Assembly: GCA_963514005.1 (NCBI GenBank)
Contig: OY740792.1
Coordinates: 42,718,001 to 42,782,000, forward strand
Source of the DNA: Raja brachyura
Lineage: Eukaryota
Length of the DNA stretch: 64,000 nucleotides
Direction: 5' to 3'
Below, piece after piece: positions 1 to 64,000 of the stretch. Numbering within the stretch: the first letter of the stretch is position 1; every line of letters starts with the position of its first letter. The position numbers and the translations under genes were made by a program. The notes below the pieces were generated by a model, which worked only from the letters and a program-made list of their open reading frames with translations, did no database searches and had not been told where the DNA came from.

Positions 1-11326: not shown

Positions 11327-14325
11327 AGAAAGATTAAACGAGACCTTACTGTTTGAAGTTTGATCTTTATTTTGTGAGAAGTTGTATGAAACCACAGACC
11401 ACTTGCACAAACTTAAACTATAGAAAGATTAATAACCCTTGGTTTACTGAATGATCTTTATGAGAATCAGAGTTGGGAGCGGAGGGCATGTAGTCCCTCA
11501 CTTCAACTTCTCATAAAATAAAGACCAAATGGTAAGTTCTCGTTTAATCTTTCGAAGTCACGTGAGTGACTACATGAAGCCTTCGAAGCTCTGTGGTTCC
11601 ATGCAGTAAACCAATCTGTGTGTGAAACACTTAAACAGGTAAACCATAAATGGTAGAGAAGACATGGGCTATTAACACCATGATGCTAACTTACATACAT
11701 GTCCATTGCCCTTAACCGGACCACAGTCCCAATTGGCTTTGAGTTAGACAATAACTCATGCAACACTGTTCAGAATTATATCTGAAACCATCCAGCCATG
11801 TTTAATGCAATTTATTACTTCTGAAAGTGCACTCTGAGAGCCTCCTGCTGCTGCAAGAATATGATCAAAGGGGAATATCCATTCTAGTGGCTGCTAATGA
11901 ACCAGCCCCCCCCTGGTAGAGTGAGGCTTGAAATTATTTGAATTCACTCCTGCTATTAGCCACTTACACACTATTCATATTGAAATAGTCTGCTCCCGCA
12001 ATTTCTTGTGAAACTATTGAATAACAATGAAGAAAACTATCCTTCATCTCATAGATACTAGTAATCTCAGAGTACTTGTACACATAATAAACACCCCCAA
12101 TCTCCGATCTAGTAGGTATGCTGTCAACTCCAAATTGTACCCAGCCATGCCCCTTTAGCTTTATGAGATCATTCCCTTAAGAAGCTACCCTCATGTCATA
12201 TATGACCCAGAGATGCAGCCGAAGATTGAGTAAAGTCTGTGTTCTTTGTGGTGAAATCAGTTGCTAACAGCATAATTAACTTCAAAGATACTGTTCCACT
12301 TTAAGAATAGGGTAGATGAAAGTCTGCATACTAATTTTTACTGATACACATTCCACACTATTATGAGTTTAGGCTTTAACGTATTCATATAAAAACACCT
12401 TGCATAACGTTAGTCAACAGTGGGTGAATAACCAATCATTTATTGTCCCACTTATAGTACTAGAGAGAAAGACAAAGCAGCACGAGCAGTGTCAATTGTG
12501 TGATAATATAATCACTTCTCAAAGCCCAAACTGAAAGAACCACAAACCTCTGCTACTTCTGTAAAAAAAAAGTAGCTCCCATGTGTCTCTTCACAAACTT
12601 CCCATACAACTGTGCAGAGCTAGCTGCACGAGAAATAGACTGAACTAGACACCACTCGTGACTTTGAGTAAGTAGGAGCTTCTTTCAGCCGCCTTTTACA
12701 ATGGACGCCCTGAATGAGTAGGCCAAATTGGCACTATTAAAATTCATGTCGCTTCATCTTTGATATCGTAAGAGGCATCTACTGATAAAACCCCGAGTCT
12801 TATCAGCTATAAAGCATGTCGTCTATAAACTCCATGACACAATGCCCTGTTAATCTGAGTAGTGCAGAATTAACTTTAGTATCTTTGTAAATAGGCTAGG
12901 TCAGAACCCCTCGGTAGAGCATAAACTTTCCACCACTGACTTTGGCATCAAAAGACACCAGATATATCTGTGCCTCTCGTGCACAGATAGGGAAAAGTAT
13001 GCATCTTCAAGATCGATTGAGGCTTTAAATCCTCTGAATCAGCTAAATTGCTGAATGACAATTATCCATCTTAAACTGGCTAACCAAACACATGATCAGA
13101 CCAGCCAAATCCTAACCTGATTTGCCATGCTACATTTTTCTTCACCTGAGAATTCTCAAAACGTTTTGGGTTAAAGCTTTTCGACTTTGATTTTGCCTCA
13201 ACTGATGGCATTAACCTACAAAACCTCCAGTGTCTGACAGAATCAGAACATACACCAGATTCTTATGCGACTAGAATTGAAGAGTAGCATCCACTTGGTG
13301 TGGGAATATGAGTTCCCTGTCAACTCCTCACAGTCAGAGTCACCGTCAGAGTGGAAAATATCATAATGCAACCGTGAACTGGGAGTTGCCGCCGCAGTAC
13401 TCTGCCAGGAACGACCTATCTCAGTCACCAGTGTGCGCAACACATTCTCTTCATTAAGGTGAGTGCAATGGCCCTGGGCCTAAAAGCCTCTGGCTAGGTC
13501 TGAATTGAGTAGGCCTGTTGTTCCAACCAGCCTCAGAGTAACGATTCTTGCCATTAGTTATATATAGAGGTGGTATGCCCCGGAATACTGAAGCACTATC
13601 CACATAGGATGGTTCTACCACCCCCGCAGCCACCTAAAATTCTTCCTGCAAGTCTAAAACTTGCTAATATAAGTCCTATCCGAAGAGATACTTAGCAGGC
13701 TGCATGTTAATGGCCCTGCATAAATGAGCACATTTTTAGGAATTACCTCAGACCTTATAGCATTTTGCGAAGGCAATTTAGCTCCAACTGCGTATTACAT
13801 AGAAGTGCTGGTGCATCTTCTGCACTACCGAAAGCTGAACCCATCTACAGCCCTTGCAAAGGCCGAAATGACATCAGTGAACAGTCTTTGGGTACACTGA
13901 CATTTTAATTCTTTGCCCACGTATCACCACTGAGATGTCCCAAATTGTGAGATTAACATTTGGAACATCCAAAGTCAGGCAGTTCATCTGGACTGGCAGA
14001 TTTCCCAGCCGTATCCAGCATGCACCCCTCCTTGGTTGATTAGAAGTTAAATCACTGATGCTCTTATCCAGATCTCCTCCAGTGGATTTCCTATCCCCGA
14101 AGGGATGGCAAATTAATGACAAGATACAGAATTCCTTCATATGATTAAACTGCAGCATATCCCCCATAAGTTCAGGGGATTCTAATTCCTTGTCGATATC
14201 TCCATAGTCGGAGTTACTTATGTAATAATCTCCAGTACTCCCCTCTACTGAGCGGGAGATAAAATAACGCAACCCTGAACCAGGAGTTGCTTCCCCTATT
14301 CTGAGCGCGAGCTATTGTGACTTCG
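11327..14325 (-). mobile_element. Degenerate DIRS1-like tyrosine-recombinase retrotransposon
   Basis: Minus-strand remnants: RT ASIDLEDAYFS (~12991-13023); YR TIDTARAALS (~12470-12500), LKLIMLLA..PQRTQTL (~12225-12290), FKPHSTR..DHILAAAG (~11845-11930). ICR at ~11504-11561 is complementary to both termini. Confidence 0.85.
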
Positions 14326-14710
14326 ATATAAAATTATAAAAGGACTGGACAAGCTAGATGCAGGAATAATGTTCCCAATGTTGGGCGAGTTCAGAACCAG
14401 GGGCCAGCGTCTTAGAATAAAGGAGAGGCCATTTAAGACTGAGGTGAGAAAAAACATTTTCACCCAGAGAGTTGTGAAATTGTGGAATTCCCTGCCACAG
14501 AGGGCAGTGGAGGCCAAATCACTGGATGGATTTAACAGAGAGTTAGATAGAGCTCTAGGGGCTAGTGGAGTCAAGGGATGTGGGGAGAAGGCAGGCACGG
14601 GTTTTTAATTGGGGACAATCAGCCATGATCACAATGAATGGCGGAGCTGGCTCGAAGGGCCAAATGGCCTCCTCCTGCACTTATTTTCTATGTTTCTATG
14701 TTTCTATAAC
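14326..14710 (+). mobile_element. 3' end of the CR1 LINE interrupted by the DIRS element
   Basis: Resumes at YKIIKGLDKLDAG..FPMLGEFRTRG..FTQRVVKLWNSLPQ; ends in (tttctatg)n tail. Confidence 0.95.
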
Positions 14711-15619
14711 TTATGAACATTCCAATGGTCTTGCCAATTTCTACCACTAGACCATAGAAATGCTTGCCTGTAAAATATCCTTAACCAGATGCCAAAACCA
14801 TGTAAATTGGTGGTTGGAGTCTACATATTACATTCTGATTTAGCAAGCTTCCAAATTGTCTATTAGGAGCACCCTCGATGTGAAATATGGAACAGAATTT
14901 GGATATTGTTGTGGGAATGGAAGTGTAAACGTACGGCTGTGCAGATCACACTGCATCATTCTAGCAGCTGAATATGAACATGGAAAATCTGGCTCCAAAA
15001 TACCCAATCTTCAAATTTCATCCAAACCAGAGATCTCACAACAGATGGCAGAGGGATGGCATTATGTTGGGATTTTACAAAAGTGCTGTCTCATTCTAAA
15101 TATTTTTTCGGGGCAGGAGTTCTTCCTTTGGTATTTCTGCTGAACAGGTTGAATCGCCGTCTGATGTGGTCAATGAACGAGGTTCCTTCAAAGAAGAAGT
15201 ATTAACTTAGTTAAAGGAATCTCTTAATAGGCCAATGGAGGAGGGGAAAAAATGACCCAATGTCCGGGCAATTATTTGGATATAACTGTTCGAATGTAAA
15301 GTGACCTGTGACATTAATAGTTTGGCTCAGCTGATAAAACTGGCCACAGTTCTTTCCAGATGTACATGTGTTTACTAAGCTCTTATTTTGTATTATGTTT
15401 AATTACACTAGAAATAACTATTAAGGACATCCACCAGTCTTTACACATGCTGAATTTAATTTTATGGACCTCTTCTGGGTGACTAATAATGACTCCCTTA
15501 CCATTGGCTTTCAAACCCACCTGGATTTGCATCAGTTTCTCCCCATCCTGCTCTCCCGTTTCCTTCCATCTCTATCTCTTCCTGTGGATTTACAATTCAT
15601 ACCTCTTCTATCCTTATTA

Positions 15620-15990
15620 GGGCTGCACGGTGGTCGAGTTGCTGCCTCACAGCACCAGCGACCTGATGCGATCCTTACTACAGGTGACGGCTGTATGGAG
15701 CTTGTACATTTTCCCTGCGACCTCGTCAGCCCACTGAGACCGCGCCGACCAGCGATCACCCCGTACACTGACACTATCCACCACACTAGGGACAATTTAC
15801 AATCTTTATCAAAGCCAATTAAACAACGAACCTGAGTGTAGGAGGAAACCGGAGCACCCAGAGAAAACCCACACTATCACGAGGAAAACATGCTATCTCC
15901 AATCTGGCAGCACCCATAGTCAGGATTGAACCAGGGTGTCTGGCGTTGAAAGGCAGCAACTCTACCATTGTGCCACTATGCTGCCCCAAG
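15620..15990. mobile_element. Two HE1-like SINEs in opposite orientation (+ ~15620-15725, - ~15728-15990)
   Basis: SINE head on + strand fused to a nearly full reverse-complement SINE. Confidence 0.75.
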
Positions 15991-16990
15991 GATGTGTGTT
16001 ATTGTTTCAGAATAGTTTCCCCCAACACCCCACTCCCTCTGTCTTTATTCATCTACATCTATTTATATCTCCACCCGATAGATCATCTGTGATTAATAAA
16101 CCTTCATTACCCTTTATCAAACACAGCATCACTATCTCTCTTGGACTCCACTCTATTATTCTTTGACGCCTCCCTCTTCCCTCCAACTTAAAACATACAT
16201 CTCCTAACAGCCTAATTCTGATGAAAAGCCATAGTCCTGAGATATTATGTTGGTTAGCCATAGGAGTAGAATTGGGCCATTTGGCCCATAAAGTCTACTC
16301 CACGATTTAATCATGGCTGATCTATCTTTCCCTCTCAACCCCTTTTCCTACCTTCTCCCCATAACCTTTGACACCATCCCACAGATTCACCACTCTCTGA
16401 CTGAAGAAATTCCTCCTAATTTTCTTTTTGAAGGTTTAGTTTAGTTTAGTTTAGAGATACAGCGCAGAAACAGGCCCTTCAGCCCACCAAGTCTGTGCCG
16501 ACCAGTAATCCCCATACATTGACACTATTCTCCACACACAAGGGACAATTTACAATTTTATTCTGAGCTCAATTTTTCATTCCATTGCTGCTGCCTGACA
16601 GAGTATTTCCAGCACTTTCTATTTGTATTTCATACTTCCAGTATATGCATTTAAAACAAATAATGTTTGTGTGTTTTTGGAACTTTATAGCCTGGTCACC
16701 CATAAGTATCCACCTTCTATCTGGTGACCTTTTGGAAAATTGTCTTATTTGGTCACTTTGTGCCTGAATGAACAACTTCAAAAGCTCGTCCCTCAAAGAT
16801 GTTTAAATATAATGTTGATATATTTACAACTTTACCGGAAAAAACCTTTGCGCAGTAATTCATTTTGTACATAGTTTCCGGGCAGATGATTTGGTCTGAC
16901 CTCAAGGTACACTGCATGAATTTCCTGTTTCACCAGTCGGTCATTTGTTTATTTTCTACAGAAGCAGGCACAAAATTAATTTTGAACAAA

Positions 16991-17054
16991 ATGTTTTGGT
17001 TGACATTGATGAAGATAATGAAAGCTTCTGCCATTTACATCATGTATCTGCCTG
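16991..17054 (+). CDS. Leader (signal peptide) exon of TIGIT-like receptor
   Basis: AAAATG start; MFWLTLMKIMKASAIYIMYLP+G; 64 nt ending in a consensus phase-1 donor CTG|GTAAGT, compatible with the phase-1 IgV exon. A possible acceptor (ttattttctacag) ends at 16961, so an upstream 5'UTR exon may exist. Confidence 0.7.
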
Positions 17055-20000
17055 GTAAGTACAATCCTACATTAAAACAGATGATTTGTATTACAGCAAT
17101 ATTGTGAATAAGTAACAAATGCACTACAAATGACACAACGCACTGGAGCAATTCAGCAGGTTAGGCAGCATTGCTGGAGAATATTGACAGGTGAAGTTTC
17201 TGGTCAGGACCCTTCTTCAGATCTGAAAAGTCACCTGTTCATGTTCTCCAGAGATGCTGCCTGACCTGCTGAGTTAGTCCAGCACTTTGTGGGCATTTGT
17301 GTATTAACCAGCATCTGCAGTTCTTTGTTTCTACGAACGCAGTACAAAATTATTTTACTGGCAACTTTTTAATTATTTTACAACTGTAAGTAGTTTATGC
17401 GAAGGCATTTACTTTATGGCCTCATTTAGTGCAAAGTTAATGTGGTAATGTAATGGTAGATTAAACAATTTAACTATTAATTGTTCAGCAGGGAGAACAA
17501 AAATCATGTTTATGCGAGATTGTTGCCAAAGATTGAGGTCGTCATGCACATATTTGGGAAATGTGATTACAGAATTTACTACTATTTCTGGAATTAAAAT
17601 CTTGTCAGGAAAGTTTAAATGTAAATGTTATTTAAATAAGTCGTCTACTGATATTCTGAAGGATGGTAATCTGCCTGATTTAACTGGCCCGGAATATGTG
17701 TGACTCCTGGCCCATAATACTAGCAATGTTACAAAATTTTGAGATTTTAAAAATCAAGTCTGCAATTTATCCCATCAGATAAAGCATAAGAAGTTTAATT
17801 TGACACCTAATTTACTTTCATATCTTCAGTATTAAGAAAGTTATGGCCATTTTCATACTCGGAAATGAGCATCTTGCTTCCCATTGCCTTTCAATTGACT
17901 TAACTCAAAAGCTGTGATCTGGAAAAGTTAAATGTCCATAACATTCTTAAAAATTAAGAGAACTCAATGAAATTTTCAGTTATTATAGATTGAAGCATTC
18001 TGAAACAAATATTAAACAATCTTACTTGGATTACCTGAAATTAAAGCATATAATTAGTTAGTTATCTAATTGTAGCTAATTACAAAATTCAATGAGTAGA
18101 TCTAAACATCTATCAATTTCTTAAGAAAAGATAAACTTTTTTTAAATTGCCTAAGTGTCCAAATAACATTCACACAATAATCCACAATATAACATAATTT
18201 TTAAATCTCATTTTCATGAATTTCTGGGCCAAATGGAAGGAATTTAGTGTTTTATGCCTGTAAATTAATGGCCATTTAAATCAACTAGCGAGTGGGTTTT
18301 AGTGGAATGCGGTGGATTGGAACGTTGCGGTTAGCGGTGAAGTCGGGGGGAAAAATACTGGGGGTTCATACATTTTTTGGGGAACCCATTTCGCAACATA
18401 AAAATATTATTAATGCCTCCCGAAAAACCAACTTTTAATATAAAAATAAAGTATTTACCTTTTTTTCTCCCCTACGCAAAATGCTTCCGGTTGTCTGCGG
18501 TCACGGCTTTTGAAGGTGATTTTTAAATTACTCTAGTTAATAAATAATCTAGAGTAATTTAAAAATACCACCATTCATTAAATGTCGGAGCGATTTTTCT
18601 TCAGCAACCAAATCACCCGACATTCATCGATTATCCAGGCCTGTGGAAAAACGGCACTTTAAGCCCGCCCCCCTCTGCAAGGCGCGAAAGTCGCGCACAC
18701 GGGGAGCGGCAGAAGTGCAGCGCCGCTAAAGGTAAGTTTTGTAACATACCTAATAATACGATCAGCACTTCTAAATGGTTTAGAAAGCTATTGAGTTCAG
18801 GGGGAAATTAGACACCAGCTTCACCAGTGACACCTGCATCCTATCAAGGACGGCACAGTGGCGCAGCAGTAGAGTTGCTGCTTGACAGCGTTCTCCAAGT
18901 GACCGCGTGGATCTTCTCCGTGTGTTCGGGTTTCCTCCCACATTCCAAAGACGTGCAGGTTTATAAGTTAATCGGCTTCAGTAAATTATCCCTAGTGTGT
19001 TGGATAGTTCTAGTGTGCAGGTGATCGCTGGTCGGTGTGGACTCGGTGGGCTGAAGGGCCTGTTTTCATGCTGTATTTCTAAAGTCGAAAGTAAAGTCTA
19101 ATGCCCCTGTCCCACTTAGGAAACCTGAACAGAAATCTCTGGAGACTTTGCGCCCCCACCCAAGGTTTCCGTGCGGTTCCCGGAGGTTTTTGTCAGTCTC
19201 CCTAACGGTCGAAAGTGGTTTCCGCTTCTTCTATGTTCCGGCGATTATTTCAAAAAATTGTAAAAACCTCCGGGAACCTGACAAAAACCTCCTGGAACCT
19301 CCGGGAACCGCACGGAAACCTCCTGGAACCACAGGGAACCTGACAAAAACCTCCTGGAACCTCCGGGAACCGCACGGAAACCTCCTGGAACCACCGGGAA
19401 CCTGACAAAAACCTCCTGGAACCTCCGGGAACCGCACCGAAACCTTGGGTGGGGCGCAAAGTCTCCAGAGGTTTCCGTTCAGGGTTTCCTAAGTGGGACA
19501 GGGGCATAAAGAATATACACTCATATCCGGCCATTTCTTTGGCAATGTGGCAAACAGCATTAAATTCAGTTATGCTTTTCATCGGTGATTTTTATATCTT
19601 TCATTCCCTTTAGTTCATCATAGAAACATAGAAACATAGAAATTAGGTGCAGGAGTAGGCCATTCGGCCCTTCGAGCCTGCACCGCCATTCAATATGATC
19701 ATGGCTGATCATCCAACTCAGTATCCCGTACCTGCCTTCTCTCCATACCCTCTGATCCCCTTAGCCACAAGGGCCACATCTAACTCCCTCTTAAATATAG
19801 CATCTGTAGTAATCATCTCTAGTAATAACCCCATTATTATCTTTATTTTAGTTTAGTTTAGCTTAGAGATACGAGTGGAAACAGGACCTTTGGCCCGCTG
19901 AGTCCACTCTGGCCTATGATCCCTGCACACTAACACTATTCTACACACACTAGGGACAATTTAACCAACTCAATTAGTCTACAAACCTGTGCATCGTTGA

Positions 20001-23000
20001 AGCGTTGGAGGAATACGGAGCACCTGGAGATAAAACGCGCAGGTCACGGGGAGAACATATAAACTCCGTGCAGACAGCACCCATAGTTAGGATCTCCTCT
20101 TTTACCACCCTTTTATTTAATTTCTCTTTTTATCGAGCTGTTTCACTAAAGAACACCATCAGAATTGATGATTTAATAATTATCCTTTTATGATAAACTC
20201 AGAAGAAATAAAAACGTGGAGAAGAAGAGAATGAAGATCAGCATCTCAAGCTTTTTCTGCCATTCAGTAATGTGTCTATGCCTATCTTATCCACCCAGTT
20301 TGGCCTCATATCTCTCAATGGTTGAGGGGAAATAAAGTTGAGCTCCAGAGGCAATACTCAGCTACTGAGGGAGTTCTGTTTTCCATGAACTCTGCAGCTC
20401 CGGAGGATTAAACTGAGAAATGTTGTGAGGATTATTTTGAGGATAGAAGAGTGAGAGGGGATCTTATTGAAACCTACTGGATAACGAAAATCCTAGATAG
20501 AATGGGTGTGGAAAGGATGTTTCCAGTAGTGGGAGAGTCTAGAACCAGAGGGCACACCCTCAAAATAAAAGGATGTACATTTAGAATGGAGATGAGGAGG
20601 AATTTCTATAGTGAGAGGGGAATCTGTGGAATTGATTGCCACAGACGGCTGTGGAAACCAAGTCATTGGGTTTATTTGAAACGGAGATTGATAGGGTAGA
20701 CTTTAGACTTTAGAGATACACTACAGAAACAGGCCCTTCAGCCTACCGTGTCAACACTGACCAGTGTTCATCCCTACACTAATGCCCCTGTCCCACTTAG
20801 AAAACCTGAACAGAAACCTCTGGAGACTTTGCGCCCCACCCAAGGTTTCCGTGCGGTTCCTGGAGGTTTTTGTCAGTCTCCCTAATGGTCGAAAGTGGTT
20901 TCTGTTTTAAAAATCGGTAATTTTTTAGTCGAAAGCCAGTTGCGATGCTAGTTGAAGGTGGTTGCCGGAGGACAAAAACCTCGGGGTTCAGGTTTCCTAA
21001 GTGCACACACCAGGGACTATTTTTTTTTCGACTTACTGAAGCCAATTAACCTAGAAACCTGTATGTGTTTGGAGTGTGGGAGGAAACCACAGTACCTGGA
21101 GAAAACTCCAGTCACAGGAAGCCATTTATACTCCGTACAGACAGCACCCGCAGTCAGGATCAAACCCGGGTCTCTGGCGCAGTTAGGCACAAAATCTACC
21201 GTTGCACCACCTTGCCACTTGTAGGTTCTTGATTAGTACGGGAGTCAAAGATTATGGGGAGAACGTTGGAGAATGGGGTTGAGAGGGAAAGATAGGTCAG
21301 CCATGATTGAATGGTGGAGCAGACTCAATGGGCTGAATGGCCTAATTCTGCTCCTATGTCTTATTGTCTTATGGTCTTATTGTCTCAAAGGTTTAGTGAA
21401 ATTAGAGGCCAAGTAACAAATACTTTTCAGAGAAGTTACATTGAGATTGAGGGAGGACTGAATACTTTGTCAAAAGGCCATAATCTTGTGTTTGGAGACA
21501 TTAAAATTGAAGTGAACATAATACTAGGCAGGGCAATGGAGCCAGAGTAAGTAATTTGAAATTAATTAATAAGATGGATGAAGTTTGTGTGAACAGAACA
21601 AAACCAATAAATGACTAACAAATGCAAATAAGAGGAGGAAAAAGGAAAGCAGAAGACGTTCGATTGCCAAGAGATCGAGAGATCTCAAGAGTTTGGAGAT
21701 GGGTCCTAATCTGAAACGTCACATGTCCATGTTCTCCAGAGATGTTGCCTGACCCTCTGAGTTGGGTCCATTGAGCACTTTGTGTCTATCGGGAGATCTT
21801 ACTAGACATCAACCAACGTCTTCCATCTTACAGCCATGCCCAAATAATCACAGTCAGCAGAGACCAATCACAATAACAATCTATGCTTAGCTTCAACTTT
21901 TAATGTAGTAAAATGTCCTCAGGCCTTGAACAAAACAAAAGCATAACTGCATGCAAAGTAAAGGCATTTAAGAGACTTTTAGATAGGCACATGTGTATGC
22001 AGGGAATGGAGGGATATGTGTCATGTTTAGGTGGCGGGGGGATTTGTTTATCTTGACATCATAGTCGGCATGGACATTGTGGGCTGAAGAGGCTTCCTGT
22101 GTGGTGTTGTTCTATGTGTAGGAAGGAACTGCAGATGCTGGTTTAAACCAGATAGACACAAAGTGCTGGAGTAACTCAGTGGGACAGGCAGCATCTCTGG
22201 AGAGAAGGATTGAGTAACATCACCCATTCCTTCTCTCCAGAGATGCTGCCTGTCCCACTGAGTTACTCCAGCATTTTGTGTCTATCTTTGGTACTGTTGT
22301 ATATTCTATGTAACGATAGATGAGATAGAAGAAAAAAAAAGAAAAAGAGGTAAATGGACAGAACTAATTTAAGATTAAACATTTAAGTTAATAATAAATT
22401 AAATAGCTAAAAAAAGGTAAAGAAAAAATAGGTAAAGAAAGAGCCTGGCCAAACTGTAATGTGATTTTTTACATATAAATGTCCAATTTAAGTAGTTGCA
22501 TGTTAATGGTTCTATTCTTGCTGACCACAAGTCACAAGCACAAATCTACAAAAAATAACCAGTTAGTTTGGGGTTTTTCAGTCTAAACTAAACATGTAGA
22601 AATGGTGATCTTAAAAAAGACATGTCAGATAATTTGAAAGATAAACAAGGCATATGCAGACCGCAAGAGACTGCAGAAGCTAGAACCTGGAGCAACAAAA
22701 TTAGCTGTGGGAACAATGTCTTCAAGCGATATTAAGAGGCAAAATACCAAATAGTCAGTCAAAATAGTAAAAGTTCAGTTCAGAATAAATGGCAAGAAAC
22801 AATACTTCATGCAGAGAGTGATACAAAATTGAATATATGTAGACTTAGAAGCTTAATGATTGTTCTTGAATAGCAGTATGAAGGCAGATGGACAATGAGG
22901 AGCACTTGGTGCAGCAGTAGAGTTGTAGCTTGCAGCACCAGTGACCCGGATTCGATCCTGACCACAGTGTGGTGTTTTTCTACACACCATGTGCAACGAA

Positions 23001-38000: not shown

Positions 38001-40585
38001 ATTTGGAATGTTCAAAATTCTGAAAGATTTTGATAGGGAAAGAGGAAAATCCCTCTTCAAAACAAAAGTATTGTTATCAAAAACAAATAGATTTAAAAAA
38101 CAATCAACCTGGGAAAAAACTATAGAGGACTTGGGTAAAACATTCAGTGTACACAGCACTGAAAGGATCATGGTTGCCAAGTGACATTCTCTTGTCATGG
38201 AGTTAAAAGACATCTCGACAGGTACACGGAAAGGCAAGGTTTAGAGGCATACGTGCAAGCACGGGCAGGTGGGACAAATAAAAGTGGGGCATCTTTCAAT
38301 CATTATCATCTGATTCAATTAGAGGAGTATATCACTCCCACCACTTCTGTTATAGTGAACATTAATCCCAACACATGTGCCATAGTGTATAACATTACTT
38401 CCATCATGTATGTGTTATAGTGCACATCACTTGTGTGTTACAGTGTGCAACATTTCTCCAATCACTTGTGTGCATTACTCCCACCAGTTGTGTGTTATAG
38501 TGAACAACACTCCCTCCCGCGAGTGAGCTATAGGGCACATTGCTCCCACTACTTGTGTGCTTTAGGGCACTACATTATTCCCATCATGGGCATGCGGTGC
38601 TGGCTCGAAGGGCCGAATGGCCTACTCCTGCACCTATTGTCTATCATGTGTGTGCCAGAGTGGACATTACTCCCACTACTTGTGTGCTGCAGTGGGCAAC
38701 ATTATTCCCATCACTTGTGTGTTAAAGTGCGCATTTCTCCCATTGGGCACATTACCTCCATCACATGTGTGCTATAGTGCCCAACATCACCCCCCATCTA
38801 AAGTAAAAATGATTCCATATTTACAGTATACCTCCATGTTTTAATGTGGCCATTAGTATGATCCTAACAGTTCTATTGGGGCAGCTAAACACAACTTCAG
38901 AAAACAGATCCCATCTGATTAAATGGTGATGTTTCATTAAAATAATCTCATTCATGCATGTTTTACTTAAAATACATGAGATAGATTATGGTCAGTGTAA
39001 CATTTGCTTTAGGTTGCACACACACACAAATCCCAGTTCTTGTACACATGTGAATCTATTGCTAATTCAGGTAGCTTTAGCACATCATGGCATGAGTACT
39101 TAAACTTTAGACTTTCAATTTTAGAGATAGAGCATGTAAACAGGCCCTACGGCCCACTGGGTCCGCACCAACCAATGATCACCCCGTACACTAGCACTAT
39201 CCTACATACTAGGGACAACTTACAATTTAACCAAAGCCAATTAACTTACAAACCTGTATGTCTTTTGGGAGGAAAGGTGGGAAGAAACCGGAGCATCCGG
39301 AGAAAAGTCATGCGGCCACAGGGAGAATGTACAAACTCCATACAGACAGGATTGAACCCAGGTCTCTGGCACTGTAAGGCAGCAATTAGGCCACTGTGCC
39401 ACACAATGATCAACCTTTCCCAAAGATTTTTTGCCCATTATCAGATACGGTTTCTTTACCTTAGCACCTGTGGTAGCCACACAGAGGTCAGCCTCACAGC
39501 AATCGAGAGTCTGTGTGTGCTTTCCCATTTAGAATGTGAAATCAGACCTCAGTATAATATAGAGACAAGGAACCACAGACGCTGGTTTACAAAAAAAGAC
39601 ACAAAGTACTGGAGTAAATCAGTGGGTCAGGCAGAATCCCGAAGAATATACACAGGTAACATTTCAGGTCGGAATCCTTCTTCAGACTCAAACTCAGATT
39701 CAGTCCAAAAAATGGTTTGAACCCAAAATGTCACCTATTCTTGTTCTCCAAGGATGTTGCCTGACCCGCTGAGTTACTCCAGCACTTTGTGTTTTTCTTT
39801 CACACCATAATATGATTGTTATTAAACATATTATTAGCTAAATCTGTCTAATTGCCAAACATAATATGGGCTCTCTGCTTGTTTCAAGGATCTGTTCAGC
39901 ACTTCAAACCTTATCAGTTTTACATTTGTGTTTTTGTTATAAATATGCTGAAAAACCAATGTAGTAGCTCTCTAATTTAAAGATGATCTCAGGCCTCCTT
40001 TCAGTATTGCATGACTAAGTTTGACATCATCCTGGACATTAATACACTTGTTATTGAATTATGCTACTCATGCATATGACATTTAGTCCTGTCTGTGAAA
40101 AGAGAAAGGACAAATAGACTGAAATTACATCATAGGATATTAGTAGAAGAATTCTTAATGAAGGTCTCAAACATATCTTCCTGCTATTTTAACAGGGATA
40201 TTAAACTATTTATCTCATTGCATAAATTAGCGCCATTGATTTCTCATAATCTTTGCCATATCTAAAAGTAATGACGCTTAAAAATAACTTAAAATGGCAA
40301 ATTTAGATGAGTTCTTATGCTTGCAGCTCTAAGAAAACTGTTGTCAGTGCAGAACATGATATTTGGTACTTGAATTAATAGCTGACACAGGTCACCTTGC
40401 CAGCTAGTTATGTGGCACAACCAAATGGAGGAGAGTTAAAGGTGTCTGTACAGTTACAGCATATTCTGCTGTGTTCCTCTCTGATGCTGTAGCAAATTTA
40501 CAATTAAGAACGATGAAGAATTTTGGTAAGCTGTTGTCACATTTTCATACGAGATGATGCCAAAAATGTTATTCTTCACTTTAAT

Positions 40586-40627
<42 letters not shown>

Positions 40628-43600
40628 GTCACGTGTACCGAGGTACAGTGAAACGCTCTTGGTGCGTGTTAACCAGTCAGCGGAAAGACAATACGTGATT
40701 ACAATTGAGTCATCCACAGTGTACAGATACATGATAAAGGGTATAACGGGAAAGGGGAATGATAAAAGGTGGTGAATCTGTGGAATTCATGGACACAGAC
40801 GGCTGTGGGGGTCAAGTCATTGGGTCTTTTTAAAGCGGAGATTGATAGGTTCTTGATTAGGAACGGCATCAATGGTTCCGGTGAGAAGGCAGGAAAGTGG
40901 CATTGAGAGGGAAAAATAGATCAGTCATGATCGAATGGCGGAGCAGACTCGATGGCCCTAATGACCTAATTCTGCTTATGGAAATAATTAGGATTTTTTT
41001 GTTGAAGGTTTGCAATCCATGCAGGATGTTTCTGCAGTGGGCTCCATAACAGCCTTGATTTTGTATGTGATCCAACAGCCTTTGTCATTGGCAAAGTGCA
41101 TAATTGGTAAGAGATTTTTGGGGTTTATCAGCAGAGATTCATATAGATCAGGCTTCTGATCCCATGTTTAACTCCTGAAGGTATATCTGTGATAGGCACA
41201 AAATGCTGGGGCAACTCAATGGATCAAGCAGCATCCCCAGATAAAATAATTGGTGATGTTTGTGGTTGGAACCCCTCTGCAGACTTCTTTGGTCTGAAGA
41301 AGGGTTCAACCTGAAACATTACCTTTACTTTTTCTCCGGAGATATTGTCTGATCCGCTGAGTTACTCCAGCGTTTTGTGTCTATCTTCGCTACAAACCAG
41401 CATCTGCAGTTCCTTCCAACACAGTAAATCTGTGAGCTGGTGAAACCAAAGATTGCTCTTCAGACCAAGTGAAGACTGCTAAATGATATACACAGACAAC
41501 AAATCAGGACTTTAAACAAAGGGATATAATTCAATTTTATATTACTGCACAGGGGGAGGTTGAGGTCACGCTCTGGCGAGGAGAAAAAATCATTTTTTTT
41601 TAATGCAACTTAATTTTCTTCTGATCAATACTGGATTGATTATAAAAATGATAAGGGGGTGCATATAGTCATTTGAGGGTTGATGAGAGCAATGTGGGGT
41701 ATAAGGATTTCCAGAGAATTTTATAAATTAGCACATAATTGAATTTATACCAGAATTCAAGTCCATAGAATGAAAGGGGTGCGATAAAAATGGACATCAA
41801 TTATACCATCCTTTTATGTGCCATTTATTACTAATTTAGATGGGCAGGGACATTCTAAAAGATGCAGATTCCGTAAAGCTGGAAGATGTAGTATATATAT
41901 TCACATTCATTAGGAATGGTAAAGCGACCATGGTTCAATATCAGGTTTAGCATCAATTCATTGGGGCGGCACAGTGGTGCAGCAGTAGAGTTGCTACTTC
42001 GCAGCACCAGAGACCCCAATTCGATCCTCACTGTGCTTGCTGTCTGTACGGATTAGTACATTCTCCCTGTGATCACATGGGTTTTCACCTGGTGCTCTGG
42101 TTATCCTCCCACATTCAAAAGATGTGCAGATTTGTAGGCTAATTGGCTTCTGTAAATTGCCCTTATTACGTCACATGGATAGCCTGGAGAAACTATGATT
42201 GATGACAGGCCAGCACGGTGGCACAGCGGTAGAATTGCTGCCTTACAGCGACAGAGACCCGGGTTCGACAATGGGTGACGTCTGTACGGCGTTTGTATGT
42301 TCTCCCTGTGTCCACATGGGTTTCCCCCAGGTGCTCCGGTTTCCTCACACATTCTAAAGAACTATATGTTTGTAAATTAATTGGGTTGGTAAAATTGCAA
42401 ATTGTTGTAGGACAGCACTATTGTAAGGGTGATTGCTGGTCGGCATGGACTCGGCAGGCCCGCAGTGTTTCTGCGCTGTATCTCTAAAGTCTAAAGTTGT
42501 TCTTGGGCCGACTAAGCTAAGAGGAAAGGGGGATGTAATAGAAGTGTTCAATATCATGAGGAGCCCAGTAAGAAACGTAGGAGTGAAATATTTTTTATTG
42601 GTAGTACCATAAGATCCAGGTCTAAATGATTGACAACGGAATGAGAACTCTCAGGAGGAAGAAGATATTGTTACACAGCGGATGGTTAGCATCTGGAACT
42701 TATCGCCTAACAGGCTGCTGGAGGAAGCACGAAATGTGATTTGCAAATGGGAAGTGGACCAGTTCTTGATGAATAGTCATTGTAATGCTACTAGGAAAGT
42801 GTGGGGTGGAATAGATAGATAGATAGACTGATAGATTGAATGAGTGATATTTTTGTCACGTGTACTGGTACAGTGAAATTACTTGCTTTGCATACAGTAG
42901 ACAAGAATGCAAAGAGACCCACGTGAAGGGCACTGACAAAGTATTCAATATAGTCCCCCTTCCTTCCCCCACCCCCCCCCCCCCCCCTCCCCCAGTCCCT
43001 CTTTGTTCTCGGTGCCCCCACCCCTCTCCCACACTGAGTTGCTGAGTTCCTCCTTGTTCAGTGGCACCTCCTCGGCCGACTGTCAGGACTCACGTGGACA
43101 ACGGCGCTCCGACATCCCTCCCCTCGTCAACCTCCCTCTCCCCACTCCAATGTCCCTCTCTCTCTCTGACATCCCTTTCCTCACTCCAACATCCTATCAC
43201 CAACCTCCCTTGCTCTCCGACATCCCTCTCCTCTCGCCAACGTCCCTCTCTCTCGCTGACGGCCCTCTTCCACGGACACCATCTAGGCCGAGTCCGGGTT
43301 GGCTCTGCGCCGGCGACCGAGCCAGGTCCTGGTTGGATCCACGGCAGAGGCCGGGTCACTCCAGCACAGCTGCGCAGCGCTCGTCAGGAAACTGGGATGC
43401 TTTTGTAGATAGGCGGCACAGATTTGGGGTAATTAATCTCCTAATACAGTGTACCATTTGCCTTGACTCTAAAACCCTACTCTTGTGATATTAATTTTTC
43501 TGTATTTTGCATTATCTACACTGTTAAGTTAATTCTCTAGACTTTGGACTTTAGAGATACAGCATGGAAACAGGCCCCTCGGCCCACCGATCACCCCATA

Positions 43601-45125
43601 CACCAGCACTATTACACACACTGGGAACAAATTACACTTTACAGAAGCCAATAAACCTACCATCCTGTACGTCTGTGGGAGGAAACCAGAGCACCTGGAG
43701 AATGCATGTGGTCACAGGGAGAATGTACAAATTCCAAACCCACAGCACCCGGAGCCAAGATCAAACCCATGTCTCTGGTGCTGAGGCAGCACCTCTACCG
43801 CTGCACCACTGTGCCACCCAAACTGTTAAAATATCCTTTTCTCCTGATTGCACTGATCCCAACTCTTCCCATTTAATAGTATTTTCACTCCAAGAACAAT
43901 CTCCCAAATTCATGCCAAACCAGTGAACTTTGTGCATCTCCCTTCAATGAAGACCAGAAGCTTGTGCCCTGAAGACCAACACTGGCAGAAAATACTGTAT
44001 CTGCAATTAATTGCAGTGTTTGTTGCCAGATCGCACTGGCAGTTTTAACTGAGAGAATTGACAGATATTCTGTTATCTGTGCAACAGAATTCAGACGGTT
44101 TCATGCAACATAATTGTTAAAAAATAAAATAATGAAACATACATTAGATGAACATTTCCAATTGTATATAATTAATATTTATCCTTGCTTCCAGAGGATG
44201 GCAAAATAGACATGCATTTCAAGGAGTAGATGTGAGATATCAGAAAAAAACATAAAGTTATGTAAGAAAATGAATTTACTATAATAGTGTCAGCATGTTC
44301 TATTTCTGACACTACTGTAAAGATTTGAAGACACAAAATGCTGGTGTAACTCAGAGGGACAGGCAACATCTCTGGAGAAATGGAATAGGTGATGTTTCTG
44401 GTCAAGACCTTTCTTCAGGCTGAGAGTCAGGGAAGAGGGATACTAGAGGTGTGAAAATGCTGGCACCGATGACTTAAGGAAGGTTGAGTCCATTATGGTC
44501 CATTGTTGGTGGTAGAAGAGGTGACAATGAAGGGATAAAAATCAGTGAAACCAGCAGGATGATTGGGGTGGGAGAGGGGTAGAGAGAGAGGGAATGCAAG
44601 GGCTATTTGAATTTAGAGATATCAATAGACGTACCGCTGGGTTGTAAGCTGCCCAAGCGAAATCTCTTTTTTGCTTCTTTCCTAAGTATTTACACTTTAA
44701 AGTATGTACTTTATTTTCACCTTCAGGCTTTTGGGTCTTGTGAATTTCCAGTCATACCAGTGTGTCTTGGATCCTGCCAGCCCTACTAACATTCTCTTTC
44801 TGTTTATTTCTCTTTTATTTGCTTCTCCTTCACTAATCTTTCCCAACTGTGCTGAATTTTCTTTACGGTTGCGTTTCCATGGACACCGGCTGTTCTAATT
44901 AACCCAGTGTAACCTCTGAGGCTTTATGTGCAGACATACATAATGCATCGCAGTGGACAATTCAAACAACAGCCACGATCGCCACATCGACCCATGTCCT
45001 TAAACAACCCCAAAACAAAAGCACTTTCCAAAGTAAAATCTACATAACAACCAAGAGACAGAAGAACATTTCTTTCCTCTAGCTCAGAGATTCTGAGCTA
45101 CACGTCACTGCTGTACCACCAGTAA
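16991..45125 (+). CDS. Multi-exon TIGIT-like (nectin/PVR-receptor family) single-IgV type I membrane immunoreceptor, ~211-222 aa
   Basis: Manually spliced GT-AG phase-1 exons give MFWLTLMKIMKASAIYIMYLP|GIQTKELERSEYVTAVKGSSAALHCAY...VEWEK...DNGGYTCIFHTFPDGKIEGKVYLDVN|GYDITTKHHLKRMILIYLA|VSIGVIAIIVAALIIWKLKRKSS|(DGSGSVRH)|DHGQNASKKPPIYENVDN|...ILSYTSLLYHQ*. Architecture is leader, V domain, stalk, TM, basic stop-transfer, YxN motif, ITIM. Orthology is not established and the 3' exons are less certain. Confidence 0.75.
17130..17335. mobile_element. Penelope-derived palindromic element
   Basis: Inverted arms around ccttcttcagatctgaa; ends ccagcatctgcagtt. Confidence 0.65.
17721..18752. mobile_element. 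Non-autonomous hAT-like DNA transposon with 7-bp TSD
   Basis: Termini tagcaatgttacaaaa / ttttgtaacataccta; ATAATAC duplicated at 17714-17720 and 18753-18759; related copy at 57863-58306. Confidence 0.85.
18850..19100 (+). mobile_element. HE1-like SINE (internally deleted)
   Basis: cggcacagtggcgcagcagtagag head, core and tail. Confidence 0.8.
19102..19506. mobile_element. PIF/Harbinger-like MITE with internal tandem repeats
   Basis: Long TIRs tgcccctgtcccacttaggaaacctgaac...; TAA TSD at 19099-19101 and 19507-19509; internal cctcctggaacctccgggaacc repeats. Confidence 0.85.
19618..19800 (-). mobile_element. CR1 LINE 3' tail (reverse)
   Basis: (catagaaa)n followed by attaggtgcaggagtaggccattcggcc; same as 24737-24920. 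Confidence 0.85.
20445..21380 (+). mobile_element. CR1 3' end with nested reverse SINE (~20697-21220) and MITE (20783-~21003)
   Basis: RGDLIETY..RTRGH; SINE tail tagactttagac; MITE left TIR tgcccctgtcccacttag after TAA, right TIR truncated. Confidence 0.8.
22118..22290. mobile_element. Penelope-derived palindromic element
   Basis: Near-perfect ~65-bp inverted arms (22151-22215 / 22225-22288). Confidence 0.7.
23305..24122 (+). mobile_element. GC-rich non-autonomous retroelement with Rex/L2-type tail
   Basis: Ends tcactgtacctt..tgcacgtgataataaa followed by (gaactt)n; shares ttcca(t/c)cacagtgagga and overall layout with 56320-56900. Confidence 0.5.
24737..26348 (-). mobile_element. CR1/HER1 LINE RT + 3' end
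   Basis: Track ORFs 25013..25780 (GAPQGSVLGPQLFTIYINDL, KFADDTKL) and 26055..26369 (NYRPVSLTSVVG); (tttctatg)-type tail. Confidence 0.95.
26350..26789. mobile_element. Truncated PIF/Harbinger-like MITE
   Basis: Right TIR gtgggacaggccca followed by TTA; internal segment 26350-26440 is the reverse complement of 59880-59946. Confidence 0.65.
27375..27640 (+). mobile_element. HE1-like SINE just upstream of the IgV exon acceptor
   Basis: gtggtgcagcagtagag A-box, ggttcaatcc B-box, core and tail. Confidence 0.85.
27692..28021 (+). CDS. IgV-domain exon of TIGIT-like receptor
   Basis: Acceptor tttttctttattcccccag, donor G|gtaatg, 330 nt, phase 1-1. Contains B-strand Cys (LHCAY), Trp 14 residues later (VEWEK), DxGxYxC (DNGGYTC), the T(F/Y)P motif (HTFPDG) and N-glycosylation sequons NRT and NAT. 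Overlaps track ORF 27736..28053. Confidence 0.95.
28858..28914 (+). CDS. Stalk / N-terminal part of TM exon
   Basis: Acceptor ttttttgttattaacag, donor CAG|gtgaga, 57 nt, phase 1-1; open frame GYDITTKHHLKRMILIYLA. Confidence 0.7.
29472..29540 (+). CDS. Transmembrane exon
   Basis: Acceptor cttcttattatttcaacag, donor CAG|gtgagt, 69 nt, phase 1-1; VSIGVIAIIVAALIIW followed by KLKRK stop-transfer. Confidence 0.85.
30110..31070 (-). mobile_element. CR1 LINE 3' portion nested in an older + strand CR1 (~29960-30100 and ~31075-31570)
   Basis: Track ORFs 30630..31067 (YINDL..KYADDTK) and 30177..30563; flanks encode the continuation GKLLEKILRDRI / SKSTGDSKI. Confidence 0.9.
31432..31457. repeat. (GT)n microsatellite
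   Basis: Direct inspection. Confidence 0.9.
32445..32680 (+). mobile_element. HE1-like SINE
   Basis: A/B-box head and core. Confidence 0.8.
33125..33420 (-). mobile_element. HE1-like SINE (reverse)
   Basis: (tttag)n tail followed by reverse-complement core and head. Confidence 0.8.
34210..34233 (+). CDS. Candidate 24-nt cytoplasmic micro-exon
   Basis: Long T tract + aaaaccag acceptor, ATG|gtaatg donor, phase 1-1, DGSGSVRH. Confidence 0.45.
34830..35318 (+). mobile_element. Rex1/Babar-like LINE 3' fragment
   Basis: KLQRIV..LPSI..IIKD..HPSNSLF..SGKR..TSRFRDSFF..IRQLN; tail aataaac(taac)n. Confidence 0.8.
36140..36450 (+). mobile_element. HE1-like SINE
   Basis: Head with gggttcggtcc B-box, core and tail. 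Confidence 0.85.
37321..37374 (+). CDS. Cytoplasmic exon with ITT-like IYENV motif
   Basis: Acceptor tatctctcaacag, donor ACA|gtaagt, 54 nt, phase 1-1, DHGQNASKKPPIYENVDN. Read-through gives SKFNKYQ* with stop at 37395-37397. Confidence 0.8.
38310..38790 (+). repeat. Degenerate ~31-32 bp minisatellite
   Basis: Recurring unit close to cacattactcccaccacttgtgtgttatagtg; interrupted by a ~55-bp CR1 tail piece at ~38585-38643. Confidence 0.75.
39105..39405 (-). mobile_element. HE1-like SINE (reverse)
   Basis: Reverse complement of SINE consensus. Confidence 0.8.
40493..40525 (+). CDS. Candidate 33-nt cytoplasmic exon
   Basis: Acceptor gttcctctctgatgctgtag, donor TTG|gtaagc, phase 1-1, TNLQLRTMKNF. 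Confidence 0.35.
40586..40626. repeat. (TTAG)n microsatellite at a reverse Rex-like tail
   Basis: Direct inspection. Confidence 0.9.
41965..42495 (+). mobile_element. Two tandem HE1-like SINEs
   Basis: Heads at ~41965 and ~42212. Confidence 0.8.
43540..43820 (-). mobile_element. HE1-like SINE (reverse)
   Basis: Reverse complement of SINE consensus. Confidence 0.75.
44328..44663 (-). mobile_element. Penelope-like element 3' end (GIY-YIG C-terminus + pseudo-LTR)
   Basis: Minus-strand FRLGSLQPSG, then pseudo-LTR with ctgaagaaagg..gaaac. Confidence 0.75.
45088..45125 (+). CDS. Candidate terminal exon with ITIM LSYTSL
   Basis: Pyrimidine tract atttctttcctctagctcag; phase-1 entry gives (K/E)ILSYTSLLYHQ*. 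LSYTSL fits the ITIM consensus and resembles human TIGIT LSYRSL. Requires use of the distal CAG rather than the TAG 5 nt upstream. Confidence 0.5.
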
Positions 45126-46647
45126 AAACACGCAAACTTGAGGAATTAATCCGGGTTTGTTTAGGAAAATATATTTGCCCATATATTGATTTCCTTCCTT
45201 CTCCATGTGCATCACAGTGATCAAAGGCCACATTTGCAGGCACACTTACAGTGAGGTTAACGATGCTTGCTATGATTAATTTTTAATTGATAACAGAAAA
45301 CTCTGGCTTCGAGCAGGTGCACAATTAAATACCAATATCCAAATGTTTCCGTCTCTTTTGTGCTACCCCTGGGTTGGGTTAGCTTCACAAAAAATGACAT
45401 TCTGCCATCTCTCTACCTATTGAACCATATACAATGTTATAAAATTAATGTTTAGTTTAGAGATACAATGTGCAAACAGCCTCATCGGCCCACCGAGTCC
45501 ATGCCGACCATCCATCACCTGTTCACAATAGTTCCATGTTATCCCATTTTCCCATCCACTCCCTACACACTAGGGGCAATTTATAGAAGGCCAAATAACC
45601 TACAAACCCAAGCATTTGGGATGTGGGAGGAAACCAGAGCAACAGATATGAACTGGAACAATTAAATGTTTACTTGCTGCAGCTTCAAGGGCATATTAGG
45701 CACAACAACAAAAATAAGTATGCAGTAAATTATCAGTTATTGGGAGAAGACACATTGTACATGGACAAATCAAAGCTCACAATATGGTTGTCGTTAGGGT
45801 TTTTTAATGGGGTTCAAGAATCTAACAGATATTGGGGAGAACTTGTTCTTGAAACAGAAGTAATGATTCTCAGGCACATGCACTGACTTCCAACAGTAGC
45901 AGTACCCACTGTGTGTGTGTCTTGGGTGATATTAGCTGCCTTGTGATAGACGCAGCATGGAAACAGGCCCTTCAGCCCAACGAGATCAGCGATCACAACG
46001 TACACTAACACTTTCCTACACACTAGGGACAATTTACAATTTACAGAAGCCAATTGACCTACAAACCTGTGTAGGAGAGAACTGCAGATGCTGGTTTAAA
46101 TCAAAGGTAGACACAAAATGCTGGAGTAACTCAGCCGGACAGGCAGTATCTCTGGAGAGAAGGAATGGGTGACGTTTCGGGTCAAGACATACAAACCTGT
46201 ATTTTTGGAATGTGGGAAGAAACCAGAGGACCCAGAGAAAATGCACGCATCTCTGAACATGCCTGAGTTATTCCAGCACTTTGCATTGTTTTTGTAAACC
46301 TGCATTTGCAGCTCCTTGTGTCTCAATCAACATAACATACTTTTGGCTTAGTAACTATTGATAACAGTTAAGGGCAAAGTGAAGCATATATAAAATAATT
46401 AATGCAACAGGATAGACGAAATGGAGCATGCAAGCTTCAAAAATAGTGTCAAAGAAGACTTTCTAACTTGCTAGGCTTAGTTAACCAGAGAGTGTGCACA
46501 ACAATAAGGAAATGGATTTCAACCTGCTGGTTTGACATTTTCATGCAGGTCATGGGAAAGCAATAAAGAAAAGTAGAAGCAAAAGAGGAGATTGTGCTTT
46601 CTGCAGTATCATATTCTCCCATCCACTCTCAAAGCACTTGCATCACA

Positions 46648-46952
46648 GCACAGTGGTGCAGCGGTGGAGTTGCTGCCTTACAGCGCCAGAGAACCGGGTT
46701 CGATCCTGACTAAGGGTGTTGTCTATATGAAGTTTGTACGTTCTAACTGTGACTTCGTGGGTTTTCTCTGGGTGTTCTGGTTTCCTCCCGCACTCCAAAG
46801 ACGGTACAGGTTTGTAGGTCAATTGGCTTTGGTAAAAAAAAAGGAAATTGTCCCTAGTGTGCAGGATAGTGATAGTGAACGGGGTGTTCGCTGGTCAGCA
46901 TGGACACGGTGGGCAGAAGGCCAATTTACGTGCTGCATCTCTGAAGTCTAAA
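46648..46952 (+). mobile_element. HE1-like SINE, near full length
   Basis: A-box gtggtgcagcgg, B-box ggttcgatcc, core and tail. Confidence 0.85.
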
Positions 46953-47094
46953 GGTCATGCTGAATGCATACAACTCTCACTGGGGAACTCAGTACACAGT
47001 TCATTTGATATGTTCTCAATGTATTTCCCCAGTAATTGGGTATTGGAAGAAGAATGTCCACTAACTCATTCAATACACAGAGCAACTAGAACAT

Positions 47095-47470
47095 CTAGGG
47101 TACACAAAAGGCTGGAGAAACTCAGTGGGTGCAGCAGCATCTAAGGAGCAAAGGAGATAGGCGATGTTTCAGGTCGAGACCCTTCTTCAGTCCTCTCTAA
47201 CTAGAATATCTAGATGTTTAAGAAGGAACTGCAGATGCTGGAAAAGCGAAGGTAGACAATAATGCTGGAGAAACTCAGCGGGGGATGCAGCATCTATGGA
47301 GTGAAGGAAATAGGCAACGTTTCGGGTGGAAACCTTTCTTCAGACGTCTGAAGAAAGGTTTTGACCCGAAATGTTGCCTATTTCCTTCGCTCATGGAGCG
47401 AAGGAAATAGGCAACATTTGCTCAGAAACTCAGATGCTGCCTCACCTGAGTTTCTCCAGCATTTTTGTCT
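47095..47470. mobile_element. Penelope-derived pseudo-LTR cluster with palindrome centred on cagacgtctg (47341-47350)
   Basis: Inverted arms ~47300-47345 / 47346-47391, each with a ctgaaga..gaaa core. Confidence 0.7.
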
Positions 47471-49249
47471 AGCATATCTAGATGGCTGGACATAGCCATC
47501 ACTTGCATAGAATTGCAGCCGCAGCCAAAGAGGAGGAAAAAAGCTAATAATCAGCAGCTACTGTACCTTGCAAGTATTCAATGATCGTTTAAACAGGGCT
47601 TGTGTGCGCTAAGATCATATCTTATTGTGCAAGGCTAAGGGAGACTACAAAGTTCCAAATTAAACATTAAATTGGAGCCATTTTCTGATTGGTAGCATAA
47701 TCTATCTGATTTGTTTAATTTAAAGATGCAGTGTGGAAACATGCCCTTCAACCCATTGAGTCCATGCCGACTATCAATCACCCACACACACTATCCCTCC
47801 TGCACTCTAGGGGCCATTTATAGAAGCCAATTATCCTATGAACCTGCACGTCTATAGAATGTGGGGGGGGGGGGGTAGACTGGAGCACCCGGAAAAAATC
47901 CACATGGTGACGGGGAGAACGTCCAAACTCTACAGGTACAGCACCCGTGGTCAGAACCCGGATCCTTGAGGCTGTGAAGCAGCATCTCTACCGTTTTACC
48001 TCTGTGCAGTCTATCCAATGTATTTTCAGTGCGTATCAGGTATGCACATGCTAACGCTCACACAGATGTGCATCTAGCTATGGTTTCTGCGTCACAACAT
48101 ATTTGACTCTTAACGTGCCCCTCACATACACGAGGGAAGCTAGATTTTGAATTCACAGTGAAATACATTTTTCACGTTCTTATGCACGAAAGTAATCATT
48201 AAACTTCTCCTAGAGGGTGTACTTGAAAATCCAAACCTCAAATCCACCAGCTACTGTATTTGGAGAAATAACTCATGGAAAGAAGAAGAAAGCCTCTTTC
48301 CTTCCACAATATTCTCAAAACCTCTACTTCCCAATTATTCTTTTCTAACCCTTTATGTTCCTTTTTCTTATTCATCACATGGAGGCAAATGGTCGAGATG
48401 TACTGATACAGAATTTTTTTTTAAAGAGCGTAGGTCGATAGTCCTAAATTACTAGAGCTATTATTCTTGATTACAATCCTAAAACAATCCCGCATTTGAG
48501 ACTCCTTCAAAATAAAAGGTGTAAATTTAATCCAAGCTCTGAAAGGGATAGAGGCACAATGCGTTGAAACGTTTACATATGTTTAAGGATACAGTAAACA
48601 CTGTGATTAGTTATCGTAACATGGTGACTAATTTGCTGAATTAGTATCCAGAGGCCTGAACCAATGATCCAAAGAAATCAGTTCATATTATAACCACAGC
48701 TTTGGGCAATTCAAATTCTGGTAATTAAATTAATCGGGAATGAGAAACCTCCTCTCAATATGGCTACCATTATGTTACAAGAATGTAGTAAAAGCCCATC
48801 TGGCTCACAACTGCCCTTCAGGGCAGAAGATCTATTATTCTTCAGTCTCCAGACTCGAAACCCATCAATGTGATTGATTCTTTTACAGGCATTTGGAGTC
48901 AGAAAATAAATGGAGACAGCACCAGCGATATGCGCACTCTGTGAATGAATAGTTCACATGCCAACTCATTGGCTATATTTAAGAGGGAGTTAGATGTGGC
49001 CCTTTTGGCTAAAGGGATCAGGGGGTATGGAGAGAAGGCAGGTACAGGATACTGAGTTGAATGATCAGCCATGATCATATTGAATGGCGGTGCAGGCTCG
49101 AAGTGCCGAATGGCCTACTCCTGCACCTATTTTCTATGTTTCTATGTTTCTATCATGGAGGCACACAGTACAGAGACAGGCCCTTCAGCCCAACTCTTCC
49201 ATACTGACCAATATGCCCATCAAAGCTAGTCCGATTGTGCCAACTTTTT

Positions 49250-49805
49250 TTGTCCTGGGACTCCTATGAAGCCAGAGTGAGGCCACATGCTAATAATTGG
49301 AGGAATACCACCTCATAATCCTGCTGGGCAGCTTACAGCCCAATGGTATGAGCATAGAACTCTCCAATTTTAGGTAGCTAATCAAAAGTTCTCCCCTCCC
49401 TGTTTTCCCACTCCACTCTTCCCTGTGCCCTACATGGACTCTCACCCATTTCTCCGTTCCCCCTCAACCAACATCCTTCCTCTGGCTTCACAATTCACAC
49501 ATCTTCAATCCTTCACACAATTCACACATCTTCACACCTACAGCCCTTTCATCTCTGGCCTTTGTACAAACATCTGCCTATCAACCAACCCCCACCCCAC
49601 CCCACTCCCCCCCCCCCCCCCCCCCACACCCCCACCTATATGCACCTTTCACCTGTCAGGCTTCTCCCTGCCCTATCTCACTTCCTGCTTTCACCCCACC
49701 ATACCACTACAATCAGTCTGAAGAAGGGCCCCGACCTAAAATGCCTCCTATCCCTGTTCTCCAGAGATGCTGCCTGACCGGCTGAGTTACTCCAGCACTT
49801 TGTGT
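49250..49805 (+). mobile_element. Penelope-like element 3' end
   Basis: LEEYHLIILLGSLQPNGMSIELSNFR (Penelope GIY-YIG C-terminus) followed by pseudo-LTR. Confidence 0.8.
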
Positions 49806-52800
49806 GTGTGTGTTTTTAAATGGCAAAACATTAACTCTGTTTCTCTCTCCACAGACACTGCCTGATCTACTGAGTATTTCCAGCACTTCCTATTTTATTT
49901 CAGATCAATAGCATCTGCAGTATTTTGCTAATGTTTTAGTCAATATTTATCCTTCCATTAACGTCATTGGAACAGTTCTTCAGTCATTATCATCGTGTTG
50001 GTTGTGGGATGTCACATGGCTGCCATATTTTCTGCATTACAAGTCAAATCGAATTTATTGTCAACATGCACAAGTAGGGTGAGGTACAGGTGCAATGAAA
50101 ATCTCGCACATAGATGCAGAGATTACATTCCAGAAGATCTTTTATTGTAAGTAAAATATCTTGAGATATCTGGACGTCATGAGAGATATTATAACAATGC
50201 AATTTTCCTCAGGCCATGGGGTTGGGAAATAAGTTAATAGCTATACTGAAAGACACCAATGCATTATCTAAGTGAACAGGGCTTTATAAATTGAGTTGAT
50301 TGAAAATCAGGACACGTCTTTAGTTTATACTTCATAAAACAATAGTAGGTATTAATGGTAATCCAATTAAAGCAAGGTACTTAGAAGAGATTCAGATTGA
50401 TTTACAATCAAGCACAATTCTTCATGCATAGCTTGTAATTCTGCAAAGCTACATGTTTATTTAAAAAAGATAATTCTGCTTTTAACTGTCGCAGACTGTC
50501 ACAAATAAAATCCACACTTGAAGTTTACGCTTTCATCCACCTGAATGATCCAAATGTGCCAGATTTTATACAACACTCTTCTTAACAAACCCAATTCACA
50601 TTATTTAAAATTATCTTAAATCCAGCTAAAAAAAAGCACAAGCGGTCACATATTTATAAATACATGAAGAAAATAATTAAGTCAAGGATGAATACGACAA
50701 CAGACAGGGGCACTATTCAAAATTCTTATCACACAGGGTGAAGCTAGCACTCGAACCAGACTAAAATTCATACAGTCAATCTTTTTGTTAAATAGAAATA
50801 ATGTACAACTTTCCCTTCTCATCCTAACTGCAATTAATTCTTGCTGCAAACTTAATTGATTTCTCTCTCTTATAACAACTTTCCTAAATCTCATATGTCG
50901 AAAATATGGTCTTTCATGCAACTGCTGTTAGTTCTGAGGGGTCGAACATTATTCTCAGCCTACAGTGCATTTATTGGTTGTTTTCAAGCTCCCTTGAAGT
51001 CTTTGGCTCCTGTTCTTTAATGTTTTTAATAAATCAGTTGATTAATCAATCTATTTTACAGTGTTTGTAAAGAAAACAATTCCATATTCCAGCCATCTGA
51101 GATAAAAAACAATAATTGCTGGAAATACTCAACAAGACCTTAAAGATTGACCCAAATCTAGAATTCTATTTCTTTCTCCACATATGCTGCCTGGAAAATG
51201 CTGATTACTTGAATCTCTGCTCCCATTCTTATTTACCACATCACCAAAGAAATCCGGCAAGTATTACACCGTCTCAATTTGTTGGGCTGCGTACCAACCA
51301 TCAGGCTACCCACCAACTCCCGAATAGTTAAGCCCAGAAGGTTAACTGGTATCAAACAACAAATTAAACAGAGAAATATTTTCTAAGCCTCTTCCTCAAG
51401 AGTATATCCCTTGCAACATGACAGTGAAGCAATGATGCATTTGGGTAATCAAAGACATGCAAAAGCACCCCTGTTGACTCAGCAAATACTTTTTTTTAAA
51501 CGTAAGTGTACCATCTTTTAACATAAAAGGATCATGATGGGGACATAGCAATCTATCAATTAATAATTTTATCCCAATGCAATTTTACCCATTCTTGCAT
51601 CATTGCAGTCTCCTGGTGCATGTTTACATTGTAAAGACTATGGGCTCATAAACACGTGACAATTCCTCCTCTTGGCCATGTCTCCTCAGGTGTCAGAGGT
51701 TATGGGGAGAAGGCAGGAGAATGGGGTTAGGAGGGAGAGATAGATCAGCCATGATTGAATGGCAGAGTAGACTTGATGGGCCAAATTGCCTAATTCTGCT
51801 CCTATCACTTATGATCTCTTTGCCTCCAGTGCTAACACACTGCATTGTACTGCAGCCCTCCAATCCAAAGCCCATCCATGACCAAGACTTCACACTGTGG
51901 GACATGAGATCCTGCCCCAACACCACTGCTGTCATTGCATGTTTCACCATTTAATTTAATTTCAGAGGCATATAATACCAGTTTAATTTTTTATCACAAT
52001 TACATTAAGGTGGCACAGAGGCGCACCTCGGATGCTGTCTGTGCGGAGTTTGTCCCACTGTGACTGCAAAGGTCGTCTCTGGGTGCTCAAAACGTCACCC
52101 TTCCTTTTTCTCCAGAGATGCTGCCTGATCCACTGCATTACTCCAGCACTTTGTGTCTATCTTCGGTATAAACCAGCATCTGCAATACCTTGTTTCTATA
52201 ATATAGATTACGTTACCTTTGATGTCTCAATTGGTAAAACAGGGTGGAATGTAGAGTGGATTGAGTTACAGTAATGATACAGCTGACCCGCTGAGTTACT
52301 CCAGCACTTTGTGTCTATCTTTGGTATAAACCAACATCTGCAGTTCCTTCTGACACACTTTGGTGTTTGTATAGTCGATCAAGAACAAACACCATGGCAG
52401 AGTAAGTCCAGTCCTTTAAATAATTGGAGTAAAAAATTTAAAATGCAATTGTAGAGTTTTATTATGTAGCAAAATTAAATGTTAATGTGACTTCTTAACG
52501 TGTCCAGTCTGGCTTTTTTTCTCGTAATCCAGTATTTATCTCCTTGTCCGTGATTTGACTTTGAATTATCATGCTGTTCTACTTTTACACCTCAGATCCT
52601 GTGTGATTTATCTCACAATTTTCCATTTGATTTGTTCAGGAGATCCACAGTTTCTTTCACTGTTCCATCAGGTCCCAGATGTCAGTGCTGTGATGTTTAT
52701 CAGCTTGCATTTGCAACAACACGGCATGTAAAATATTTGAATACTGATTGCCGAAGGAAAAATCAAATCTACAGCCGATACTGCCACATTTTATAATTGG

Positions 52801-52817
52801 TCCTGATACATTAAAGC

Positions 52818-53193
52818 CTTGGGCAGCTTACAAATAAGGTTTCTCTAACTTCAAATAACCCTTACATTCCCCCTCTCTCCATCCCTCCCCCACCTTAGTC
52901 ATCCTGCTAGTTTTACTGTTTGTGTCCCTTCGTTATCACCTCTTCCACAGCCAACAAGGGACCATTGTGGGCTCCACCTTTCCTGACCTCGGTCATTGGT
53001 GCCAGCTCTGATTTGTTCTGTATATTTTCCTACCTCTAATTTCCCTCTCTACTGACGCTCAGTCCGAGGAAGGATCTCGACCTGAAACTTCCCCTATTCC
53101 TTTTCTCCAAAGATGCTGCTCAACCCGTTGAGTTACTCCAACATTTTGTGTCTATCTTCGGTGTGAAGCAGCACCTGCAGTTCCTTCCTACAC
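52818..53193 (+). mobile_element. Penelope-like element 3' end
   Basis: LGSLQ remnant followed by pseudo-LTR; homologous to 44328-44663. Confidence 0.7.
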
Positions 53194-55094
53194 ATTAAAA
53201 CCTATGCCTTATTTAGTTATGTATTACAATATTTTAATAACTTTACGAACTCTAAAAAATAATCAAAAGGGATTATGTGTTAAGAATCTCACAGCCTTAT
53301 GTTTGTTAACCTGGCCAGGGTCATTAAACCTGACATTTAACGAAGAATTCAGTGAAAGCACTGAACAAATATTGTGACTCCCCCTGCTCTTCAGAACTGG
53401 TGCTCAACAGGGAACAAAACTATACATTATATATGCAGACATGCTGTCCTTCAGGAAAAATTAATGGGCTTGAGTTACCGTATGTGGAATATTTTTGAAA
53501 CACAGACATTGCATTTCATAGATATGTTAAGCTTTGCAATGTGGCTGTTATTACACTGAAGTAGCCATTATGTGTAATTGCCGGTACAGAACATCACTGG
53601 TAGACAAAATTAAAAATATAAAGGGGAAACAATCCACATGCTCAATAGAACAATATGCCGTTGCTATAGAAACCGATGTTCTGTGGTGGACTTATTCCAA
53701 ATCATGGAACCTGTCGCACTATGAGCTCCAGATCTTCTGATTTCTTTCTGAGATGAGAAAGCAGGATTTCTGCTGGCAGGGCCATTCGTCTTGGATATTT
53801 TTAAACTCTCTTTCGTAGCAATAATTAGAAATTAAATTTGAATAATCCAAAATTCTATTGACAGTAGCTAATGTGAATCATATTGTGAATTCACTGACAA
53901 CTCCAATTTGCTTCATCCATGAAAGGGTGGAGTTAAAAATATTGCAGTGTGCCAGCTGTAAATAATGGATTCTCGTGATTATATATTCAAGGGGAATATT
54001 TAAATGATCTATTCAGGTTAGTGCATAATTGTTTGTTTAAATGTAGGAAAACATTATATTTCTCAGTTCCTATGCAGAACAAAAACAATTGGTAATGTGT
54101 TTTTTGTCTGAGAATGCAATATTTTAATCTGCTTCTGCTAAATCATATCTATACATTTAAAGGTAAAGGTAGTCTGGAGATAATCCTTTCCTCAGACTAA
54201 TCCCTGGATGTGTGTCAGAAATGTAAGATTCAATATCTTCAAATGTGTTATCATGGGAAATAGTTTCTCAGCAGACTTTATTTGTGGAAGGTTTCAATTA
54301 ACAACATTATTTTATATATGTATTTCATAAGTTCATAAGTCAAAGGAGCAAATGTAGGCCATTCAGCCCATTGGGTCTAATCTGGTCTGCCATTCAATCA
54401 TGGCTGATCTATCTTTCCCTCTCAACCCCATTCTCCTGCGTTCTCCCCGTAACCCCTGACACCCTTACTAAACAATGACACCATTATTAATCAATTGATT
54501 CATATCTAAGGAGAACTGTTTTATTCTCTAAACCTCTTCTCATCCTCTCCAGAGCCTCCACAACATATCTGTAATGTGGTGACCAAAACTGCACGCAATA
54601 CTCCAAATGTGGTCTGGCCAGTGTCCCATAAAGCATGCAATATGATCTCATGACTCTTATTCCCAAAGCCCCCATCGATGAAGGCAAGCATACGATATTC
54701 TAGTTACCTCACACTTCGCAAAGATGTGCTGGTTGGCAGGTTAAGTACCTGCTGTAAATCACATCCCATTGTAGGTGGGTGTGGAAGAGCAAGGGTGAAA
54801 TGGATGGGCACACCAGAGGGAAATAAGTGCGGGAAAGAGACGGATGTAAATGTTCCGACAGCTTCCTCCGCTGACGGGAAAATGTGAAAGGTAAATAGTT
54901 AAAATAGATCTAAATGGCCAAAATAAACTGTGTTGCAGAGAACCGACATCAAATGAATCCTTCAACTTACTGCTGCTCTATCTCTATTGGTTCAAAATAT
55001 AAATTACTGCGAGTTAAAAATAAATATATAGGGACAGCTGCAAAAGCTGCAACAGCCCATGGACACTAGACTGTTCTAGATGTCTGTATTTGTT

Positions 55095-55690
55095 TTGTTT
55101 AGTTTCTTATTATTGTCATGTGTACCGAGGTACTGCAAAAAACCTTTTTGTTGCATTTTAACCAGTCAGCGGAAAGACTATACGTGATAACAAATAACAC
55201 ATCCACAGTGTACAGATACAGGATAAGGAAAGTAACATTTAGTGCAAGATAAAGTCCAGTAAAGTCTGATTAAAGATAGTTTGAGGGTCTCCAATGAGGT
55301 GGATGGTAGGTCAGGACTACTCTCTAGTTGGTGACAGGAGATAGGTGTCTCGTCCAGTTGCTTAATAACAGCTGGGAAGAAACCGTCCCTGAATCTGGAA
55401 GTGTCCGATTTAAAACTTGCCTGTTGTGAGTGGGGAGAAGAGGGAGTGATCGGGGTGAGACTCGTCCTTGATTACGTTGGTGGCCTTGCCAAGGCTGCAT
55501 TAAGGGTAGGTGGTGTCAGTGGAAGGGAGGTTGGTTTGCATGTTGGCTCGGGCTAGCTCCATAACTCTGCAATTTCTTGCGGTCTTGGAATGAGTTGTTC
55601 CCAAACCATACTGTGATACATTTGATAAAATGCTTTCTACGGTGGATCTGTGGAGGTTGGTGAGGATTGCTGGGATATGCCAGACTAACT
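55095..55690 (-). mobile_element. Rex1/Babar-like LINE 3' fragment
   Basis: Minus-strand ILTNLHRSTVESILS..NLPST; same 3'UTR as 34830-35318. Confidence 0.75.
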
Positions 55691-56319
55691 TCAGCACAAA
55701 TTCATTACAAGTCAGAGGGCATTGACTACTTTTTGCTGGCCTGCAGTCACATCTCAGAGGAAAGACCTGGGGCAAAAAGGAGAGAATGCAGCTGTGTGGT
55801 GGATAAGTGGTGAATCAAGGGGAGATAGAGAAATAAAGGATATGGTTTCTGGTCCTATCCCACAATAAATTTAGTACTTGCAATATAAGAGTATAGGTTT
55901 GTGGAAAGATAACTGACCTCAGGAGCTGTCTGTGTGGAGTTTGCTCTTTCTCCCTGTGACCACGGGGGTTTCTTCCGGGTGCTCCAGTTTCCTCCCACAT
56001 CCCAAAAGACGTGCAGGTTTGCAGGTTAATTGGCCATCTGTAAAATTGCCCCTAGAGTGTAGGGAATGGATGAGAAAGTGGGACAACATGGAACTAGTGT
56101 GGGACAAAAAAGTGCTGGAGTAACTCAGCAGATCAAGCAGCATCTCTGGAGAACACAGATAGGTGTTCGGGACCCTGCTTCAGAATGCGGTGATGTTTTG
56201 GGTCAAGACCTTGGTTTCCTTGGTTCAAAATGGAACTAATGTGAACGGATGAACAATGGTCGGCATGGACCCGGTGGGCCGATAGGCCTTTTGCCATGCT
56301 ACCACTCTATATTAAGTGG

Positions 56320-56900
56320 CCGCGGAAGTGGCCGCGCTGGCTGGCAGCTGCGGCTCACCTGCAGTCCATCTGTTTTTTTTCTTTTTTTTGTTGTCTAGTG
56401 TTTGTTTAGTAGAATTTTGTTTTATTAGGTTGTGCATGTGGAGTGTGGGGTGTGGGGGGGTGGGAGAAACAGAGTCTTAGTCTCACCCTCCGGGGGGATG
56501 CGTGTCCCCGTCACCATCTGTGCAGAGGCCTAATGGTGGAGCTGCGGCGGTGGCCTGGTTTGAAGCTGCGGTGCTCCAGCGGCGGCGGCGGTCCGGCTTA
56601 GAGCTGCGGTGCTCCAGCGGCGAGGGCGGTCCGGCTTGGAGCTGCGGTGCTCCAGCGGCGGCGGCGGCCTGGATCGCCTCAGCGCAGAGGGAGAACTAGG
56701 AGGGATGAAAACAATGACTTAAGACTTTTGCCTTCCACCACAGTGAGGAGGTGCCTGGTGAACTCATTGTGGTGGATGTTGGATATGTGTTTATTGTGTT
56801 TTTTATTTTATTTTATTATATATTATGACTGTATGGTAACAATTTTGTTCAGACCGAAAGGTCTGAATGACAATAAAGGAATCTAATCTAATCTAATCTA
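56320..56900 (+). mobile_element. GC-rich non-autonomous retroelement with internal ~35-bp repeats and (aatct)n tail
   Basis: ggcggcggtccggctt(a/g)gagctgcggtgctccagc repeats at ~56540-56670; ends caataaagga(atcta)n. Confidence 0.55.
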
Positions 56901-57862
56901 ATATTAAAGAAATAACCTTTGTGCTTACAAAGGCCCAATGAACCAAGATTTGGTCAGGAGATGGTGGGAAGAGTCGTCGCAGGGAAGAATGGAAGAAACA
57001 TGATAAATAGGTGCAGGAGTAGGCCATTCTGCCCTTTGAATGCACCACCATTCAATATGATTATGGCTGATCAATCAAAATCAGTACCCCATTCCAGCTT
57101 TTTCCCCATATCCGTTGATTCCCTTAGCCCTAAGAGCTAAATCTAACTCTCTCTTGAAAACATCTAGTGAATTGGCCTCCACTACCTTCTGTGGCAGAGA
57201 GTTCCACATATTCACAACTCTCTGAATCTGAAAGTTTTTCCTCATCTCAGTCCGAAATGACCTACCCCTTATTCTTAGACTGTGACCCCTGGTTCTGGAC
57301 TCCCCTAACATCGGGAACATTTTTCCTGCATCTACCCTGTCCAATCCTCTAAGAATTTTATACGTTTCTACAAGATCCACTCTCATCCTTCTAAATTCAA
57401 GCATATACAAGCCCAGTCAATGCATTCTTTCATCACATGTCAGTTCCTCCACCCCGGGAATTAACCTGGTGAACCTACGCTGCACTCCCTCAATAGCAAT
57501 GATGTCCTTCCTCAAATTAGGAGAGCAAAATTGCACACAATACTCCAGGTATGGTCTCACCAGGGCACTGTCCAACAGCAGTAGGACCTCCTTACTCCTA
57601 AACTCAAATTCTCTCGCAATGAAGGGCAACATGCCATTAGCTTTCTTCATTACCTGCATGCTTACTTTCAGTGACTGATGTACAAGCACACACAGGTCTT
57701 GTGGCACCTCCCCTTCTCCTAATCTGACACCATTCAGATAATAATCTGCCTTCCTGTTGTTGCCATCTATGTGGATAACCTCACATTTATCCACATTATA
57801 TTGCATCTGCCATGCTTCTGTTCACTCACCCAACCTATCCAAGTCACTCTGCAGCCTCATAG

Positions 57863-58306
57863 TAGGTATGTTACAAAACTTCCCTTCAGCGGCACTGCCA
57901 TTCTGCCACTGGCCGGGTGCACAACTTTGGAGCCTTTGAGGGGGGGCGGCAGGATTAAAATGCCGTTTTCTCCTGCCTGTCGGAGTCGATCTTTCTCAGC
58001 CTGTTCAGCTGCTGCAGAAAAATCACTCTGACATCCGTTCTCTGAAGTTTTTTAAAAACATCGTGTTTTTTAAAAACAAAGTTATGGGCTTTTGACTGTC
58101 CTTAATCACAGCTTTTGAGTTAAGTTAATGGAAAAGCAATAGGGTACAAGATGCTAATTTCCGAGTATGAAAATGGTCATAACTTTTTTAATACTGAATA
58201 TATGAAAGTGAATTAGGTGTCAAATTAAACTTCTTTTTATGCTTTATCTGATGGGATAAAGTGCAGACTTGATTTTTATAAAATCTCAAAATTTGTAACA
58301 TTGCTA
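57863..58306. mobile_element. hAT-like non-autonomous DNA transposon (deletion derivative of 17721-18752, opposite orientation)
   Basis: Termini taggtatgttacaaaa / tttgtaacattgcta; CTCATAG duplicated at 57856-57862 and 58307-58313. Confidence 0.85.
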
Positions 58307-58785
58307 CTCATAGCATCCTCCTCGCAGCTCACACTGCCACCCAGCTTTGTGTCATCCGCAAACTTAGAGATTTTACATTTAATACCTTTGTCCAAATTGT
58401 ATATTGTAAACAACTGGGGTCCAATTCCGAGCCTTGCGGCACCCCACTAGTCACTGCCTGCAATGCTGAAAAGGACCCGTTAATTCCTACTCTTTCCTTC
58501 CTTTCTGCCAACCAGTTCTCTATCCATGTCAATATCCTACCCCCAATACCATGTGCTCTGATTTTGCACACTAATCTCATGTGGGACCTTGTTAAAGGCT
58601 TTTTGAAAGTCCAGATACACCGCATCCACTGGCTCTCCCTTATCCATTCTACTTGTTACATCCTCAAATAATTCCAGAAGATTAGTCAAGCATGATTCCC
58701 CTTTCATAAATACATGCTAAGTTTGACTGATCCTGTCACTGCTTTCCAAATGCTCTGCTTTAACATCTTTAATAATCGATTCCAG

Positions 58786-59473
58786 TGTAAATAAGCTCTT
58801 TCTAAGCTTCCCCCCAGTCTAGTTTGGTCAATAATCCACTGATTCATGCACTGGAACAAGTAAACTTTATTTTTAGAAACCACAAAAAATCACCCTATAC
58901 GATACCTAAACCACAGCAGGTTCAATCCTTGTATCTGCCTGGCCAAGCCCTTTAGCCTTGTGCAAGCAGAAACACTCCAAAAGGTCACGCAGTCCCAAGC
59001 GCTCTTCCAGAATATCGACAACGGACCTCGTGGGGGCTGCCTTTTATAGGTCCCCGAACCTTGAGGGGCCGAACTAAAGTGGGGTGGTACATTTACAATC
59101 CAATCAAGTATAACAAATGACAATAACACATTACTGACAGGTACACAGGCCAATTACAGAATCTTTTTACATTGTTGCAGATGAAGCTTCTGGAAGGGGC
59201 TAACCGAACCTTGACTATGCAACATTTACCCTGGGATTCAAACAAACCAGACAGGGCTTAACATTTCAACCAATCAACACTTAACAGGGTAACTGTCTCT
59301 CAACATTATTTACAATATATACAAGGCTCTTGCAAAGACCTAATTAACCTCATACATTTTACATTTCCTATGATGTTCAGAGAACACCAGACTTGACCAA
59401 AATGGCCTAGCAATACATAAGTCCTTATTAAAGTGTGGATACTATTGCTGCTCGATTTCAGCCAGGATTAACA
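58786..59473 (-). mobile_element. Solo LTR (ERV- or Gypsy-type), 688 bp
   Basis: TG...CA ends; CCAG TSD at 58782-58785 and 59474-59477; minus-strand TATAAAA (59042-59048) upstream of AATAAA (58866-58871); interrupts CR1 RT. Confidence 0.85.
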
Positions 59474-59821
59474 CCAGCGTCTTCCCCACTACCGATGTAA
59501 GGTTAACTGGTCTATAATTCCCCGTATTATCTCTCCCTCCTTTCTTAAAAAGTAGAGTTACATTAGCTACCCTCCAACCCACAGGAACCGATCCAGAGTC
59601 GAGAGAACATTAGAAAATAATTACCAATGCATCCATGATTTTTAGAGCCACCTCCTTGAGTACACTGGGATGCAGACCATCAGGCTCTGGGCATTTATCT
59701 GCCTTTAGTCCCAATAGTTTACCGAACAACATTTTCTGACATGTGGATTCCCTACAGTTCCTCCGTCCCACTAGATCCTCGGTCTCCTAGTGTTTCTGGG
59801 GGATTGTTTGTGTCTTCCTTA

Positions 59822-60150
59822 TGGGCCTGTCCCACTTAGGTGACTTTTTAGGATGTCTCATTGGGGAAAAAAAACGTAAGCAAGGATAACCAACCTGTAA
59901 TGTTAAATGTCCGCCGAACTTCACAGCCATGTATCTCTGGCTTCTTAAAAGTTGGCTCCACTCCTTCTCCCTCCTTCTCCCCCTTCTCCCCCCCCCCCCC
60001 CCCCCCTTTTAAAGGACTTACCGTACACTGTGCTTTAGCCATTTTAATTATAGCACCAACCTTCCTGTTCATTGCGGTTTTCTGTATACAACTCCAACAA
60101 GCGCTTTCTGCCCTTGGCTATTTCGCAGTTCTACCCATGCCGATTCTACA
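59822..60150. mobile_element. Truncated PIF/Harbinger-like MITE in CR1
   Basis: TTA followed by left TIR tgggcctgtcccacttagg; internal match to 26350-26440; right TIR absent. Confidence 0.6.
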
Positions 60151-60849
60151 GCATCCAAGCTATTGTATCAGCATGCCATTGCATTAATTTCCTCTTTAAC
60201 CAGCAATGCCACCACATCTCCTCTATCTATCCTTCCTGCATTCCATCGAATACCTCTGCATGTTTACCCTGGTCACCCTGGAGCCATGTCTCCGTAATTC
60301 CAACTATATCATATCCCTTAACTATTAACTGAGCATTCAATTCACCCACCTTATTTTGAATGTTCCTCCCATTAAGGCATAAAGTTTTCAGGGTAATTTT
60401 TCTCAACTCTCTTCTACCTTTTGCTTCTGTCCTCCTTTTATGGCCCTCTGTCTCCTTGCATTGGGTCCCATCCCCCTGCCCTGTTAGTTTAAACGTGACC
60501 TTTCCTACACTCTCCCGTTAGCTGCACGGATACACGCCCACGTTGTTGACTCCCCCCCCCCCCCCCCCCACTTTGTAGTTTTAACCCATCCGTGTAGCAC
60601 TGGCAAACCTGCCTGCCAGAATGTCAGTCCCCTTCGGTCCCCACTAAAAGAGTTATCGTTGTAGATTATTAAATAATTAGGCACATCATTAATGTTCTCT
60701 TCAGTTTCAGTCAAGAGTCCAGGAGGACCAGTTGCTGAATTGTGATAATAATCACAAGGGAGGGAAATTGTGAAGGGCAGGGGGAGATCCCAATAACCAC
60801 GGGTCAGGATGGGACGAATGAAAAGAGAAGAGATCCACAACATAGAAGA

Positions 60850-61060
60850 CAGACACAAAATGCTGGAGTAACTCAGCGGGTCAGGCAGCATCTCTAGAGA
60901 AAAGGAATTAGTGCTGTTTCCAGTCAGAACCCTTCTTCAGACGAGGGTTCCAACCCAAAACTTCACCCATTCCTTTTCTCCAGAGATGCTGCCCGACCCA
61001 TTGAGTTACTCCAGCATTTTTTGTCTATCTTCGGTATAAACCAGCATCTGCATTTCCTTC
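60850..61060. mobile_element. Penelope-derived palindromic element
   Basis: Inverted arms agacacaaaatgctggagtaactcagc / gagttactccagcattttttgtct. Confidence 0.7.
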
Positions 61061-61487
61061 CTCCTCAATATAGTATATCAGAGGCTAAGAACAAATATTT
61101 AAAATAACAGATCCTTATGAGTGGAAGTCTCCTATTCATAAGTTATAGGAGCAGAATTAGGCCATCTGGCCATTCAAAACTATACTGTCCTTAAATTGCT
61201 CCATGAGCTGGTTAGCAAATGGTTGGGCAGATTGGAAAGGTAAAGGGTTTGCTGGTGTGAGAGGGAGGGGGGAAGGGTGAACTTCATTTCACAGAAAAGC
61301 ACACGTAACTTGAAAGGAAGGAGCTTTACCACAAGAGAGCTTCCACTTGAACCCGAGTCAGACCAGAGTCCCAGCAGAACAGATAGATAAAATAAGAACA
61401 TCGAATAGTACAGCACAGGTACAGGCCCTTTGCAGCATTTTGTGTCTATCTTTGGTGTAAACCAGGATCTACACTTTCATTTTATTA

Positions 61488-61960
61488 CAAGTCAAGTCAA
61501 GTCAAGTTTATTTGTCATATACGCATACAAGATGTGCAGTGAAATGAAAGTGGCAATGCCTGTGGATTGTGCAAAAAAAAAACAGAACAACCGAACAGAA
61601 TAGAACAGAACCAGTATTTACATTTTAGGAAAAAAAAGAGAGAAAAAAGAAAAACAATTTAAAAAAAGACACAACACAACAGTAAATTAGTAAATTAGTC
61701 CCTGGTGAGATAGGAGTTTACAGTCCTGATGGCCTGTGACAAGAAACTCCGTCTCATCCTCTCATTTTTCACAGCGTGACAGCGGAGGCGCTTGCCTGAC
61801 CATAGCAGCTGGAACAGCCCGTTACTGGGGTGGTAGGGGTCCCTCACTATGTTGCTGGCTCTGGATCTGCACCTCCTGGTGTCTAGGTCCTGCAGGGGGG
61901 TGAGTGCTGTTCCCATAGTGCGTTCGGCTGAACGCACGTTTCTCTGCAGAGCCTTCCTGT
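61488..61960 (-). mobile_element. Rex1/Babar-like LINE 3' fragment
   Basis: Track ORF 61695..61937 (RSAERTMGTAL..DPYHPSNGLFQLLWSGKR..RRSF..QAIR); (caagt)n tail. Confidence 0.8.
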
Positions 61961-62339
61961 TTTCCTTTTACTTCACACTTTTACTTCCCTTTCTTTTTAA
62001 TTGCTACACAGGTGTCTAACAACATTTTCAGTAAACTCAGTGAGTTTAAAGGGAATGGAAAATTGACGGCGCTTCGGATGCAGGCACCAGTGACAAAGGA
62101 ACTCAACGCCTGACCACACACAGTTCTCACGCTGTGCCCAGCTGCCAGCTGTGTCTCTCGATGTGGCCACACTCCCCACTTGCACATTCCACTCCCTGCT
62201 CTCTCTGAACTAAAGGGTTGGTATGGCCATTGATTTATTGTTGTCATGTGTACCGAGATACAGTGGGAACCTTTTGTGTGAGTGCTATCCATTTAAATCA
62301 GATCATGTTATATCCGAGTACAATCAATCCATACACAAG

Positions 62340-62735
62340 CATGCCAGTGTTGCCAGGACCCAAGGGCCTCAGCTATAGGATGAGCAGGCTCACACTTTAA
62401 TCCTTGGCGAACATGAGGATGAGGGCTGGTCTTATCAAGGTGTATAAGATCATGAGAGGAATAGATAGGGTAAATGCTTTTATCAAGAGTAGGGGCATCG
62501 AAAACCAGAGGACATAAGTTTAAGGTGAGGGGGAAAATATTTAATATGAACCTGAGGGGCAACCTTTTTTACACAAAGGGTGGTAGGTATATGGAACGAG
62601 CTGCTGGAGGAGGCAGTTGAGGCAGGTACTACCACTACGTTTAAAAGACATTTGGACAGATACATGAATGGGATAGGTTGAGCGGGACATGGGCTAAAGT
62701 TGGGCCCAAGGGCCTGATTACACGCTGTATGACTC
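62340..62735 (+). mobile_element. CR1 LINE 3' end
   Basis: YKIMRGIDRV..KTRGHKFKVRG..FFTQRVVGIWNEL remnant. Confidence 0.8.
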
Positions 62736-63220
62736 ATAGTATAACAGGTAGAGCAAAGAGAGAAAAAACACAGTCCAGAATCTAGTTTTCAGCATTGTAG
62801 GTGTACAGTGTGTCAGATGATGAACAGTGAAGATTTCGGAACAATCAAATTATCAGAGGTTTGCTGCAGAAAGAAATACTGTTAGAATCAGATGAATTAC
62901 AATCAGGGAATGCTTATGTAGGGCCTTATGTAGGTACACCAACATGTCAAATGGAGAAACAAGGATCTGCAGATGCTGATTTACAAATAGAGACAGTAAG
63001 TGAAGGGCAGGCATGTGCTGTCAGGGTCGGCAATGTAGGCACTGCCTCCCCTGACTAAACTTATAAAATGGTAATAACTAAATATAAATAATAAAGGCAT
63101 GGGAAAATTATGCCTATCTAAGAGATCGATCTCTTCGGCAGGCATAATTCTCCGTGCCTTTCATCCACATTTTGTGTTAATGTTTTTAAATACCGTATTT
63201 CCCAGGGTGTGGGGGTGGGG

Positions 63221-63881
63221 GGGAGAGTTCCCTACACAGCATTTGGGGAGTCTGGCCTGGGGTAAAGTTGCGGGGAGGGCACAAATGTTGTGAAGGAGGG
63301 GTCGGGAGCATGCCACTTGCGATGCTCCTTGCACGGAGATGTGCAATGCCATTGCATTGAGGCCAGGGGGAGAAGTAGCTCGGGTGGCTGTGAGCGACCG
63401 CCGGGCCGGACAGAGGAACCAGCTGCCACCTTATCTCCTTCTGCCAGCCCCTGCTCACCTCTGGCAGCTCTCCATCTAAAAATCTCTCTCCTGCCACTCG
63501 TTGGCCTCACTCATGTCAGGTTGAGGTTGAAGTTACTCGGCTGTGGGAATTTAAGGATTTGCAGGAAGACGCTGACACGGGCGAGCGGCAGGTGAGAGGT
63601 GTTCAGACGGAGAGCACTGCCAGAAATGAGGGGGCCAGCAGAAGGATTTGAAGTGGCGGCCTGTTCTGCTGTCGGGTCCCGGCAGCCGCTCGCAGCTACC
63701 CGAGCTGCTTCTATCCCCGGCTACAATGCGGTGGCTTCGCACCCGGAGAGCTGTGGCAGTGGTGAGTGAGTGAGTGAATTACTGGCATTATCCCCGACCC
63801 CCTCCTTCTCAACACTCCTGCCCTCCCCGCAACTTTACCCCTGGCACAGACTATCCACACGCTGTGAAAGGAACTGTCCCC
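63221..63881. repeat. GC-rich long imperfect inverted repeat (fold-back element)
   Basis: Arms ~63221-63519 and ~63572-63881 are reverse complements, e.g. ggggtaaagttgcggggagggca / tgccctccccgcaactttacccc. Confidence 0.85.
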
Positions 63882-64000
63882 GCAATTGGTCCCTTGAACA
63901 AGTGTTGTCATTCAATAAGATGACAACTGATTCAACTTTTCCCTGTACTCCCGTTTTTCCCACTATCTCTCCACCTGCCATCACCTTTCACCCCCCCACT

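Follow-up and report, generated by a model that had tools for sequence, protein, structure and literature searches.

The TIGIT/CD226 axis ranks among the major drug targets, and its origin is poorly described. A 2026 survey restricts TIGIT, CD226 and CD96 to amniotes (PMC13262535), and no paper on shark TIGIT was found in the literature. A preliminary description of one stretch of skate DNA (Raja brachyura; 64,000 nucleotides, referred to here as the window) proposed that it carries a true TIGIT orthologue, which would date this checkpoint to the base of the jawed vertebrates. Such a dating is absent from the papers found but not new to the databases, since RefSeq already holds 'TIGIT-like' genes for at least 13 cartilaginous-fish species; genes of the family so labelled occur in sharks, in a chimaera and in both skates and rays. 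The question raised by the locus is whether it contains a gene of this family at all and, if so, whether that gene is TIGIT itself or a relative.

The window holds a real, intact-looking TIGIT-family immune-receptor gene of a skate, which adds a member to a subfamily that is annotated but has not been described. We take it to represent, in a skate, an old gene of cartilaginous fishes, named here TIGIT-like 'type A', that is paired with a second gene, 'type B'; this joint reading is given a probability of roughly 0.6.

Exon structure of the skate gene

Five exons with AG...GT borders, all in phase 1, can be read directly from the plus strand (slashes mark exon borders):

Exon 1, 16991-17054, plus strand: start codon and leader, MFWLTLMKIMKASAIYIMYLP and base 1 of a Gly codon; donor G/GTAAGT, phase 1.
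Exon 2, 27692-28021, plus strand: IgV domain, 109 in-frame codons (27694-28020); acceptor CCCCCAG/GT, donor G/GTAATG.
Exon 3, 29421-29540, plus strand: short stalk, transmembrane (TM) helix and basic anchor, G-NCSIILQQLVLLIISTVSIGVIAIIVAALIIWKLKRKSS; acceptor AAATAG/GG, donor CAG/GTGAGT.
Exon 4, 37321-37374, plus strand: cytoplasmic YENV, D-HGQNASKKPPIYENVDN; acceptor CAACAG/AC, donor ACA/GTAAGT.
Candidate exon 5, 45088-45125, plus strand: ITIM, unproven, K-ILSYTSLLYHQ-stop; acceptor TTTCCTCTAGCTCAG/AG, stop TAA at 45123-45125.

The strings on which the first proposal was based are all found on the plus strand (YTCIFHTFPDG at 27955, KLKRK at 29519, IYENV at 37353 and LSYTSL at 45093), but the count of up to eight phase-1 GT-AG exons shrinks to the five above, and only exons 1-4 have homology support. 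A simple splice score gave many extra phase-1 candidates in each intron; none of them matches any homologue, and they were therefore dropped. The four supported exons (about 188 codons) are all open and keep their phase-1 GT-AG borders.

For the homology searches, each exon was used separately as a query. The closest relatives are the type-A RefSeq models, all labelled 'TIGIT-like', of the horn shark Heterodontus francisci (XP_067895990, P0003), the white shark Carcharodon carcharias (isoform X1, P0157), the bamboo shark Chiloscyllium plagiosum (XP_043557455, P0009) and the elephant shark Callorhinchus milii (A0A4W3HS01, P0030). The order leader, V, TM, YENV on the plus strand is collinear with these models. 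By tblastn, exon 1, which lies where a leader is expected ahead of the V exon, matches the type-A leaders of Heterodontus (MFWLLAVMKML..., E 0.09) and Carcharodon (0.015); it is unlike the type-B leader MIR..VCLLIVSG. Exon 3 is matched by the type-A tails of Carcharodon (E 4e-4), Heterodontus (5e-4) and Chiloscyllium (9e-4), against E 14 for the type-B TM. Exon 4 is matched with E values of 0.012-0.15 overall, including both YENVDN units of Carcharodon (0.012 and 0.029) and Chiloscyllium (0.039). At their 3' ends, two type-A models (P0009 and P0168) continue into LINE reverse-transcriptase sequence.

The skate gene shares with the type-A models a leader of the MFWL/..MKML.. kind, one IgV domain, a short stalk, a TM segment ending in (I/L)WKxK(R/K)K and a cytoplasmic P-(I/L/F)-Y-E-N-V-(D/H)-N unit. 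It differs in that its V domain is only 48-52% identical to theirs (52% for Heterodontus, and 36% for the chimaera), its stalk is about 4-10 residues shorter, and it may have an extra LSYTSL exon. It has one YENV unit, like the Chiloscyllium and Callorhinchus models, whereas Heterodontus and Carcharodon have two in tandem.

The least regular splice site is the acceptor of exon 3 at 29421, which keeps phase 1 but has a weak pyrimidine tract (score 10, compared with 15-19 for the others). The alternative acceptor ACAG/CAA at 29443 is stronger, but it is in phase 0 and would require the poor donor AAT/GTTTTA at 28026. We favour the acceptor at 29421, since the seven codons that precede 29443 can be aligned with the stalk of Chiloscyllium (NDSIMLKDL against NCSIILQQL), a match that begins upstream of the ACAG acceptor. 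If the donor of exon 4 were unused, the frame would run into SKFNKYQ and a stop at 37395-37397. The tyrosine of exon 4 is of the Y-x-N type (Grb2-type, ITT-like), and its YENV is the sole Y-[EDAQ]-N-x motif on the plus strand downstream of the V exon.

The predicted product would be a type I membrane receptor of about 200 residues. It would have a single IgV domain of the PVR/nectin family, followed by a very short stalk, one TM helix without charged residues, a basic anchor (KLKRK) and a short tail, in which P-I-Y-E-N-V would be the sole homology-supported signalling element.

The V domain and the proposed pairing of types A and B

The V exon encodes a V-set domain (Pfam PF07686, E 4e-12) with the landmarks Cys24, Trp38, D84-x-G-x-Y88-x-C90 and HTFPDG. 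As first described, the receptor has a single IgV: a tblastn search with 170 Ig proteins detected no second Ig exon anywhere in the window. The Cys-to-Trp spacing of 14, also claimed at the outset, is borne out by the PDB alignment (Cys24 to Trp38). In a phmmer search of the PDB with the window V domain, human TIGIT is the best solved relative (E 1.3e-8), followed by nectin-1 (1.1e-7), in keeping with a single-IgV, TM and tyrosine-motif receptor of the TIGIT/PVR-like family; a chondrichthyan V-domain profile gives TIGIT 1.4e-14, CD226 2e-12, nectin-1 7e-12 and CD96 5e-8. The best V-domain tree, the check that had been proposed for the assignment, places the chondrichthyan A and B sequences with TIGIT at moderate support (66/92), apart from nectin, CD226 and CD200. 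An AlphaFold2 model of the domain (16-row alignment) is all-beta with a pLDDT of 55.8, too uncertain for a fold search.

Compared with human and other mammalian TIGIT (PDB 3UDW, 3UCR, 5V52 and others), the shared features are the single PVR-like IgV with the same Cys-Trp spacing, the sequence YxCIxHT(F/Y)PDG, a TM segment and a short tail with a Y-x-N-V tyrosine. The differences are considerable: the window V is about 32% identical to bat TIGIT, the window tail is not alignable, and the ITIM is only a candidate exon. TIGIT uses (V/I)(S/T)Q as a motif of its PVR-like interface. In the window V this motif is missing, with human VTQ opposite LVL; it is kept as ITQ, VTQ or ILQ in bony-fish and frog TIGIT and is missing from all chondrichthyan A and B sequences. 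The AX6G 'lock' is missing too, human A67...G74 being aligned to K46...A53. What is present is the T(F/Y)P 'key' of the FG loop (PMC9263721), where HTFPDG aligns with human HTYPDG and P96 is invariant in the V alignment. The ligand would presumably be of the nectin/PVR-like class, and since neither the lock nor (V/I)(S/T)Q is kept, the mode of binding may differ.

Cartilaginous fishes carry a second gene, type B, which is found in Leucoraja erinacea (XP_055500539/XP_055500538, P0001/P0151), Rhinoraja longicauda (annotated 'nectin-1-like', P0169), Carcharodon (annotated 'CD226 antigen-like'), Pristis, Hemitrygon, Mobula, Heterodontus, Mustelus, Scyliorhinus and Heptranchias. The V domains of the two skate type-B proteins are 83-86% identical to the window V (86% for Leucoraja TIGIT-like X2). 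Outside the V domain type B differs from the window gene, with its MIR.. leader, the TM segment ..GILFLLLYFGHRKRR, a PNQINV box and a C-terminal D-Y-F-(S/N)-V; the window encodes none of these.

In Heterodontus and Carcharodon, A and B of the same species are 94.5-97.2% identical in the V domain, compared with 35-43% in the leader and 22-25% after the V domain, while the same type compared across species is about 70% identical in V and about 65% after it. All A and B sequences fall into a single clade of the V-domain tree (97/98), within which A pairs with B by species (Carcharodon 100/97, Heterodontus 94/87) and the window sequence groups with type B of skates (100/99). A separate clade of type-A V domains is rejected by the AU test (p=4e-4, and 1e-5 without the chimaera). 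The two genes lie on the same chromosome-size contig in Heterodontus, and likewise in Carcharodon. The near-identity within species, taken together with the AU result, suggests that A and B are paired receptors with homogenised V exons. Gene conversion is the probable homogenising process, as judged from the protein sequences. A and B would then be tandem paired receptors that recognise a common nectin/PVR-like ligand and signal differently.

SIRP alpha/beta, KIR, PIR, CD300 and others are paired immune receptors with converted ectodomains. Like these pairs, A and B combine a near-identical ligand-binding domain with unrelated signalling ends in neighbouring genes. Classical activating partners have a charged TM residue for DAP12 or FcR-gamma; unlike them, neither A nor B shows such a residue.

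Alternative readings of the locus

An unlikely alternative is that type A has lost its function in skates and rays, so that the window gene would be either a pseudogene of recent origin or a relic that is not expressed, with a V exon that only conversion keeps similar to type B. DNA contigs from run X5 agree with 27616-29748 apart from 0-1 differences. Contigs of three small runs of unstated tissue (X1-X3) match only the V exon, from 27687/27691 to 28021/28025, at about 94% identity; one of them continues for 229 nt beyond the V exon, and this extension does not match the window TM exon. Since these contigs match the V exon only, at that identity, and leave the TM exon untouched, they derive from another gene, probably type B, or from DNA. 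No V-TM joint occurs in the X1, X2, X3 and X5 contigs over 27300-29900, and no run recorded as RNA was found to contain the V exon. Between the window V and an X1-X3 contig, 10 differences are listed in 9 codons, 8 of which change the amino acid, a pattern that would fit a silent copy. So would the weak acceptor of exon 3, the single YENV unit and the protein databases, where searches brought up no type-A protein from any other skate or ray even though type-B annotations exist for Leucoraja, Rhinoraja, Pristis, Hemitrygon and Mobula. But absence from annotation and from three small runs is weak evidence, the supported exons are all open with their borders in place, and conservation extends to the leader, the WKLKRK anchor and the hallmark residues of the Ig domain. 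The window gene is presumably expressed.

The reading first put forward, an elasmobranch TIGIT orthologue acting as an inhibitory checkpoint receptor with an ITT-like IYENV followed by the ITIM LSYTSL, is improbable. It has in its favour that TIGIT is the best PDB match, that a single IgV with the HTFPDG key and a Y-x-N-V motif are present, that NCBI names the shark relatives 'TIGIT-like', and that a phase-1 acceptor with a good pyrimidine tract precedes K-ILSYTSLLYHQ-stop. Against it stands the better candidate elsewhere, namely type B of skates, rays and sharks. From stalk through TM to tail, type B can be aligned with TIGIT of Amia, Lepisosteus, Acipenser and frog along 80-90 residues (E down to 1.7e-11), and it ends in (D/E)YF(N/S)V, whereas type-A tails match gar, bowfin, sturgeon and frog TIGIT over 21-30 TM residues only. 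Because of this collinearity with bony-fish and amphibian TIGIT, type B is the likelier TIGIT orthologue, and the type A of the window would be its paralogue. By tblastn, no exon for a type-B TM or tail is present in the window, whose TM and tail exons match type A.

The ITIM had been likened to human LSYRSL. The exon that carries it lies 7.7 kb from exon 4 and is absent from every type-A homologue. By chance, each 7.7 kb of the window should contain about 0.6 phase-1 terminal 'ITIM exons' of equal quality, which gives a probability of about 0.45 for at least one. Among the sequences collected, an ITIM after a C-terminal ITT-like motif occurs in the mammal only, and none was seen in the fish, amphibian and shark type-B proteins. 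As LSYTSL is absent from the type-A homologues and the ITIM is limited to the mammal, its resemblance to the human motif is due to chance or convergence; candidate exon 5 is no better than chance, and the ITIM is unproven.

That there is no gene, the five pieces being no more than a lone Ig exon with chance open frames around it in repeat-rich DNA, is a very remote prospect. In its favour, 35% of the window is self-repeat, short exons are easily found by eye and exon 5 is at chance level. But all five exons lie in DNA unrepeated within the window, and the exons for leader, TM and YENV match one set of shark proteins, keep their order, lie on one strand and share phase-1 borders, so this reading is effectively refuted for exons 1-4 and stands only for exon 5. 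As for the flanks, ten long ORFs gave reverse-transcriptase matches only, and Rfam gave no match.

Signalling and significance for the family

With the skate gene read as type A of a receptor pair, its tail invites comparison with CD226 (DNAM-1), which shares a PVR-family V domain, is the second-best PDB family in the profile search and is TIGIT's opposing partner for a shared ligand. The cytoplasmic (D/E)IY(V/M)NY motif of CD226 binds Grb2 and activates, and the roles of Grb2 and Y-x-N in both CD226 and TIGIT have been reviewed (PMC9263721). P-I-Y-E-N-V of the window gene resembles this motif, and Grb2-type signalling through YENV is a plausible prediction; beyond the motif there is no tail homology, CD226 has two Ig domains where the window gene has one, and the mammalian pair lacks a homogenised V domain. 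The type-A signal could be activating, as in CD226, or inhibitory; the latter would apply only if the candidate LSYTSL exon is used.

A wider scenario, which we offer tentatively and rate at slightly less than even odds, is a two-gene nectin/PVR paired-receptor module that predates the shark-chimaera split and has undergone repeated V-exon conversion, with type B ending in the TIGIT-like (D/E)YF(N/S)V tail and type A in one of CD226-like IYENV/Grb2 form. Skate type A may in addition have gained a convergent ITIM exon, giving an arrangement like the mammalian ITT-plus-ITIM tail.

For the window itself, an over-reading is corrected: the gene is probably a paralogue, and its inhibitory motif is only a candidate. 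The presence of the TIGIT family in cartilaginous fishes is already visible from the RefSeq labels; less obvious is that it comes there as two genes, which would share a homogenised binding domain and signal through two different tails. Should this picture be confirmed, the ITIM of mammalian TIGIT would be a late addition, and the pair would provide a simple natural system for studying how one ligand came to elicit opposing signals before the divergence of CD226 and TIGIT.

Exon anatomy and gene type

The preliminary description had proposed a candidate cartilaginous-fish TIGIT-like receptor of up to eight phase-1 exons. Every peptide string that it quoted was recovered on the + strand by sequence look-up, and direct reading of the DNA gave AG...GT borders with phase 1 at every joint; the number of exons that could be traced is five rather than eight, and the window as a whole contains a single Ig exon, in line with the one IgV domain that had been proposed.

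Exons traced in the window (slash, splice border)
16991-17054, +, E1, leader, MFWLTLMKIMKASAIYIMYLP, donor G/GTAAGT
27692-28021, +, E2, IgV, 109 codons
29421-29540, +, E3, stalk and TM, G-NCSIILQQLVLLIISTVSIGVIAIIVAALIIWKLKRKSS
37321-37374, +, E4, YENV exon, D-HGQNASKKPPIYENVDN, donor ACA/GTAAGT
45088-45125, +, E5 (candidate ITIM exon), K-ILSYTSLLYHQ-stop

The phase-1 acceptor of E3 (AAATAG/GG) has a weak pyrimidine tract; an alternative at 29443 (ACAG/CAA) looks better but is phase 0. Each of the five exons sits in window-unique DNA, although self-repeat makes up 35% of the window. DNA contigs from sequencing run X5 match 27616-29748 nearly letter for letter, so no assembly slip is involved.

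Relatives were found in 13 species of elasmobranchs, with seven sharks and five batoids, a few of the proteins being named 'CD226 antigen-like' or 'nectin-1-like', and the elephant shark has one uncharacterised relative. They split into two architectures, here called type A and type B.

Two gene types in cartilaginous fishes (P-numbers, collected proteins)
Type A, members: Heterodontus P0003, Carcharodon P0157, Chiloscyllium P0009, Callorhinchus P0030/P0168
Type A, layout: leader MFWL../..MKML.., IgV, short stalk, TM ending WK(M/K/V)K(R/K)K, one or two P-x-Y-E-N-V-D-N units
Type B, members: Leucoraja P0001/P0151, Rhinoraja, Pristis, Hemitrygon, Mobula, Heterodontus P0160, Carcharodon P0161, Mustelus, two Scyliorhinus, Heptranchias
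Type B, layout: leader MIR..LLIV(S/T)G, IgV, different TM, PNQIN(V/I) box, C-terminal (D/E/N)Y(F/M/L)(S/N/T)V

Homology searches were run per exon, on unjoined exons. With tblastn, E1 (E 0.015-0.09), E3 (4e-4 to 9e-4) and E4 (0.012-0.15) match type-A proteins with the order preserved, and the type-B leader, TM and tail have no match anywhere in the 64-kb window; by sequence, this combination assigns the window gene to type A.

Several database models deserve comment. The RefSeq type-A models of Chiloscyllium (P0009, XP_043557455, residues 223-258) and Callorhinchus (P0168, LOC103184848, ~218-263) probably run into a transposon, leaving a mis-annotated C-terminus; their 3' ends hit fragments of LINE reverse transcriptase (window 10245-10823, 25592-25672, 30020-30109 and 30924-31010). 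Predicted isoform P0158 (Heterodontus X2) skips most of the V exon, whereas P0159 (Carcharodon 'CD226 antigen-like X3') skips the TM segment and is possibly soluble. Leucoraja P0151 differs from P0001 in its predicted use of a donor 6 nt downstream (NGKDNK vs NDNK).

Repeats and other features of the window
25013-26369 (-), 30177-31067 (-), 10062-10526 (+), 1775-2095 (+), LINE-type reverse-transcriptase ORF fragments (Pfam RVT_1 in two)
27365-27658, 28272-28461, 28617-28677, 29721-29882, very high-copy short repeats right beside the V and TM exons
19265-19445, tandem array in intron 1, 62-nt unit, 2.9 copies, 96% matches, 31-nt sub-period

The longest open reverse-transcriptase piece has 255 aa (25013-25780). 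The short repeats reach a summed contig depth of 10^5-10^6 in each run compared, their copies translate to a '..GAVCTEF..SP.D..GF..' frame that recurs all over the window, and they look like a SINE, with no match in Rfam. Two copies of a repeat, at 17825-17857 (-) and 58166-58198 (+), translate to YENGHNF(L/F)NTE, a chance look-alike of the shark YENVHNVPNTE unit; they were rejected as exons, since they occupy opposite strands and fall outside the modelled gene. A minus-strand repeat family (22048-22227, 44172-44405) encodes ..EMLPVPLSY(S/T)S(T/I)LCL.., an ITIM-like string inside a transposon, which means that LSYxS-type motifs arise easily in the window.

Expression and the cytoplasmic tail

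None of the runs recorded as RNA contains the V exon. Contigs from X1-X3, three small runs of another organism that are guessed to be RNA, match only from 27687/27691 to 28021/28025 at ~94% identity; one contig of 508 nt extends 229 nt past the V exon with the window TM exon unmatched, and depth across 29388-29648 is zero. Since they match the V exon alone, these contigs come from another gene, most likely type B, although they could also be of DNA origin; that the match reaches as far as 28025 agrees with the Leucoraja X1 isoform (..VNGKD..). In both cases the splice model of the window gains no support from them. The window V domain and these contigs show 10 listed differences in 9 codons, 8 of which alter the amino acid (including Y11S, K16E, Y26S, L27P, S41T, K46R and E67G), and the V domain protein is suggested to evolve fast between paralogues or species.

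No batoid type-A protein surfaced in protein database searches, so that a silent or decaying copy is a serious, if less likely, rival reading of the window gene; against it, ~188 homology-supported codons are open and every Ig hallmark is retained.

E5 may be a real exon, a matter that sequence alone is insufficient to settle. No type-A homologue has an E5-like exon: Carcharodon type A ends ..YENVDNITNTKMEIRHAQ and Heterodontus type A ends ..YENVDNK. When AG acceptors at least as pyrimidine-rich as that at 45088, with a phase-1 frame that meets an ITIM consensus ahead of any stop, were counted on both window strands, ~0.6 equally good ITIM exons were expected per 7.7 kb (chance of at least one, ~0.45). 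Alternatively, reading through the E4 donor gives ..YENVDNSKFNKYQ-stop at 37395-37397, with poly(A)-like signals 245 and 322 nt beyond that stop. The likeness of LSYTSL to human LSYRSL, earlier taken as correspondence, cannot be inherited: among the collected sequences an ITIM follows the ITT-like motif only in a mammal (a bat, DYFNVLTYRSL), and fish, amphibian and shark type-B proteins stop soon after (D/E)YFNV with no ITIM.

The (D/E)IY(V/M)NY tail of CD226 binds Grb2 via its +2 asparagine, leading to activation, and Y225 within TIGIT's ITT-like motif likewise recruits Grb2, the outcome there being inhibitory (PMC9263721). The window P-I-Y-E-N-V would be a Y-x-N site of this sort. On binding of a nectin/PVR-like ligand, a Src-family kinase would phosphorylate it, and the phosphorylated site would recruit Grb2-type adaptors. 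Use of E5 would make the signal inhibitory, while Y-x-N by itself leaves the sign unfixed. The TM helix carries no charged residues and thus gives no hint of DAP12/FcR-gamma coupling.

V-domain relationships and the TIGIT orthologue

Pfam classes E2 as a V-set domain (E 4e-12). Its best match among all PDB chains is human TIGIT (E 1.3e-8), with nectin-1 close behind (1.1e-7) and then CD226. With a profile of cartilaginous-fish V domains only, TIGIT (1.4e-14) leads CD226 (2e-12) and nectin-1 (7e-12) more widely than with E2 alone, followed by CD96 (5e-8). Of the key and lock motifs as defined in PMC9263721, the 'key' T(F/Y)P is present as HTFPDG; in the alignment the 'lock' AX6G is not kept (K...A), nor is the TIGIT VTQ motif (LVL at that place). 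The AlphaFold model of the V domain (pLDDT 55.8) is too uncertain for fold comparison.

A maximum-likelihood tree of 34 V-domain rows (LG+C20+F+G4; curated CD96, PVRIG and CRTAM not among them) joins all cartilaginous-fish domains with TIGIT, apart from nectin-like, CD226-like and CD200 rows, at a support of only 66/92. The A and B domains together form one clade (97/98), within which A pairs with B by species (Carcharodon 100/97; Heterodontus 94/87), and the window domain groups with two skate type-B proteins (100/99). A constraint that unites the type-A V domains lowers the log-likelihood by 232 units, and the AU test rejects it (p=4e-4; p=1e-5 with the chimaera left out).

Identity between and within types (Heterodontus, Carcharodon)
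A vs B, same species: V 94.5-97.2%, leader 35-43%, post-V 22-25%
Same type, between the two species: V ~70%, post-V ~65%

The window V is 86% identical to type-B V of Leucoraja and 83% to that of Rhinoraja; the two type-B domains share 83.5% identity, and the source is accordingly a skate. In Heterodontus, and likewise in Carcharodon, A and B lie on one chromosome-size contig.

Beyond the V domain, TIGIT of bowfin, gar, sturgeon and frog aligns with type B over 80-90 residues (Hymenochirus vs Hemitrygon, E 1.7e-11; Amia vs Mobula, E 6e-7), whereas against type A the match of bony-vertebrate TIGIT is confined to 21-30 hydrophobic TM residues. In a full-length alignment, every sequence from skate type B through frog TIGIT keeps the C-terminal tyrosine and one glycine of the TM. 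Judged by these alignments, type B is the better TIGIT orthologue. A better TIGIT candidate elsewhere had been named in the preliminary description as part of a refuting outcome. The preliminary observation is confirmed in part and its interpretation supported in part: the window gene is a member of the TIGIT family, not the orthologue, and its ITIM is a candidate only.

A literature search found no paper on TIGIT in cartilaginous fish. CD96, CD226 and TIGIT are given as amniote-restricted in a 2026 survey (PMC13262535) and are not treated in a nectin-family study. Shark family members are known as automatic annotation only, and to these the window contributes a type-A member from a skate, for which no annotation was found. 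The simplest reading of the sequences would be a pair of old paralogues, linked to each other, with V exons that have been repeatedly homogenised, a combination of A/B pairing and V-exon homogenisation that appears undescribed. Such a pattern is the hallmark of paired receptors, in which one ligand elicits differing signals.
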